Part shown: one piece after another, positions 1 to 64,000 of the stretch
Position numbering within the stretch: position 1 is the stretch's first letter
Layout of the letters: each line of letters starts with the position of its first letter
DNA from: an uncultured Gemmatimonadota bacterium
GTDB taxonomy: Bacteria; Blakebacterota; Blakebacteria; Blakebacterales; Blakebacteraceae
Direction: 5' to 3'
Assembly (NCBI GenBank): GCA_964576115.1
Contig: CAZNUA010000006.1
Coordinates: 62,001-126,000, forward strand
Length of the DNA stretch: 64,000 nucleotides
Program-made: the position numbers and the translations under genes
The notes under the pieces: model-generated
What the model was told of the DNA's origin: nothing
The model's input: the letters and a program-made list of their open reading frames with translations, nothing else
Databases searched by the model: none

Positions 1-90
1 CCGCGCCCGCGGTTCCTACCTGATCAGGGAGAGCTGAAACCCGGTCTTCCATGCTGTTGTTCGCAGAGAACGAACGAGCTGGGTATCGTA

Positions 91-1623
91 TCATTCCGGG
101 AACCGGAATCCGGCCACCGCCGGTTCGATACGATACAGGACGACATTGATGTCCCATGTTTCTGTGTCTTCCTGCAGGGCGATGAAGTGCCCCCGGGAAA
201 AGGAACCAGGAGCCGGCACCTTCGTGATACCCAGATATTCTCCCTCGGGGCTGAATACCCGGAACAGCCCTTTGTTGGCTCCGGATCTATCCGGATCAAA
301 GAAGTTGAAAGTATCATATGGTAACGAAGCCCAGAGATACCCGTTCTCATCAACCATCAGTTCATCCCAGAAGGCTTTCGGATCACAGAACACATCGTGA
401 TCGAGCGCCACCCTGGCCCTGGCCCTCCACCTCTCGGAAGGGGCCTCGTCCGCCATCAACCGAAGAGCAGCCCTGACGGTCCGGCGCTCCTGACGGCTGA
501 CCGGCTCCGGTGGAATTCCGGCTTCGATGATCTGGACGATGCGACCCGAATAGTCACGAACGGTGATGGTCGATTCGATCCCGGTCGTCGTATAGATCCC
601 CCGTTCGGGATGGATTGCGACGCTCGGTGAACCATTGAACACACGCCAGATGATGTACCCGCGTTCGGAAACATACGGCCCCTGTACGGGTCCGATCTCG
701 ACGGTGTTCAGGGTATCCAGTTCGTCGCCGATGATGGTCACCAGCAGCGATTCGTCCCTGTGATTCTCGACAGTCCGCAAGGTCGGAAAAGGGATGAGCA
801 GGAATCCCCCGTCAGGTCTGGGCCAGGCGTACTGGAATCGTCGCGCGGCATGGAGAGTGATCGTTTCGATCAGGCTGCCGTCNNNNNNNNNNNNNNNNNN
901 NNNNNNNNNNNNNNNNNNNNNNNNNNNNNNNNNNNNNNNNNNNNNNNNNNNNNNNNNNNNNNNNNNNNNNNNNNNNNNNNNNCCGAACTGTTCGGAGCGG
1001 AAGGGGTTGATTCGGCCCCGCCCGAACCAGGGCATGTCGAGCTCGAGATCGCGTATCTGCTCGCCGGAAGGCGAGAAGACAAGCATCCGGGGCTGGTACC
1101 CGTAGATGAAGGCGAAATTCCCGTCGGGCCGGCGGTACAGGCCACCGCCGTTCATGGTGATCTGCAGCATGCGGGGTCGGCCGTATCTTTCCATAGGATC
1201 GAATTCCCCGAAGATCCCAAGCACCTCACCGCGGGCGTTGAAATGGGCGAAGAGCCCCTCTCCGAAGTGAGACATCGGGACGTCATTGGTCCAGAACGTG
1301 CCGTCTTCTTCCCAGAGCGGATGGATGCTCCAGACGAAGACAGCCATGGTTCGCTGGTCAACGTATTCGAGCCCCGGCAGGGTGTAACGTATGTATCGCG
1401 GACCGTTCTGTACGATCAGATAACGGTCGGCATACGGCTCGATCAGGACCGCATGTCCGAAATACATCTCCTCTCCCTCGGGGGTGACGAAACGGTACGG
1501 GCGGTACTCACCTTCGCACTCTGTCTGAGCCGTGACGATAACAGGAGCGCAGAACAGAAGGAGCAGCGGGAAGATCAGTGACAGGATCCCGGAAAACCGG
1601 CAACGCAACCTCGTTGATTCCAT
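91..1623 (-). CDS. Secreted 6-bladed beta-propeller-like protein (spans assembly gap; could be two paralogous genes)
   Basis: ATG at 1623 followed by a signal peptide (..LLLLFCAPVIVTAQ). Repeated propeller-like motifs: 'VFSPSGEQIR', 'VRDYSGRIVQ', 'VDENGYLW', 'VFSPEGEYLG'. The frame across the 100-N gap is unverified. Confidence 0.55.
   Translation of the reverse strand: MESTRLRCRFSGILSLIFPLLLLFCAPVIVTAQTECEGEYRPYRFVTPEGEEMYFGHAVLIEPYADRYLIVQNGPRYIRYTLPGLEYVDQRTMAVFVWSIHPLWEEDGTFWTNDVPMSHFGEGLFAHFNARGEVLGIFGEFDPMERYGRPRMLQITMNGGGLYRRPDGNFAFIYGYQPRMLVFSPSGEQIRDLELDMPWFGRGRINPFRSEQFXXXXXXXXXXXXXXXXXXXXXXXXXXXXXXXXXXDGSLIETITLHAARRFQYAWPRPDGGFLLIPFPTLRTVENHRDESLLVTIIGDELDTLNTVEIGPVQGPYVSERGYIIWRVFNGSPSVAIHPERGIYTTTGIESTITVRDYSGRIVQIIEAGIPPEPVSRQERRTVRAALRLMADEAPSERWRARARVALDHDVFCDPKAFWDELMVDENGYLWASLPYDTFNFFDPDRSGANKGLFRVFSPEGEYLGITKVPAPGSFSRGHFIALQEDTETWDINVVLYRIEPAVAGFRFPE
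883..982. other. Assembly gap (100 N)
   Basis: Run of 100 N, probably a placeholder of unknown true length. Confidence 0.99.
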
Positions 1624-1705
1624 ATCCGAACTCCCGCGCTGGCGATAAGCGGAGCAACGGTCTGTTGTTCTCCGGACGAACCGGCCGGCGGGATGTTCAG
1701 ACCGA

Positions 1706-2947
1706 TTACCGTCCCGGCCGGACCGGCTGGATCCAGGCGCGTTCCACTTCTCCGGGGGTGTTGGGTAACGGATGCGGTTTCGAAGACAGGATTGTGGCCC
1801 GCACGTAGAGTTCATCGCCCGAGAACCGGTAGACGGCCGGATTGGCCGAGGTTTCGAGCAATACGACCGGTTCGGGCAGGCCGTCTTCGGCCGGCCGGGC
1901 GCCGATGAAGCGCACCGTATACGCGATCCCGGCCTCTTCGGCAACCCGGAGGGTCACTTTCCGGCCGGTCACCTGCAGATCCTCGAGCAGGACTCCCGTT
2001 GAGGCGTAGAAATCGCCTCTTTCGTAGCTCTCGCGCAGCGCGCCGGGGGTAAGTTCGGCGGCCCGGACCATGACCCAGGCCCGTCCCGGCACGGCCCGGT
2101 TCGGATCGTCGGTATAGTAGTTATGGGTATCGTCTGTACCCAGGCCGTACAGCAGGGACACCGGCTCGCCTGGTGCGGCTTCCGCAGTCTGCCGGATCAG
2201 GACCCGATCCCACATCTCCTCACAACTGATGTGCTCGGCGTCGCCGTCGGAATTGACGCTGGAGTGGCCATTATAGAGCTCGAAATAGCGGCAACCTGAC
2301 TCGAGGAGTGCGGGCCAGGAGAAGGCCCAGCTGAAATTGGGATGGTTGACGTGGACCAGTGGTTCGGCGCCGTCAACCGGTTCGAGAGCGTTGCCGGCCG
2401 CGAGGTTGGCCTGCAACGCGGCGACGATCGTCTCGCCATGCTGGGGCGCCACGAGTTCCGCGGCCGGGAAGACATTCAGGTGAACCGGCTCGCCCTCGGC
2501 CGAATCGGTGATCTCCTCGCCTTCGATCAGGAGAAACTCACCCGGCCGCGAGAACCGCCGGCGCAGTTCGGCGAAGGTCTTGAGCCGCATCATCGGCCGG
2601 CCGTTGCGGACTTCTTCTTCGACCCAATCGGTACCGTACAGGCGTCTGAGTTCATCGACCCGGGCGCGGGTCAGACGACCCGTTTCTTCTGTGATCGGGA
2701 ACCACTTCTCGCCCCGCAGGAGGATGTTGTGGTCGGAGATGGAGAGAAAATCGTATCCGTCTGTGAGGTAGAAATCGACCACTACCTCGGGGGCGGCATC
2801 CCCGTCGCTCCAGAGAGTATGACAGTGCGTATTGCCTTTGTACCACTGCCCCTGCGGGGAGCGGCTGCAGCCGGGCATGAGAAGAGAACCGGTTGCAAGT
2901 AGAACTAATACTAATGAATGTATCTTCTTATTCGGCAACGGGTTCAT
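1706..2947 (-). CDS. PHP-domain metallohydrolase (histidinol-phosphatase-like / CehA-McbA-like), predicted lipoprotein
   Basis: PHP motifs 'KGNTHCHTLWSDG', 'ISDHN', 'GEEIT', 'NHP', 'ELYNG', 'TDDTH'. Hydrophobic signal ending LMPGC. Alternative start at 2956. Confidence 0.75.
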   Translation of the reverse strand: MNPLPNKKIHSLVLVLLATGSLLMPGCSRSPQGQWYKGNTHCHTLWSDGDAAPEVVVDFYLTDGYDFLSISDHNILLRGEKWFPITEETGRLTRARVDELRRLYGTDWVEEEVRNGRPMMRLKTFAELRRRFSRPGEFLLIEGEEITDSAEGEPVHLNVFPAAELVAPQHGETIVAALQANLAAGNALEPVDGAEPLVHVNHPNFSWAFSWPALLESGCRYFELYNGHSSVNSDGDAEHISCEEMWDRVLIRQTAEAAPGEPVSLLYGLGTDDTHNYYTDDPNRAVPGRAWVMVRAAELTPGALRESYERGDFYASTGVLLEDLQVTGRKVTLRVAEEAGIAYTVRFIGARPAEDGLPEPVVLLETSANPAVYRFSGDELYVRATILSSKPHPLPNTPGEVERAWIQPVRPGR

Positions 2948-4226
2948 CCTCTCCATCGAAGCTCAGGATCTCGCCCTCGACGATGACCACCAGGGCCAGG
3001 GGATGACCTGCCGCGTAGGGGATCAGGCGGTAGTCGTCGGCGTCCCAGACGACCAGATCGGCCCGCATGCCGACTTCGATCCGGCCGATCTCGTGCTCCA
3101 GACCCAGGGCCTGGGCCGCCCGGGTGGTGACCCCCTGCCAGGCTTCGGCCGGGTGCATCTTCATCTGACTGCAGGCGATTGTCATCATCAGGGGCAGACT
3201 TAGGAAGGTGCTCGATCCGGGATTGAAATCGGTCGCCAGAGCCACCGCGGCTCCCGAGTCGAGCAGTGCCCGGGCGGGGGCATAGTCGGTCTTGCCCAGA
3301 AAGAGTGTGGTGCCGGGAAGTAGGACGGCCACGGTGTCCGAGCCCGCCAGGGCGGCGATCCCCCCCTCGGTCACCGCCGTCAGATGTTCGGCACTCACGG
3401 CTCCGATCCGTACCGCCATTTCGGTCCCGCCGATGGCATCGAACTCATCGCTGTGGATCTTGGCTCCCAGGCTGTGAGTCTTGGCCGCAGTCAGAATGCG
3501 TTCCGATTCCTCGGCGGTGAAAACCCCCGTTTCGCAGAACACGTCACAGAACGAGGCGATACCCTGGTCCTCGACAGCCGGCAGCATCTCCTCGATCACG
3601 AGCCGTACATACCCCTCGCGATCCTCCCGGTACTCGTCGGGGATCTCGTGAGCACCCAGGAAGGTCGGCACGATCCCGACCGGCAGTTCGTCATCGAGCC
3701 GGGCGATCACCCGCAGGGCCTTCAGCTCGTCTTCGAGGCTGAGGCCGTAACCGCTCTTGATCTCCACCGCCGTGGTGCCGGTCATAGCCATGGCCAGCAG
3801 GCGTGGTACGGCCTGGTAGTAGAGTGTCTCCTCATCGGCGGCGCGGAAGGTGCGGACAGAGGAGCGGATACCGCCCCCGGCGGCGGCGATGACCTGGTAA
3901 TCGGCTCCCATGCAGCGCAGGGCGTATTCCTCGTGCCGGGGGGCGTCGAAAACCAGGTGGGTATGGGGATCGATGAGCCCGGGAGTCAGCAGACGTCCAT
4001 CCAGGTCGGCCACGGTTGCCTCGGACAGATCGACCGCCGTTTCAAGCTCGGACTCGGGGCCGACATAGACGATCCGTCCCTCGGCGCACGCCACCGCAGC
4101 CCCCGAGAGCAGTTCGGGGCGCACGGTGCTGCCCGCCAGGCTCGGATCGTCGGGTCCGGCGTCGCCGGCGGGACGGGCGGTGTAGATCTCACCGGCTCCG
4201 GTCAGAACCAGGTCGGCTTTCTGCAT
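2928..4226 (-). CDS. hutI: Imidazolonepropionase
   Basis: 'PGLIDPHTHLVF', 'EIKSGYGL', 'TFLGAH', 'DVFCE', 'ALATDFNPG'; adjacent to hutU. Confidence 0.96.
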   Translation of the reverse strand: MQKADLVLTGAGEIYTARPAGDAGPDDPSLAGSTVRPELLSGAAVACAEGRIVYVGPESELETAVDLSEATVADLDGRLLTPGLIDPHTHLVFDAPRHEEYALRCMGADYQVIAAAGGGIRSSVRTFRAADEETLYYQAVPRLLAMAMTGTTAVEIKSGYGLSLEDELKALRVIARLDDELPVGIVPTFLGAHEIPDEYREDREGYVRLVIEEMLPAVEDQGIASFCDVFCETGVFTAEESERILTAAKTHSLGAKIHSDEFDAIGGTEMAVRIGAVSAEHLTAVTEGGIAALAGSDTVAVLLPGTTLFLGKTDYAPARALLDSGAAVALATDFNPGSSTFLSLPLMMTIACSQMKMHPAEAWQGVTTRAAQALGLEHEIGRIEVGMRADLVVWDADDYRLIPYAAGHPLALVVIVEGEILSFDGEDEPVAE

Positions 4227-4276
4227 CTGTCTTTCCTCCCCCGCTCAGACAGGCGGGATCGTATGAGGCGCAGGTA

Positions 4277-5932
4277 CTATTCCGGCAGAATGACCTTTAC
4301 GCCCTTGGCCCGGGCGGTCTCGACGGCTTCGTCATACCCGGCATGGGCATGCCGGACGATACCAGAACCGGGGTCGTTGGTCAGCACCCGTTCCAGCCGC
4401 CGGGCGGCCTCGGGTGTACCATCGGCCACGATGACCTGCCCGGCATGGGTCGAGAGGCCGATGCCGACCCCGCCGCCGTTGTGGATACTGACCCAGGTGG
4501 CCCCCGAAGCGGTGTTGAGCAGGGCGTTGAGCAGGGGCCAGTCGGCGATGGCGTCCGAGCCGTCGATCATGCTCTCGGTTTCCCGGTAGGGACTGGCCAC
4601 CGAGCCTGTATCGAGATGGTCGCGGCCGATCACGATCGGAGCCTGCAGCTCGCCCGAGGCCACCAGATCGTTCAGCGCCAGACCGAACGTGGTCCGCGCC
4701 CCCTGCCCCAGCCAGCAGATGCGCGAGGGCAGGCCTTGCTGGGGCACCCGGTCGCGAGCCAGGGTGATCCAGCGGCTCAGGATGTTGTCTTCGGGGAAGA
4801 GCTCGAGAACCAGGTCGTCGGTACGCAGAATATCGTCCCGCTCGCCCGAGAGGGCGGCCCACCGGAAGGGCCCGCGACCGGCGCAGAACATCGGCCGGAT
4901 GTAGGCGGGAACGAAGCCGGGGTAATCGAAGGCATTGTCGACCCCGGCCGTCTGCGCCTGACCGCGCAGGTTGTTGCCGTAATCGAAGGTCACCGCCCCC
5001 CGTTGCTGCAGGGTCAGCATCCCCCGCACGTGCCGGGCCATGCTCTCCATGGCGCGACGGCGGTACTCCTCGGGATCGGCATCGCGCAGCTTCAGGGCGT
5101 CATCGTAGTCCATGTCGGCCGGCACGTAGCCGTTCAATTCGTCGTGGGCCGAAGTCTGATCGGTCAGCACGTCGGGTGTGATTTCGCGTTCCACGAGGCG
5201 TTCGATGAGATCGACCGCGTTGCCGAGCCAGCCGACACTGACCGCTTCACCGGTCTCCCGGGCCGCCAGGGCCCGGTCAATGGCCGGATCGAGCTCGGTG
5301 ATCATCTCGTCCAGATAGCCGTGATCGAGACGGCGTTCGATGCGGGCCCGATCGACTTCGGCAAAGAGCGAAGCCGCCGCGCAGAACACCGCCGCCAGCG
5401 GCTGGGCGCCGCCCATGCCGCCCAGTCCGGCCGAAACGAGCAGACGTCCGGCCAGATCGCCGCCGAAGTGCTTTTCGGCTGCGGACGCAAAGGTCTCGTA
5501 CGTGCCCTGTACGATCCCCTGGGTACCGATGTAGATCCACGATCCGGCCGTCATCTGACCGTACATGGTCAGGCCCAGGCGCTCGTACTCCCGGAAGTGT
5601 TCCCAGTCCGACCAGCGGGGCACGATGTTGGAGTTGGCGATCAGGACCCGGGGCGCGTCGGGGTGGGTGGTGAAAACCCCCACCGCCCGGCCCGACTGCA
5701 CCAGCAGGGTCTCGTCTTCGCCCAGTTGGCGCAGGGCGTCGACGATGCGGTGGACATCGTCCCAGCTGCGAGCCGCCCGACCCGAACCGCCATAGATAAC
5801 GAGTTCTTCGGGACATTCAGCGACTTCGGGATCGAGGTTGTTCATGAGCATACGCAGGGCTGCTTCGGCTCCCCAGGTACGGCAGGTCAGCTCGCTGCCG
5901 CGAGGGGCGCGTACAGGTATGTAGTCAGCCAT
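4277..5932 (-). CDS. hutU: Urocanate hydratase
   Basis: '[12 protein letters not shown]', '[17 protein letters not shown]', '[18 protein letters not shown]'; about 551 aa from ATG 5932 with GGAG SD. Confidence 0.98.
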
Positions 5933-5981
5933 CGGGGTCTCTCCGCCAGAGGTGTCGGGTGGCAACTGTCGGCGGCACCGC

Positions 5982-6626
5982 TCAGAACGGAGCCGCGTAG
6001 ATCGCAAAGAGCCGGCTCAGATCGTCGAGCAGGGCCTGGGCCGTTATCCCGTGTTCGACGTCTGGTTCGATGACGTCGAGCTGATCGACACACTGGGTCC
6101 AGGAACCCCGGGCCCAGTAGGCCCGGGCCATGACCAGCCGCAGGTGCAGGTGGGTGATCTCGGGTCGTTTGGAGAACTCCCACTCGTAGTTCCCGTTTTT
6201 CCTGTTCTGCACATACAGGGCGGTCTCGCCCCAGAATACGGTCTCGTCGTCGTCGTTCAGGGCGGCGAAGACAAAGGTTCCCCCCGCCCAGATGTCGGGA
6301 TCGGAAGAGTCGAATTCCTTGGCTGTTCCGAAAGCCAGTCGGGCCTCGCCGAATTCCCCGAGATAGGCTAGGCACCAGCCCCGGCCGTGCAGGGCCGGCG
6401 GGTAATCGAGCAGTTCGACGAGGGCCTCGTCGAATTTGTCGAGGGCTTCGGTGTACTGCTCGCTTCCGAAGAGCTTCCACCCGTCGTTGACGAGTTGATC
6501 GACTCGTTCGACGGTCGTAGTTTCCTTGCTGCAGCCGCCGAGGGCCGTCAGCGCGAGCAGAAGCAGGGCTGTGAGGATACGCTGCGGACCGGTCCGGATT
6601 CTCATCATACCATCCTTGTCGTTCAT
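5982..6626 (-). CDS. TPR-repeat lipoprotein
   Basis: Lipobox LGGC; TPR-like helices '[21 protein letters not shown]' and '[25 protein letters not shown]'. Confidence 0.75.
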
Positions 6627-6636
6627 GATCGTACCC

Positions 6637-9600
6637 TCACCGCAACAGAAGCATCTTGCGCACCAGGACCGTCTTGCCGACCTCGAGGCGGTAGAGGTAG
6701 ATCCCCGTGGCCACCTCCCGTCCGGCTGTGTCGGTTCCGTTCCAGGTCACGGTGTGCGTTCCGGCTCCCATGATACCGTCCACCAGCATCCGAACTGTCT
6801 GCCCCCGGACGTTCATGATCCTCAGACGGACCGGTTCGGAGGCCATGTCGACCGGTATGCTGAATCTGATCCGGGTCGAGGGATTGAAGGGGTTGGGAGC
6901 GTTGCCGAGCAGTTCGACTCCCCCCCGTTCGACCGTCAGCGGTGCCTGACCCGGGGCGAGCCGGTACCACCCTCCCCCCGGTACCGGTCCGGAGGCCGCA
7001 GAGCCGCTGAGCCGTACCCCGCCTGCGACCGGAGTCCACTCTCCGTTGACCCAGCGGTCGAAGTGGTACGCACGGTCCGGTTCCGATAACTGACGCAGCG
7101 GTAGTCTCAGGATCGCTCCGCGGGCCGGACCTTCCCAGCCGGCCGGACCGAGGGCCACGACCGGGGCCCCGAGGACGGAACCGCCTCCTGACGGAGCGCC
7201 CGGCAGACCGGCCGGAACCGTGCGATAGGGAGTCAACAGCAGGGTCGTGCCGTTATGCCCGCCGGTGGGGACATCGAGGGTAACGGGACCAAGATCGCAG
7301 AGAGCGCTCACGTACGCCGTTTGACCCGCTCCAAAAGAGGCTGAACCGATGTTCAAGCTCGCGGTATCGCTCAGGCCGCCGGCACCGTAACGGTCATACC
7401 CGACGGCATCGATCGTCAGCTGGGTCGCCCCCCCCAGCGAGCGGGCGGGGTCGACGATCCCGTACCCGCCCAGGGTGCTCTGCCAGAGTAAAGCGGTTGC
7501 CGATCCTCCGGAAGGTGTCAAAGTGCCCGTACTGCGCCCGTGATGCAGGGGCTCATCTCCGACCATCCAGACTTCGATCTGGTCGGGAAAGAGCGGATGT
7601 TGCAGCAATCCCAGTGCGATCTCGGGGGCGGTGACATCGTAATATGCGAACTCGGCCCGGAACATCCAGTCGCCCAGGTAGTGCTCGCCATTGCCGAATT
7701 CAATCCCGCCCAGTTCGGTCCAGATCTCGAGCCCCCCGCCCCTGACATAGCTGCGACGCAATTTCTGGTTCAGGTCGGAATACCCCAGGGCATGCGAACC
7801 CATCCTGATGCTCACCAGGTACTCCACTCCGGCCCCGGTCGAATCGAGAACGGTATCGATCGGATGATAGATCCAGCCTTCGTTCTGGAACTCGGGGATA
7901 ACCGTGGTGGTATAGACAGGATTCTCGTTGACCACATATACCCCATCGGAATCTGCGATTTCGACCATGGTGTGAACTTCGAGTTCGACGCTGTTACCGC
8001 CCATGAGAAAAACCCAGAATCCGGTCAGGCGGGCCGGCGTGACTTCGGGGGTGATCCGCAGACCGGCATGAACCGACGCGTTCCCGAAGGTTATCCGTAC
8101 AAGTGGGCGCCCGTTTTCGTACTTGACCAGACCTTCATCGAGCTGGGTTCCGGTCGCACTCACGCGGAAAGAACCGCTCGGCGCAACCGAGGCATTTGTC
8201 AGTACTACCGCCGCCTCGTCATAGGTGCTTCCCAATCCGGTGACCGCGGCTCCGGTCGGGCCCAGGTCGCTGACAGAATAGGTGCCGGAGCCGATCTTGA
8301 TCAGCCGGGCGGTCACACCGGTGGGCAGACCGTCGGGAAAGGAGAGGTCGAGGTCGGCCGCGTTCCAGTACCTGATCGCGGTCGCCCCGCGTGCTTCCAG
8401 GGCAATCGTTTCGGTTGCCGGCAGGAGGTTCTCGTGCCGTTCCGGCTCGAGCCAGGGCACGACCGGGGCGACATCAAAACGCGCGTCTCCGTCCTCGTCG
8501 CCGCCCAGATAGATCGCCGTGACGAAATCTCTGTAGGCGGTCGCGAAATCGGCCCCGCCGGCTCCTGACTCCGGATCGTCAAAAGCGGCCTCGATGCCGG
8601 CCACTCCTCCGAGCGGATTCTCCGCCAGGCACCGGATGAAGTCCTCCCCGAACCGCGTCCCGAGGTAGTAGCTCCAGAGCGAGACCCGGGCGTAATCGTC
8701 CAGAACGCTGTGGAACTGCCGCCAGGAGAGCAGATCCACGTTGGGGCGGGCCACATACCCGGCAAATCCGCGCAGACCGTACCCGCAGATAAAGGAGGCG
8801 TATTCGGAGAGTCCCTCGTTCACGGCCGTGACTTCATCGGGATCGTTGCCCCAGTGGATGAGGTGCTGAAACTCGTGGGCGATGGTCGATTCGACGAAAT
8901 CGTGGACGTCTTCAGTCTCCTCGGGATCGGAACTGTTGGCGTAGCCCACCATCCGGCTGTTCACATAGAGCATCTCGGTGTGGTTGGAGCGTTGTTTGAT
9001 GCCGCCGCCGAAATCGACCGGATCGGCGAACTGGTTCACGGGGTAAAAATACCCGGCGTAGAAAGCCGTGCCCGTCGTACCGCTCGCTTCGGTATCGATC
9101 TGGGTCATCAGCACCACGATCCGGGAGTCTCCGTCCACATCGGGTACCTCCCCGAAGACACCGGTCACATTCTGGTATATTCCGACCGATGAGTTGCGCG
9201 GGCTGTTGGGACACGCGACTTCGAAGGCTTCCAGAAAAGCGTCGACGTCATCGTCTGAGACCACGTCGAGTTCATCCTTCTCGACGAAGTAGTAGGCGTT
9301 CGTGCCTACCGCCCGGCATTCGGCCGTGATCTTCTCCTGCGTGTAGGGGAAGCTGGTTCCGGCGCTGAAATTCACCACCCAGAAATCCTTTGTATCTCCC
9401 ACGACATACGCCTCATTTTCACGCACCCGCACGGTGCCGGCCCCCTCTCCAGCCAGAGCCCGCGGTGCCAGTCGGGCATACACCTCGGCGAAAAGCGGGG
9501 TGGCGTCTATGAAGGGCGGCAGGTTCGTGACCGGCTTCTGCGTGCGTGGCAGGACAAGCCGTCCCGAGGGCACCGTCTCGATCTGCTGCTGGGCGGCAGC

Positions 9601-9663
9601 CGGGGTGGTAAGGACAACCCATGCGGCCAGCAGTATCACTGTTCTGCAGGTCGTTCTTTTCAC
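6637..9663 (-). CDS. Secreted zincin metallopeptidase (M30/hyicolysin-like) with C-terminal FlgD-Ig/T9SS type A-like sorting domain
   Basis: Signal peptide (AAA-Q); 'TIAHEFQHLIH...NEGLSE'; 'PDVDGDSRI', 'AGYFYPVN'; C-terminal 'NAPNPFNPST..WNGTDTAG..TGIYLYRLEV..RKMLLLR'. Confidence 0.8.
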   Translation of the reverse strand: MKRTTCRTVILLAAWVVLTTPAAAQQQIETVPSGRLVLPRTQKPVTNLPPFIDATPLFAEVYARLAPRALAGEGAGTVRVRENEAYVVGDTKDFWVVNFSAGTSFPYTQEKITAECRAVGTNAYYFVEKDELDVVSDDDVDAFLEAFEVACPNSPRNSSVGIYQNVTGVFGEVPDVDGDSRIVVLMTQIDTEASGTTGTAFYAGYFYPVNQFADPVDFGGGIKQRSNHTEMLYVNSRMVGYANSSDPEETEDVHDFVESTIAHEFQHLIHWGNDPDEVTAVNEGLSEYASFICGYGLRGFAGYVARPNVDLLSWRQFHSVLDDYARVSLWSYYLGTRFGEDFIRCLAENPLGGVAGIEAAFDDPESGAGGADFATAYRDFVTAIYLGGDEDGDARFDVAPVVPWLEPERHENLLPATETIALEARGATAIRYWNAADLDLSFPDGLPTGVTARLIKIGSGTYSVSDLGPTGAAVTGLGSTYDEAAVVLTNASVAPSGSFRVSATGTQLDEGLVKYENGRPLVRITFGNASVHAGLRITPEVTPARLTGFWVFLMGGNSVELEVHTMVEIADSDGVYVVNENPVYTTTVIPEFQNEGWIYHPIDTVLDSTGAGVEYLVSIRMGSHALGYSDLNQKLRRSYVRGGGLEIWTELGGIEFGNGEHYLGDWMFRAEFAYYDVTAPEIALGLLQHPLFPDQIEVWMVGDEPLHHGRSTGTLTPSGGSATALLWQSTLGGYGIVDPARSLGGATQLTIDAVGYDRYGAGGLSDTASLNIGSASFGAGQTAYVSALCDLGPVTLDVPTGGHNGTTLLLTPYRTVPAGLPGAPSGGGSVLGAPVVALGPAGWEGPARGAILRLPLRQLSEPDRAYHFDRWVNGEWTPVAGGVRLSGSAASGPVPGGGWYRLAPGQAPLTVERGGVELLGNAPNPFNPSTRIRFSIPVDMASEPVRLRIMNVRGQTVRMLVDGIMGAGTHTVTWNGTDTAGREVATGIYLYRLEVGKTVLVRKMLLLR

Positions 9664-12600
9664 TTAGAACTCCGGTCCCAGGGCGATGTACCAGCGGGGT
9701 TTGCCGCTGATCGCGTTCAGGGTGTTCTTCCAGGCCACGTCGAACCTCAGGATAAAGAACCCGAGGTTCATGCGCGCGCCTAAACCGATACCGCTCCTGA
9801 TGTCTTCAAAAGCGGGCAGGAGCCCATTCCAGTTCAGCAGTCGTACGGTAGTGCCGGCATTCCAGGCCACACCCAGATCGCAGAAAAGCGCTCCCTGAAT
9901 GTTGCTGATGCGCAGGGGCAGAGGCCAGCCCAGGGCCAGCAACCGGATGAACTCGAAACGCAGTTCCAGGTTGGTCAGGGCAAAGCGGGAACCGCTGAAT
10001 TCGTAAAAGTCGTAACCCCGCAGGGGGGACTGAAAGCTGGCGAAATACAGGCTCTCGATGTCATAGAGTTCTGCTCGCGAATGACGCGGTCCCCACCAGT
10101 ACCCGTTTCCGCCCAGATAAAACCGCTGCGGTTCCCGTCCTTCGCTCACCCCCCCCGCCCCGCGCAGCACGAGCGTGAGTCCTTCGTCCAGAGACAGATA
10201 GGAACGATAGTCGGCGCTCAGGGTGGTGAATCGCAGCGTTTGATCTATCCAGGGAGGACTGGATGCCAGACCGATGCGGAAACGACGGCCGTTGATGTAT
10301 CCGGTTACCCCGGGCACGGTGTTGTCCCCGACCAGACTCAGCTCGGGGATGATGAGCTGACGGTACACGCGTTCGGCCGGTCCGGTCAGATAGATACGCC
10401 GCAGAATACCGATGAAACGGGTCTGCAGATCGAGGCGCAGGAAACGGCTGAAAGGCCAGGAGAGATAGAGCAGACCGCCCCCGGTCCGGTCGCCATAGAG
10501 CGATCCGGTGCCGTCGTAGGCGTAATAGAGGTAATTGTACCAGAACAGACTCGCCCCGACATTCAGGCGGCTTCCGAAGCCGGTCCAGGTGAACTGGTAA
10601 TTCGAGTTTTCGAGAGAGTTCCAGAGGCTCACCTGGGCCGATATGCGGTGGTTACCCAGAATATCGCTCATTTCCATATAGGAAGCGCCCGAGAGGCCCC
10701 AGTAGCTGTTGTAGCCGGCGTTCATCAATACCAGATCGGGCTCGAGGCGGAGCCGGTAGGGGTGTTCTTCACTGGCCAGCACCCCATGACCCAGCTCGCG
10801 CGTGAGCGGTATCTCTTCGCGCAGCTGGGCGCTGGGTTCGCGATAGCGGGAGGGGACGGGACGCGAAGGAGCCCGCAGGCGGGAAAGATCGAGCGGAAAG
10901 CGGGTGGAATCGCGCCGGGCGGGCAAAGCGGGCTGCACCGCTTCGGCGAAACGCTCCAGTTCCAGCTGCTGGACCAGACGGGTCGGGGCCGGTGCGCCCC
11001 TCACCGGGCTGTAGCGCGGAGCGTCCAGGAGCCAGAGATCGTAGCCGCCGTCATTGAAGGCGCTGAAGACCAGTTCGTCGGTCGCCGCACAGTACGAGAT
11101 CGCCTCCAGACCCGTGAGCACGTCGGTGACCGCCCGGATGTCACCGGTCGCCAGATCGCAGCGATAGAGATTGCGAATCCCCGATCGGAAGGAGATGAAG
11201 AAGAGTTCGTCGCTCTTCCGCCCCCAGTGCGGGTGCGTGTCGTCGAATGTCCCGGTGATGACCGGAAGGGTTCGGCGATCGGCTCGATCCAGCTCCATGA
11301 TCCAGATATTCCGGTCCCCGAAAGAAACCGGCAGGTCGAGGTGCCGGGGCTGCCGGCCGGGCAGGACCCTATCCGAAGCAAAGGCCAGACGGGTGCCATC
11401 GGGGCTCCAGGCGGGATTGCTTTCGTAGTCCTTCGAGTGCGTCAGGCGGGAGAAATCCCCACGGGAAAGATCGCAGAGGTAGAGATCGGACCAGCCGTCG
11501 CACACGCCTACGAAGGCGATCCGGCCCCCGTCGGGACTCCAGGCCGGCTCGTAGACGCCATCCAGCTCTGGATCGAGGATACGTTGGACCCGGCCGTTTT
11601 CGGCATCGACCACATAGATCCGATCCCGCACACCCCCCTTGGCAGCCACCGCCACCCGCTCGCCGTCCGGGCTCCACGACACGCCGCCCCGCAGGATATG
11701 CATCTGCTCGAACTGGCCGGTCCGCTCTCCCTTGCCCAGGCGGGTGATGACCGTCCGGTCTGTGGTCGAGATGATGTAGAGATCCATGAACCGGCTGCGG
11801 TTCGACAGGAAGGCCAACCGCTCGCCCTCCGGACTCAGCGCCGGAAAGACGTTGTACTGCGAGCCGTCCTCGTGATGGTCGGTCAGGGGCCGGGCGATCT
11901 CTTCGGGATGCGAACGCCCCTCGATCTCCGACCAGTAGGTCTGCTGCAGGAAACGTTGCCAGTCACGCGAAATCAATTCAACCGTCCGGCCGACGGTCGC
12001 GACCAGGGCCTGCTCGATATCGGGCACGAGACGCAGGCTCATTACCAGATCGCCGATCCGGCGCTGACCGTACGTCTGGGCCAGAAAGTGAAAGAAGGAC
12101 TGCCCGCCCTTGTAGGCCAGGAAACCGCCGTGAATATCCTGCAGTTCGGGCAGATATCCGTTGATGACCGCATCGCGCACGAAAGACTCGGCATCGGGAT
12201 CCCAGCCCATCGAGCCGTATTCGGCCAGCCCCTCGACGAACCAGATCGGCAGACTACCCGACTGGATCTGGCTCATCAGGCCGCCGATTCCCCGGCCGTA
12301 GATCATGGCCATCGAAACGGCGTGCACCAGTTCGTGGTTCAGAACGTGCCGGAAATCCGCATAGGAACCCTGGAAAGGCACCACCACCCGGTGCTTGAGG
12401 TATTCGGTGAAGCCTTCGATCCCCTCCCGGAGAAGGTTCGGAATCACATTGGTCTGCTGGAAGTCGTTATGGGAGTTGTAGAGAATGATCGGAACCCGGC
12501 GGGTCAGATCGTAGCGCCAGGCGCGGCGAAGTTCGTCATACACCTGCTCGGCGGCTACGGCAGCGAAACGGGCGATCTCTTCCCCGCCCTGGTGGTAATA

Positions 12601-12744
12601 GATGGTGAAGTGCTCGGTGGCGAATGTCGTCCAGGTAAAACGCCGGTACTGGACCTTGTTCTGTCCGAACCAGACGTCCTGGGCGGCCAGAGGCGCCGGG
12701 ATAGACCCGGCCAGGAGTATCAGGATGACGAAAGCCCGTTTCAT
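9664..12744 (-). CDS. Outer membrane protein: peptidase MA-like zincin + PD40/TolB beta-propeller + BamA/TamA (Omp85) barrel
   Basis: 'FGQNKVQY', 'HELVH..WFVEGLAE', several 'PAWSPDG..AF' repeats, Omp85 loop-6 motif 'PLRGY', C-terminal beta-signal 'WYIALGPEF'. Start 'MKRAFVILILL' at 12744. Confidence 0.85.
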   Translation of the reverse strand: MKRAFVILILLAGSIPAPLAAQDVWFGQNKVQYRRFTWTTFATEHFTIYYHQGGEEIARFAAVAAEQVYDELRRAWRYDLTRRVPIILYNSHNDFQQTNVIPNLLREGIEGFTEYLKHRVVVPFQGSYADFRHVLNHELVHAVSMAMIYGRGIGGLMSQIQSGSLPIWFVEGLAEYGSMGWDPDAESFVRDAVINGYLPELQDIHGGFLAYKGGQSFFHFLAQTYGQRRIGDLVMSLRLVPDIEQALVATVGRTVELISRDWQRFLQQTYWSEIEGRSHPEEIARPLTDHHEDGSQYNVFPALSPEGERLAFLSNRSRFMDLYIISTTDRTVITRLGKGERTGQFEQMHILRGGVSWSPDGERVAVAAKGGVRDRIYVVDAENGRVQRILDPELDGVYEPAWSPDGGRIAFVGVCDGWSDLYLCDLSRGDFSRLTHSKDYESNPAWSPDGTRLAFASDRVLPGRQPRHLDLPVSFGDRNIWIMELDRADRRTLPVITGTFDDTHPHWGRKSDELFFISFRSGIRNLYRCDLATGDIRAVTDVLTGLEAISYCAATDELVFSAFNDGGYDLWLLDAPRYSPVRGAPAPTRLVQQLELERFAEAVQPALPARRDSTRFPLDLSRLRAPSRPVPSRYREPSAQLREEIPLTRELGHGVLASEEHPYRLRLEPDLVLMNAGYNSYWGLSGASYMEMSDILGNHRISAQVSLWNSLENSNYQFTWTGFGSRLNVGASLFWYNYLYYAYDGTGSLYGDRTGGGLLYLSWPFSRFLRLDLQTRFIGILRRIYLTGPAERVYRQLIIPELSLVGDNTVPGVTGYINGRRFRIGLASSPPWIDQTLRFTTLSADYRSYLSLDEGLTLVLRGAGGVSEGREPQRFYLGGNGYWWGPRHSRAELYDIESLYFASFQSPLRGYDFYEFSGSRFALTNLELRFEFIRLLALGWPLPLRISNIQGALFCDLGVAWNAGTTVRLLNWNGLLPAFEDIRSGIGLGARMNLGFFILRFDVAWKNTLNAISGKPRWYIALGPEF

Positions 12745-12796
12745 GATCGTTTCACCGCGCGGTGACCGCAGGAAGAACGGCTGCAGGCGGCCCCTG

Positions 12797-12826
12797 TTGA
12801 CAACCGCCCGTCGTTCATCCGACACT
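12797..12826 (+). promoter_or_regulatory. Putative sigma70 promoter (TTGACA-N18-GACACT), probably leaderless
   Basis: Perfect -35; the -10-like hexamer ends 6 nt before ATG 12833; no SD. Confidence 0.4.
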
Positions 12827-12832
12827 GGCCTC

Positions 12833-13201
12833 ATGCGAGGCCTCCTCCCGATCATGCTGCTGGCCGCCGGGCTCACGGTTGCCTGTACCCGCAAAGCCCC
12901 CGCCCCCGCTCCCGAGGCCGGGCTGGTTCAGCTCTACTGCGATCTGGCTCTGCTGGCCGGCGATGCCGGACAACCGCCGCCCGACTCGGCCAGGGCCGCA
13001 ATATTCACTGCCTACGGTACCACCCAGGCGGCCTTCGAAGCCGCTCTGCAACCCTATCGGGACGATCCCCGCGGGTGGGTGCGCTTCTTCCAGGCCGTAC
13101 TGGACACGCTTCAGGAACGCATTGGAACGCCGCCACCGCCGACCGGATTCGTCCGACCGGGTCAGGGCAGCCGCGATCGCCCTCAGCCGCCCGGCGGGTG
13201 A
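12833..13201 (+). CDS. Small helical lipoprotein (DUF4296-like)
   Basis: Lipobox TVAC; 'DSARAAIFTAYGTTQAAFEAALQPY..P..W..FFQAVLDTL' resembles the DUF4296 pattern. Confidence 0.6.
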   Translation: MRGLLPIMLLAAGLTVACTRKAPAPAPEAGLVQLYCDLALLAGDAGQPPPDSARAAIFTAYGTTQAAFEAALQPYRDDPRGWVRFFQAVLDTLQERIGTPPPPTGFVRPGQGSRDRPQPPGG

Positions 13202-14412
13202 TTATCGTACCAGACTTCGTAGATTGCCCCCAGCAAAACGTCGCCTTTGCGCAACGCTGTTTCATCGAGATACAGGTTTTGATACGGAAAGTACCGGTAT
13301 CCCCCCGTCGCGGTATTCGGCAGAGTCGTCCCGCTCGGCTGGCTGTTGTCGGCTACGTATTCGATCTGTGTGTCCTGGCGCCAGACATTGAATGAGTTGA
13401 GCAGGACGATGGCCGGTTCGCCGACCCAGGTGTTGGCCAGGTCCCAGATCGCCCGGTAGGTACCCGCTTCGGCAGTCAGGGTGAGGGTCAGTTCCCGGGT
13501 GATGATCGGCCGCAGGATATCGCTCGAGGCCCGGTCGTTGTAGCCCGGCATGACCGTCGGGATAAGGGGGATGGGATCGTCCATACCCGCCAGGGTCTGG
13601 GTATAGGATTCCCAGAGATCCGCCAGATCCTCGATCACGCCCGATCCGGCCGGGTACCCGTCGTGGATCGTCAGGGTGGCCAGATCGATACCCGTCACCG
13701 CGTCCATGGCACTGATGCGGCTGAGATTGGGAACCGCGGAAGCGCCCCAGATGACCTCGTCGCCTATCAGATAAAAAGCTCCTCCGCCGGTACTGTCGGC
13801 GTAGGCCTGGCGCACGGCGTTCAGGGCGATCCGGGCATCCCCTGAGATTTTGTGCGTCTGACGCATGACGATGACCGGCAATCCGCCCAGGTGCAGGTAG
13901 TTCGGTAGACTGAAGAAGGAATCGTGGAAGAGCAGGAGATGGCTCAGCAGGCTGTCACGGGACGTCAGGCTGAGACCGAAACTGCCCGTTTCGGAGTCGC
14001 CGGCCAGGATGGTGGGAGTCTCGTACAGAATGCACCAGTCGATCAGGTCGAAAGCAGCGTCGGGGATCAGATAGTCGGTCAGCGTTTCGTGTCCCCAGGT
14101 TCCCGGACCGCGCCAGGCGACGCAGAAGAAATCGATCCCGGCCCCGGTTGCCCAGGTCACATGCTGCGAGATGACGCCGGCATCACGGCTAGAATATTCT
14201 CCCAGCAGCGGATGCTGTTCGCGAAGCAGACGTACCCTCAGATACTCCCCCGCCCAGTTGCGATTATTTCCCCAGCCCCCGTCTCCATCAGGACCGAGAC
14301 CGTCGCAACCCGGCGAGGCGAAAGCGATCAGAACCGCCGAGGCGACACCCGTCAGGGTGACGGCCCGGCGACTGTAGAACCGGCGTCGAGCTGTTCGTGT
14401 CCGGTTGAGCAA
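13183..14412 (-). CDS. Glycoside hydrolase family 99-like lipoprotein (apparently permuted; catalytic Glu pair substituted)
   Basis: 'PLLGEYSSRDAGVISQHVTWATGAGIDFFCVAW', 'PTVMPGYND', 'NSFNVWRQDTQIE'. Arg-rich (Tat-like) signal ending SPGC. Start TTG 14412 with GGAG SD (alternative GTG 14457). Confidence 0.75.
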   Translation of the reverse strand: MLNRTRTARRRFYSRRAVTLTGVASAVLIAFASPGCDGLGPDGDGGWGNNRNWAGEYLRVRLLREQHPLLGEYSSRDAGVISQHVTWATGAGIDFFCVAWRGPGTWGHETLTDYLIPDAAFDLIDWCILYETPTILAGDSETGSFGLSLTSRDSLLSHLLLFHDSFFSLPNYLHLGGLPVIVMRQTHKISGDARIALNAVRQAYADSTGGGAFYLIGDEVIWGASAVPNLSRISAMDAVTGIDLATLTIHDGYPAGSGVIEDLADLWESYTQTLAGMDDPIPLIPTVMPGYNDRASSDILRPIITRELTLTLTAEAGTYRAIWDLANTWVGEPAIVLLNSFNVWRQDTQIEYVADNSQPSGTTLPNTATGGYRYFPYQNLYLDETALRKGDVLLGAIYEVWYDNHPPGG

Positions 14413-14425
14413 ACCTTCTCCGTCT

Positions 14426-14566
14426 CTACGCGATCGGTCCGGGGGTGTGATCGACACGCCACCGGTGGCCGCGGATCAGAGTCCGGATGACGGCTCCCAG
14501 ACCCGCCAGTGCGGCCATTGCCGCGGCGATCCAGGCCCACCATCCATGAAGAACCCTGCTGATCAT
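14426..14566 (-). CDS. Small hydrophobic protein, 46 aa (below the ORF-track cutoff)
   Basis: Strong SD AGGAGGTG (14576-14583) 9 nt before ATG; MISRVLHGWWAWIAAAMAALAGLGAVIRTLIRGHRWRVDHTPGPIA, with one TM-like segment. Confidence 0.5.
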   Translation of the reverse strand: MISRVLHGWWAWIAAAMAALAGLGAVIRTLIRGHRWRVDHTPGPIA

Positions 14567-14741
14567 GCGTCCCGTCACCTCCTCGAGGTCTTCCGAAAAG
14601 GGTGGGCAAGCAGGTGCTGTCCATAATATACGACGCAGGACCGTCGGACATGTTCACGAATCCGGATCCAGCCCGGCGGGTCACTCCCGAACCGTTATCT
14701 GGCGCCGTTTCACGCCTTTTCCCCCGGGGTTCTGATTCACC

Positions 14742-14769
14742 TTGACCGCCGGGCCGAAAGCCGCATCTT
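14742..14769 (+). promoter_or_regulatory. Putative tRNA-Ala promoter (TTGACC-N16-CATCTT)
   Basis: Sigma70-like hexamers ending about 22 nt upstream of the tRNA. Confidence 0.4.
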
Positions 14770-14791
14770 GACGCAGGACCACAGTTTGCGT

Positions 14792-14867
14792 GGGGCTGTA
14801 GCTCAGATGGGAGAGCGCCTGAATGGCATTCAGGAGGTCAGGGGTTCGATCCCCCTCAGCTCCACCA
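14792..14867 (+). tRNA. tRNA-Ala (GGC)
   Basis: GGGGCTG..CAGCTCC-ACCA acceptor stem with G3:U70, anticodon GGC, TTCGATC T-loop; 76 nt. Confidence 0.98.
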
Positions 14868-14882
14868 GATCCAACCTGTTGA

Positions 14883-14909
14883 AGGGCAATCGCTTGAAGC
14901 GATTGCCCT
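14883..14909. terminator. Intrinsic terminator hairpin between convergent tRNA-Ala and serpin
   Basis: AGGGCAATCGC-TTGAA-GCGATTGCCCT, a perfect 11-bp stem followed by a T-rich tract on the + strand. Confidence 0.75.
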
Positions 14910-14920
14910 GTATCTTATTC

Positions 14921-16171
14921 TCAAAATCCCGTCACCTGTCCCATGAAGAGGATCGTGCCGGAGGCCTGCTCGCGGATGACGAACAGGAAGGGCCGATCTA
15001 TATAGATATTCAGGCTCGGGGTGACCGACGTCAGGGCGATCTCGACCACCGTCACGGCGGCGGCTTCGGTCCCCTCTTCGTCGACATCCACGAAGGCTTT
15101 CTGTTTGACCCGGGAGATCAGCAGTCCCCCCGGCCCGCCGGTACGCATGCGTTCGAAGTCGGCTGATCCGGTAAAGGCGATGCCCATCCCCAGTGCGGTG
15201 AGTACATCGTTGAGGGTGAATTCGTACTCGAGGATGAACCGGGGAAATTGCAGGAGATCCACTGTGCGTGTCTGCAGGGCATTGACCAGAGCCTGCCAGG
15301 TGTCGCGGTCGAGCCCATCTACGAACTCGGTCAGGCTCATCAGGCCGACCGGCATGATCACATCCATGCAGAACAGGGAGTCCCCGTAGGGCAGCTCGAC
15401 CATCTGGAGCATCTCATCGGCATAATACCGCAGGTCGGCATCGCCCAGACGCATGGCCGGAACCTGCGATGTGCTGCCGTCGAGATTGTGGAAGGGCCGC
15501 TCGTCTGTCAGGTCGGGATCGAACTGCCAGGTCCAGTCCCCCAGGAAATAGAGGGCGTTGATCAGGAACATGACCGTATCGGGTTCGATCGGGGGGGTGA
15601 TGATCTCGGTGATCTTCTCGTGCGTTTTCTCTGCGACCCAGGCGTTGATGGTCGGTGCGGCCGAGGCAGCCGAGAAATCGAGAGCCTGGATGACGGCGTC
15701 GAAACAGGTCTGGTTGGTGGCCACGAAGTCGGGCGCGATGTTGAATCCATCGCGGTACCAGATCGAGTTGGCGATCTCGAAGGTCACTTTCGGATCCAGG
15801 CCGGTAAGCAGGTCTATCAGAGAACGGTAGGCCTCGTTGATCTCCGCCTCGGTCAGACCGGATAGTTCGAGAGCCTGCTGCATGGCCGTATGGGTTTCGC
15901 CGTTGGCGCCGTTCAGAGTCATACCGAGGGCCATGGAAGCACTCAGCGGAGAGAGGAAGATATTCTCGGCTCCGACTTCGGCGGCGTGGGCCCGATAGAG
16001 CTTCAGACTGAAGAGGTTGCCGCTGGAAACGACCCTGGTCTCGCTCGGGGTGAGGGCGCGCGGCAATACTCCCCGCTGGGCGCCGGTGGGAGTGCGGGTA
16101 CACCCGGCCAGGGTGACAATGAAGGCCAGCGTGCACCCCGCCATACGGCGGCACCGAAGGACGCGATTCAT
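14921..16171 (-). CDS. Serpin (serine protease inhibitor), predicted lipoprotein
   Basis: 'NIFLSPLSASMALGM', 'LINALYFLGDW', hinge/RCL 'EEGTEAAAVTVVEIALTS', 'DRPFLFVIRE..GTILFMGQV'. Lipobox LAGC; AGGTGA SD before ATG 16171. Confidence 0.95.
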   Translation of the reverse strand: MNRVLRCRRMAGCTLAFIVTLAGCTRTPTGAQRGVLPRALTPSETRVVSSGNLFSLKLYRAHAAEVGAENIFLSPLSASMALGMTLNGANGETHTAMQQALELSGLTEAEINEAYRSLIDLLTGLDPKVTFEIANSIWYRDGFNIAPDFVATNQTCFDAVIQALDFSAASAAPTINAWVAEKTHEKITEIITPPIEPDTVMFLINALYFLGDWTWQFDPDLTDERPFHNLDGSTSQVPAMRLGDADLRYYADEMLQMVELPYGDSLFCMDVIMPVGLMSLTEFVDGLDRDTWQALVNALQTRTVDLLQFPRFILEYEFTLNDVLTALGMGIAFTGSADFERMRTGGPGGLLISRVKQKAFVDVDEEGTEAAAVTVVEIALTSVTPSLNIYIDRPFLFVIREQASGTILFMGQVTGF

Positions 16172-16187
16172 CTCGTTCACCTGCCTC

Positions 16188-18836
16188 TCATCTGACAATC
16201 AACATCTTGCGCGTCAGCGCCCGGCCGTCGACCTCGAGGCGGTAGAGGTAGACGCCGGAACGCAGGTTGTGCGAGCTGACGCTCTCATAGTGAACCCCGG
16301 CCCCGAGGTGACCGTCCACCAGAGTCCGCACCAGCCGCCCCCGCACATCGTAGAGGGCCAGCCTGACCCGGGCCCGCTGCGGCAGCTCGTACCGGATCAG
16401 GGTCCGGCCGTTGAAGGGATTGGGGTAGTTCTGCATCATGGCGACCGTTTCGACATCGGTATCCTCGATATCGTCGTCTCCACTCGAAGCAAGACGTACC
16501 AGGGGGCGCTCCCAGACCCCCAGACCGTGGGTGACGGCCCGCAGGGCCCGGTTGTCGCGCGAGACGCTCAGATCCATGATCAGCGCCCCGGTGGGCATGC
16601 CCTCGGTAAAAGGATACCAGTTCTCCCCGTCGTCGGGGCTGAACCAGACGCCGAAATCGTTGCCGACATACAGGCAATCACTGTTAAACGGATCGATGAC
16701 GAGAGCCGAAGTGGGAATATCGGGCAGAAGACCCCGGTCCAGATCCTGCCAGCTCGACCCGGCGTCGGATGTCTTGAACAGGTGCGATGAGCCGAAACCG
16801 GATAAGATCACATAGGCATCCCGGTCATCGTGACGGCCGGCCTGTAGATCGACCGGGTAACGGTCGGGAAGCGAGCCGGTCACGTTCTGCCAGGTCTCGC
16901 CCCCGTCGGTGGTGCGATGCACCCCGGCCCGCTGTACGGCCGGTACCGTGGCCGCCCAGACCACGTCGGGATCGCGCCGGTAGACCCCGATCGAGAGAAT
17001 CGGATTCCGGTCCAGGGGAGAGGCCCAGCCCGGCACATGCCACAGGACGCCCCCGTCGGTCGAGCGCCAGAGCTGTTCGCGACCGGCATAAATCAGGTCG
17101 GGATCGGTCTCGGCCTGCTCGAAAGGGGCCACGAAACAGACATCGCCCTCGTTGCGCATGCCGCTGTTGATCTGTTGCCAGGAATCCCCGTCATCGGTCG
17201 AGCGGTAGATGTTGCCGTACTGCGTCGAGCCCAGAAAGGTCTCGGCGTCGGTGGGAAAGAGCCCAGAATAACCGCCGTCGCCGCCCAGACAGCGCTGCCA
17301 TGCGTCGTAGCCGCGGTAGATCACGGTGGAGTTGTCCTGCAGGCCGCCGATGGCCACGGTCGAGTCATCGGGGGCCGACGCGAATCCGCCGTAAAACTGG
17401 GTCGTCTGGTAGCCGCCGTTGAGTCCCCGGAAGGTCCAGCCGAAATTGGTGCTGCGGAAAACACCCCCGTCGGTACCGAAAAAGAGCAGATCGGGATTGG
17501 TGGGATGGCGGGCGTAGCAGTGAATATCGGCGTGCATATAGTTGCTGTCACCTTCGGGCTGACCGGGTTGGGTGATACCCGGATACCAGTCGCTGTGGGA
17601 GGTCCGGTGGAAGGTGCGTCCCCCGTCCGTGGAGACGTAGGAATACACCCCGCTCGCTACGACCTGACTGGAATCGGCGGGGTGGACGGCCACAAAGTGC
17701 GAGAACCATCCCTGATAGCGGGCGATATCGGGATAGTACATCCAACCCGAACTCAGGTTTTCCCATGTCTGTCCGGCATCGAGGCTGCGGTAGAGATCGA
17801 CCCCCTCGCGGTCTTCATCGCTCAGGGCGTTGGCCACGTCGGCGTAGATCACCTCGGGCGCAGTCCGGTAGATATCGAGCATCGTCTTGCCGGTCCAGGT
17901 GGCGGGCAGCCCGGTGGTGAGTTCGTTCCAGGTATCCCCTCCGTCGGTGGTGCGCCAGATACCGGCATCGGCAGGCGTGCCGAGATTGCCGCAGGAAGCG
18001 TAGATCGTGTCGGGCCGGTCGGGATGTATGGCCAGGTCGACCGCCATCGGGATGGACAGAACCTGCTGCCAGGTGTCGCCCCGGTCGGTCGAACGATACA
18101 CACCCTCGCTGGTGCCGGCGAAGATACGCGAACTGTCCTGCGGATCGATATCGAGGGCCAGCACCCCCCGGCGCTGATCGTACGACCAGTCGAGGCATTT
18201 CTCCCACGTTGCCCCGCCGTCGCTGGTGCGCAGGATTCCGATGCCATACGAACCGCGCGTGGTCCGGATATAGAGTCCTCCGATCGAAGTCTCTTTGCCG
18301 TAGACCTCCCCGGTACCGATGTAAACCCGGGCGGTGTCGGCGGGATCGATAGCGATGGCATTGACCCCCAGAACGGGGTAGCCGGTATCGACGTACCGCC
18401 AGGCCCGGGCCCCCACCCCGGCGCTGTCGCTGCGCCACAATCCCCCGCTGGCCGCACCGGCCAGGATGATGTCGGGATCCAGAGGATTGATCGCCAGGGC
18501 GATCGTCCGGCCGCCAACGTTCTTCGGACCGATCGGTCTCCAGGGAGCCGGCTCCTCGTAACCGGTGATGGCTGCGCGCAGGGTTCGGCCGGCAGCGATC
18601 AGGGGCCGGGTGCGCTGCCAGGCCCGCTGGTATCGCTCGGGGGGAAGTTCCGGACCGGGATAGGCCCGCTGGGCGTGCAGGAAGTGCAGGCCGGCCATGG
18701 CCCCGCTCAGAGCGTGGCGGTCGACGGGTTCGGTAGGGGGTGGTGACAGGACCGGTATGATGAAGAGCACGATCCCGACCGCTGCTGCGAGAACAGCCGC
18801 CGCAGCGACCGGAATCCTGCGCCCATTCACGTGCAT
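16188..18836 (-). CDS. BNR/Asp-box (VPS10/sortilin-like, GH74-like) beta-propeller protein with T9SS type A-like C-terminal domain
   Basis: About 11 S/TxDxGxTW repeats; 'WRPIGPKNVGGRT', 'MHADIH', 'GGLQDN', 'GGDG'; CTD 'QNYPNPFN..SGVYLYRLEV..TRKMLIVR'. GGAGG SD before ATG 18836. Confidence 0.85.
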   Translation of the reverse strand: MHVNGRRIPVAAAAVLAAAVGIVLFIIPVLSPPPTEPVDRHALSGAMAGLHFLHAQRAYPGPELPPERYQRAWQRTRPLIAAGRTLRAAITGYEEPAPWRPIGPKNVGGRTIALAINPLDPDIILAGAASGGLWRSDSAGVGARAWRYVDTGYPVLGVNAIAIDPADTARVYIGTGEVYGKETSIGGLYIRTTRGSYGIGILRTSDGGATWEKCLDWSYDQRRGVLALDIDPQDSSRIFAGTSEGVYRSTDRGDTWQQVLSIPMAVDLAIHPDRPDTIYASCGNLGTPADAGIWRTTDGGDTWNELTTGLPATWTGKTMLDIYRTAPEVIYADVANALSDEDREGVDLYRSLDAGQTWENLSSGWMYYPDIARYQGWFSHFVAVHPADSSQVVASGVYSYVSTDGGRTFHRTSHSDWYPGITQPGQPEGDSNYMHADIHCYARHPTNPDLLFFGTDGGVFRSTNFGWTFRGLNGGYQTTQFYGGFASAPDDSTVAIGGLQDNSTVIYRGYDAWQRCLGGDGGYSGLFPTDAETFLGSTQYGNIYRSTDDGDSWQQINSGMRNEGDVCFVAPFEQAETDPDLIYAGREQLWRSTDGGVLWHVPGWASPLDRNPILSIGVYRRDPDVVWAATVPAVQRAGVHRTTDGGETWQNVTGSLPDRYPVDLQAGRHDDRDAYVILSGFGSSHLFKTSDAGSSWQDLDRGLLPDIPTSALVIDPFNSDCLYVGNDFGVWFSPDDGENWYPFTEGMPTGALIMDLSVSRDNRALRAVTHGLGVWERPLVRLASSGDDDIEDTDVETVAMMQNYPNPFNGRTLIRYELPQRARVRLALYDVRGRLVRTLVDGHLGAGVHYESVSSHNLRSGVYLYRLEVDGRALTRKMLIVR

Positions 18837-19061
18837 CGTGACCTCCCCAACCGGGCCGACGGTTGCGTGGCGCCTGATCGCAGGGCAGAGACACACTGCG
18901 ATCCGTCTATAGAGAATACGTACGAGACGGTCGCGGCGTTACGCCCTGTCTGGACGATCGTGTCCGATTGCACCCGCCGGATGGTGTAACATTGACTCGG
19001 GCGATCCGGAGGCCGAGTTTGTGGGCTCGTTTCTGATGTGTGTCAGGTACGGGAGGACGGC

Positions 19062-20231
19062 ATGGAACCTTTCGCAGGCGTCGATTTCATGGATCTCGAT
19101 TCTCTGCTCGAAGAAGATGAGATTCTGGTTCGTAACACGGTCCGGGAGTGGACCGAGAAGCGGGTGATTCCCGGAATAGAGGACTACTACGAGCGCCACG
19201 AATTTCCCGCCGAACTGATCGGCGAGATGGCAGAACTCGGCCTGCTCGGGCCTAACCTGCCCGAAACCTACGGCTGTGCCGGGACCAACAACGTCGTCTA
19301 CGGACTGATCTGCCAGGAACTCGAACGGGGCGATTCCGGTCTGCGCAGCTTCGTGAGCGTCCAGGGCTCGCTGGTGATGTGGCCGATTCACGAGTACGGC
19401 TCCGAAGAGCAGAAGAACCACTACCTGCCCCGTCTGGCCCGCGGCGAACTGGTGGGCTGCTACGGCCTGACCGAGCCCGATTTCGGTTCCAATCCGGGGG
19501 GGATGGTCACCCGCGCGGTACGCGAGGGCGACGAGTGGATCCTCAACGGCGCCAAGATGTGGATCACCAACGGGGGAATCGCCGATGTCGCCGTGGTCTG
19601 GGCCAAGGCCGAGGACGAGGTCCGCGGCTTCATCGTGCATCGCGACGATCCCGGTTTCTCGACCCAGGATCAGCTCCGCAAGCACAGCCTGCGCGCCTCG
19701 GTCACGAGCGAACTGATCTTCACCGACTGCCGGATTCCCGGCGATCGTATCCTTCCCGGGGCCCGTGGTCTCAGGGCCCCCCTTTCCTGCCTGACCCAGG
19801 CCCGGTACGGGATCGCCTGGGGCACCATCGGCAGCGCCATGGCCTGCTACGACACCGCTCTGCAGTACGCCCGGGAACGGACCCAGTTCGACCGCCCGAT
19901 TGCGGGTTTCCAGCTGGTCCAGGAACGTCTGGTCCGGATGCTGTCGGAGATTACCAAGGGGCAGTTGCTGAACCTGCAGCTGGGCCGGCTCAAGGACGAC
20001 GGACGAGCAGATTTCGCCCGGGTGAGCCTGGCCAAACGCAACGGCTGCCAGGTGGCGAGGGAAGCGGCGAAACTGGCCCGGGAAACGCTCGGGGCCAACG
20101 GTATCACCGCCGAGTACCCGATCATGCGCCATCTGGGGAACATCGAATCGGTCTACACCTACGAGGGTACCCACGATATGCACACCCTGATCGTGGGCCA
20201 GGCGATCACCGGTATCGCGGCCTATACCTGA
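19062..20231 (+). CDS. gcdH: Acyl-CoA dehydrogenase, glutaryl-CoA dehydrogenase type
   Basis: 'YGLICQELERGDSGLRSFVSVQGSL', 'GLTEPDFGSNPGGM', 'RHLGNIESVYTYEGT'; GGAGG SD. Confidence 0.85.
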   Translation: MEPFAGVDFMDLDSLLEEDEILVRNTVREWTEKRVIPGIEDYYERHEFPAELIGEMAELGLLGPNLPETYGCAGTNNVVYGLICQELERGDSGLRSFVSVQGSLVMWPIHEYGSEEQKNHYLPRLARGELVGCYGLTEPDFGSNPGGMVTRAVREGDEWILNGAKMWITNGGIADVAVVWAKAEDEVRGFIVHRDDPGFSTQDQLRKHSLRASVTSELIFTDCRIPGDRILPGARGLRAPLSCLTQARYGIAWGTIGSAMACYDTALQYARERTQFDRPIAGFQLVQERLVRMLSEITKGQLLNLQLGRLKDDGRADFARVSLAKRNGCQVAREAAKLARETLGANGITAEYPIMRHLGNIESVYTYEGTHDMHTLIVGQAITGIAAYT

Positions 20232-20285
20232 TCGGACAACCGGCCCGGAAAGCACTCGATCCGGTTTTGTATCCCGACGTTCCTC

Positions 20286-21767
20286 TCAGGGCGGAGGGAT
20301 ACGGTATCTGCGGTAGAGTTCGACCAGTTCGGTGTCACGGTCCGCTTCAGCGAGATTCTCTCCGGCCATGACAGCCTCGATCTCGGCGATGGTGCGCGGG
20401 GTGCCGGCACTCAGGCAGACCAGACCGCGGTCGGTGAAGGCGAAGGAATCCTCGATCCGGATGCCGATATTGGCGTATTTCGCCACCGCCGGGGCAATCC
20501 GGGCGCCCAGGGCCTCGGCTTCGGGCCCCGAACCGAGACGGTCGACCACGTCGGGACGCACGTATATCCCCGGTTCGATCGTAAAACACGAACCAGGAAT
20601 AATCTCGTCCGGCATCGAATCGTGCACCTCCAGACCTATCCCGTGCCCCAGGCCATGGTAGAAGTACAGTCCCACCTGGCTACTGCGGCGGCCCGGCACG
20701 GTTGCCTCGGGATTCTCGATCAGGCCGATCCGGGCCAGGCCCTCCCCCAATACCCGCCGGGCTTCGTCACGCAGGACCCGATAGGGCGTGCCGGCGTTCT
20801 CGGCCAGGCGGGCACAGGCCAGATTGGCGGCTAGAACGATCTCGTAGATATCGCGCTGTTCGGGACTGAAGGTGCCGTCGACCGGGATGGTCCGGGTGAC
20901 ATCGGACGTGTATCCGAAATATTCGGCTCCCACATCCATGACGACGACGTCATCGGGTGCCATGAAGGCGGTGTTTTCGGAGTAATGCAGGACCAGACTG
21001 TTGGAACCCGAACCGATGATGCTCGAAAATCCGGGTCGCTGGGCGCCGTAACGGGCGAAGGTGTACTCGATCACGGCCTGCAGCTCGAATTCGTTCCGTC
21101 CCGGCTCGCAGGTTCGCATGGCGGCCACCTGGGCCAGCCTGGTGATATCTGAGGCCACCTGCAGCAGGTCGATCTCGGCCTCTGATTTCAATCCGCGCAT
21201 CCGGGAGAGTTCGCGAGAGGGTGAGAGGAAGCGGAGCCCCTCCTCACCCCCCACCGGGCGGATAAAGAGCGTGTTCTGGGACATGATCTCGAAGATCTGG
21301 GCCACGGTCTCGTCTCCGCTTCTCAGCGGCGTGATCAGAACCCGTACCTCCCGGGGCAGCAATTCCCTCAGCTCGGATTCGAAATCGTTCAGGTCTTTGA
21401 CCTCCAGACCGCCCCGTCGGCCGATTTCCGCCAGCTCGGAACCGGCCGGATCGAAACTGCTCCCCCGGCGGGGGGGCCGCAGGAAGAGAATGTCCCGGCT
21501 CGTGCCGGCATGCTCGAGCATCAGGAGAATCCCGTCGGGTTCGAGACAGCCGGTGAGATAACGGAAGTCGGGATTCTGTCTGCCCGCGTTGTCCGTCCCG
21601 GCGGTGAAGAGATAGAGTCCCTCGCCCAGCTCGCTCCGCAGAGCGGCCCGGCGGGCGGCATATTCGGCCGGTGCGATCTGGGCCCGGGCCGTGGTGACGA
21701 GAACCGAGCAGATCAGCAGGAGAAGGGCCGGAATCCGCAGACGGCGTACGAAACCGGGCATGGTCAT
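20286..21767 (-). CDS. Xaa-Pro aminopeptidase (M24B) with signal peptide
   Basis: Metal ligands in 'MDVGAE', 'SDVTRT', 'HGLGHGIG', 'TIEPG', 'RIED'; N-domain 'RQNPDFRYLTG'; signal ending ARA-Q. Confidence 0.9.
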   Translation of the reverse strand: MTMPGFVRRLRIPALLLLICSVLVTTARAQIAPAEYAARRAALRSELGEGLYLFTAGTDNAGRQNPDFRYLTGCLEPDGILLMLEHAGTSRDILFLRPPRRGSSFDPAGSELAEIGRRGGLEVKDLNDFESELRELLPREVRVLITPLRSGDETVAQIFEIMSQNTLFIRPVGGEEGLRFLSPSRELSRMRGLKSEAEIDLLQVASDITRLAQVAAMRTCEPGRNEFELQAVIEYTFARYGAQRPGFSSIIGSGSNSLVLHYSENTAFMAPDDVVVMDVGAEYFGYTSDVTRTIPVDGTFSPEQRDIYEIVLAANLACARLAENAGTPYRVLRDEARRVLGEGLARIGLIENPEATVPGRRSSQVGLYFYHGLGHGIGLEVHDSMPDEIIPGSCFTIEPGIYVRPDVVDRLGSGPEAEALGARIAPAVAKYANIGIRIEDSFAFTDRGLVCLSAGTPRTIAEIEAVMAGENLAEADRDTELVELYRRYRIPPP

Positions 21768-23452
21768 TCCTTTTCGAGCGGCCGGAGAGCACCCACATCA
21801 TCCATGGCCCGAATGTCCTTGCGCAGAATCTTGCCGATCAGGCTCTTGGGCAGTTCTTCTGCGAAGGCCACCGCGGCCGGCACCTTGTACTTGGCCATGT
21901 TCTCGCGGCAGAATTCGATGATCTCCTTTTCGGTGGCCTCGGCATCCTCGCGGAGAACGACATAGGCCTTGACCGCTTCACCGCGATATTCGTCGGGTAT
22001 TCCGATCACACCGCACTCGAGAACGGCGGGATGTTCATAGAGGATCTCTTCGACTTCGCGGGGATAGATGTTGTACCCGCCGGCGATGATCATGTCCTTC
22101 TTGCGGTCCACGATGACGAAGTAACCCTCCTCGTCGACGGTGGCCATGTCGCCGGTGAACAGCCAGCCCTCCTGCAGCTGGCCGGCTGTCTCTTCGGGCA
22201 TCTCCCAGTACCCCTGCATGACCTGCGGTCCGCGCACCGCCAGTTCGCCGACGTCACCGAGACCGAGTTCCTTGCGTGTTTCGGGATCTACGACCGCGGC
22301 ATCGGTACCCGGGAATGGCAGGCCGATAGTGCCGATCTTCCGCCGCCCGTAAACCGGATTGGCGATGCACACCGGGCTGGCTTCGCTCAGACCGTACCCC
22401 TCGACCAGACGACCGCCGGTGAGTTCCTCGAACTGTTTCTGCACCTCGAGCGGCAGGGGCGCCGCACCACTGATGCAGGCCCTGATCGTGGAGAGATCGA
22501 ATTTGCCGACCTTGGGGTGGGTGTTGATCGCCACATACATCGTGGGTACTCCGGGGAAGATAGTCACGCCGTGTTTCTGTACATCCTTCATCACATGGGT
22601 CACGTCGAAACGCGGTACCAGCACGACCGTGCTGGCGCTTTTGGCCGCCAGGTGTATGCACGTCGTCAGGCCGTAGGAGTGGAAGAAGGGGAGCGCGGCC
22701 ATGATGACCTCCTCCCCTCTCTTGATGTCGGTCAACCAGTGGGCTGTCTGGGTGACGTTGGAATGGAGGTTGGCATGGGTAAGCATGGCGCCTTTGCTCG
22801 TCCCGGTCGTGCCCCCGGTGTAGAGGAGCATGGCCAGGTCCTCGCTGCCGACTTCGGCAGGTTCTCCTGCGTCCGGATCGGCCTCGGCGATCCGATCGGT
22901 GAAGTAGCTGAAACGGTCATCGGCGGGAACCTTCGCCTTCTGGCCCGAGATCATGGCCTTGATCGGATACAGGTACTTGAGCATACCCGGCAGGTAATCA
23001 TTGACACGGCAGAGGATGCAGTGCTCGATCCCCGATTCCTCCCAGACGCGGTCGAGCCGGGCGGCCAGAAGGTCGAGGGCGATGACGATTTTCGCTCCCG
23101 AATTCTTCAGCTGAAAAGCCAGCTCCTTGTCGGTATAGAGCGGATTGTTCGGTACCACCACGGCTCCGATCCGCAACACCCCGAAGTGCGCGGGCAGGTA
23201 CTGGGGGATGTTCGGTAGAACGAGTCCGACCCGATCGCCCTTCTCTACCCCCAATGAACGCAGCATGGCCGCAACCCGGGCGGTCATGTCGTCCATCTCG
23301 GTATAGGTGAAGGGACGCCCGAAAAAATAGGCCGCCACCCCGTCGGGAAAGTCGGCCACGGCGGATGCGAACATGTCGTAGAGGCTGTCGGTCGGGGGCG
23401 TGAATTCCCGGGGGACGTCGGGCTCGTAGTGTTCCAGCCAGCGAGGCTCCAT
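21764..23452 (-). CDS. fadD: Long-chain fatty acid-CoA ligase
   Basis: 'YTGGTTGTSKG', 'EGYGLSE', 'WLFTGD', 'DRKKDMI', 'PKSLIGKILR'; ATG 23452 with GGAGG SD. Confidence 0.9.
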   Translation of the reverse strand: MEPRWLEHYEPDVPREFTPPTDSLYDMFASAVADFPDGVAAYFFGRPFTYTEMDDMTARVAAMLRSLGVEKGDRVGLVLPNIPQYLPAHFGVLRIGAVVVPNNPLYTDKELAFQLKNSGAKIVIALDLLAARLDRVWEESGIEHCILCRVNDYLPGMLKYLYPIKAMISGQKAKVPADDRFSYFTDRIAEADPDAGEPAEVGSEDLAMLLYTGGTTGTSKGAMLTHANLHSNVTQTAHWLTDIKRGEEVIMAALPFFHSYGLTTCIHLAAKSASTVVLVPRFDVTHVMKDVQKHGVTIFPGVPTMYVAINTHPKVGKFDLSTIRACISGAAPLPLEVQKQFEELTGGRLVEGYGLSEASPVCIANPVYGRRKIGTIGLPFPGTDAAVVDPETRKELGLGDVGELAVRGPQVMQGYWEMPEETAGQLQEGWLFTGDMATVDEEGYFVIVDRKKDMIIAGGYNIYPREVEEILYEHPAVLECGVIGIPDEYRGEAVKAYVVLREDAEATEKEIIEFCRENMAKYKVPAAVAFAEELPKSLIGKILRKDIRAMDDVGALRPLEKE

Positions 23453-23527
23453 GATTCCCTCCGTGCAGAAGTCGAACAGGGAGTGATGAAGGACGGTGTT
23501 CCCTTCTATCACAGGCGGGAGCCGGCG

Positions 23528-23743
23528 TCAACTATCGGTCGAGGTATCCTCTTCGTCGGCGGTGGGGACGATCTCGAATTCGGCGTCCTCGATATCGCGT
23601 ATTCGTCGCCGGGAACGTTTCGGTCCGGTTCGCGGTCGGGCCCGACCGGCCGGGTCACGACCTCCGGTGCGCCCCAGATGTACCAGGGCATTCAGGAAAC
23701 GGACCAGAGCCAGAGCAAGCAGGAAGATGAGGAGATACTTCAT
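23528..23743 (-). CDS. Small membrane-anchored hypothetical protein
   Basis: N-terminal hydrophobic helix, acidic 'DIEDAEFE' tail, ATGA overlap with the upstream TPR gene. Confidence 0.7.
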   Translation of the reverse strand: MKYLLIFLLALALVRFLNALVHLGRTGGRDPAGRARPRTGPKRSRRRIRDIEDAEFEIVPTADEEDTSTDS

Positions 23744-24645
23744 GAGGCGGGATCACTCTCCTCGCCGGCTTCATCCCGCAGTCGGTAGGAGATTTGATAG
23801 TACTCCCGCGCCTTTTCGTGGTCTTTCTGACGATCGTAGAGAATGCCGAGGTACCAGAAGGCCCGGTGGTTGTCCGGGTCGAGAACGATCAGCCGTTCGA
23901 ACATGGCAACTGCCTGGGGGTAACGGCCGGTGAGATTGTAGCTCTGCGCCAGATAAAAGAGGCCCTCGCGATGATTCTCATCCAGGGACAGAGTCCGCTC
24001 GAACTCGGGAATCGCTTTCAGGTAGAGCCCTTTACGGAAATACACCAGGCCGAGGTTGAAATGAATCCGGGCATCGGCGGGAGCGGCTTCGAGGGCTCTC
24101 CGGAATTCCCGTTCCGCTTCGTCGAAACAGCCGTGTTCGCCCAGCAGAGCGCCCAGGTTGGCCCGCAGTTCCACATTGCGGGGATCGATGTCGACCGCTG
24201 TGCGCAGTTCTTCGAGGGCTTTCTCGAACAGGCCGAGGCTGTCGTAGACCAGGGCCAGGTTGTTGCGGGCCTTGACATGCATCGGGTCGATCCCGAGGGC
24301 CAGGCGATAGGCTTCGACCGCCTCGTGCGGTCGTTTTTCGCCGCTCATCCGGCGTCCGAGCCGGTAATGGTCCTCCGCGGTGGGCGTCTCGGGGATTGCC
24401 CTGGATTCCTCAGGCGTTCCGTTCTCGTCTGACGGATCTGGTTCGGAGGCAGTCAGCTCGGGCCGGCTCGATCCCTTGAGCTCGAGGGTGATGTCCTCTT
24501 CCCCGCCCTCTTCTTCCGGATCTGTCTCGGCTGGTCCGGCGTCATCGACCGCCCGGTCGGAATCGGAGATCGGGGCCGCATCCTCCTCGAAAGAGAACGG
24601 CGGCCGCTGCTCGCGGGCGGGATCGGTGGGTTGGTTGCCGTTCAT
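23740..24645 (-). CDS. TPR-repeat protein with acidic disordered N-terminus
   Basis: About 6 TPR repeats ('ARNNLALVY', 'RANLGALL', 'HFNLGLVY', 'FYLAQSY', 'FWYLGILY'). Confidence 0.9.
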   Translation of the reverse strand: MNGNQPTDPAREQRPPFSFEEDAAPISDSDRAVDDAGPAETDPEEEGGEEDITLELKGSSRPELTASEPDPSDENGTPEESRAIPETPTAEDHYRLGRRMSGEKRPHEAVEAYRLALGIDPMHVKARNNLALVYDSLGLFEKALEELRTAVDIDPRNVELRANLGALLGEHGCFDEAEREFRRALEAAPADARIHFNLGLVYFRKGLYLKAIPEFERTLSLDENHREGLFYLAQSYNLTGRYPQAVAMFERLIVLDPDNHRAFWYLGILYDRQKDHEKAREYYQISYRLRDEAGEESDPAS

Positions 24646-25533
24646 TCAGCTCCGCTCCGACGGTTCACGGAAGCCCCACTTCAGTTTGGTCCGCAGCACC
24701 TCGTAGAAAGGCAATCCGAGTCCCGTCCGTACCAGTTTATTGACGTGCTCGCCGCGACGGATCACGAGAGTGTCGCCGCTGGCGATCACAATTCGTTCCT
24801 GTCCGTCGCCTGTTATCTGGGCCGTTCCATGCTTGCTCCGAACCTGCAGCGAGACCTCACTGTGGCCCGGAATGACCGCCGGACGGGAGGCCAGCATGTG
24901 CGGGCATATGGGGGCCACGACCAGGGCCTGCATGCCCGGTTCGACGATCGGTCCGCCGGCGGCCAGAGCATAGGCGGTCGATCCGGTCGGGGTGGCGACG
25001 ATGAGGCCGTCGCCGGTGAAACGCTTGAGAAATTCTCCGTCTACTTCGGCGTCGATATCGATCACCCGGGAGTACTCGCCCTTGTCGACGACGATATCGT
25101 TCGCGGCCAGCATCCGTTTCGTCTCGCCCTTGACCCTGATGTGGGCCTCTATCGTCATACGCTCCTCAACCCTGTACTCGCCGTCACGGACCCGGTCGAG
25201 AGCTTCCGTGACATGGGAGGGGGACGTGTCGGCCAGAAATCCGAGGCTGCCGAGGTTGATCCCCAGTACGGGCAGACCCCGGCTACCGGCATGACGCAAA
25301 GCGGCCAGAATGGTACCGTCGCCACCCATCGCCACCAGCAACTCGGCCAGGGTGCCGATCTCGTCCTCGGGGCGGATGTCGAGTACCGGCTCATCGGACA
25401 GTTCCGGGAACCGCTCGACGGCGGCGGGGGGCAGGAGAAGGCGTGCGTCGTTGGCTCCGGCCCAGGCGACAACATCGCGCAAGCACTCGGCCAGTTCGGG
25501 TTTGTGCAGGTTCGGAATGAGGCCGAATATCAT
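24646..25533 (-). CDS. nadK: NAD kinase
   Basis: 'GGDGT', 'GINLGSLGFL', 'ND', 'DGLIVATPTGSTAYALAAGGP'. Confidence 0.96.
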   Translation of the reverse strand: MIFGLIPNLHKPELAECLRDVVAWAGANDARLLLPPAAVERFPELSDEPVLDIRPEDEIGTLAELLVAMGGDGTILAALRHAGSRGLPVLGINLGSLGFLADTSPSHVTEALDRVRDGEYRVEERMTIEAHIRVKGETKRMLAANDIVVDKGEYSRVIDIDAEVDGEFLKRFTGDGLIVATPTGSTAYALAAGGPIVEPGMQALVVAPICPHMLASRPAVIPGHSEVSLQVRSKHGTAQITGDGQERIVIASGDTLVIRRGEHVNKLVRTGLGLPFYEVLRTKLKWGFREPSERS

Positions 25534-27440
25534 CTTTTTTCGCGTCCCTTCCCCAGGCGCTTTTTCTTCATGCTGTTCGAGAACTCCCGCGTCCGGCGGG
25601 CAATACTCTCCGGATCGAGACCGACTTCGCTGAACAGGATATCAATCGTGCCGTGGGTGATGAAAGCGTCGGGTAGACCGAGCAGAAGGGTACGGACAGA
25701 GGACTGCCCCGACTCGCTCAGGTATTCGAGAACACCGGCCCCGAAACCGCCCCGGATGCTGTTTTCCTCCAGGGTGACGATTGTCCCGATCTCGCCGGCC
25801 AGGCGATCGATGAGAGCGGTGTCGAGAGGTTTCACGAACCGGGCGTTGGCGACGGTGGCTTCAATCCCCTCGGTCGCAAGCAGGTCGGCCGCCTCCAGAG
25901 CCCGTCCCACCATGCGGCCGACGGCCAGCAGGGCGATATCACTCCCTTCGCGCAGGATCACCCCCTGACCGATCGGCAGGGGGCGGGGTTCGGGATCGAT
26001 TGTGACCCCTTCTCCGGCTCCGCGTGGGTAGCGCAAAGCAATCGGACCATCCTCATACAACACTCCGGTACGGATCATGCGACGCAGTTCGTTTTCGTCG
26101 GCGGCGGCCATCACCACCAGGTTCGGCACGACCCGCATATACGAGAGATCGAAGGTGCCGTGATGGGTGGGGCCGTCGTCACCGACCAGACCGCCCCGGT
26201 CGAGACAGAAAAACACATTCAGATTCTGCAGGGCGACATCGTGAATTATCTGGTCGAAACCGCGCTGCAGGAAGGTCGAATAGATGACACAGACAGGCTT
26301 CATGCCGCCGGCTGCCAGACCTGCCGAAAAACAGACGGCGTGGCCTTCAGCGATACCGACATCGTAGAACCGCTCGGGCATCTCCTCGGCCAGGTAATCG
26401 AGTCCGGTCCCGTTCGGCATGGCCCCGGTGATGCCGACGATGCGCTCGTCCCGCCGGCACTCCTCAACCAGCCCCTGACCGAAAACCTTGTGATAGGCGG
26501 GCGGCCCGTTCTTCTTTTTTCCCTCACCGGTGATCTTGTCGAAGGCGCCGGTGCCGTGGAAGCCGCAGGCATCATCTTCGGCCGGCTGATAGCCCCGCCC
26601 TTTTACGGTCTTGATATGCAGCAGCTTGGGACCGTTGATCTTGCGGATATCCTGCAGGTGGCGGATCAGGTTGTCGATGTCGTGACCGTCCACCGGACCG
26701 AAGTACCGCAGGCCGAGGCGTTCGAAAATCAGTCCGGGAGTGAGCAGGTTCTTGATACTTTCATCCAGTTTGTGCACCGTCGTACGGACCGTCTTGCCCA
26801 GCGGGAGCTTGCCGGTGGTTTCCCAGATCAGATTCTTGGCTTTGTTGTAAAGCGGGTTCGAGATGGCGGTGGTGAAGTACTCGTGGATCGCTCCGACATT
26901 GGGCGCGATCGACATGTCGTTGTCGTTCAGGACGATCAGCAGATCCGAACCCGAGGTCCCGACGTTGTTGAGCCCTTCGAAAGCGAGACCGCCCGTCATG
27001 GCGCCGTCGCCGATGACGGCGATCACGGCGTTCTCCTCGCCCCGGTGATCGCGGGCCCGGGCCAATCCCAAAGCGGCCGAGATGGCGGTCGAGGCATGGC
27101 CGGCGCCGAAGGGATCGTACTCGCTCTCCTGCCGGTTGGTGTACCCCGAAAGACCCCCGTACTGGCGGATCGAAGGAAACCTGTCCCGCCTCCCGGTCAG
27201 CAGTTTGTGCACGTAGCTCTGGTGGCTGACGTCCCAGACGATTTGATCTCTCGGGGAATCGAAAACGACATGCAGAGCGATCGTCAGTTCGACGATACCC
27301 AGGTTGGGGGCCAGGTGGCCGCCGGTCGTGCAGAGAACTTCGACCAGTCGCTCCCTGATCTCTTCTGCCAGGGTGTTGCGCTCCTCGGCCGAGAGCTTCT
27401 TCAGATCGGCCGGGGAGTCGATGCTGTTCAGGAGTGACAT
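25530..27440 (-). CDS. dxs: 1-deoxy-D-xylulose-5-phosphate synthase
   Basis: 'GGHLAPNLG', 'WDVSHQSY', 'GDGAMTGG', 'DVGIAE', 'DGPTHHG'; AGGAGGTG SD. Confidence 0.98.
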   Translation of the reverse strand: MSLLNSIDSPADLKKLSAEERNTLAEEIRERLVEVLCTTGGHLAPNLGIVELTIALHVVFDSPRDQIVWDVSHQSYVHKLLTGRRDRFPSIRQYGGLSGYTNRQESEYDPFGAGHASTAISAALGLARARDHRGEENAVIAVIGDGAMTGGLAFEGLNNVGTSGSDLLIVLNDNDMSIAPNVGAIHEYFTTAISNPLYNKAKNLIWETTGKLPLGKTVRTTVHKLDESIKNLLTPGLIFERLGLRYFGPVDGHDIDNLIRHLQDIRKINGPKLLHIKTVKGRGYQPAEDDACGFHGTGAFDKITGEGKKKNGPPAYHKVFGQGLVEECRRDERIVGITGAMPNGTGLDYLAEEMPERFYDVGIAEGHAVCFSAGLAAGGMKPVCVIYSTFLQRGFDQIIHDVALQNLNVFFCLDRGGLVGDDGPTHHGTFDLSYMRVVPNLVVMAAADENELRRMIRTGVLYEDGPIALRYPRGAGEGVTIDPEPRPLPIGQGVILREGSDIALLAVGRMVGRALEAADLLATEGIEATVANARFVKPLDTALIDRLAGEIGTIVTLEENSIRGGFGAGVLEYLSESGQSSVRTLLLGLPDAFITHGTIDILFSEVGLDPESIARRTREFSNSMKKKRLGKGREKR

Positions 27441-27560
27441 GGCGCTGCGAACACCTCCTCGGGGAAATCCCGTCCACTTACCACCCAACCCTCCGGGGCG
27501 AGGTGACCGTTTCTGCTTCGAAAAATGCGTTCGTGCCCGGTCGGCGTTTCCAACCGATCA

Positions 27561-28436
27561 CTACATAACGCGCTGAACGACAAAATCCGCGAGCAGAGTA
27601 AAAATGATAGCCTCGCGTTCGGGGAGCACCAATCCGTTTTTCGCCTCTTCGATGAGTCCCAGAGCCGTTTTGCGTGCCTCGTCGAGCCCATGAACGCGCG
27701 GCCAGGTGTTTTTTTCTCGTTCGCGATCGGCCCCGGCGGTTTTCCCCAGCACCCTGGTGTCACCGGTTTCATCCAGCACATCGTCCACGATCTGGAAAGC
27801 CAGACCGACCTTCTCCCCGAAGGCCTGGACACGGTCGAGTTCCTCGGGCCGGACGTCCCCCAGAGCGGCCCCCGCTTTCAGACTGACGGTGATGAGAGCG
27901 CCGGTTTTGCGGGTGTGGATATACGTCAGATCTTCGTGTGTTATGTCCTGCCCCTCGAGCCGGATGTCGGCAACCTGCCCGCCGATCATACCCGGCGTTC
28001 CCGTAGCCCGGGCGATCGAGGCCACGATATGAGCCGGAGCCGCATGCGCGATAACTTCGAAAGCCAGGGCGTAGAGGGCGTCACCGGCCAGAACCGCGAT
28101 GCCTTCGTCGAAGGCTCTGTGCAGAGTCGGTTTGCCCCGGCGCAGATCGTCATCGTCCATACAGGGCAGATCGTCGTGAATCAACGAATAGGTATGGATC
28201 ATCTCGATTCCGCAGGCCAGGTCGAGCAGCGCAACGGGGGGGGCGTTGAACATCCGGCCGGCGGCAATCACCAGAGCGGGACGGAACCGCTTGCCGCCGG
28301 CAAAGACACTATAGTTCATGGCCTCATGGATGTAATCGGCACGTTCTTCAGGCGGGCGGAGCAGGATTTCGAGACGCTCGTTACAGATCTCTTTGACTTC
28401 GGTCAGGAAAGCTGTCAGATCGAGAGTCTCGTTCAC
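27561..28436 (-). CDS. ispA: Polyprenyl (farnesyl/geranylgeranyl) diphosphate synthase
   Basis: 'GGKRFRP', 'HDDLPCMDDDDLRRG', 'FQIVDDVLD'; GTG start just after the xseB stop. Confidence 0.95.
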   Translation of the reverse strand: MNETLDLTAFLTEVKEICNERLEILLRPPEERADYIHEAMNYSVFAGGKRFRPALVIAAGRMFNAPPVALLDLACGIEMIHTYSLIHDDLPCMDDDDLRRGKPTLHRAFDEGIAVLAGDALYALAFEVIAHAAPAHIVASIARATGTPGMIGGQVADIRLEGQDITHEDLTYIHTRKTGALITVSLKAGAALGDVRPEELDRVQAFGEKVGLAFQIVDDVLDETGDTRVLGKTAGADREREKNTWPRVHGLDEARKTALGLIEEAKNGLVLPEREAIIFTLLADFVVQRVM

Positions 28437-28437
28437 C

Positions 28438-28698
28438 TCACGACTCCTCTTTCTCGTCGAACGGCTCGGTCCGGACCTGTCCGTCCTCGGCCGCCTTGAG
28501 CAACACCTCGACCCGCTCACGGGCTTCTTCCAACTGCCCCTGACACGATCGAGCCAGCTCGATCCCCTCTTCGAACAGCTTCAGCGATTCTTCGAGCGGC
28601 GCCTCGCCCCGTTCGAGACTTTCCACGATCTCTTCGAGTCTGGCGATCCGCTCTTCGAAACTGGCCGGCTCCTCTTTCCGGCTCTGATTGCCGCTCAT
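28438..28698 (-). CDS. xseB: Exodeoxyribonuclease VII small subunit
   Basis: 'SFEERIARLEEIVESLE..LEESLKLFEEG'. Confidence 0.96.
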   Translation of the reverse strand: MSGNQSRKEEPASFEERIARLEEIVESLERGEAPLEESLKLFEEGIELARSCQGQLEEARERVEVLLKAAEDGQVRTEPFDEKEES

Positions 28699-30125
28699 GT
28701 GTCCGCCTCCTTCCCGGTCGCTCTGTCGTTTCCGTTGACTGTCTCGTCGAGTCGTTGATGATCGAGACCGGGACCCCGGCCCTCGACCGTAACGGCCAGA
28801 CTGCCGCGGTGCACCAGGATCTCGAGGTGTTCCCCCTTCCCCGCCTCGTCGGCCGCACGAACGATCGTGCCGTCGACGGGTCGCCGGATAATGGCATATC
28901 CCCGGGCCAGAGTACCGACCGGACCGAGCGCGTCGGCCGTGCGGCGCAGTTCGGTCAACCGGGCGGCAGCCTGGTCCAGCCTGGTGCGGGGCAGCAGAAG
29001 GAGCCGCGAGCGAGCATCGGCCAGTCTTTCACGGGCCACCTCGAGCCGATGTCGCAGGCCTACCGGCAGGCGTCGCAGAGAATCATCGAGCCGCTGGATC
29101 TGCTCGCGGATGAACAGACTCATCTGCTGAAAACCGTGCGCCCGACCGAACCAGCGTACCCGCTGGGCCAGTTCGCCCACCCGCCGGCTCACAGCGGCCG
29201 CCATCCGGTCGTTGAGCTCGCGTATGCGGGCCTGCGTTTCAGCCGCCGGCCAGGCCACGTGTTCGGCTGCAGCACTCGGAGTGGGCAGACGCAGATCGGC
29301 CACCAGATCGCTGATCGTCCAGTCGATCTCGTGTCCCACGGCCGATATCACAGGCAGGGGGCAGGCATGAATGGCCCGGGCCACACTCTCTTCATTGAAG
29401 GGCCAGAGGTCCTCGATGCTCCCGCCTCCCCGGGTGAGGACGACGCAGTCCAGATCGGGCACGCGGGCAAGAGAGTCGAGGGCCGAGACGATCTGGGCGG
29501 CAGCTTCGGCCCCCTGCACTGCTGCCGGAGCGATGAGGATTGTCACGGCCGGATTGCGCCGGGCGGTAATCTGCAGGAAATCGCGCAGGGCCGCCGCCTG
29601 CAGGCTGGTGACGACCCCGACCCGGAAAGGCCAGAGGGGTACCGGCTGCTTGGCGTCTTCATCGAACAGACCCTCGGCGCCGAGACGCTGTTTGAGCTGC
29701 TGAAAAGCCAGCTCCAGGTCGCCGACTCCGGCCGGTTTGAGGCTGCGGATCACGAGCTGGAAAGCACCCCGACGGGTATACAGCGTCGCTTCCGCCTCGA
29801 CGAGGACTTTCATTCCGTCTTCGAGATCGAAGCGGATGGTGTCAAGGGTTTCGGGCCAGATGACGATGCCGACTTCGGCCTCGGCGTCCTTCAACGTACC
29901 GTAAACCCTGCGCCAGCCGCCCGAACGGTAATACCGTGTCCCGCTCAGTTCGCCTTCGACCCAGACGGTACCGACGGTGTCCTGCAGCAGGCCGTTGACC
30001 CGCCGGTTGAGTTCACCGACGCTCAGGACCTCCGGTCCGGTCTCTGAATCGGGCCCGGAGCGGTCCTCAGCGACTCTCCGATCGTCTGAGAAATCGAAGA
30101 GTGAGTTCTGCTCCGGTCCGGGCAT
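28695..30125 (-). CDS. xseA: Exodeoxyribonuclease VII large subunit
   Basis: 'VWVEGELS', 'RGGGSIEDLWPFN', 'SAVGHEID', 'PTPSAAAE'. Confidence 0.97.
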   Translation of the reverse strand: MPGPEQNSLFDFSDDRRVAEDRSGPDSETGPEVLSVGELNRRVNGLLQDTVGTVWVEGELSGTRYYRSGGWRRVYGTLKDAEAEVGIVIWPETLDTIRFDLEDGMKVLVEAEATLYTRRGAFQLVIRSLKPAGVGDLELAFQQLKQRLGAEGLFDEDAKQPVPLWPFRVGVVTSLQAAALRDFLQITARRNPAVTILIAPAAVQGAEAAAQIVSALDSLARVPDLDCVVLTRGGGSIEDLWPFNEESVARAIHACPLPVISAVGHEIDWTISDLVADLRLPTPSAAAEHVAWPAAETQARIRELNDRMAAAVSRRVGELAQRVRWFGRAHGFQQMSLFIREQIQRLDDSLRRLPVGLRHRLEVARERLADARSRLLLLPRTRLDQAAARLTELRRTADALGPVGTLARGYAIIRRPVDGTIVRAADEAGKGEHLEILVHRGSLAVTVEGRGPGLDHQRLDETVNGNDRATGKEADT

Positions 30126-30128
30126 CGC

Positions 30129-31016
30129 TCAGGCAGATCCGCTTTGTTGCTTGGCTGCTTCGAGGGTGTTGACCATCAGCATGGTAATGGTCATCGGCCC
30201 GACTCCGCCGGGGACCGGAGTGATGGCCGAGACGATCTCCCTGGCCGCTTCGAATTCCACATCTCCGACCAGACGCCAACCCCGCTCGCGGCTGTCATCG
30301 TCGACCCGGTTGGTTCCCACATCGATGACGACCGCACCGGGAGACAGCCAGTCGGCCTTGATGAACTCGGGGCTGCCGATGGCGGCGATGACGATTTCTC
30401 CCTGTCGCACGATCTCGGGCAGATCACGGGTGCGGCTGTGGCAGACCGTGACGGTGGCATTGGCTCGATCGTTTTTCTGCACCAGCAGATTGGCCACCGG
30501 CTTGCCGACGATGTTGCTCCGGCCCACGATCACCACGTGCTTGCCGGCGGGCGGGTTTTGGCTCCGGTGCAGCAATTCGACGATACCGGCCGGAGTGCAG
30601 GGAGCGAAGCGGGTCTGTCCGACCATCATCGAGCCCACGTTGAAGGGATGAAAGCCGTCTACATCCTTGGCGGGATCGATCAGCAGGAGAACTTTCTGCG
30701 AATCGATGTGATCGGGCAGAGGCAGCTGCACCAGAATGCCGTGCACGTCGGGGTCGGCGTTGAGTTTTTCGATCGTCGCCAGCAGTTCTGCCTCGGGCAT
30801 GTCCTCGTCGTACTCGAGGGCGATCGAGTTCATTCCCAGTTCGGCGCAGGCTTTCTTTTTCATCCCCACGTAGGTATGGCTCGCCGGATCGGCTCCGACC
30901 AGAACCGTCGCCAGACCCGGTGTGATTCCCCGTTCGGTGAGGGCTTCGGCCTCCCTGGCGACTTCCTGCCTGATGTCAGCGGCGATCTGCTTGCCATCGA
31001 TGATCGTGGCGCTCAT
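30129..31016 (-). CDS. folD: Methylenetetrahydrofolate dehydrogenase/cyclohydrolase
   Basis: 'HGILVQLPLP', 'KDVDGFHP', 'GRSNIVGKP', 'TPVPGGVGPMT'. Confidence 0.98.
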   Translation of the reverse strand: MSATIIDGKQIAADIRQEVAREAEALTERGITPGLATVLVGADPASHTYVGMKKKACAELGMNSIALEYDEDMPEAELLATIEKLNADPDVHGILVQLPLPDHIDSQKVLLLIDPAKDVDGFHPFNVGSMMVGQTRFAPCTPAGIVELLHRSQNPPAGKHVVIVGRSNIVGKPVANLLVQKNDRANATVTVCHSRTRDLPEIVRQGEIVIAAIGSPEFIKADWLSPGAVVIDVGTNRVDDDSRERGWRLVGDVEFEAAREIVSAITPVPGGVGPMTITMLMVNTLEAAKQQSGSA

Positions 31017-31831
31017 TCATCCACCCCTTCCGCTTCGTTGTCGGAAAAAGCTGTGCGTTCAAAGTGCCTGATGATCCCGGTCGCCAGGCCGGTGGACTCG
31101 TCGATTTCGAGTGTCACGGCACAGAAAACCGGATTTTTCCTGGCGGTCTGAAAACGGTGCGGGATGCCGAGGGTGAACCGGGCCAGAGCATCCTCAACCC
31201 TGACGCCGATTACCGAATCCCAGGCCCCCGTCATGCCGGTATCGGTAATGTAGGCCGTCCCTCCCGGCAGGATTCTGGCATCGGCAGTCTGGACATGCGT
31301 GTGCGTTCCAACCACGGCCGCCACCCGTCCATCGACGTACCAGCCGAAGGCGACCTTCTCACTGGTCGCTTCGGCATGGAAATCGACGATCACAGCATCG
31401 CTCTGATCTCTGACGTCTTCGATGATTGCATCGGCAGTCCGGAAGGGATCGTCGAGCCCGCCCATGAAAACCCGCCCCTGCAGGTTGATGATCGATACGC
31501 GGGCTCCGTTGCGCGCTTTACCGCGCCAAAATCCGTTCCCGGGAACTCCCGGGGGATAATTGGCCGGACGCAGAGCCCGGGTTTCGCTGTTGAGCCAGGG
31601 CAGGCTCTCTTTGCGATCGAAGGTATGGTTGCCGCCGGTCAGGACTCCTATGCCCAGGTCGAAAAGCTGGCCGGCGATCTTCTCGGTCAAACCGAAACCC
31701 CCGGCGGAGTTCTCTCCATTGGCCACCACCAGGTCGAAGGTTTCCGCACCGCCGTGCTTTTCCAGCCAGCTGGCGGCCGCCCGGCGCCCGGTCCGCCCGA
31801 TGATGTCGCCAATGAAGAGTATGCGGGTCAT
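31013..31831 (-). CDS. ymdB: TIGR00282/YmdB-family metallophosphoesterase
   Basis: 'GDIIG', 'NGENSAGG', 'GNH', 'DFHAEATSEK', 'GTHTHV', 'TDTGMTG'. Confidence 0.95.
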   Translation of the reverse strand: MTRILFIGDIIGRTGRRAAASWLEKHGGAETFDLVVANGENSAGGFGLTEKIAGQLFDLGIGVLTGGNHTFDRKESLPWLNSETRALRPANYPPGVPGNGFWRGKARNGARVSIINLQGRVFMGGLDDPFRTADAIIEDVRDQSDAVIVDFHAEATSEKVAFGWYVDGRVAAVVGTHTHVQTADARILPGGTAYITDTGMTGAWDSVIGVRVEDALARFTLGIPHRFQTARKNPVFCAVTLEIDESTGLATGIIRHFERTAFSDNEAEGVDE

Positions 31832-31841
31832 ACCGTCGCCG

Positions 31842-32123
31842 TCATTTCTCCACCAGCCCTTCAGCGAGCCGATCGCTCAGCCTCCCGAGCCGCCGGTCGA
31901 GCTCTCCGCTCAGGTCACCCTGCTCCGAACGAAGGGTGAAGAGCTCGTCGGTTATGTTCAAAGCCGCCAGGATAGCCACCTTGGTGGTGGACTTGACCGA
32001 GAGGCTGTCGGCGACCTCCTTCATTTTTCCGTCCACGTACCGGGCGACTTCCTCGATATACCCGGCCTCGGCCTCACCCTTGACCGGGTACTCGGTACCG
32101 TAGATGTTCACCTTTACGCTCAT
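31842..32123 (-). CDS. zapA: Cell division protein ZapA
   Basis: 'VKVNIYGTEY', 'VARYVDGKM', 'AILAALNITDEL'. Confidence 0.93.
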   Translation of the reverse strand: MSVKVNIYGTEYPVKGEAEAGYIEEVARYVDGKMKEVADSLSVKSTTKVAILAALNITDELFTLRSEQGDLSGELDRRLGRLSDRLAEGLVEK

Positions 32124-32395
32124 CAGAGTGTCTCCAGCCTGGCCAGAACGTGATTGAGCCGACTCTGGATCTCTTCCCTTTTCCGGCGGTAGCGGATGTC
32201 CAGGTCCTTGGCCGAGGTGTCGATCTTCGCCTGCATGCGGTCGATGGCAGTCGTTTGCTCCTCGAGGGCCGCCTCGAGCTCATCGATCTGTCCGCTCAGA
32301 TCGCTCCGTTCATGACGCAGCTGGTCGAGCTGCTCGAGCAGGGCGTCGACCTGTTTCTCCAGCGTCTCCAGAACCGTGATCTTCGGTTTTGCCAC
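32123..32395 (-). CDS. ZapB-like coiled-coil protein
   Basis: Heptad coiled coil in the usual pheT-zapA position; TGATG coupling to zapA. Confidence 0.75.
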   Translation of the reverse strand: MAKPKITVLETLEKQVDALLEQLDQLRHERSDLSGQIDELEAALEEQTTAIDRMQAKIDTSAKDLDIRYRRKREEIQSRLNHVLARLETL

Positions 32396-32433
32396 GTCTC
32401 AACCTCTGGTGGGGGTGACTCCCGAATCCCGGC

Positions 32434-34863
32434 TCAGGTTCTGAGCCGGGCGCCGAAATCCGCTTCACATGCTTTAACCACTTTCTTGTGTAATGTATCT
32501 ATCTCCTTATCAGACAGTGTATTCTCCTTGTCCCGATAACGCATATTGATCAACACTCCGGTCATCCCTTCCGGGATCTGCTCCCCGGCGTACTCGTCGA
32601 ACAAACGGGCACTCTCCACCCGCGGTATGGATTCCAGACGAGCCAGCAGGGTACCGATGCCGACTCCGGCCGGTACGATCAGCGACAGATCGCGATCGCT
32701 GGCCGGGTGGCGCGTCAGACCCTGGTACCGTCGAACGGTCCCGTACAGAGACTCGAGCCGTGCCAGAGGGAAGGCAAAGAACCAGACCTCGCCCTCCAGA
32801 TCGAAGGCCTGGTTCCATTCACGGGCCAGTCGACCAGCCATACCGGCCTCGAACCGGCGGGGTTGTTCCCCGTCTTCATCGGTACCCGAGACCTCGGGTT
32901 TCTCCCATCGCAACCCGACCCCGGTGCCCGGTGCACATCCGGGTACGGTCGCGGGAACGAGTTCGGGGTTCGTAATGTCGAGAGCCCGCCAGAGAGCCGT
33001 CAGCAGACCGCTCAGATCGGCGAAATCGAACCTGGCTTCCGGATCGGGCCAGCGTTCGGCCAGACGGAAACCGGTCAAGGCCGCCATGACCCATTCCTCT
33101 TCGAGCGGTTGCCCCCCGGCCACATTGTGCACCATGCCGATCTCGAACAGGCGGACGTCTTCGGCCTGCCGGCGCTGATTGTATCCCACGGTGCGCAGCA
33201 CGCCGGGTGCCAGATCGCGACGGAGTTCAGACGAATCCTCGCCCAGAGGATTCAGGAGCACAACCGGTTCGGTTTCCGGCCGCAACGGTGCCGGGGCCCC
33301 CTTCTCGAGCCGGGAGTCGGTAACGATTTCCCACAGCCCGAGACCGACCAGGGTGTCGCGCACATGTTCGCGCAGGCGCTGAAGCCGGGTCGGACCGGAC
33401 GGGGCACCGCCGCTGATGCGATCATCGCTCCCCACCTGGTCGTATCCGATCACCCGGGCGATTTCCTCGCCCAGGTGAGCCTCGCCCTCGATATCGGGCC
33501 GCCAGGGCGGTACGGTGACCTGCCACCGGTCGTTCTGATCTTCTGTTTGGATTCCAAACCCGAGCCCGGTCAGGATCGAGGTCATGTCTTCAGGCTCGAT
33601 CCGCACGCCGAGCAGGGCGTCGATCCACTCGGTGCGCATGACCATGACTCGCCGCTGGTCGAGTCCGGGTGAGACCGCTTCCACCACTCCGGGCGCGACG
33701 GTTCCGCCCGCCAGTTCGGCCATCAGAGCCGCCGCACGATCGGCGGTGCGAGCCGTCAGGGTCGGATCTGTGCCCCGTTCAAAGCGGGTGCGGCTGTCGG
33801 AGAGAAGACCGAGCCGGCTGCCGCCGATGCGGATCCGGACCGGGTCGAAATGAGCGCTCTCAAGCAGGATATCGGTCGTCCCGTCATCGACCTGGGATTC
33901 CCGTCCCCCCATGATACCGGCCACTGCCAGCGCCCCATCGCCGTCGGTGATCAGCAGGATCTCGGGATCGAGTTTCCGCGTCTGTTCGTCGAGGGTCATC
34001 AGATGCTCCCCGGCCCCGGCCCGACGCACCACGATCCTTCCTCCCCCCACCCGGGCCAGGTCGAAAACGTGCTGGGGCTGCCCGAACTCGATCATGATCA
34101 GGTTGGTGATGTCGACAATGCTGTTGATGGGACGCAGGCCGACACTGCGCAGCCGGCCAGCCAGCCAGGCCGGACTCGTGCCGACCGTCACACCCCTGAT
34201 CAGCCGGGCTGAATACCGCGGGCAGTCGTCGAGATCGGCTACTTCGACAGAGATCTCATCGGCCGCCGGCGAACCGCTCTCGATCACGTCGTGGTTCCAT
34301 TCGGCCAGCGGCAGGGAGTAAAGGGCGGCGACTTCGCGGGCCAGGCCGTAAATCGACAGGGCATCGGGGCGATTGGGAGGCACATCGATGTCGAGAATGT
34401 CATCCTCGAGACCGGCCCAGGCGGCGAATGGCTCACCCAGGGGGGCATCGGGCGGCAGGACCATGATCCCCGCTGCGTCCTCACCCGTTTCGAGTTCGGC
34501 TTCCGAGCAGATCATCCCGTGGGATTCCTGACCCCTGATCTTGACCCGTTTCAGCTTCATTCCTCCGGGCAGAACACTCCCCACCGGGGCAAAGGGAACC
34601 CTCTGCCCCGCAGCAACATTGGGAGCCCCGCAGACAACGCGGGTCGGTTCTCCTCCGGTCGTCACGGTACAGAGCGAGAGGGTATCGGCATCGGGATGGG
34701 GCTCAACGCTCAGAACCTCGCCGATGGTGATGCCCTGGTAGGCTTCACCCGGACGCAGGATCTCCTCGACCTCGAGGCCGGCTACGGTCAGGCGTTCGGC
34801 CAGTTGTGAAGCGTCGGCCTCGCAGTCGACGTACTCCCGCAACCAGCTCAGAGGTAATCTCAT
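32434..34863 (-). CDS. pheT: Phenylalanine-tRNA ligase beta subunit
   Basis: 'LSWLREYV', 'CGAPN', 'PNRPDALS', 'RFERG', 'RDLSLIV'; ATG 34863. Confidence 0.97.
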   Translation of the reverse strand: MRLPLSWLREYVDCEADASQLAERLTVAGLEVEEILRPGEAYQGITIGEVLSVEPHPDADTLSLCTVTTGGEPTRVVCGAPNVAAGQRVPFAPVGSVLPGGMKLKRVKIRGQESHGMICSEAELETGEDAAGIMVLPPDAPLGEPFAAWAGLEDDILDIDVPPNRPDALSIYGLAREVAALYSLPLAEWNHDVIESGSPAADEISVEVADLDDCPRYSARLIRGVTVGTSPAWLAGRLRSVGLRPINSIVDITNLIMIEFGQPQHVFDLARVGGGRIVVRRAGAGEHLMTLDEQTRKLDPEILLITDGDGALAVAGIMGGRESQVDDGTTDILLESAHFDPVRIRIGGSRLGLLSDSRTRFERGTDPTLTARTADRAAALMAELAGGTVAPGVVEAVSPGLDQRRVMVMRTEWIDALLGVRIEPEDMTSILTGLGFGIQTEDQNDRWQVTVPPWRPDIEGEAHLGEEIARVIGYDQVGSDDRISGGAPSGPTRLQRLREHVRDTLVGLGLWEIVTDSRLEKGAPAPLRPETEPVVLLNPLGEDSSELRRDLAPGVLRTVGYNQRRQAEDVRLFEIGMVHNVAGGQPLEEEWVMAALTGFRLAERWPDPEARFDFADLSGLLTALWRALDITNPELVPATVPGCAPGTGVGLRWEKPEVSGTDEDGEQPRRFEAGMAGRLAREWNQAFDLEGEVWFFAFPLARLESLYGTVRRYQGLTRHPASDRDLSLIVPAGVGIGTLLARLESIPRVESARLFDEYAGEQIPEGMTGVLINMRYRDKENTLSDKEIDTLHKKVVKACEADFGARLRT

Positions 34864-34864
34864 C

Positions 34865-35884
34865 TCACAGCTGCTCCAGGAATCGGAGATTGTTCTCGTA
34901 ATACAGACGGATGTCCTCGACCCCCTGACGTAAAATCGCGATCCTCTCCACTCCCATGCCGAAGGCATAACCGGAGACATTTTCGGGATCGTAACCGACG
35001 AAACCGTACAGATCGGGATTGACCATGCCCGCCCCGAGGATCTCGAGCCAGCCGGTTCCCTTGCACATCCGACACCCCCCGCCCCCGCATCCGACGCATT
35101 GGATGTCGAGTTCCGCGCTCGGTTCGGTAAAGGGAAAGTAGGAGGGCCGGAATCTGGTCGGCACGTCGGCCCCGAAGATCCGGTGGGCGAAGGTGTCGAG
35201 CACGCCCCGCAGCATCGCCAGGCTCACCCCCTGGTCCACATAGAGGCCCTCGACCTGGTAGAAGACCGGACTGTGGGTGGCATCGGGCGTGTCGGTCCGG
35301 TAGCAGCGTCCGGGCACGATGATCCGCACCGGCGGATCGCACTGCTCCATGGTCCGGATCTGGACCGGGCTGGTATGCGTGCGCAGCACCATGCCGCGGG
35401 GAACCTTGGTGTAAAAGGTATCCCACATGCCCCGGGCGGGATGGTGAGGCGGCATGTTCAGGGCTTCGAAATTGTAGTAGTCGCTCTCGACCTCTGGGCC
35501 TTCGACGACATCGAAGCCCATTTCGCGAAAGACCGCCACGATTTCGCGCAGGGTTCGGGTAATCGGGTGCATACGGCCGACAAAGGGTGTGCGACCCGGG
35601 TGGGTCAGATCGAATTCCTGTTCTTCATCCCCCGAAGTTCCGGCCAGAGCGAGGCGGCGCTCTTCGAGCAGGGCGGCGAGCTCGCTCTTGATCTGATTCA
35701 GCATCCGTCCTGCGACCGGACGTTCGGCTTCGGGCAGGTCGGGGATCGTCCTCATCAAACCGGGGATACGCCCCTTCCGGCCGAGCCAGGTGATACGGGC
35801 CGCCTCGAGCTCGTCGGTGTCGGCTGCAGATGCCAGCTCCCAACGGGCCTGGTCGAGCAGAGCCTCGTATTCGGTCCTACTCAC
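34865..35884 (-). CDS. pheS: Phenylalanine-tRNA ligase alpha subunit
   Basis: 'HPARGMWDTF', 'LRTHTSPVQ', 'FRPSYFPFTEPS', 'GYAFGMGVER'. Confidence 0.98.
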   Translation of the reverse strand: MSRTEYEALLDQARWELASAADTDELEAARITWLGRKGRIPGLMRTIPDLPEAERPVAGRMLNQIKSELAALLEERRLALAGTSGDEEQEFDLTHPGRTPFVGRMHPITRTLREIVAVFREMGFDVVEGPEVESDYYNFEALNMPPHHPARGMWDTFYTKVPRGMVLRTHTSPVQIRTMEQCDPPVRIIVPGRCYRTDTPDATHSPVFYQVEGLYVDQGVSLAMLRGVLDTFAHRIFGADVPTRFRPSYFPFTEPSAELDIQCVGCGGGGCRMCKGTGWLEILGAGMVNPDLYGFVGYDPENVSGYAFGMGVERIAILRQGVEDIRLYYENNLRFLEQL

Positions 35885-35908
35885 GACATCTCTCTTCCTT
35901 CTGGAGCA

Positions 35909-35942
35909 GAAACGGCCGGCACCCTCGGGTACCGGCCGTTTC
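35909..35942 (-). terminator. Strong hairpin between rplT and pheS (terminator/attenuator-like)
   Basis: GAAACGGCCGGTACC-CGAG-GGTGCCGGCCGTTTC on the minus strand; only a short U tract. Confidence 0.5.
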
Positions 35943-35977
35943 CTTCAGGCGTACAAGGGTGACTCTTCACGGACAGT

Positions 35978-36334
35978 CTACTTCTTCTCTCCCTGGACTG
36001 TCTCGACGATCTGCCCGAAAGCTTCATCATCCCTGACGGCAAGGTCGGCCAGTACCTTGCGGTTCAGCTCCACTCCCGATTCGTTCAGGGCATGCATGAA
36101 CTGGCTGTAGCTCAAGCCGTGACGGCGTGAGGCGGCATTGATCCGGGTGATCCAGAGCCGCCGGAAGTCGCGCTTGCGGCGGCGCCGGTCGCGGTAGGCA
36201 TACTGGTACCCGCGCTCGACTGCTTCGCGAGCGGTGCGGTAGAGGCGGCGCCGACCGCCGACATATCCCTTGGACTGCTTCAGATATTTCTTCCGTCGCT
36301 GCCGGCTGGCTGGACTTCCGGTTACACGGGGCAT
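35978..36334 (-). CDS. rplT: 50S ribosomal protein L20
   Basis: '[24 protein letters not shown]', '[10 protein letters not shown]'. Confidence 0.99.
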
Positions 36335-36366
36335 GTTCTTCTTCCTTCGCTATCTCTGATCCACGA

Positions 36367-36561
36367 TCACCGGCTCAGCATCCGGTCGATCTTCCTGCGG
36401 TCGGCGGTGTCCACGAGTGTGCCCTGGCGTAAGCGTCGCTTCCGTTTGGGGCTCTTCTTACCCAGGATGTGACTGGCGTACGCCTTGCGCCGTCGGATCT
36501 TACCCGTGCCCGTCTTGCGGAAACGCTTCATGGCGGCGCGATTGCTCTTCATCTTCGGCAT
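36367..36561 (-). CDS. rpmI: 50S ribosomal protein L35
   Basis: '[35 protein letters not shown]'. Confidence 0.98.
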
Positions 36562-36628
36562 GCTCTGTCCTCTGTCTGCCCTGTACCCGATCGAGCCGGG
36601 TTCGATACGTCCCGATCGCGTTCTGCGA

Positions 36629-37218
<590 letters not shown>

Positions 37219-37222
<4 letters not shown>

Positions 37223-39171
37223 GGGCTGTTGTATCCCTCCTCCTTGACGATGGTGAGAAAGTCATCCAGGGGCATCTGTCCCAGATCGCCTTCCTTGCGT
37301 CGACGGACGCTGACGGTTCGGGCTCCGGATTCCTTCTCGCCGACGACCAGCATGAGAGGTACCCGGCCGGTCTCACCGTCACGGATCTTGTAGCCCACTT
37401 TCTCGTCCCGGTCGTCGACATCGCACCTGAGACCTTCAGCCCCCAGCCGCTCGGAGACTTCGTGGGCGTACCTACGGTACGACTCTGAGACCGGAATGAC
37501 AACCACCTGTCGCGGTGCGAGCCAGAGCGGAAAATCGCCGGCGTAGTGCTCGATCAGAATGGCGATGAAACGCTCGATCGATCCGAAGATCGCCCGGTGG
37601 ATCATGACCGGACGATGGCGGGCACCGTCGGCGCCCACGTACTCCAGCTCGAAACGTTCCGGCATCGAGTAATCGACCTGCACCGTCCCGAGCTGCCAGG
37701 AACGTCCCAGACTGTCGTGAAAGTGAAAATCGATCTTGGGACCGTAGAAAGCGCCGTCCCCTTCGTTGACGAGGTAATCGAGTTCGAGATGCTTCAAAGC
37801 GGCGTGCAGGTCGGCCTCGGCCCGATCCCACATTTCGACTGTCCCGACGAATTTCTCGGGGCGGGTCGAGAGTTCGATGTGGTAATCGCTGAAACCGAAA
37901 TCGGCGTACACCTCCCGCACCATCGAGACGGTGTCGATGACCTGCTCGCGCAGCTGCTCCGGGGTACAGTAGAGATGGGCGTCATCCTGGGTGAAGAAAC
38001 GCACCCGGGTCAGGCCGTGCAGCACTCCGGAGAGTTCGTGGCGGTGCACGATCCCCATCTCGGCCACTTTCAGCGGCAGATCGCGGTAACTGCGCAGGTC
38101 GGAGGCATACACCAGGCAGGCTCCGGGGCAGTTCATCGGTTTGACCGCGAAGGACGCCTCGTCGATTTCGGTGAAATACATGTTCTTGCGATAATGCTCC
38201 CAGTGTCCGCTCCGGCGCCACAACTCGGCGTTGAGAATCAGAGGGGTGAAGATCTCGGCATAGTCCCGCTCGGCGAGCTTGCGCCGCATGTAACTGGTGA
38301 CGGCGTTGAAAAGGATCATCCCGCGGGGGTGCCAGAAGGGCATCCCCGGCGCTTCTTCGTGGAAACTGAACAGATCCATCTCCCGGCCGATACGCCGGTG
38401 ATCGCGCTTTTTCGCCTCTTCGATCCGGAAAAGATGCTCGTCGAGCTGAGCCTGCTTCGGAAAAGCTATTCCATAGAGGCGGGTGAGCTGCTCGTTGGCC
38501 TGATCGCCCCGCCAGTAGGCCCCGGCCAGACGCAGGATCTTGACAGCCTTCAGGTACCCGGTCGAGGGCACATGCGGTCCCCGACATAGATCGGTGAAAT
38601 CTCCCTGCCGGTAGAGGGTGACGGCATCATCACCCTCCAGACCGACCTCTTCGTCGGACTGGAGATCTTCCAGGATGCGGACCTTGTACCCCTCGCCCTG
38701 ATCGGCGAAATGAGTCCGGGCCTCGTCGATATTCATTACCAGCCGCTCGACCGGCAGATTCTCGGAGACGATCCGGGCCATCTCGGCCTCGATCCGCTCG
38801 AAATCGTCGCTCGAGACCGTCTCGCCGAAATCGATATCGTAATAAAAACCGTCCTCGACCGCCGGGCCGATGGCCAGCTGAGCCCGGGGCCACAAGCGCT
38901 TGACCGCGTGAGCCAGCAGGTGCGCCCCCGAGTGCCAGAAGACATCCCGGCCGGCCTCGGATTCGAAGGTATGGATGCGGAACTGCCCGCTCTCGGCCAG
39001 GGGCGCACCCAGATCGAGCATCCGACCGTCCAGCTCGGCCGCCACCGCGGCCCGGGCCAGACCCGCACCGATCGATTCGGCCACTTCCCGGGCGGTGGTG
39101 CCGGCAGTTACTTCCCGCTGACTGCCGTCGGGCAGAGAGAGAGAAATCTGATGTTGCTTCGGCTCGCTCAT
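37219..39171 (-). CDS. thrS: Threonine-tRNA ligase
   Basis: TGS domain, 'HSGAHLLA', 'DLCRGPH', 'RDHR', 'KPMNCP', 'AFYGPKID', 'HRAIFGSIERF'. Confidence 0.99.
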
Positions 39172-39260
39172 GGGTCTCGGATTCCGTCTGTGTCAGCGCT
39201 CCGCGGCGGGATTGCGAACAGCGAAACGGGGCGCGCGTCTCCGCAGCCATACAGCATGTC

Positions 39261-39338
39261 TGGTGGGCGATACTGGAGTTGAACCAGTGACCTCCACGAT
39301 GTCAACGTGGCGCTCTAACCAGGCTGAGCTAATCGCCC
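39261..39338 (-). tRNA. tRNA-Val (GAC)
   Basis: Minus strand GGGCGAT..ATCGCCC-ACCA; anticodon arm CCACG-TTGACAT-CGTGG; 78 nt. Confidence 0.98.
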
Positions 39339-39366
39339 AAAATCCCCTGAATCGTTGGAACTACGC

Positions 39367-39395
39367 AAGCTACGGGAAGCCATGGTCGGTGTCAA
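39367..39395 (-). promoter_or_regulatory. Sigma70 promoter for tRNA-Val-thrS (TTGACA-N17-TAGCTT)
   Basis: Perfect -35, 17-nt spacer and near-consensus -10, about 28 nt upstream of the tRNA. Confidence 0.7.
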
Positions 39396-39481
39396 TATGC
39401 AAGGCGGGACGGATTTTCCACGCCTCTGCCGGCCGGAATGCATCGGTGTTCGAATACCAGTGTGATTGCTCAGCGGTGTAC

Positions 39482-40951
39482 TCAGAGCGCAGCGGCCAGC
39501 AGTGCGGCCGTGACGGCTCCGCAGAGCCCGGCGACGGCATTGACCCCGTCGTTATCGAGCCACGACAGGCCGGCGACCCGCTCTCCGACGGCCTTACCGC
39601 AGTGCTCGCGGCGCTCGGTTATTTTCCCGCACACCCGGCAGCGCCAACGCCCCTGCCAGAGGGCTCCCATGAGGCTGTCGGCGAACATCCCCACCACTCC
39701 GCCCACGGCGGCGGCCGCAAACAGCTGTAGTCCTCCCCCGTCCGAAGCCGTTGAGAGAACGACCCCCACCCCGGCAATCACGGCCGAGCCGAGAGCGCCG
39801 GCGATCGTGCCATTCAGCGTCACTCCCCCCGAAGTGCCGGCCGGCACGCGGCTGAAATCTGTCACCAGACGAGCCTCGGCACGAAGAGTCGTACCGATTT
39901 CTGTGGCCCAGGTGTCGGCCGCCGCGGTTGCAACCGCGCCCAGAAAAGCGGGCCAGCTCAGGTAGAGCGGCAAGCCGAGACGGTCGAGCACGAAGAGGAG
40001 GAGCGCCACCCCGCCATTGGCGCCCACCTGGACCAGATCGCGCCGACCCCCCTTCTGTTCCAGAGCCGGCCGTTCGGTGCGGATCCTCTCGGTCATCAGC
40101 GTGAGGAAACTCGAGAGCACGAAAAAAGTCAGCAGCGGTGTAACCCACGGCCAGCCTCCGCCGCTGAAGAGCCAGACCGCAATCAGGAAGGCTCCCGCCG
40201 CCCCGTCGTGACGCAGGGCGCGCAACTTGACGGCGGCCAGCGCGAAAAGAACGGCGGCCCCCTCGACCAGCAGGATCAGCCCCGGCTGACCGGGTACGCC
40301 GTCTATGAGCAGGAGTGTGAAAGCGACCGCCAGGGGCAGGGTCAGGTTGTCGGTGCCGCGGCGCGAAAGGGCCTCGGTCACGGCTCCGACCGAGGCGCAG
40401 GCCAGACCGATCAAGAGTCCCTCGGTGATGCTTCCCCGTCCGAACGCCTCCCACCCCAGGGTGACGGTCAGGCCGGTCACGGCAAAGACCGCCAGCGAAC
40501 CATCCCAGCTCTTGCCGGAAAAACCTTCGGGCAGGGGCAGGACGTACCGCCTCTCGCCCAGGATCACACCGGCGGCGTCGGCGAAAGCCATGACCAGAAG
40601 AGGAATGGTCACGAGCCAGGGAGTCGACCAGGCGGTGAGATAGAGAATGAGTGTCGCCAGCGCGAACCATGAGGTGCCGTACGAATCGGGGCGGGCGGCA
40701 TGAATCGCCGGCAGCCATCCCTGCCACCGGCACACGGTCAAACAGACGAGAGCGGCTGCGGCCAATCCCACCGGCCACCAGCGGGCGGAGAAGATGAGCG
40801 GTGCCAGAGCCACCAGGGCGCCGCTGCCCACGTGTACGGTCAGCCGGGTCAGCCGGCCGGGTATCTCGAGCCAGCGACGACCGAGTTCGGCACCAGCGAC
40901 AAGCAGGACGATGAAGGCCCCGCACATCAGAGTAATGAGCGGATCACTCAC
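39482..40951 (-). CDS. Fusion of a phytol/dolichol-kinase-like domain with a DUF92 (TMEM19/VTE6-like) domain
   Basis: N-half 'TRLTVHVGSG', 'MAFADAAGVILG', 'KSWDGS', 'GTDNLTLP'; C-half 'RDLVQVGANGG', 'AAADTWATEIG', 'GTSGGVT', 'DSLMGALWQ', 'LDNDGVN', plus a 'CRVC..HCG' insert. Confidence 0.85.
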   Translation of the reverse strand: MSDPLITLMCGAFIVLLVAGAELGRRWLEIPGRLTRLTVHVGSGALVALAPLIFSARWWPVGLAAAALVCLTVCRWQGWLPAIHAARPDSYGTSWFALATLILYLTAWSTPWLVTIPLLVMAFADAAGVILGERRYVLPLPEGFSGKSWDGSLAVFAVTGLTVTLGWEAFGRGSITEGLLIGLACASVGAVTEALSRRGTDNLTLPLAVAFTLLLIDGVPGQPGLILLVEGAAVLFALAAVKLRALRHDGAAGAFLIAVWLFSGGGWPWVTPLLTFFVLSSFLTLMTERIRTERPALEQKGGRRDLVQVGANGGVALLLFVLDRLGLPLYLSWPAFLGAVATAAADTWATEIGTTLRAEARLVTDFSRVPAGTSGGVTLNGTIAGALGSAVIAGVGVVLSTASDGGGLQLFAAAAVGGVVGMFADSLMGALWQGRWRCRVCGKITERREHCGKAVGERVAGLSWLDNDGVNAVAGLCGAVTAALLAAAL

Positions 40952-41036
40952 AGGCGGGCATTCTCTGGACGCGAGTCATGCAACCGGGTTTATTGGACCT
41001 GATAGAGTCTGTCAACCCTGCTGCTCCTTTCGTGCG

Positions 41037-41885
41037 ATGCCGATCGATCCAGACACGCTTCCAGACGATCCTCTCCGCCGCCTCGAAGCGGTCATGCGCA
41101 CCCTGCTCGGTCCCAAGGGGTGTCCGTGGGATAAAGAACAGGATCACCGAAGCCTGCGCACCACCCTTCTCGAAGAGACCTACGAAGTTCTGCAGGTTAT
41201 CGACGCCCCCGGGCCGATCGAAGACCACCGCCTGGCCGAGGAGCTCGGCGATCTGCTCCTGCAGATCGTCTTCCACGCCGCTCTGGCCGACGAACGCGGC
41301 GCTTTCAGCCTCGATGACCTCGCCCTGACCGTCACAGACAAATTGATCAGGCGGCATCCGCATGTGTTCGGCTCAACCGAAGTCGCCGACACCTCCGAAG
41401 TGCTGGAGAACTGGGAGCGGATCAAGAAAGACGAGGGCAAGACAAGCTCCCTCGACGGTCTGCCCCCCGCCCTGCCCGCCCTCCTGCGGGCTTCGACTCT
41501 GCTGGCCAGGGCCGTACGGACCGGATTCGCCTGGCCCGATGACGAGGGTGCGATCGCGAAAATCGAGGAAGAGAAGAAGGAATTCGTGGCTGCGCTCCGG
41601 AGTCGCGACAGGGCCGACATCGATCACGAATTCGGAGATCTGGTGTTCGCCCTCATTACCGCCGCCGCCGTGCACGGGACCGAACCAGAAGCGGCCGTGC
41701 GCGAAGCTGCAGACCGCTTCGAAACCCGTTTCAGGCGACTCGAGACGATCATCGCTTCGCGGGGGGAAGAGCTGTCGGCGATGACCCCCGAAGAGCTGCT
41801 CTCGGCCTGGGATCAAACCCGCGAACCGGGTGCAGCTCAACTCCCGTCCGGACCGTCCGTTTCACAAGACTCCGACCGATCCTGA
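41037..41885 (+). CDS. mazG: Nucleoside triphosphate pyrophosphohydrolase MazG
   Basis: 'GCPWDKEQDH', 'EETYEV', 'EELGDLLLQIVFH', 'KLIRRHPHVF', second domain 'EFGDL'. Confidence 0.95.
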   Translation: MPIDPDTLPDDPLRRLEAVMRTLLGPKGCPWDKEQDHRSLRTTLLEETYEVLQVIDAPGPIEDHRLAEELGDLLLQIVFHAALADERGAFSLDDLALTVTDKLIRRHPHVFGSTEVADTSEVLENWERIKKDEGKTSSLDGLPPALPALLRASTLLARAVRTGFAWPDDEGAIAKIEEEKKEFVAALRSRDRADIDHEFGDLVFALITAAAVHGTEPEAAVREAADRFETRFRRLETIIASRGEELSAMTPEELLSAWDQTREPGAAQLPSGPSVSQDSDRS

Positions 41886-42625
41886 GAACGGTCCGACTCT
41901 TCAGTCCTGTTCTCCGCCTCCGTCTTCGTCTTCACGATCCATTCCCGGGCCCGATCCTTGAGTTTGTGGCGCTGATTCGCGGAATACGTGGTCGGATCGA
42001 TCGGATCGCCGGCAATGACCGTGATCGTTCCCCGGCGAACCCGTTTGCGTCCGGGGGGAAGAACTTTCTCAGCCCCGACGATCGCGATAGGGACGATCGG
42101 CACTCCGGTATCGATTGCGAGCCGGAAAGCGCCGGTCTTGAAGGTGCCCACTCTACCCGTCCGGCTGCGGGTTCCCTCTGGGAAGACAAAGAGCCGGGTT
42201 CCGGTGCCGAGCGCCTTGCGGGCCGGATTCAGGCTCTGACGGGCTTTATTGCGATCGGCCCGATCGACCGGTACGAATCCCTCCAGTGACAGGCACCAGC
42301 CGAATATGGGGATCCGGAAGAGCGACCGCTTGGCCATGAACCGCACCCGCCCGGGCAATACGGCCAGCACCGCCGGGATGTCGAGCATGCTCTGGTGGTT
42401 GGAGACATAGATACAGGAACCCTCAGCGGGGATTTTCTCCAGATCCCGACCCTCGATACCGACCCGGGCCAGGCGCAGCAGTGCCCGGCCCCACCAGCGG
42501 ACATGACCGACGTTGTAGCGGCGTCCGCCGGGAAACACGAGGGCGACGATGGCCACCGCGGCCGCGAAGAGAGTAAAGAGAGCAGCGGCGATCCAGGCTG
42601 TCCGGCTGTGAATGTCTTTGACCAT
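41837..42625 (-). CDS. plsC: 1-acyl-sn-glycerol-3-phosphate acyltransferase
   Basis: 'NHQSMLD', 'FPEGTRS', 'PIVPIAI'; convergent 49-nt overlap with mazG. Confidence 0.9.
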   Translation of the reverse strand: MVKDIHSRTAWIAAALFTLFAAAVAIVALVFPGGRRYNVGHVRWWGRALLRLARVGIEGRDLEKIPAEGSCIYVSNHQSMLDIPAVLAVLPGRVRFMAKRSLFRIPIFGWCLSLEGFVPVDRADRNKARQSLNPARKALGTGTRLFVFPEGTRSRTGRVGTFKTGAFRLAIDTGVPIVPIAIVGAEKVLPPGRKRVRRGTITVIAGDPIDPTTYSANQRHKLKDRAREWIVKTKTEAENRTEESDRSQDRSESCETDGPDGS

Positions 42626-42734
42626 GGGGCACCGGGTTGAGGTGCCGTCATCCGGTCGCGACCGGCGGTTGGCAGGATGGCGGCACGGCCCTATCTTCGC
42701 AGCAGAATCTACACGCATTCTGGAGAGACGACAA

Positions 42735-43157
42735 ATGTTCCAACGGACATTCGACGGCGGCAGTATCATCAGGATCGAAGCCGGGGAATCCGTTCTCGAT
42801 GTCCTGACGGCGTACTGTGATGAGCAGGGCATCGCCGCCGGAGCCTTCACCGGTCTGGGAGCGGTCAGCCGGGCCCGTCTCGGCTATTACGACGACGAGA
42901 ACAAGGCGTATGTCGAACGCGAGTTCACCACCAACCTCGAAGTACTCGCCCTGAACGGCAATATCAGCCGCAAAGCAGACGGAACCCTGTTCGCCCACTG
43001 CCACTGCGTTCTGAGCGGATCCGACATGCAGACTGTGGGCGGTCACCTCTTCGAAGGGATCGCCAACCCCACCCTCGAGATCATCCTCTGGGTCTTCGAC
43101 GGCGAGCTGCGACGCATCCCCGTACCCGGCTCCAGCGCCCAGGTTCTGGATCTCTGA
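42735..43157 (+). CDS. PPC/DUF296 domain protein
   Basis: 'GLGAVS', 'EVLALNGNIS', 'HCHCV', 'GGHL', 'TLEI'; GGAG SD. Confidence 0.9.
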   Translation: MFQRTFDGGSIIRIEAGESVLDVLTAYCDEQGIAAGAFTGLGAVSRARLGYYDDENKAYVEREFTTNLEVLALNGNISRKADGTLFAHCHCVLSGSDMQTVGGHLFEGIANPTLEIILWVFDGELRRIPVPGSSAQVLDL

Positions 43158-43177
43158 CAGCAGGACTGGCGCGGACG

Positions 43178-43253
43178 CTCAAGGCGAACGACAAAGGGCG
43201 CGGAGGCGTACTGATCGTACGCCGCACAAGCCCTGAGGAAGTTCAACGCCGAG
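43178..43253. repeat. Long imperfect palindromic intergenic element (REP/MITE-like)
   Basis: Nested pairings CTC..GGCG/CGCC.GAG, AAC/GTT, GGGC/GCCC, GGCGTAC/GTACGCC. Only one copy seen in this window. Confidence 0.45.
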
Positions 43254-43273
43254 ATTGCCCTGAAAGGGTGACC

Positions 43274-43771
43274 TTAATCCGAGAATTGGGATTCGATATA
43301 CCTATTCGCCTGCCCGATATCACAATCCCTGATCAGCGCCAGCTCGCTGGCCAGTAGATCGTAGGCGCGGCAGTAGAGCTTGCGCTCGGTACTGGAAATG
43401 CTGTCCTCCTGGTAGCCGTTGCGCAGGTCTCGAACGGTTTCGGCGTACGCCTGCAGGGTTCCTTCCTCGAGCCTGTTCTTCAGATAAGACACGCGCGATT
43501 TCCAGTCGCTGACCAGGCGGCCCTTCCGGCCGCGGAGTATCTCGCAGGCCTTCCGGTTCTCGTTTTTCGAGCCGGGAAGCCGGACGTCTGCCACGTCGAG
43601 GTTGGCCTTGGGCACGAAAACGCGGGAGGTATTCAGGAGAAGCTCGATTTCATAACACTCGATCTTCTCGTTTTCAACCTCTTTGGTGGTGATGTTGCGA
43701 ATGTACCCACCACCCCACGTCGTGTGGACGATCTTGTCGTTTACCTTGAACCCCTTGAAGCTGGCAGACAT
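43274..43771 (-). CDS. carD: CarD-family transcriptional regulator (divergent)
   Basis: 'FKVNDKIVH..GGG.I..I', 'VFVP', 'DWKSR', 'AETVRDL', 'ER.LY.RA..LLASELAL'; AGGAGG SD. Confidence 0.85.
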   Translation of the reverse strand: MSASFKGFKVNDKIVHTTWGGGYIRNITTKEVENEKIECYEIELLLNTSRVFVPKANLDVADVRLPGSKNENRKACEILRGRKGRLVSDWKSRVSYLKNRLEEGTLQAYAETVRDLRNGYQEDSISSTERKLYCRAYDLLASELALIRDCDIGQANRYIESQFSD

Positions 43772-43872
43772 CAAGCGGACCTCCTGGTGCGAGCAGATCG
43801 CAATATTCGATTAAAAAAGGGAAAGAGGCTTATGCAGGATAGTTTCGCTATCATCATTCAACAGAACGTTAC

Positions 43873-43901
43873 AATATGTGGTTTAAACCTTTATAAATCA
43901 A
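43873..43901 (-). promoter_or_regulatory. Putative carD promoter (TTGATT-N17-CATATT) in an AT-rich patch
   Basis: Hexamers with a 17-nt spacer that contains the palindrome GGTTTAAACC. Confidence 0.45.
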
Positions 43902-44964
43902 GCGTTTTCTGTGATTGCTTTCGCATTATCAGGTCTTCGAGCGTGTCTATGACCTGGCGCGGTTCGATATCTATCAGACAATCCCGCTCCCGCCGCCAGC
44001 AGACCCGCTGACCGTGCTTGGAACAGGGACTGCAGAAGAGATCCAGATACAGGTCGGTGGCGTACGGTCCGCGGGGAGCAAAGCCGAGCGCCGGACTGGT
44101 CGGGCCGAATAGCCCGACAGTCGGTGTCGCCAGGGCGGCGGCCAGGTGCATCGGTCCACTGTCGTTGGCCACGACACCGTCGCATACGGCCAGAGCGGCG
44201 GCCAGGTCCATGACGTCCTCGAGCGGTTCGCTCATCAATGCTCCTTCGACCTCATGGGCGATGGTATGAGCCGGATCGGGATTCTCGGGAGCGGGGATGA
44301 CAACGGGCAGGTCGCCGCGAGAGAGACACAGTTCGGCGAATTCGCGAACGCGGAAGAGAGGCCATTCTTTTGGTGGATGGCTGGCTCCGGGAAGAATCGC
44401 TATGAGGTGTCCCGGACGCTCTCCGACGAGTCGGGAGCGCCAGTCGAGCCCCCTCTTTCGTTCCACCTCCCCCAGATGGATGACGGGAATTCTCCTGTCC
44501 CCATTCTCTTCCATACCCCGGCGTTCAGAATCGGTGCCACTCCTGCATCCGGTCACAGTCTGGAGATAGAGATCGACGACCGGCGTCAACTTCAAACGTT
44601 GTTTGAAAGGCGGTCGGACCACCAGCCGGAAACGACGCCAGCGTTCCTGATTCCAGCGCGCAACCGGTCCCGCGTACAGGAACGTGATCAGGCGGCTGCG
44701 TAGCGAACCGTGAAGATCGACGATGAGATCGAAGTCTCCCTCGCGGATCCAGGTACGGAGATCGCGAAGGCTCTGTGAAGCCGGATCGAAGGCCCAGACC
44801 TCGTCGAGGTTGGGATTGTTGCGGTGCAGCCCGGCATAGGGAGTTCGGGTCAGCAGGATCACCCGGGCGTCGGGAAGGCGTTCTTTGAGAGCACAGAGAG
44901 CGGGTTCGACGAGAACGACGTCACCCAGGCTCGAGAATCTGACGACGAGAACGCGACTTTTCAC
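43891..44964 (-). CDS. Glycosyltransferase family 9 (LPS heptosyltransferase-like)
   Basis: 'VVRFSSLGDVV', 'DLHGSLRS', 'PGASHPPKEWP', 'NDSGPMHLAAA', 'LFGPT', 'CSPCS'. Confidence 0.93.
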   Translation of the reverse strand: MKSRVLVVRFSSLGDVVLVEPALCALKERLPDARVILLTRTPYAGLHRNNPNLDEVWAFDPASQSLRDLRTWIREGDFDLIVDLHGSLRSRLITFLYAGPVARWNQERWRRFRLVVRPPFKQRLKLTPVVDLYLQTVTGCRSGTDSERRGMEENGDRRIPVIHLGEVERKRGLDWRSRLVGERPGHLIAILPGASHPPKEWPLFRVREFAELCLSRGDLPVVIPAPENPDPAHTIAHEVEGALMSEPLEDVMDLAAALAVCDGVVANDSGPMHLAAALATPTVGLFGPTSPALGFAPRGPYATDLYLDLFCSPCSKHGQRVCWRRERDCLIDIEPRQVIDTLEDLIMRKQSQKTLDL

Positions 44965-45518
44965 ACGGCTCCGGCCTTGCAGATCGGTGCCAGGGTGTCG
45001 GCCAGGCGTGTCATGACACGATCGGGTTCTCGGGTTCGGACGACCAGGTTGTACAGCCGGTCACTGGCCCGGCTGGTATCGTTGACTCCCATGCGAAGCG
45101 GCACGTGGGTTCGTTCGAGCAACCAGGGAACGAAAGGATGCGAGGTCATACCGAGATCGATGGCGAGATCGTATTCCTGGGCCCGCAGCCGGTTCAGCAG
45201 GTCGCGGCGCGGTCGACCGAAAAGGGTGATATCCTCGAGCCCCACCCGCAGGATGCCGATGCCCTTGAATTGATCTGCGGAGACCGGAGCCTCCCCTCCC
45301 AGAAAAAGCAGATCGAGCTTCCAGTCGGGGAATTCGGCCTTGAATCCGAAAATCTGCGGTAGAAGGCGTTGCCGGGCGTCAGCTTCGAGAGGAAGCACAA
45401 GCACGACCCGAACGACGTCGTTGAGCGCGTCGCCCATACTCACAATAGGCCGACGGTCCCGCCGCAGGAATCCCAGGGCCAGGGAAATCCGTGAGAGTGT
45501 CCATTTCCATCCCTGCAT
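44961..45518 (-). CDS. Hypothetical protein resembling a single GT9 N-terminal Rossmann half (DUF6913-like)
   Basis: 'RLRAQEYDLAIDLG..A/V.LRMG' pattern; GTGA overlap with the GT9 gene. Confidence 0.6.
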   Translation of the reverse strand: MQGWKWTLSRISLALGFLRRDRRPIVSMGDALNDVVRVVLVLPLEADARQRLLPQIFGFKAEFPDWKLDLLFLGGEAPVSADQFKGIGILRVGLEDITLFGRPRRDLLNRLRAQEYDLAIDLGMTSHPFVPWLLERTHVPLRMGVNDTSRASDRLYNLVVRTREPDRVMTRLADTLAPICKAGAV

Positions 45519-45534
45519 GATCAGCGGGCCTCCT

Positions 45535-48500
45535 TCACCGGCCGTGACAGTGCTTGTACTTCTTTCCCGAACCGCAGGGACAGGGATCGTTGCGTCCCGG
45601 CTCCTTGGCTACGGTGACCGGACGTTTCTTGGACGGTCCGCCCGCAGCCGGCGCCGGCCCCTCCTGCCCGGGTACGGCTCCCAGGGCTTCGGACTGGGCC
45701 TTATCCTCTATCGTTCCCTTGAAGGCCATCCCTACCGCGTCGCGGTGCACGGTCTCCATGGCACCCCCACGGCGTTGCATCTCCTGGCGCTGCTGGTCGA
45801 TCTGGCCCTCGATCGCCGATGATTCGCGGAACAACAGCTGGAGAGTATCCCGGGTCAGGCTCGCAAGCATATCCATGAAGAGGTAGTAGGCTTCCTGCTT
45901 GTACTCGACCAGCGGATCTTTCTGACCGTAGGCTCGCAGACTGATCCCCTCTTTGAGACGATCCATCTCGTAGAGGTGATCCATCCACTTCTGATCGATA
46001 ACGCGCAGGATGGCATAGCGTTCGATACGAGCCGCCAGTTCCTCACCGAGGGTGTCCCGCTTGCGAGCCCATGCCTGCCGGACTCCTTCTGTTATCTGGA
46101 CTTCGAGATCTTCCTGCGAGATTGCAGTTCGATCCTCCTCGTCGATCCGCAGATCGATCAGACAGACCTCCATGAGATCGCGGTGCAGGCCATCCCAGTC
46201 CCACTCATCCTGGAATGTGTTTTCGTTGGTATGCCGACTGACCACGTCGCTGGAGAAATCGAGGATCAGCTCGTCGAGGTCTTCGGTCAGTGACTCCTCG
46301 TCCAGAGCGTTCGATCGCCTGGTATAGATGACCTCGCGCTGGGTATTCATCACGTCGTCGTACTCGAGCAGGCGCTTGCGGATCGAAAAGTTCTGGGCCT
46401 CGACCCGCTGCTGGGCCTTGCCGATGGCGTTGGTTACCATCGGGTGGGTGATGACCTCCCCTTCCTCCAGGCCCAGCCGGTCCATGACACCGGCTATCCG
46501 ATCGGAGCCGAACAGACGCATCAGATCGTCTTCGAGGGACAGGTAGAAGCGGCTCGAACCGGGATCTCCCTGCCGACCAGAACGCCCGCGCAACTGCCGG
46601 TCGATGCGGCGGGCTTCGTGCCGCTCGGTGCCCAGAATGTGCAGGCCGCCCAGGTCGACGACACCGGTACCGAGTTTGATGTCGGTGCCCCGCCCTGCCA
46701 TGTTGGTGGCGATCGTCACCGAACCCTGCTGGCCCGCCGAAGCCACGATCTCGGCTTCACGTTGGTGCTGTTTGGCGTTCAACACCTCATGCGGCACGCC
46801 GTTGCGCTTGAGCATGCGGCTGAGCATTTCCGAGATTTCCACGTTGGTGGTACCCACCAGCACGGGGCGCTGCGCCCGATAGAGCTCGGTGATCTCCTCG
46901 ATCACGGCATTGAACTTCTCCCGCTTGGTGCGGAAGATGACGTCATCCATGTCGTCCCGGATGACAGGCCGGTTGGTGGGAATCACCAGCACATCGAGCT
47001 TGTAAATGTCCCAGAACTCGCCGGCTTCGGTTTCGGCCGTGCCGGTCATGCCCGCAAGTTTGTCGTAGAGACGGAAGTAGTTCTGGATGGTGATGGTTGC
47101 CAGCGTCTGGGTTTCCTTCTCGATTTTGACGCCTTCCTTGGCTTCCAGCGCCTGATGGAGACCCTCGCTGAACCTCCGTCCCGGCATGAGTCGGCCGGTG
47201 AACTCGTCCACGATCAGGACCTGACCGTCCTGGACGACGTATTCGACATCCTTTTCGAAGAGCGCGTAAGCTTTGAGCAGCTGATGAATGTTGTGCAGTC
47301 GCTCGCTCTTGTCGGCATATTCGCGGTGCAGCTGTTCCCGTTCCAGTTCGGCCTTCTCGGCCGAGATCTCGCCCTGCTCGAGGCGGCCCTCGAGATCGCT
47401 CATGATCTCTGAGAGGTCGGGCAGCACGAAGAGATCGGGATCGTTGGGGCTGAGGTTCTGTCGCCCCCCCTCCTGCAGATCGACGGTATTGGCTTTCTCG
47501 TCGATGGTGTAAAGCAGGTCCTCGTCGAGCTCGTGCAGGCGCTTTTCGCGCAGAAAATCGTTCTCAACCCGCTCGATCAGTTTGATGACCCCGGTCTCTT
47601 TCTTCAGCTTCATCAACCGGTTGTGTTTGGGTGCCCCCCGCTGTACCTGGAGGAGCCTGATCCCGGCCCGGTACTCTTTCTCTGAATCCCCCTCGGCCTC
47701 GCCTTCGGCCATCAGCTTCTCGGCTTCGGAGAAGAGCGTGTTCACCAGCCGGACCTGATCCCGGTTCAGGGACTGGACCTTCGGCTTGTACTCGTCGAAC
47801 TTGTGTGTGGAGCGATCGACCGGCCCGGAGATGATGAGGGGCGTGCGGGCCTCGTCTACCAGGACCGAGTCGACCTCGTCGACAATGGCGTAGTGATGCT
47901 TGCGCTGAACGCGGTGTTCGGGAACAACCGCCATGTTGTCGCGCAGATAGTCGAATCCGAACTCGTTATTGGTGCCGTAGGTGATGTCGCAGTTATACGC
48001 CGCCCGCCGCTCCTCGGGCCGCATGTCATGCTGGATGATCCCGATCGAAAGCCCCAGCCACTCGTAGATCCCTCCCATCCACTCGGCGTCGCGTCTGGCC
48101 AGGTAATCGTTGACGGTGACCAGATGGGCTCCCTTGCCCTCAAGAGCGTTGAGGTACATGGGCATGGTCGCGACCAGGGTCTTCCCCTCACCGGTGGCCA
48201 TCTCGGCGATCTTGCCGCTGTGCAGGGATATGGCCCCGGTGAGTTGGACATCATAGGGGATCATGTCCCATTCTTTGGCCGCCCCGGTAACCGGCCACGA
48301 ATCACCCATACGGCGCCGACAGGCCTCTTTGACCACGGCAAAGGCCTCGGGCAGGATCTCGTCGGTCGTCTCACCGGCTGCAAGGCGCTCGCGGAATTCA
48401 TCGCTCTTGGCCTGCAGGTCCTCGTCGGCGAGGTCGGCGTACTCTTCCACGCAGGCATTGATCTGATCCACGATCGGCTGGAGCTTGCGAATATCGCGCT

Positions 48501-48543
48501 CGTGCCGGGTACCGAAGATCTTCGTGATCAGACTGGTGAACAT
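45535..48543 (-). CDS. secA: Preprotein translocase subunit SecA
   Basis: 'EMATGEGKT', 'VDEVDS', 'ATNMAGRGTDI', 'QLRGRSGRQG', C-terminal 'GRNDPCPCGSGKKYKHCHG'; ATG 48543. Confidence 0.99.
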   Translation of the reverse strand: MFTSLITKIFGTRHERDIRKLQPIVDQINACVEEYADLADEDLQAKSDEFRERLAAGETTDEILPEAFAVVKEACRRRMGDSWPVTGAAKEWDMIPYDVQLTGAISLHSGKIAEMATGEGKTLVATMPMYLNALEGKGAHLVTVNDYLARRDAEWMGGIYEWLGLSIGIIQHDMRPEERRAAYNCDITYGTNNEFGFDYLRDNMAVVPEHRVQRKHHYAIVDEVDSVLVDEARTPLIISGPVDRSTHKFDEYKPKVQSLNRDQVRLVNTLFSEAEKLMAEGEAEGDSEKEYRAGIRLLQVQRGAPKHNRLMKLKKETGVIKLIERVENDFLREKRLHELDEDLLYTIDEKANTVDLQEGGRQNLSPNDPDLFVLPDLSEIMSDLEGRLEQGEISAEKAELEREQLHREYADKSERLHNIHQLLKAYALFEKDVEYVVQDGQVLIVDEFTGRLMPGRRFSEGLHQALEAKEGVKIEKETQTLATITIQNYFRLYDKLAGMTGTAETEAGEFWDIYKLDVLVIPTNRPVIRDDMDDVIFRTKREKFNAVIEEITELYRAQRPVLVGTTNVEISEMLSRMLKRNGVPHEVLNAKQHQREAEIVASAGQQGSVTIATNMAGRGTDIKLGTGVVDLGGLHILGTERHEARRIDRQLRGRSGRQGDPGSSRFYLSLEDDLMRLFGSDRIAGVMDRLGLEEGEVITHPMVTNAIGKAQQRVEAQNFSIRKRLLEYDDVMNTQREVIYTRRSNALDEESLTEDLDELILDFSSDVVSRHTNENTFQDEWDWDGLHRDLMEVCLIDLRIDEEDRTAISQEDLEVQITEGVRQAWARKRDTLGEELAARIERYAILRVIDQKWMDHLYEMDRLKEGISLRAYGQKDPLVEYKQEAYYLFMDMLASLTRDTLQLLFRESSAIEGQIDQQRQEMQRRGGAMETVHRDAVGMAFKGTIEDKAQSEALGAVPGQEGPAPAAGGPSKKRPVTVAKEPGRNDPCPCGSGKKYKHCHGR

Positions 48544-48571
48544 ACCAGTTCGTCCTCTCCTTCGTTCGTTC

Positions 48572-49294
48572 TCAGTACCCGACCAGAAGCCGGTCGCCCA
48601 GTTCGCGCGGCAGCTCGGCCGCGAGGATTGCCTCGCGGGCTGCGGCGACGTCGTATTCTGTGCGCTGCGGAGTGAAGATCCACTCCTCGGTATCGAGTAT
48701 CGCCCAGGCGGCACGCGGATCGCCGTCTCTTGGTTGTCCAACGCTCCCCGGATTCAGGACGGCCCGCCGCTGCCCGAGCTGGACCGGCGTGCCGGGATCG
48801 AGATCCACGGTCGGGCTCTTGAACCGGAAGCAGGCCTGGATATGACTGTGCCCGATTACGACGACCCGCTCCTCGACTGCCTCCAGGGCCGCATCCGCCT
48901 GCCGACGTTCCAGGATATAGAGCCAGGCCTCGGGCAGGATGGGATGTCCGTGGACGATCAGCACGTCGCCCTCAATGGCTTTGAGCGGCAGCTCGCCGAG
49001 CCAGGCGATTTCCTCCGGGCTGAGCCTGTCTGCCGTCCAGTTCAGGGCGGTACGTGCCCGGGGATTGAAGCTGAAGGCCGAGGTAGTACCGGCGGTGAAA
49101 TGATCGTGATTGCCACGTACGACGGGGTCGCAGTTGTCCTGTACCCAATGCAGGCATTCGGAAGGAAAGGCGCCGTATCCGACGATGTCGCCGGTGCAGA
49201 TGATCCGGTCGACCTGTTCGCCGGAGAGGCATCCGATGACCGCCTCCAGGGCGTGCCAGTTGCCGTGGATATCGCCGAGCAGAGCGAACTTCAT
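48572..49294 (-). CDS. Calcineurin-like metallophosphoesterase
   Basis: 'GDIHGN', 'GDIVGYG', 'GNHD', 'GHSH', 'NPGSVGQPRDGDPRA'. Confidence 0.93.
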   Translation of the reverse strand: MKFALLGDIHGNWHALEAVIGCLSGEQVDRIICTGDIVGYGAFPSECLHWVQDNCDPVVRGNHDHFTAGTTSAFSFNPRARTALNWTADRLSPEEIAWLGELPLKAIEGDVLIVHGHPILPEAWLYILERRQADAALEAVEERVVVIGHSHIQACFRFKSPTVDLDPGTPVQLGQRRAVLNPGSVGQPRDGDPRAAWAILDTEEWIFTPQRTEYDVAAAREAILAAELPRELGDRLLVGY

Positions 49295-49713
49295 GGTTTT
49301 TCCGGTTGCCTCTCCCTGTAAACGCTGTCGAGGATGCCGTTGACGAACCGTTTGGCATCGAACGACGAGTATTTTTTCGTCAGCTCGATCGCTTCATTGA
49401 TGCACACCTTCCCCGGTATGTCGGGGAAGTGGAGAATCTCGCCGAGCCCGATCCTCAGAATGATCTTGTCGATCAGGGCAATCCTGTCCAGCTCCCAGTT
49501 GACAGCCCGTTCGGCGATGATGCGATCGAGTTCGGTCTGTTCGACCACGATTTTTCTGACGAGACGACGCACAAAATCGTCGTGCTCGGCATCCTCACCG
49601 GACGCATCTGAGGCCAGCTGATCGTTGAGGATATCCTCGATCGGTTCTCCGCTGACAGCGGCCGCATAGAGAACGCGCAGGACGACCTCTCTGCCCCGAC
49701 GACGCTGACCCAT
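49291..49713 (-). CDS. nusB: Transcription antitermination factor NusB
   Basis: 'RRRGRE', 'NWELDRI', 'INEAIEL.KKY', 'FVNGILD'. Confidence 0.97.
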   Translation of the reverse strand: MGQRRRGREVVLRVLYAAAVSGEPIEDILNDQLASDASGEDAEHDDFVRRLVRKIVVEQTELDRIIAERAVNWELDRIALIDKIILRIGLGEILHFPDIPGKVCINEAIELTKKYSSFDAKRFVNGILDSVYRERQPEKP

Positions 49714-49734
49714 GTCTAGTGACCTGCCATGGTG

Positions 49735-50241
49735 CTAGGGCCCTTTTTCCAGACGATCGAGCAGATCGATCATCTCCAGGCAGGCCCGGGCCGCTTCGCG
49801 GCCTCGATGACGGTCTTGACTCTCCTTGTCTGTTCCGGGATCGGGATCGAGACCGGCCCGGATGCGGGCCTGGGCGGGGGTGTCGACGGTGAGAATGCCG
49901 ATTGCAACCGGCACCCCTTCCCGCCGACTCACGTCCATGAGACCCGCGATCGCCTCCCGGCTCACATGTTCGAAATGAGCGGTTTCTCCTCGTATCACGC
50001 ACCCCAGCGCGATGATTCCGTCGAACTCCCCCCGGGCGGCTACCCGGGCGGCTGCCAGCGGCAGCTCGAGCGCACCAGGAACCCATACCACAGTAACGTC
50101 GTCATCTGCGACACCTTCTGTCTGTAGAACCTCCCGGGCACCGTCGAGAAGCCCCGTGACGATCTCGCGGTTGAATCGGCTCGCCACGATACTCAGGCAC
50201 CTTCCGCCCCCCCCTGTTCGTCCCTCGACGATCGAACTCAT
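49735..50241 (-). CDS. ribH: 6,7-dimethyl-8-ribityllumazine synthase
   Basis: 'SRFN', 'VPGALELP', '[15 protein letters not shown]'. Confidence 0.96.
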
Positions 50242-51542
50242 TCTTTCGGCTCCTGCGTCGCGTTCTCGATGGCCAGCAGGTGTCCCAGTTTGTCCTTCTT
50301 GGTCTGCAGATAGCGGGCGTTGACCTCGTTCGGTTCGATCTGAATCGGAATTCGTTCGGTGACCGTCAGACCGTGACCCTCCAGGCCGACGATTTTGCGG
50401 GGATTGTTGGTCATCAGCCTGATCTGCCTGACGCCCAGATCGAAGAGGATCTGCGCCCCGACCCCGTAATCACGCAGATCGGCCTCGAACCCGAGTTCTT
50501 CGTTGGCCTCGACCGTATCCCGCCCCTGATCCTGTAGAGCGTAGGCCCTGATTTTGTTTGCCAGACCGATGCCGCGCCCCTCCTGACGCATGTAGAGCAG
50601 AACCCCTTTACCCTCGGATTCGATCATATCGAGGGCGGCTTCGAGCTGGTCGCCGCAATCACAACGCAGACTGTGCAGCAGGTCTCCGGTCAGACACTGG
50701 CTGTGAACCCGCGCCAGGACCGGTTCTGAGCCGCTGACATCACCCTTGACGATAGCCATGTGGTGGTGATCATCGACACGGCTGGCATAGAGATGGAGCC
50801 GGAAGTGTCCGAAGCGGGTCGGAAAATCGACTTCGGCCACCCGACTCACAAGCAGTTCCACCTGCCGCCGATAGGCAATGAGATCCTGGATGGTTATCAG
50901 GCGCAGGCCGTGACTGTCCGCCATCCGGCGCAGTTCTGGCACCCGGGCCATGGTGCCGTCTTCGCTCATGATCTCGCAGAGCACGCCGGCCGGCATCAAA
51001 CCCGCCATGCGGGCCAGGTCCACGGTCGCTTCGGTATGACCGGCGCGGGTCAGAACCCCGCCCCTTTCAGCCCGCAGCGGAAAGATGTGACCCGGACGGC
51101 CCAGATCGGAGGGCCGGGTATCGTGATGGATGAGGACTTTGATCGTCTGAGCCCGATCGTGGGCGCTGATCCCGGTCGTGGTACCTTCATGGGCGTCGAC
51201 CGAAACCGTGAAAGCCGTTCCCAGCCGGGCGGTGTTCTCCTGCACCATTGGTTTCAGATCGAGAGCTTCGAGCCGGTCGGGCATGAGCGGTACGCAGATC
51301 AAGCCGCGGCCGTGGGTGGCCATGAAGTTGACCGCTTCGGGGGTCACCCGCTCGGCGGCCATGATCAGATCGCCTTCGTTCTCGCGATCCTCGTCGTCCA
51401 CCACGATGATCATCCGCCCGGCTCTGATATCGCTGATGGCGTCTTCGATGGAATCGAATCCAGGGCTCGGTCCGGTATAACCGGGTCGGGGGGAGTGGCC
51501 CTCACCGCCCGGTTGCTGTGGTGTTGCTGCCTCGGTTGTCAT
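50238..51542 (-). CDS. ribBA: Bifunctional DHBP synthase / GTP cyclohydrolase II
   Basis: '[10 protein letters not shown]', 'RAGHTEA', '[17 protein letters not shown]', 'QEGRGIG', 'TNNPRK'. Confidence 0.98.
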
Positions 51543-51563
51543 TGCTTTCCTCTCCCGGACTTC

Positions 51564-52223
51564 TCAGGCTTCTCTCCCGCCGGCCCCGGCAGCTTCGCGC
51601 AGGGCTTCGAGATAGGGTTCGATGAGTTCGGTCACGTACTTGGCGATCATGTCGGCTTCCAGGTTGACCCGACCTCCGACCGTCAGAGTTCCCAGGGTCG
51701 TCACCTCGAGGGTGTGCGGTATCAGGGCCACGCTGATGGCGTCGGGGGCGACATCGACGACAGTCAGACTGACTCCCGCGATCGTGATCGAGCCCTTCGG
51801 CACAAGAAAACGTCTCAAACCGGGCGGGATCGAATACCAGTGTATCACTTCATCTTCGTCCGGCTGCCGGGCGTCGTACCCGTCGGGGGGGCCGGACAGA
51901 CGCTCTCCGACACCGTCGACATGACCGGACACCAGATGCCCCCCCAGACCATCCTGCAGAGACAGGGCTGTTTCAAGGTTGACGCCGTCCCGTTCCCGCA
52001 GATCCCCCAGGGTGGTCAGGCGCAGGGTTTCGGGGATGGCCTCGACGCTGAAGGATCGTCCATCGCACTCGATCACGGTCAGACAGACCCCCGATGTCGA
52101 GACCGAATCGCCGACCTCGAGCCGGGAGGCGACGGCAGATTCGGAGATGGTGAAACGGACCGCCTGCGATCCCTCGACGATCTCCGTCACGGTTCCGACG
52201 GCTTCTACGATACCGCTGAACAT
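51564..52223 (-). CDS. ribE: Riboflavin synthase (alpha type)
   Basis: 'MFSGIVE', 'GVCLTV', 'GGHLVSGHVDG', 'GVSLTV', 'IPHT'. Confidence 0.97.
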   Translation of the reverse strand: MFSGIVEAVGTVTEIVEGSQAVRFTISESAVASRLEVGDSVSTSGVCLTVIECDGRSFSVEAIPETLRLTTLGDLRERDGVNLETALSLQDGLGGHLVSGHVDGVGERLSGPPDGYDARQPDEDEVIHWYSIPPGLRRFLVPKGSITIAGVSLTVVDVAPDAISVALIPHTLEVTTLGTLTVGGRVNLEADMIAKYVTELIEPYLEALREAAGAGGREA

Positions 52224-53386
52224 GGTTTCTCCTTCTCCTCCTGCGTTCCGGTGTCGATCTCGTCCTCAGCCGGCACGGCCCGCACCAGAAGGTCAATGCC
52301 GAGTTCTTCGGCGTGAATCGGACCAAGGCGCAACGGCGGGTCGAAGGCCGACTCTATCATCCCTCCCCCCTCCCCGATCACGGCGGGTGAAATGACGATC
52401 TCCCAGAAATCAATCAGGTCCCGGGCTGACCAGTCAGCCATGATCCGTCCCCCTCCTTCGAGGATGACGCCGTCGATTCCCGAAGCGTTGAGGGCCTCGA
52501 GTCCCGCCCGGGGGTCGGGCGTGCCCGTTCCGTTCGCCTGTACGCCAAAAACTCGGGCGCCCGCCTTCTGCAGCTCTTCGGCGGCGGGGCTGCGACTCAT
52601 GTCTGTCGCGGTGACGATGACGATATCGCCCCCCGGTTCACCGAATATCCGGGCCGTCGGCGGGGTGCGCAGACGACCGTCCACAATCACCCGCTGCGGT
52701 TGTCTCTCGTACAGGCTGTCGTCGGTCCGGCGGGCCGACAGGCGGGGATCGTCGCTGAGCATCGTACCGCTGCCCACCACCACCGCATTGACCTCCGAGC
52801 GCCTCCGGCCGACCCAGGCCAACGCCTCGCGGCCCGACACGGCCAGGGGTGTACGCCCCGGCCCCATGGTGCGTCCGTCGAGAGTTCGGGCGGTCTTGGC
52901 GATCACCAGCGGCCGTCTCTGCGACGCGGCCAGAACGTGACGCCGGTTCATCGTCAGAGCGTCCTCACAAGCGATTCCGACCTCGACCTCGAGGCCGGCG
53001 AACATCAAGCGGTCGATGCCCTTCCCGCAGACGCGGTGGTTGGGATCTTCTGAGGCGATAACCACCCGCTGCACTCCGGCGTCGATGATGGCCTCGGTAC
53101 AGGGAGGAGTACGACCGTGGTGATTGCACGGTTCGAGGGTGACGTACATGGTCGCATGCCGGGCTCTCCACGCGGCCGCCTCGAGCGCGACGACCTCGGC
53201 ATGGGCAGCTCCCGGGCGGAGATGGTACCCCTCGCCGACAATCTCATCGCCGGCCACCACCACGGCCCCGACGGCAGGATTGGGTGGAGTGGTCCAGTAG
53301 CCTCGCCGGGCGAGCTCGAGGGCCCGCCGCATATATCGGAGATCGCGCTCCGGATCCATTCCTGCCGAAGAGCTTCTGGAATCCAT
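52205..53386 (-). CDS. ribD: Bifunctional riboflavin deaminase/reductase (start 53386 or 53359)
   Basis: 'PNPAVG', 'HAE', 'TLEPCNHHGRTPPC', 'TLDG', 'DDPRL', 'EGGG'. Confidence 0.95.
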   Translation of the reverse strand: MDSRSSSAGMDPERDLRYMRRALELARRGYWTTPPNPAVGAVVVAGDEIVGEGYHLRPGAAHAEVVALEAAAWRARHATMYVTLEPCNHHGRTPPCTEAIIDAGVQRVVIASEDPNHRVCGKGIDRLMFAGLEVEVGIACEDALTMNRRHVLAASQRRPLVIAKTARTLDGRTMGPGRTPLAVSGREALAWVGRRRSEVNAVVVGSGTMLSDDPRLSARRTDDSLYERQPQRVIVDGRLRTPPTARIFGEPGGDIVIVTATDMSRSPAAEELQKAGARVFGVQANGTGTPDPRAGLEALNASGIDGVILEGGGRIMADWSARDLIDFWEIVISPAVIGEGGGMIESAFDPPLRLGPIHAEELGIDLLVRAVPAEDEIDTGTQEEKEKPCSAVS

Positions 53387-53394
53387 AGTTAAGA

Positions 53395-53423
53395 AAGATG
53401 TGCAATTCACCCGGTTGTTACAA
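53395..53423 (-). promoter_or_regulatory. Putative rib operon promoter (TTGTAA-N17-CATCTT)
   Basis: 17-nt spacer in an AT-rich patch; the -10 ends 8 nt before ATG 53386. Confidence 0.4.
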
Positions 53424-53461
53424 GCGGCATGACCGACGCCCGAATACCGGACCCGGCCTCC

Positions 53462-54691
53462 TTACTCGTAGCGCAGAGCCTCGACCGGATCGAGACGGGC
53501 CGCCTTGGCCGCCGGATAGATACCGAAGCCGACTCCTATGCCTCCGCAGATGACCAGGGCCAGGATCAGCATTCCGAGCGGCACGGACGAAGGCAGTGGC
53601 GTTACCGCCCCCACGACGACACCGATCAGCACGCCCAGAGCTGCGCCGATTATCCCGCCGATACCGCTCAGGGCAACCGCTTCGGTCAGGAACTGAAAAA
53701 CGATATCGCCTCGCCGGGCGCCGACCGCCATGCGGATACCGATTTCGCGGGTTCGTTCGGTAACCGAGACGAGCATGATATTCATGATCCCGATTCCCCC
53801 CACCAGCAGGCTGATACTGGCGATCCCTACCATCACCAGGCTGATTCCCAGAATCAGGGAACCCATCATGTCGCGGATCGAATCCGACGTCATGATTTCG
53901 AAGTCGTTCGGCCGGCCCGGCAGGACACCGCGTTCGCGGCGCAGGACCGATACCGTTTCATCGATCGCCTGGGGCTGGCGTCCTTCGCGGGCCTTGATGG
54001 TGAAAGCCAGCTCGCTCCGCCGCCCCCAGTATTTACGGAAGGTCGTGACCGGAATGAGCACCATGTTGTCCTGGCTGAAACCGAGAAACTCGCCCTGCTT
54101 CTCCAGCGTGCCGATGACCAGGAAACGGTGCCCGTCGATGCGGATTTCCCGTCCCAGGGGATCGATCCGGGTAAAAAACTGCTCGACCAGATCCTGCCCC
54201 AGGATCACGACATTGCGGCGCTGCTGCACGTCGATCCGACTCAGGTAGCGGCCGGTTTCGAGATCGAGACCCTGCAATCGGGGCAGGTATTCATCCCCCC
54301 CCTGCAGCAGCACGTTGGGATTGGTTTTCTCCCCCCGGTAACGCAGTTCGGCTCCGAAACGGGTGGAATATGCCGAGATCACCTCCACCGACGGCGCATC
54401 GCGCTCTATCGCAGCCTGCAGATCCAGGGTGAGGTCCTCCCAGTCGGGTACATTCGAGTGACCGCCGATCTGCACCTCGACGCTGGGACGGGCCTGGACG
54501 TGGAAGGTCTCGGTTCCCAGATCGCTCAGCTCGGCGGTTACATACCGGTCAAGCCCTTCGATCATGCTGCTCATTCCCACCACCGCCAGAACCCCGATAA
54601 TGATCCCGAGACTGGTCAGCAGAGTTCGCAGCGGGCTGGCCAGCAGCGAGGTGAAGGCGATCCGTCCCGTTTCCCTGATCTCGACCGGCAT
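53462..54691 (-). CDS. ABC transporter permease, MacB/FtsX family
   Basis: '[13 protein letters not shown]', '[23 protein letters not shown]', '[17 protein letters not shown]'. Confidence 0.95.
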
Positions 54692-54701
54692 CGTTCCCCC
54701 C

Positions 54702-55937
54702 CTACTCGTACCGCAGGGCCTCGATCGGATCGAGGCCGGCCGCTTTGGCCGCCGGGTAGATGCCGAAAAAGAGACCCACCGAGGCACTGAAGGCCAATCC
54801 CAGCACCACTGCCCAGATCGGGGCCGCAGCAGGCAGCGAGCTGAGGTGGGAGACGGCGAAAGCGGTAAAGAGACCCAGTCCCATTCCGATGACACCGCCC
54901 ACCCCGCTGACCACCACGCTCTCGACCATGAACTGGTACATGATATCCCGCCGCCGGGCGCCGACGCTCTTGCGGATGCCGATCTCCCGGGTTCGTTCGG
55001 TGACCGAAACGAGCATGATGTTCATGATGCCGATCCCGCCCACCAGCAGGCTGAGACTGGCCACTCCAATCAGGACCGCGAACAGAGCTGCAGTCAGACT
55101 GCGGAACAGGTCGACCAGCATCTCCTGGCGGTTGATCGCAAAGTCGTTTTCCTCATCGGGCGCCAGAGACCGAACGCGTCGCATGACACCGGTGATCTCG
55201 TCTTCCACCAGGGGAATCGCCTCGGCCGAGGGGGCCAGTATCTCGATTCCCATCGAGCGTCGCGATCCGAAGAGTTTGAGAACGGTCGGCATCGGCACCA
55301 CACAGCGGGTATCCCGGTCCATCCCCATGAAACTTCCCTCTTCGGGCAGGACTCCGATCACGGTGAACGCGTGCCGCCCCACCCGGACGCGCTTGCCGAG
55401 CGGATCGCGCTCGTTGAAGAGATCCTGCCAGACCCCGTAGCCCAGAACGATGACCTGCTTGCGGTCGCGGGCTTCGATCTCGGTGAAGAAGCGGCCGCGG
55501 GTCGGATCGAGTCCGTGCACCAGCCTCCCCTCGGGGGTCAGACCCTGGATCTCGACACCCGTGGCCGTGCGCTCGGACCATTTCACGGTCGTGGTGGCAC
55601 CGGCCGAGATTGTAGACGCGGCGGGTAGTTCGAGCCCGGCGACGAGTTCCTCCGCCTGCCGCAGGGTGATGTTCTTGCGGTTCCGGTACCGCCAGAAATC
55701 CCCCATGCTGACCCAGGAAAACTTGTTCACGTACAGCACGTTGGTTCCCAGCGAGGCGACTTCGCGTTCGAAGGTGCGGGTGAGCCCCTGAATGAGACTC
55801 ATGATGGCGATCACGGCGGTGACCCCGACCACGATACCAAGGGTGGTCAGTACGGTCCGCAGCGGGCTTGCGCGCAGGGCCCGCAGGGCGACCAGAACAC
55901 CCTCATGCAGCTCTATGAAGATTCGGGATGCTCTCAC
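54702..55937 (-). CDS. ABC transporter permease, MacB/FtsX family (paralog)
   Basis: '[13 protein letters not shown]', '[21 protein letters not shown]', '[10 protein letters not shown]'. Confidence 0.95.
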
Positions 55938-56012
55938 GCGATCCCTCTCAACCTCACCGTCGTCTCTCGACCGGCAGGGTTGCCCGGCAACCGGTCTCGA
56001 GCAGAGATGCGA

Positions 56013-56753
<741 letters not shown>

Positions 56754-56793
56754 GTTCTTCCCCGTCTTCCTCGAACGGTGTGCGGGAGCGCTT

Positions 56794-58071
56794 TTACGGG
56801 CGTCCGACACCTGCGTCCTGTACGTCCTCCACCAGTGATTCTGTAACCTTTACCCTCTCGCCGTCATTCAACGTACGGCTTAAAAGCCGGAAGGGTCCGG
56901 TGACGACCTCTTCTCCTTCCTCGATCCCATCGAGGATCTCGATCGAAGTCGTGCCCGAAATCCCCGTCACGACCCGGCGCAACTCGGCGGTCTGGTCTTG
57001 AGTCACGACGAAGACGACCTCCACCCATTCCTCTTCTTCCCCGCTTTCACGCCGGGCCTGCGGCACTGCCTCTTCCTGTCTGTCAGACACCGCCAGATCC
57101 TCGGACCGTCTGGCGGTCAACGCCTGCATCGGAATATAAAGCGTATTCGGCCGCGTCTCGGTGATGATGTCCACGGCCGCCGACATACCCCGCCGCAGCC
57201 GGACATCGATTTCGAGCAACTCGACCGTCACGGCGAAATTGGTCACCTCCATCTGCGTGCCCGCTCCGATCGTGGTGCCGGCATTGGCGATTTCGGTTAC
57301 CCGCCCGGCGAGCAGCGTGTCGGGCAGGGCATCGACTTCGACTTCGGCCCGCTGGCCGATACTGACCGCGACCACATCGGTCTCATCGACGTCCACCTGT
57401 ACTTCCATACGGGAGAGATCCGAAATCGCCATGAGCTGGGTTCCCATCGTCATCTGGGTTCCCAGCACCATCTCCCCCTCCTCGACCGCCAGGGCCGTGA
57501 CCGTCCCGGCCATCGGCGCCCGAATGGTCGTCCGGTTCAGATCCTCGAGAGCCTGTTCGAGCGAAGCCTCGGCACTGCCCACCTGGGCCAGGGCGGCTTC
57601 ATAGCGAGCCTGCGAAGCGGTGAATGCGTTCTCGGCATCGCGCAAGTCCTGGGCCGCACCGACTTCGCGTTGTGCCATCGCCCGGGCGATGTCGAGAGCG
57701 TCTTCGGTCTGCCGCATGGTTGCTTGTGAGGCCTGGGCGTTGGCCCGCTGCGTGTTCAGAGCCGCCCGGGCTCCTTCGACCCGGGCTTCATACAGAGTCC
57801 GGTCGAGTTCGATCAGGACCTGGTTGCGTTCGACCCGATCGCCCTCTTCGACCAGGATCCGTTCGATCCGGGCGCTGACCAGACTGGAGATCTTCACTTC
57901 GGTCACGGGAAAGATCCGTCCCGACGCCGAAACCCGGCTGATGACCGTTCCCCGGGCGACGGTGTCGACGGTGACTTCCACACCTCCCGCACCCCCGCCG
58001 ATCAGGTTCCCGACGATTATCAGTACCACCAGGATCACAACGATCGTGATGATGATTGTCTTCTTCTTCAC
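56794..58071 (-). CDS. Efflux periplasmic adaptor (MacA/HlyD-like membrane fusion protein)
   Basis: N-terminal TM, lipoyl halves 'VEEGDRV' and 'IRAPMAGTV', coiled coil, 'VDETDV', 'V.TGIS..EIL.G..EGE.VV.G'. Confidence 0.93.
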
Positions 58072-58101
58072 GTTTTCGTCCGTTCTCAGGTTTCAGGCGG
58101 A

Positions 58102-59454
58102 TCAGCGCTCGAGCCGCCCCATAGCGAAATCGAGCGCCGCCCGGGCGATCTTCAGCGAAAAGAGCGCCTGCACGCTCCCGTAACTGGCATTGATCAGGTC
58201 GAGCTGGCTGGCGTTGAGTTCGAGCAGGGTGCCGGCACCAAGATTGAGACGCTCTTCGGCCAGACGAACGGCCTCCCCGGCCAGCTCCACCGCCCGTTGC
58301 GCACTGGCCAGCACCTGCTCGGCTTCACGCAGATCGAGCACGGCTCGATGGACATCCCGGCTGACCTGCAGCTCAACCGCCTCCCGGTCGCGCCGGGCTC
58401 CCTGAAGATTGATTTCAGCCTGCTCGATTCCGTACCGGGTGCGCAGACCGTCGAATACCGGAAGGTAGAAACTGACCCCGACGCTCCAGGTGTAATCGCG
58501 GGTAAAGGCATCGGAGATATCGCGGTAGCTGGTACCCCGCCAGGAATAATTCCCCGAGGCGTTCATGGTCGGCCACCGCGAAGCCTTCGTGGCCTCGAGA
58601 CCGGCCTGGGCCGAGGCCACCCCCAGAGCGGCCTGGTGCAGGCCGGGATGTGCCTGGCCAGCGAGGGTAAGGGCGTTGTCCAACCTCACCGCCTCGGGGG
58701 TATAGGCCAGATCGTCCACCACCTCGACCGGCCGGGTCGGCTCTCGCCCGATCAGATAGTTCAGTTCGGCCCGACCGGTCGCCACGCCGTTTTCGGCTGT
58801 AATCAGGCGCTGTTCGGCGGAGGCTACCGCGCTCTCCTGCCGCAGGACGTCCACGCGTGCAATCCGGCCGAGTTCGAACAGCGTCTGTACCTGGTCGAGT
58901 AACCCCTGATTATACTCCAGGTCGCTCCGGGCCACCTCGAGATTGCGTTCGGACCGCAGCAGTTCGTAATAGGCCTGATGAACCAGCAGGACAACCTGCT
59001 GTCGTTCGAGCCGGGCAGCGGACAGAGCGTTCTCTTCGGCGGCTCGGGCCTGGGTATAGCGGGCTGTGACAGCCCGGTCGAACAGGCGCTGGGAGACACT
59101 CATACCGGAGTAATAGCTCATACTGGTCAGAGCTGTGGCGCTGCCTTCCACGATCTGATTAGTGGCCGGATTCAACGATCGTTGAGGCGAGACGGTGGTG
59201 TAGCGCGAAAACGCCCCGGTCAGCGACACCGATGGCAGCAGGGCCGATCCGGCTTCCCGTCGCTGGATCACGCTGCCGGCATAGGTGCGCTCGGCTCGAT
59301 CCACGGTCGGGTAGTACGCGAGCGCCTCTTCGATGCAGGCTTCGAGATTCATCGCCTGCTGGGCCAGCACTGCCGGTGCCGCCGCGGACGTCAGTACGGC
59401 AACCGCTCCGATCAGCGCCGTCAGGAGCCGGATCGTGGGAATGAATGCTCTCAT
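58102..59454 (-). CDS. TolC-family outer membrane protein
   Basis: Signal peptide, two OEP repeats, 'AYYELL', 'LPVFDG', 'ER..LG..T.LEL'. Confidence 0.93.
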   Translation of the reverse strand: MRAFIPTIRLLTALIGAVAVLTSAAAPAVLAQQAMNLEACIEEALAYYPTVDRAERTYAGSVIQRREAGSALLPSVSLTGAFSRYTTVSPQRSLNPATNQIVEGSATALTSMSYYSGMSVSQRLFDRAVTARYTQARAAEENALSAARLERQQVVLLVHQAYYELLRSERNLEVARSDLEYNQGLLDQVQTLFELGRIARVDVLRQESAVASAEQRLITAENGVATGRAELNYLIGREPTRPVEVVDDLAYTPEAVRLDNALTLAGQAHPGLHQAALGVASAQAGLEATKASRWPTMNASGNYSWRGTSYRDISDAFTRDYTWSVGVSFYLPVFDGLRTRYGIEQAEINLQGARRDREAVELQVSRDVHRAVLDLREAEQVLASAQRAVELAGEAVRLAEERLNLGAGTLLELNASQLDLINASYGSVQALFSLKIARAALDFAMGRLER

Positions 59455-59567
59455 ATCTTCCTTTCTCCCGTTTCTTTCTTTCTCCCCCTACCCTCCGGCG
59501 CTCCCGAACGCGTTCGCGCGAGAGCCTGTTTCCGCTCGGTCACCCGTCGCCTCAGCACGGCATGAGA

Positions 59568-60156
59568 TCAGGAGGGCATGATATTCGCGAAGAGCGCTGC
59601 CAATCCGGCGCTCACCCCGATGGCGAGCAGATAGAAGGTCACCACCAGAGCCGCCACCTTGCCCCGTGCAAAGCGGTACGCGGCCGCCAGACCGATGACG
59701 AGCAGAGCCAGCATCCAGAGGCTGAAGATGTCTGTTGCGCCCAGGATCACACCGAGNNNNNNNNNNNNNNNNNNNNNNNNNNNNNNNNNNNNNNNNNNNN
59801 NNNNNNNNNNNNNNNNNNNNNNNNNNNNNNNNNNNNNNNNNNNNNNNNNNNNNNNNGAGCCGCGGCATGAGCGAGTCTTCGGCGGAAAACCGATCGAGCA
59901 TCTGCTCGGCCTGCTGGGCCGTGAGCCGGTCGCTCGACATGATCACATCTCGCCGCGCCTGCATCATGTACGGGTAGGTCACTGTGGCGGCACCCACTCC
60001 TATCAGCAGGACGATGAGGGTAACACCGATCCAGCGCGGATGAGCGGCGATCGAGGCAAAGGCCCGGGTCGGTTCGGTCAGCACCAGCCAGATGCGCTGG
60101 AACAGCCCGAGTGATTCAGGCGCTTCGAGAGAACTGGAGTCGGGTATTACATCCAT
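59568..60156 (-). CDS. Yip1-family membrane protein (interrupted by assembly gap)
   Basis: N-part 'RIWLVLTEPTRAFASI..P.W'; C-part in another frame after the gap, 'DIFSLWMLALLVIGL'. Confidence 0.75.
59757..59856. other. Assembly gap (100 N)
   Basis: Run of 100 N. Confidence 0.99.
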
Positions 60157-60207
60157 GGCAGCGGTCTGTCTCCGGGTTGGGGGCGGTACACCCGCCCTGC
60201 ATACACG

Positions 60208-60244
60208 AACGGGGTGCAGGGGAAAGATACCCCCGTACCCCGTT
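60208..60244 (-). terminator. Hairpin downstream of tonB (possible terminator or processing site)
   Basis: AACGGGGTACGGGGG..CCCCTGCACCCCGTT, a ~15-bp imperfect stem; weak U tract. Confidence 0.4.
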
Positions 60245-60288
60245 GCGAACTACTGCCGAGCTCGTCAGTCGGCCGTGGATTGAACCCC

Positions 60289-60957
60289 TTACTCGGAGGG
60301 GGGCGGACGACGGTCGCTCAGGGTGAACTCCACCCGCTGCGCGATCTGCACCTTGATCGGTATGTCGCGCTGCTTGGCCGGTTTGAACTTCCACTTCATG
60401 ACGGCTGCGATGGCCTGATCCTCGAAGATACCCGGCGGATCCGCCATGACCGTCTCGGCTGCGATCACGTCCCCCTGCTCGTCAACCACGATCTTGACCA
60501 GCACAAATCCTTCCACGCCGGCCTTACGGGCAATCTCGGGGTATTCGGGCATGACCATCCGCGTCAACTCGGGAGCCTCCTCCCAGGCCAGGAAGATCGG
60601 CGACTCTTCCTTGACTTTGGTCGCTCCCGGCGGAGGCGGAGGTGGGGGCGGAGGAGCATCGAGGTCCAGCTCGGTATCCATGATCGTCACGTCTTCGGGG
60701 ACATCTTCCGATTCGGTGGCGACAGGCATCTGGGGCCGCTGCGGAGGCGGCGGCCGACGAAGCTGTTCTGTTTCGGGAATGTCTTCGACCTCGACGTATT
60801 CGGTCGTCTGACCCCCCTCGTACGCCTTCACCTCGAAGGTCTGGTACGTGAGGAAGGTCATGACGATCAGTCCGATCGCCAGGGCGAAGCCCTGTTCCAG
60901 AACATTCTTCGATTTTTCCGCCAGATCGTATTTCGGGTTACGCCATCCGGTTGCCAT
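60289..60957 (-). CDS. tonB: Energy transducer TonB
   Basis: N-terminal TM, poly-Pro linker, 'PEYPEIARKAGVEGFV', 'WKFKPAKQ'. Confidence 0.93.
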   Translation of the reverse strand: MATGWRNPKYDLAEKSKNVLEQGFALAIGLIVMTFLTYQTFEVKAYEGGQTTEYVEVEDIPETEQLRRPPPPQRPQMPVATESEDVPEDVTIMDTELDLDAPPPPPPPPPGATKVKEESPIFLAWEEAPELTRMVMPEYPEIARKAGVEGFVLVKIVVDEQGDVIAAETVMADPPGIFEDQAIAAVMKWKFKPAKQRDIPIKVQIAQRVEFTLSDRRPPPSE

Positions 60958-60979
60958 GGCTCTTCACCTCCCGTGCACG

Positions 60980-61396
60980 TCAGCGGGCGTAAAGGGTAGC
61001 GAAATTCACCTTCAGGGCATCAGCCTGCCGGAGCTGTTTCATGGCCTCCGAGACTGTGCCGTACGGGGCATCGACATCGGCGATGATCGAGACCACGATC
61101 TGCGGGTTCTCTACCCTCTTAGTGTAGACGATTCCGGCAATGGCATCAATCTCCCTGATGGTGTTGTCATCCACCATCATTTCCCCGCGCTGGCTGACCC
61201 ACATGTGGGTAATGTCACGCCGGTTTTCGAGTCGTTCGGTGGTTTCGGCCCGCGGCTGTGAAATGCCGGAAATGCCGCGGTACTCGACGAACACGGTCGT
61301 GACCATGAAGAAGATCAGCAGCAGGAAGACGATGTCTCCCATCGATCCGGTCGGGATCGCAACGTCGGCTTTCTGTTTCTTCTCAATCTTCGGCAT
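60980..61396 (-). CDS. exbD: Biopolymer transporter ExbD
   Basis: 'SMGDIVFLLLIFFMVTT', 'IADVDAPYG'. Confidence 0.93.
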   Translation of the reverse strand: MPKIEKKQKADVAIPTGSMGDIVFLLLIFFMVTTVFVEYRGISGISQPRAETTERLENRRDITHMWVSQRGEMMVDDNTIREIDAIAGIVYTKRVENPQIVVSIIADVDAPYGTVSEAMKQLRQADALKVNFATLYAR

Positions 61397-61402
61397 GCCT
61401 AC

Positions 61403-61801
61403 TCAATCCGGTTCCGCGAGTGAAATCTTTGGAGCCTTCGCCTGCTTGACCTGATCGAGCACCTGGATGAAGGTGTTGTAATCGGTCTCCCGGTCGGCCT
61501 TGAGCGATACGATCAGCAGGGGGTTTTCCAACACCCGCCGTTCCACTTCGGGCTGGACCTGACGCATCGAGACGATCTCGTCGGCGAGCAGAATCTCGCC
61601 CGCCGCATTCACCCAGATGTTCAACATGTTCTTTTTCCGGACCTGCAGCACGTCGCCCTCGGACCACGGCGGCAGGGTCAGGCCGATCCCCATCTCCTGG
61701 TTGAAGGAGGTGGTGACCAGGAAGAAGATGATCAGGAGGAAGGCGATGTCCGCCATCGAGGCGGTCGGGATCTCCGGCTCGGCTCTTTTCTTCTTCGCCA
61801 T
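61403..61801 (-). CDS. exbD: Biopolymer transporter ExbD
   Basis: 'SMADIAFLLIIFFLVTT', 'KADRETDY'. Confidence 0.93.
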   Translation of the reverse strand: MAKKKRAEPEIPTASMADIAFLLIIFFLVTTSFNQEMGIGLTLPPWSEGDVLQVRKKNMLNIWVNAAGEILLADEIVSMRQVQPEVERRVLENPLLIVSLKADRETDYNTFIQVLDQVKQAKAPKISLAEPD

Positions 61802-61813
61802 CAGCGCATCCCC

Positions 61814-62434
61814 CTAGGCGGTCTTCTCCATCTCCATCTCGATCAGATAGTCGATCAGGTCGTTGGCGCTCTCCTCCATGTCGATGACCAGACGGTCGAC
61901 CCGCGACACGAAGTAGTTGTGCGCCGCCTGGATCGGAATGGCGATGGCCAGACCGCTGGCGGTGGTGATCAGAGCTTCCGAGATACCGCTGGCTACGATC
62001 GTCGCGTTCACGTCGCCGACCTCGGCGATCGAAGCGAAGGCACCGATCATACCCGACACGGTTCCCAGGAATCCGAGCATGGGGGCGATGTTGGCGACCG
62101 TAGCCAACCATACCAGCCCCTTCTCGAGGAAGGACATTTCGATGGTGCCGGCGTTCTCGATGGCCTTCTCGACCTGCTCGAGACCGCGGTCCACCCGCAT
62201 CAGGCCGGCGTGGAAGATCGAGGCCACCGGACCGCGTGTGTTGGCGCAGATCTCCTGCGCGGCGGTGATGCCCTCTTCACGCAGGGAGACCTTGATGCGC
62301 TGGAGGAACTTGCGGGTGTTGATGCTGGCTCGGGCCAGGGAAAACAAACGCTCAAAAATGACGGCCAGACCCACGACCAGGGTTGCGAGAAGCGGGTACA
62401 TGGCCCACCCGCCGGCGATGAAAAGATCGAGCAT
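61814..62434 (-). CDS. exbB: MotA/TolQ/ExbB proton channel
   Basis: 'IAPMLGFLGTVSGMI', 'GISEALITTASGL'; AGGAGG SD before ATG 62434. Confidence 0.94.
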   Translation of the reverse strand: MLDLFIAGGWAMYPLLATLVVGLAVIFERLFSLARASINTRKFLQRIKVSLREEGITAAQEICANTRGPVASIFHAGLMRVDRGLEQVEKAIENAGTIEMSFLEKGLVWLATVANIAPMLGFLGTVSGMIGAFASIAEVGDVNATIVASGISEALITTASGLAIAIPIQAAHNYFVSRVDRLVIDMEESANDLIDYLIEMEMEKTA

Positions 62435-62540
62435 ATTGGTCACTCCTCCTGCAGGATGCTCCGCCTGTTGGCGTTTCCTCCGGATCCACAGGAGCCGGTC
62501 CGGAGGTGTGTGACGTGGAAGTTCGGTTGAAAGCAGACGC

Positions 62541-62569
62541 ATGGTATGCAGGGCGCAGGGGGGTGTCAA
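62541..62569 (-). promoter_or_regulatory. Sigma70 promoter for exbBDD-tonB (TTGACA-N17-TACCAT)
   Basis: Perfect -35, 17-nt spacer, -10 TACCAT. Confidence 0.7.
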
Positions 62570-62762
62570 TCGTCGATTGCCCCCCCTTCGGAACCCCCTG
62601 CATCGCACCCCCTCCAGAGCACCTGACAGACCCCGGCAGACATCCGTGACCGGCGTCAAACGCTACCCGGTCGATATCCACCAGGGGCTTGCTCCCCGCG
62701 TCCACTGCCCTTACCATCCAGCCTACCTCCGACAGCCAACCACTTCACAGGAGCTGACGTTC

Positions 62763-63560
62763 ATGACCGGTATTCGTTTGCGGCAAAGTGTCCGGAAAAT
62801 TGTTCCGCTGTTCATCCTGGCGGCTCTGCCCGTCCTGACGGTCCTGCCCGTCCGGGCCGACGCGCAGGCCGATCCCGCCCTGCTCGGGCAGGTTGACGAT
62901 CTCCTCGACGACGGCTCGTACTCCGAAGCCATCCCGATCCTGCGGCAGGCCCTCGAGGCCCTGCCGGATTCGTACGACCTGCTCTATCGTCTCTCCGACG
63001 CGCTGACCGAGCACGCCCGCGATCTCGATGAAGACGAGGCCGAACCGGTCTACGAAGAGTCGCTCACCTTCGCCCGGCGAGCCACCGAAGTGCGGGCCGG
63101 GCATGCCGAAGGCTGGTTCATGCTCGGGAAAGCTCTTGGGCGGCTGGCCCTGTTCCGGGGGGGCAAGGAGAAGGTGAACATGTCGAAGGATGTCAAGGAA
63201 GCCTTCGAGCAGGCCATCGAGCTCGACTCAGAGCACGCCGGCGCCATTCACGGCCTGGCCCGCTGGCACCGCGAGGTGGCCAACCTCTCCTGGGTCCTGA
63301 AAACCGCGGCCAAGATCATCTACGGCGGCCTGCCGCCGGCTTCGAACGAGGAGGCGGTCCGGCTCTTTGAACGGGCGATCGAACTCGAACCCGACCACAT
63401 CAACCACCATCTCGAACTCGGCAAGACCTGGCTCGAGATGAAGGAGAAAGACCGGGCTCGGGCCGAACTCGAGATCGCCGTCAGTCTGCCGCCAACCGAG
63501 CCTGACGACGATCGGAACCTCGAAGAGGCTGAACAACTCCTGGCCGGCATCCGTCGGTAG
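62763..63560 (+). CDS. Secreted TPR-repeat protein
   Basis: Signal ending ADA-Q; TPR-like helices 'GWFMLGKALG', 'AVRLFERAIELEP', 'HLELGKTW'; AGGAG SD. Confidence 0.85.
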   Translation: MTGIRLRQSVRKIVPLFILAALPVLTVLPVRADAQADPALLGQVDDLLDDGSYSEAIPILRQALEALPDSYDLLYRLSDALTEHARDLDEDEAEPVYEESLTFARRATEVRAGHAEGWFMLGKALGRLALFRGGKEKVNMSKDVKEAFEQAIELDSEHAGAIHGLARWHREVANLSWVLKTAAKIIYGGLPPASNEEAVRLFERAIELEPDHINHHLELGKTWLEMKEKDRARAELEIAVSLPPTEPDDDRNLEEAEQLLAGIRR

Positions 63561-63629
63561 ACCAGAGCCGTAGCGCGTACCTGACTTGAGCCCACACCGA
63601 ACCGGAGCTTGCCCTCCATGAGGGGATCA

Positions 63630-64000
63630 ATGCGTCAGCTTCACAAGACACGAACCCTCGCCAGGCTTTTCTGCCAGCTGATTGTCTTGCTGCCTCTACT
63701 GCTTTCCGTCGGCAGGCTCGAGGCTCAGGAGTTCCCCGAACTGCCCGATCTGCTGCCCCCTCCCGCCGCGGGCCGTCTCTCGGTCATACTGCTCGGCGGG
63801 TGGGGCTCGTTTTCTCAGCAGCCGGTCAATGACATGATCAATCTCGACAACATGCTTCTCACGACTCCGACCTCGCAGGGGGGTGCCGGGCTGGACAAGG
63901 GTCTCGATCAGCTGACCGATTCGGTGACCTGGGGGGCCGAGATCCGCTGGCGGCTGCATCCCCGCTGGTCGGCGGTGGCCGGGTTCCAGCACCTGGGAGC
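63630..64000 (+). CDS. Partial secreted protein, probably an outer-membrane beta-barrel (truncated by the window end)
   Basis: Open to the window end; signal ending LEA-Q; amphipathic strands 'VTWGAEIRWRL..RWSAVAGFQHL'. Confidence 0.55.
   Translation, partial: MRQLHKTRTLARLFCQLIVLLPLLLSVGRLEAQEFPELPDLLPPPAAGRLSVILLGGWGSFSQQPVNDMINLDNMLLTTPTSQGGAGLDKGLDQLTDSVTWGAEIRWRLHPRWSAVAGFQHLG

Follow-up and report, generated by a model that had tools for sequence, protein, structure and literature searches.

A gene on the minus strand of the window, that is, the whole 64,000-nucleotide stretch of DNA that was analysed, encodes what is very probably a natural circular permutant: a putatively exported and lipid-anchored GH99/GH71/WbsX-like (β/α)8-barrel protein whose homologous segments are rotated relative to those of extant relatives with the normal order. 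The chain would start in what is, in the normal order, the loop behind strand 1, run through helix 1, strands 2 to 8 and helix 8, and only then form strand 1. The last 20 residues would supply this strand (LLGAIY, then EVWYD), which would close the barrel between strands 8 and 2. The TTG at position 14412 is the start used by the database homologues, including P0001; an alternative in-frame GTG at 14457 would yield 424 amino acids. Residues are numbered according to the 409-residue form, unless the 424-residue form is named. The gene and its parts are:

13183..14457, minus strand: open reading frame, present in the ORF list and in the sequence
13183..14412, minus strand: gene of the putatively permuted GH99-like protein, 409 amino acids from the TTG at 14412
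14305..14412, minus strand: putative signal peptide with the putative lipobox Cys36 at its end (...LIAFASPGC), suggested by a hydrophobic stretch and the cysteine
14269..14304, minus strand: Gly/Asp-rich tether, residues 37-48, from the lipid anchor to the fold (pLDDT below 50 at residues 30-50)
13258..14268, minus strand: barrel core, residues 49-385, spanning helix 1 to helix 8 (HMM positions 17-349, 248 bits)
13360..13395, minus strand: 'SFNVWRQDTQIE', residues 340-351, counterpart of the GH99 catalytic motif 'SFNEWHEGTQIE' in the MANEA alignment
13249..13275, minus strand: α8, the final barrel helix, residues 380-388, LYLDETALR (DSSP helix 380-388, pLDDT 96-98)
13204..13239, minus strand: predicted relocated strand 1, residues 392-403, VLLGAIYEVWYD (matrix, HMM, DSSP strand 393-398, eight invariant residues)
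13186..13203, minus strand: C-terminal tail NHPPGG, the new C-terminus (pLDDT below 50 at residues 406-409)

Cys36 follows a hydrophobic stretch and is invariant in all 26 close homologues, and the protein is, by these sequence features, a probable lipoprotein. The lipobox of the window protein, 'ASPGC', is atypical, and the signal-peptide region has a pLDDT below 50 in the AF2 model. Behind Cys36 the chain continues with DGLGPDGDGGWGNNRNWAGEYLRVRLLREQHPLLGEYSSRD, and it ends with ...YLDETALRKGDVLLGAIYEVWYDNHPPGG at the stop codon. The tether is the new N-terminus, and the cut falls in the loop behind strand 1; the alignment to the normal-order HMM starts at residue 49, which corresponds to HMM position 17. 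The sequence-only reading had claimed that strand 1 is missing at the N-terminus and that a matching segment sits behind the last helix. Both claims were borne out: no strand 1 is found between Cys36 and 'PLLGEYSS', the AF2 model contains no strand in residues 37-94, where only a single-residue bridge is seen, and D391-Y402 lies at 13207..13242, where it had been placed. The segment 'LLGAIYEVWYD' stands at the end of the chain, past the last helix.

The tail was scored with a 13-column matrix derived from strand 1 of 91 normal-order relatives. It obtains 18.8 bits, the runner-up 13-mer in the protein 2.4 bits, and the highest-scoring of 79,384 13-mers from the six-frame ORFs of the window 6.7 bits, which means that none of the 79,384 reached the score of the tail; neither did any of 5000 shuffled versions of the protein. 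An HMM was also built from the 91 normal-order domains, which could be obtained from 154 other relatives; it hits the protein in two pieces, one aligning HMM positions 17-349 with residues 49-385 and the other HMM positions 3-17 with residues 390-404. The 15 residues of the C-terminal piece thus fall on the N-terminal positions of the HMM, as had been anticipated for a local alignment. HMM position 17 is reached by both N404 and N49, and the tail and the N-terminus therefore rebuild the N-terminus of the normal order without a gap. Doubling the sequence raised the domain score of the window protein by only 2.5 bits, and that of P0058, an unrelated protein with the same order, by 22 bits. Conservation within the family is among the highest in the tail, where eight of 16 positions are invariant, as compared to 84 of 374 in the mature protein; ranked by conservation, the 16-residue window of the tail comes seventh among 359. 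The sequence 'GW G' at the mature N-terminus was considered as a remnant of strand 1 (compared to 'PWY') and dropped, as the HMM overlap covers one position at most.

Alternatively, the tail could be an add-on to a seven-stranded barrel, such as a sorting signal, an extra strand or a partner-binding peptide, and resemble strand 1 by convergence. The tail is short, its piece of the HMM match is not significant alone (-1.2 bits, i-E 0.28), and no GH99 chain was returned when its 28 residues alone were searched against the sequences of solved structures; the sole return was an SH3 protein (E 0.92), and the query is too short for this search to be informative. We nevertheless regard an add-on as very improbable, given a matrix score far above all nulls, the exact cut at N404 and N49, the lack of an alternative strand in the N-terminal segment, and the near-consensus normal-order strand 1 in which P0058 ends.

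The AF2 model has a mean pLDDT of 87.1 and a pTM of 0.84. In this model, DSSP assigns core strands to residues 95-100, 125-130, 178-183, 214-218, 238-240, 283-287, and 335-338, and a six-residue strand to residues 393-398 (pLDDT 97-98), directly behind helix 380-388, which brings the number of strands to eight. A confident C-terminal strand in the absence of an N-terminal one is the outcome that the earlier reading had sought from a structure prediction, and its central proposal, that β-strand 1 has moved to the C-terminus, is supported by this strand together with the rotated segment order and the split HMM match. The model is consistent with a GH99-type (β/α)8 fold: VIA-align gives Z 29.6 for 5ngw and, for GH99 structures, Z 25-26.5, well above the values for GH71 (18-19.5) and GH5 (about 15), and Foldseek gives E-values of 1e-13 to 8e-15. 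The order-preserving structure alignments end at residues 391-393 of the model and start in the solved chains at residue 39 (5ngw), 54-56 (Bt/BxGH99), and 117-118 (MANEA), leaving unmatched the last strand of the model and the N-terminal residues of each solved chain, where strand 1 of the solved chains presumably lies. Because of the strand count and these aligned ranges, strand 393-398 would take the slot between strands 2 and 8.

Terminal barrel strands can swap between subunits, and the C-terminal strand might instead complete the barrel of a neighbouring subunit in a domain-swapped dimer or oligomer, since a monomer AF2 model cannot separate complementation within a chain from that between chains. 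Such a swap seems improbable, however, as the linker from helix 8 to the relocated strand consists of only four residues (K389-V392), an ordinary length for an α-β turn in a barrel, and as the AF2 monomers of both the window protein and P0058 place the strand at a pLDDT of 97-98.

The permuted order is conserved across the whole lineage. The earlier reading had suggested searching for homologues that share it, and all 26 close homologues (48-100% identity) have it, with the cysteine followed early by 'NRNWAG.YLR..L.P.Q.P.LGEYSS', and 'LGAIYE.WYD' at the end. Nine of the ten species genomes of the phylum to which the window belongs contain one copy each, matched through residue 407-409, while the tenth, in which no copy was matched, is 63% complete; in the genome of the window itself, nothing but the permuted gene matched. 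In all eight loci from the genome collection, a stop closes the frame at most 12 residues past 'WYD'. The window belongs to a draft genome in 144 contigs, and the order could in principle reflect a frameshift, a misassigned start, or a tandem gene of which only a fragment is present. Such an artefact of assembly or gene calling is practically excluded by the same order in 26 database proteins from several sources, by the eight independent loci with an in-frame stop behind the strand, by the nine of ten genomes of the phylum, and by the lack of a strand-1 motif in the open frame upstream of the start.

At 28-34% identity, the more distant relatives have the normal order, so that both orders are represented. 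In these, 'LLVGAHYYLWFP...YLRARL.P.Q.P.LGEYSS' is N-terminal and the chain stops behind the last helix; all eight distant relatives that were read have strand 1 at the N-terminus and their end after the last helix. Across 48 aligned sequences, permuted as well as normal-order, P68, L70, Y73, H84, D218, S340, N342, and E351 are invariant, and E219, N292, W344, and D347 are nearly so. The blocks of the superfamily, P.LGEY, GDE, PG.ND, and S[FW]N.W..DT.IE, are present across the core of the window protein. A family profile search gave 2579 relatives at E ≤ 0.001, the best 150 of which were scanned for strand order. Four proteins among these were flagged as starting past strand 1, and none of the four has a C-terminal strand 1: P0091 and P0162 look like gene calls truncated at the 5' end, with a different domain at the C-terminus, P0130 starts past strand 1 and ends directly behind the last helix, and P0182 has the normal order. 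The sister group of the permuted family in the tree (SH-aLRT 94) consists of the normal-order proteins P0039-P0041, and these single-domain proteins are also the nearest normal-order relatives when compared per domain. Tandem proteins were rejected as nearest relatives, as their high profile scores are sums over several domains.

The best match among solved structures, by sequence as well as by fold, is PDB 5NGW, deposited under the names 'OpGH99A' and 'glycoside hydrolase-like protein'. The sequence match covers residues 81-367 of the 424-residue form (E 3.9e-12), and the fold match (VIA Z 29.6) has an rmsd of 2.8 over 301 residues at 23% identity. Like the window protein, 5NGW lacks both GH99 glutamates, with the motif 'sfnnwnigtqie' in the alignment. 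We assume that 5NGW differs in having the normal order; residues precede position 39 of its chain, at which the structure alignment with the model starts; no paper on 5NGW/OpGH99A was found in the literature searched. BtGH99 (4ACY), BxGH99 (4AD1), and human MANEA (6ZDC) have the same barrel fold (Z 25-26.5 over about 275 residues at 18-22% identity), and the GH99 proteins share the blocks 'P.LG.YSS.D', 'PG.ND', and 'SFN.W...TQIE' with the window protein. However, the GH99 enzymes have the normal strand order and the base and acid glutamates, and the window protein has neither. The normal-order GH99-like/WbsX-like proteins (PF14307 and PF16317), for example P0039-P0041 and P0028-P0035, are 28-34% identical over the whole core and have the invariant 'GDE', 'PG.ND', and 'DT.IE' in common with the window protein, but their strand 1 is located right behind the signal peptide and they have no C-terminal strand.

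At the level of family models, PF16317 (GH99) passes marginally, scoring 34.3 bits where the cut-off is 33 (E 1.8e-08), and matches well only at residues 82-131 of the 424-residue form. At E ≤ 1 the window protein gave no match to PF14307, which is precomputed for P0013 and P0026 of the family and for all eight distant relatives; NCBIfam has no family for the window protein. That family models pass just above the threshold despite the loss of the glutamates and the changed chain order is a warning for annotation. The automatic names of relatives include 'endo-alpha-1,2-mannosidase'.

In BxGH99, E333 is the general base and E336 the acid, and the mutants are inactive according to PMC6055899. 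The catalytic pair sits in the motif 'NEWHEG', to which E404 of MANEA also belongs. Alignment to MANEA, in both the wild type and the E404Q form, places Val343 of the window protein at the position of the general-base glutamate and Gln346 at that of the acid. None of the 26 family members has a glutamate at the base position (Asp in 14, Ala in five, Gly in three, Ser in three, and Val in one), and 23 lack one at the acid position, which is a glutamate in the other three. Both glutamates are kept in 134 of 148 motifs of other relatives. With both catalytic glutamates replaced, the protein is no GH99 endo-mannosidase, as far as sequence can tell. The name GH99-like in the earlier reading thus holds for the fold, but 'GH99' is too narrow for a protein that lacks the two catalytic glutamates.

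Conservation is strong in the pocket residues at the strand ends. Because of this conserved pocket and the loss of both glutamates, the most likely role of the protein would be to bind, and perhaps cleave, glycans at the cell envelope by a non-GH99 chemistry. It may quite possibly be an enzyme with a rewired site; it may possibly be a non-catalytic glycan binder; and a function of another kind is unlikely. E399 is invariant in the family, which has 'YEVWY' where the normal-order relatives show 'YYPWY', and it is placed at the catalytic end of the relocated strand 1; the lost glutamates are next to strand 8, which strand 1 would neighbour in the barrel. One could speculate that the permutation is linked to a rewired active site, with E399 as a candidate catalytic base, and that the same cut has arisen twice, the second time in P0058, which we consider unlikely as a whole. 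The normal-order sister clade P0039-P0041 has lost the base glutamate without gaining a glutamate in strand 1, and this disfavours E399 as the base. If true, E399 as the base would mean a new glycosidase family, part of the core gene set of an uncultured phylum, whose catalytic residue has migrated, and two occurrences of the same cut would mark the site as a preferred breakpoint of the fold.

The permutation most likely would have originated by a tandem duplication that was trimmed at both ends. We propose this origin because tandem GH99-like domains exist, as in P0036, P0037, and P0038, where they are joined as 'YLDIL-linker-VGAYYYPWYG'. No intermediate of this route was found in the flanks or among close relatives: HMM searches of the flanks in the window and in the eight loci detected no remnant of a second copy (all E > 0.9), and neither longer nor tandem forms turned up among close relatives, the latter being weak evidence. 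P0058, a singleton known here from the protein alone, ends in 'TLVGAYYYLWY', close to the consensus of the normal-order strand 1. A motif scan and a reading of the termini found no permuted protein among the 111 others from the P0058 search, and a metagenome scan for its DNA returned only relatives at ≤34% identity. A single origin of the window family and P0058 is not rejected by the AU test (p 0.367).

Circular permutations of natural (β/α)8-barrels are uncommon. The GH70 glucansucrases are a natural permutation of a glycosidase barrel relative to GH13. This is the same kind of event, in which the barrel chain starts elsewhere on the ring, in a different family, whereas the cut proposed here is minimal and moves strand 1 alone. 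The earlier reading knew of no described permutation in the GH99 family, and the literature searched agrees, containing no publication that combines 'GH99' and 'circular permutation' and, among the matches listed, no published GH99 permutation. A term search of the main text of the 2026 CIRPIN survey gave no mention of barrels or glycosidases, and the matches listed for GH99-like, WbsX, and PF14307 contained nothing useful. The case is very clean, with one strand moved, an exact cut, both orders extant, and the permuted order fixed in the lineage, and could serve as a useful natural test of barrel folding and closure and of the origins of permutations.

The gene occurs once per genome and almost universally in a small uncultured phylum. 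Its context is not a polysaccharide-utilisation locus; it is always located beside a gene for a giant outer-membrane protein of the Omp85/peptidase_MA/PD40 type. This neighbour and a small lipoprotein are candidate partners of the protein. Given the constant neighbour, the protein may mark a lineage-specific function of the envelope.

The open reading frame of the GH99-like gene (13183..14457, minus strand) comprises 424 open codons from a GTG codon, and the TTG at 14412 is the start in database homologues, which gives a protein of 409 amino acids (here called the window protein) whose numbering is used throughout. Its N-terminus runs from a basic stretch through a hydrophobic stretch to Cys36, which is followed by a Gly/Asp-rich tether and then by NNRNWAGEYLRVRLLREQHPLLGEYSSRD, while the C-terminal end reads ...GGYRYFPYQNLYLDETALRKGDVLLGAIYEVWYDNHPPGG up to the stop codon. 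Cys36 is shared without exception by the 26 close homologues, so the window protein is probably a lipoprotein; its own ASPGC motif departs from the textbook lipobox. A sequence-only reading had proposed that the protein is circularly permuted, with strand 1 of the (beta/alpha)8 barrel moved to the C-terminus, and the sequence features that it cited were all present where it had placed them.

All 26 close homologues (48-100% identity) share the same layout, with a signal peptide and the Cys but no strand 1 at the N-terminus, and LGAIYE[VI]WYD..PP at the C-terminus, so that the homologues of identical order that the reading had called for do exist. The search that found these homologues also returned eight more distant relatives (28-34% identity), all of normal order: LLVGAHYYLWFP or VGAYYYPWY sits 20-35 residues ahead of P.LGEYSS, and the chain ends just past the Y.GYG..YLD.L helix. 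Joining the C-terminus of the window protein to its mature N-terminus rebuilds the normal-order N-terminus, as seen when YYPWYRPNSHWAGTNLRDNL in the relative P0031 is compared with ...YEVWYDN plus NNRNWAGEYLRVRL in the window protein. A profile built from 91 normal-order domains was split by HMMER on the window protein, with HMM positions 17-349 matching residues 49-385 (248 bits) and positions 3-17 matching residues 390-404, which places the C-terminal segment at the start of the model, as had been anticipated. At its short length, the latter piece does not reach significance by itself (-1.2 bits, i-E 0.28), and a test with the doubled sequence added just 2.5 bits. When the protein was scored with a 13-column matrix of the normal-order strand 1, the tail obtained 18.8 bits versus 2.4 at the next best position; the maximum among 79,384 null 13-mers was 6.7, and none of 5000 shuffles reached 18.8. 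The tail is also among the best conserved segments of the permuted family, ranking 7 among 359 sequence windows, with only windows overlapping the strand-8 motif ranking higher, and 8 of its 16 positions are invariant, compared with 84 of 374 overall.

The AlphaFold2 model, based on an alignment of 48 sequences, had a mean pLDDT of 87.1 and a pTM of 0.84. DSSP assigned barrel strands to residues 95-100, 125-130, 178-183, 214-218, 238-240, 283-287 (split) and 335-338, and a six-residue strand to residues 393-398 (pLDDT 97-98), four residues past the last helix (380-388). Nothing but a one-residue bridge was assigned within residues 37-94, so that strand 1 is not filled from the N-terminus in the model, and there are eight strands only if the C-terminal one is counted. 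This strand is predicted to sit between strands 2 and 8, since a six-residue ladder would find no free edge in a barrel already closed by seven strands and since the link from helix 8 is as long as a usual alpha-beta turn. Alignments to solved structures that preserve chain order cover the model from residue 47-51 to 391-393 and begin at chain residue 39 in 5NGW (deposited as OpGH99A), 54-56 in Bt/BxGH99 and 117-118 in MANEA, leaving unaligned the last strand of the model and the N-terminal residues of the solved chains, where their strand 1 is taken to lie. At the level of sequence the permutation is real, and the predicted structure supports it well. Permutations of this kind have a natural precedent among glycosidase barrels in GH70 versus GH13; our literature search found no description of circular permutation for GH99.

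By fold and sequence, the window protein belongs to the GH99/GH71/WbsX-like superfamily. Its sole Pfam match was PF16317 (GH99; 34.3 bits against a threshold of 33), and NCBIfam contained no family for it. Among solved structures, 5NGW was the best relative by sequence (E 3.9e-12), followed by human MANEA and the Bacteroides GH99 enzymes. Foldseek retrieved GH99 structures (E 1e-13 to 8e-15) and then GH71; VIA-align gave Z scores of 29.6 to 5NGW, 25-26.5 to GH99 and MANEA, 18-19.5 to GH71 and about 15 to GH5 barrels; and a language-model atlas returned the same GH99/GH71/WbsX set.

The glutamates of the GH99 motif NEWHEG are described in PMC6055899 as general base and acid, with the BxGH99 mutants E333Q and E336Q inactive. 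When aligned with MANEA and the variant E404Q, the window protein has Val343 and Gln346 at the base and acid positions. In the permuted family of 26 proteins, none has Glu at the base position (Asp in 14, Ala in 5, Gly in 3, Ser in 3, Val in 1) and three have it at the acid position; in 148 motifs from other relatives, the counts are 134 and 141, with Glu at both positions in 134. The window protein thus departs from GH99 proper in two of that family's defining features, namely its catalytic pair and its strand order, and should not be classified as a GH99 enzyme. The base Glu is also absent from the normal-order sister group P0039-P0041 (Phe, Gly and Gly, respectively), which suggests that its loss probably preceded the permutation. 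Like the window protein, 5NGW, the closest solved structure, lacks both glutamates and reads sfnnwnig. Together with P0039-P0041, it indicates that GH99 chemistry is probably not used in a sizeable branch of GH99-like proteins. In three proteins from Flavobacteriaceae, 25-27% identical to the window protein, SFNDWN.GTQ[VIL]E is present and the chain ends soon past this motif; the strand-1 pattern had no match in them. In the permuted family, the catalytic strand ends bear strongly conserved residues, namely Y130-E131, G217-D218-E219, T240-G241-x-D243, P289-G290-x-N292, N342, W344, D347 and E351, as well as Y398-E399 and Y402-D403 on the moved strand. Since the strand-end residues are conserved though the GH99 glutamates are lost, we infer an envelope protein that specifically binds, and possibly cleaves, glycan without GH99 chemistry.

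A profile of the permuted family, scored against 1.84 billion representative proteins (E <= 0.001), identified 2579 relatives. Among these, the C-terminal strand was present in a single 50%-identity cluster (P0013) and the fragment P0045, and nearly all others matched only profile positions of about 42-382. The genome collection contained eight family loci, from metagenome-assembled genomes whose labels read Gemmatimonadota or simply "bacterium", and in every locus the stop-to-stop frame closes no more than 12 residues past WYD. Of the ten species genomes that represent the phylum of the window in the genome set used, nine had one copy, matched to residue 407-409, and the remaining genome is 63% complete. 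No normal-order paralogue was found in the window's own genome.

Some relatives carry tandem GH99-like domains (four in P0036, two each in P0037 and P0038), in which YLDIL is followed by a linker and the next VGAYYYPWYG. A tandem trimmed at both ends would yield exactly the order of the window protein. No relic of a second copy was detected in the flanks of the window or of the eight loci, and no longer close relative was found, which is weak evidence. The tandem proteins were rejected as the closest relatives, as their high rank in the profile search is a sum over domains.

The 372-residue protein P0058 lacks strand 1 at its signal-like N-terminus and has a normal SFNEWYEDSQLE motif; its NEW.ED catalytic motif is the normal one, and the chain closes with a strand 1 near the consensus (...HPDTLVGAYYYLWY). 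Its AlphaFold2 model (mean pLDDT 92) has a terminal strand at 363-368, past the last helix, and it gained 22 bits in the doubled-sequence test. A tree inferred from the common core recovered the permuted family as a clade with 100% support, sister to P0039-P0041 (SH-aLRT 94), and P0058 fell within another clade of normal-order proteins (SH-aLRT 96). Constraining all permuted sequences together cost only 7.3 log-likelihood units (AU p 0.367), and the tree is therefore compatible with one origin as well as with two. None of the 111 other proteins returned by a search with P0058 had the permuted order, making it a singleton. P0058 may represent an independent permutation at the same site in another lineage, or an incomplete gene call.

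The gene context differs from a polysaccharide-utilisation locus and includes the following features:
6637..9663, minus strand, 1008-aa protein with a FlgD_Ig domain, located after 9664..12894
9664..12894, minus strand, 1076-aa protein with Peptidase_MA_2, PD40 beta-propeller repeats and a C-terminal Omp85 barrel
12833..13201, plus strand, small ORF of about 122 aa from Met78 of the 12602..13201 frame, with the lipoprotein-like start MRGLLPIMLLAAGLTVAC
14792..14867, plus strand, tRNA-Ala(GGC), between the permuted gene and the upstream serpin
14921..16198, minus strand, full-length bacterial serpin (PF00079, E 2.6e-104) with a signal peptide and an LAGC lipobox-like start
16188..18896, minus strand, 902-aa propeller protein of the BNR/sortilin type, bearing a C-terminal sorting domain for type IX secretion (PF18962)

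In all eight family loci, the permuted gene is followed by the small opposite-strand ORF and the 1076-aa protein, whose peptidase-propeller-Omp85 fusion is an unusual architecture. The 1008-aa protein comes next in six; of the other two loci, one has only a short match to it elsewhere and one ends inside the Omp85 gene. As these genomes are kin, the shared gene order alone shows no functional link. The small ORF is convergent with the permuted gene, overlapping its 3' end by 19 bases, and had no Pfam family. It occupies the same place in all eight loci (37-63% identity in tblastn), and its conservation may partly be an antisense shadow of the 5' end of the neighbouring gene. The serpin was not detected at any locus searched. 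The sorting domain of the 902-aa protein suggests a type IX secretion system in the organism.
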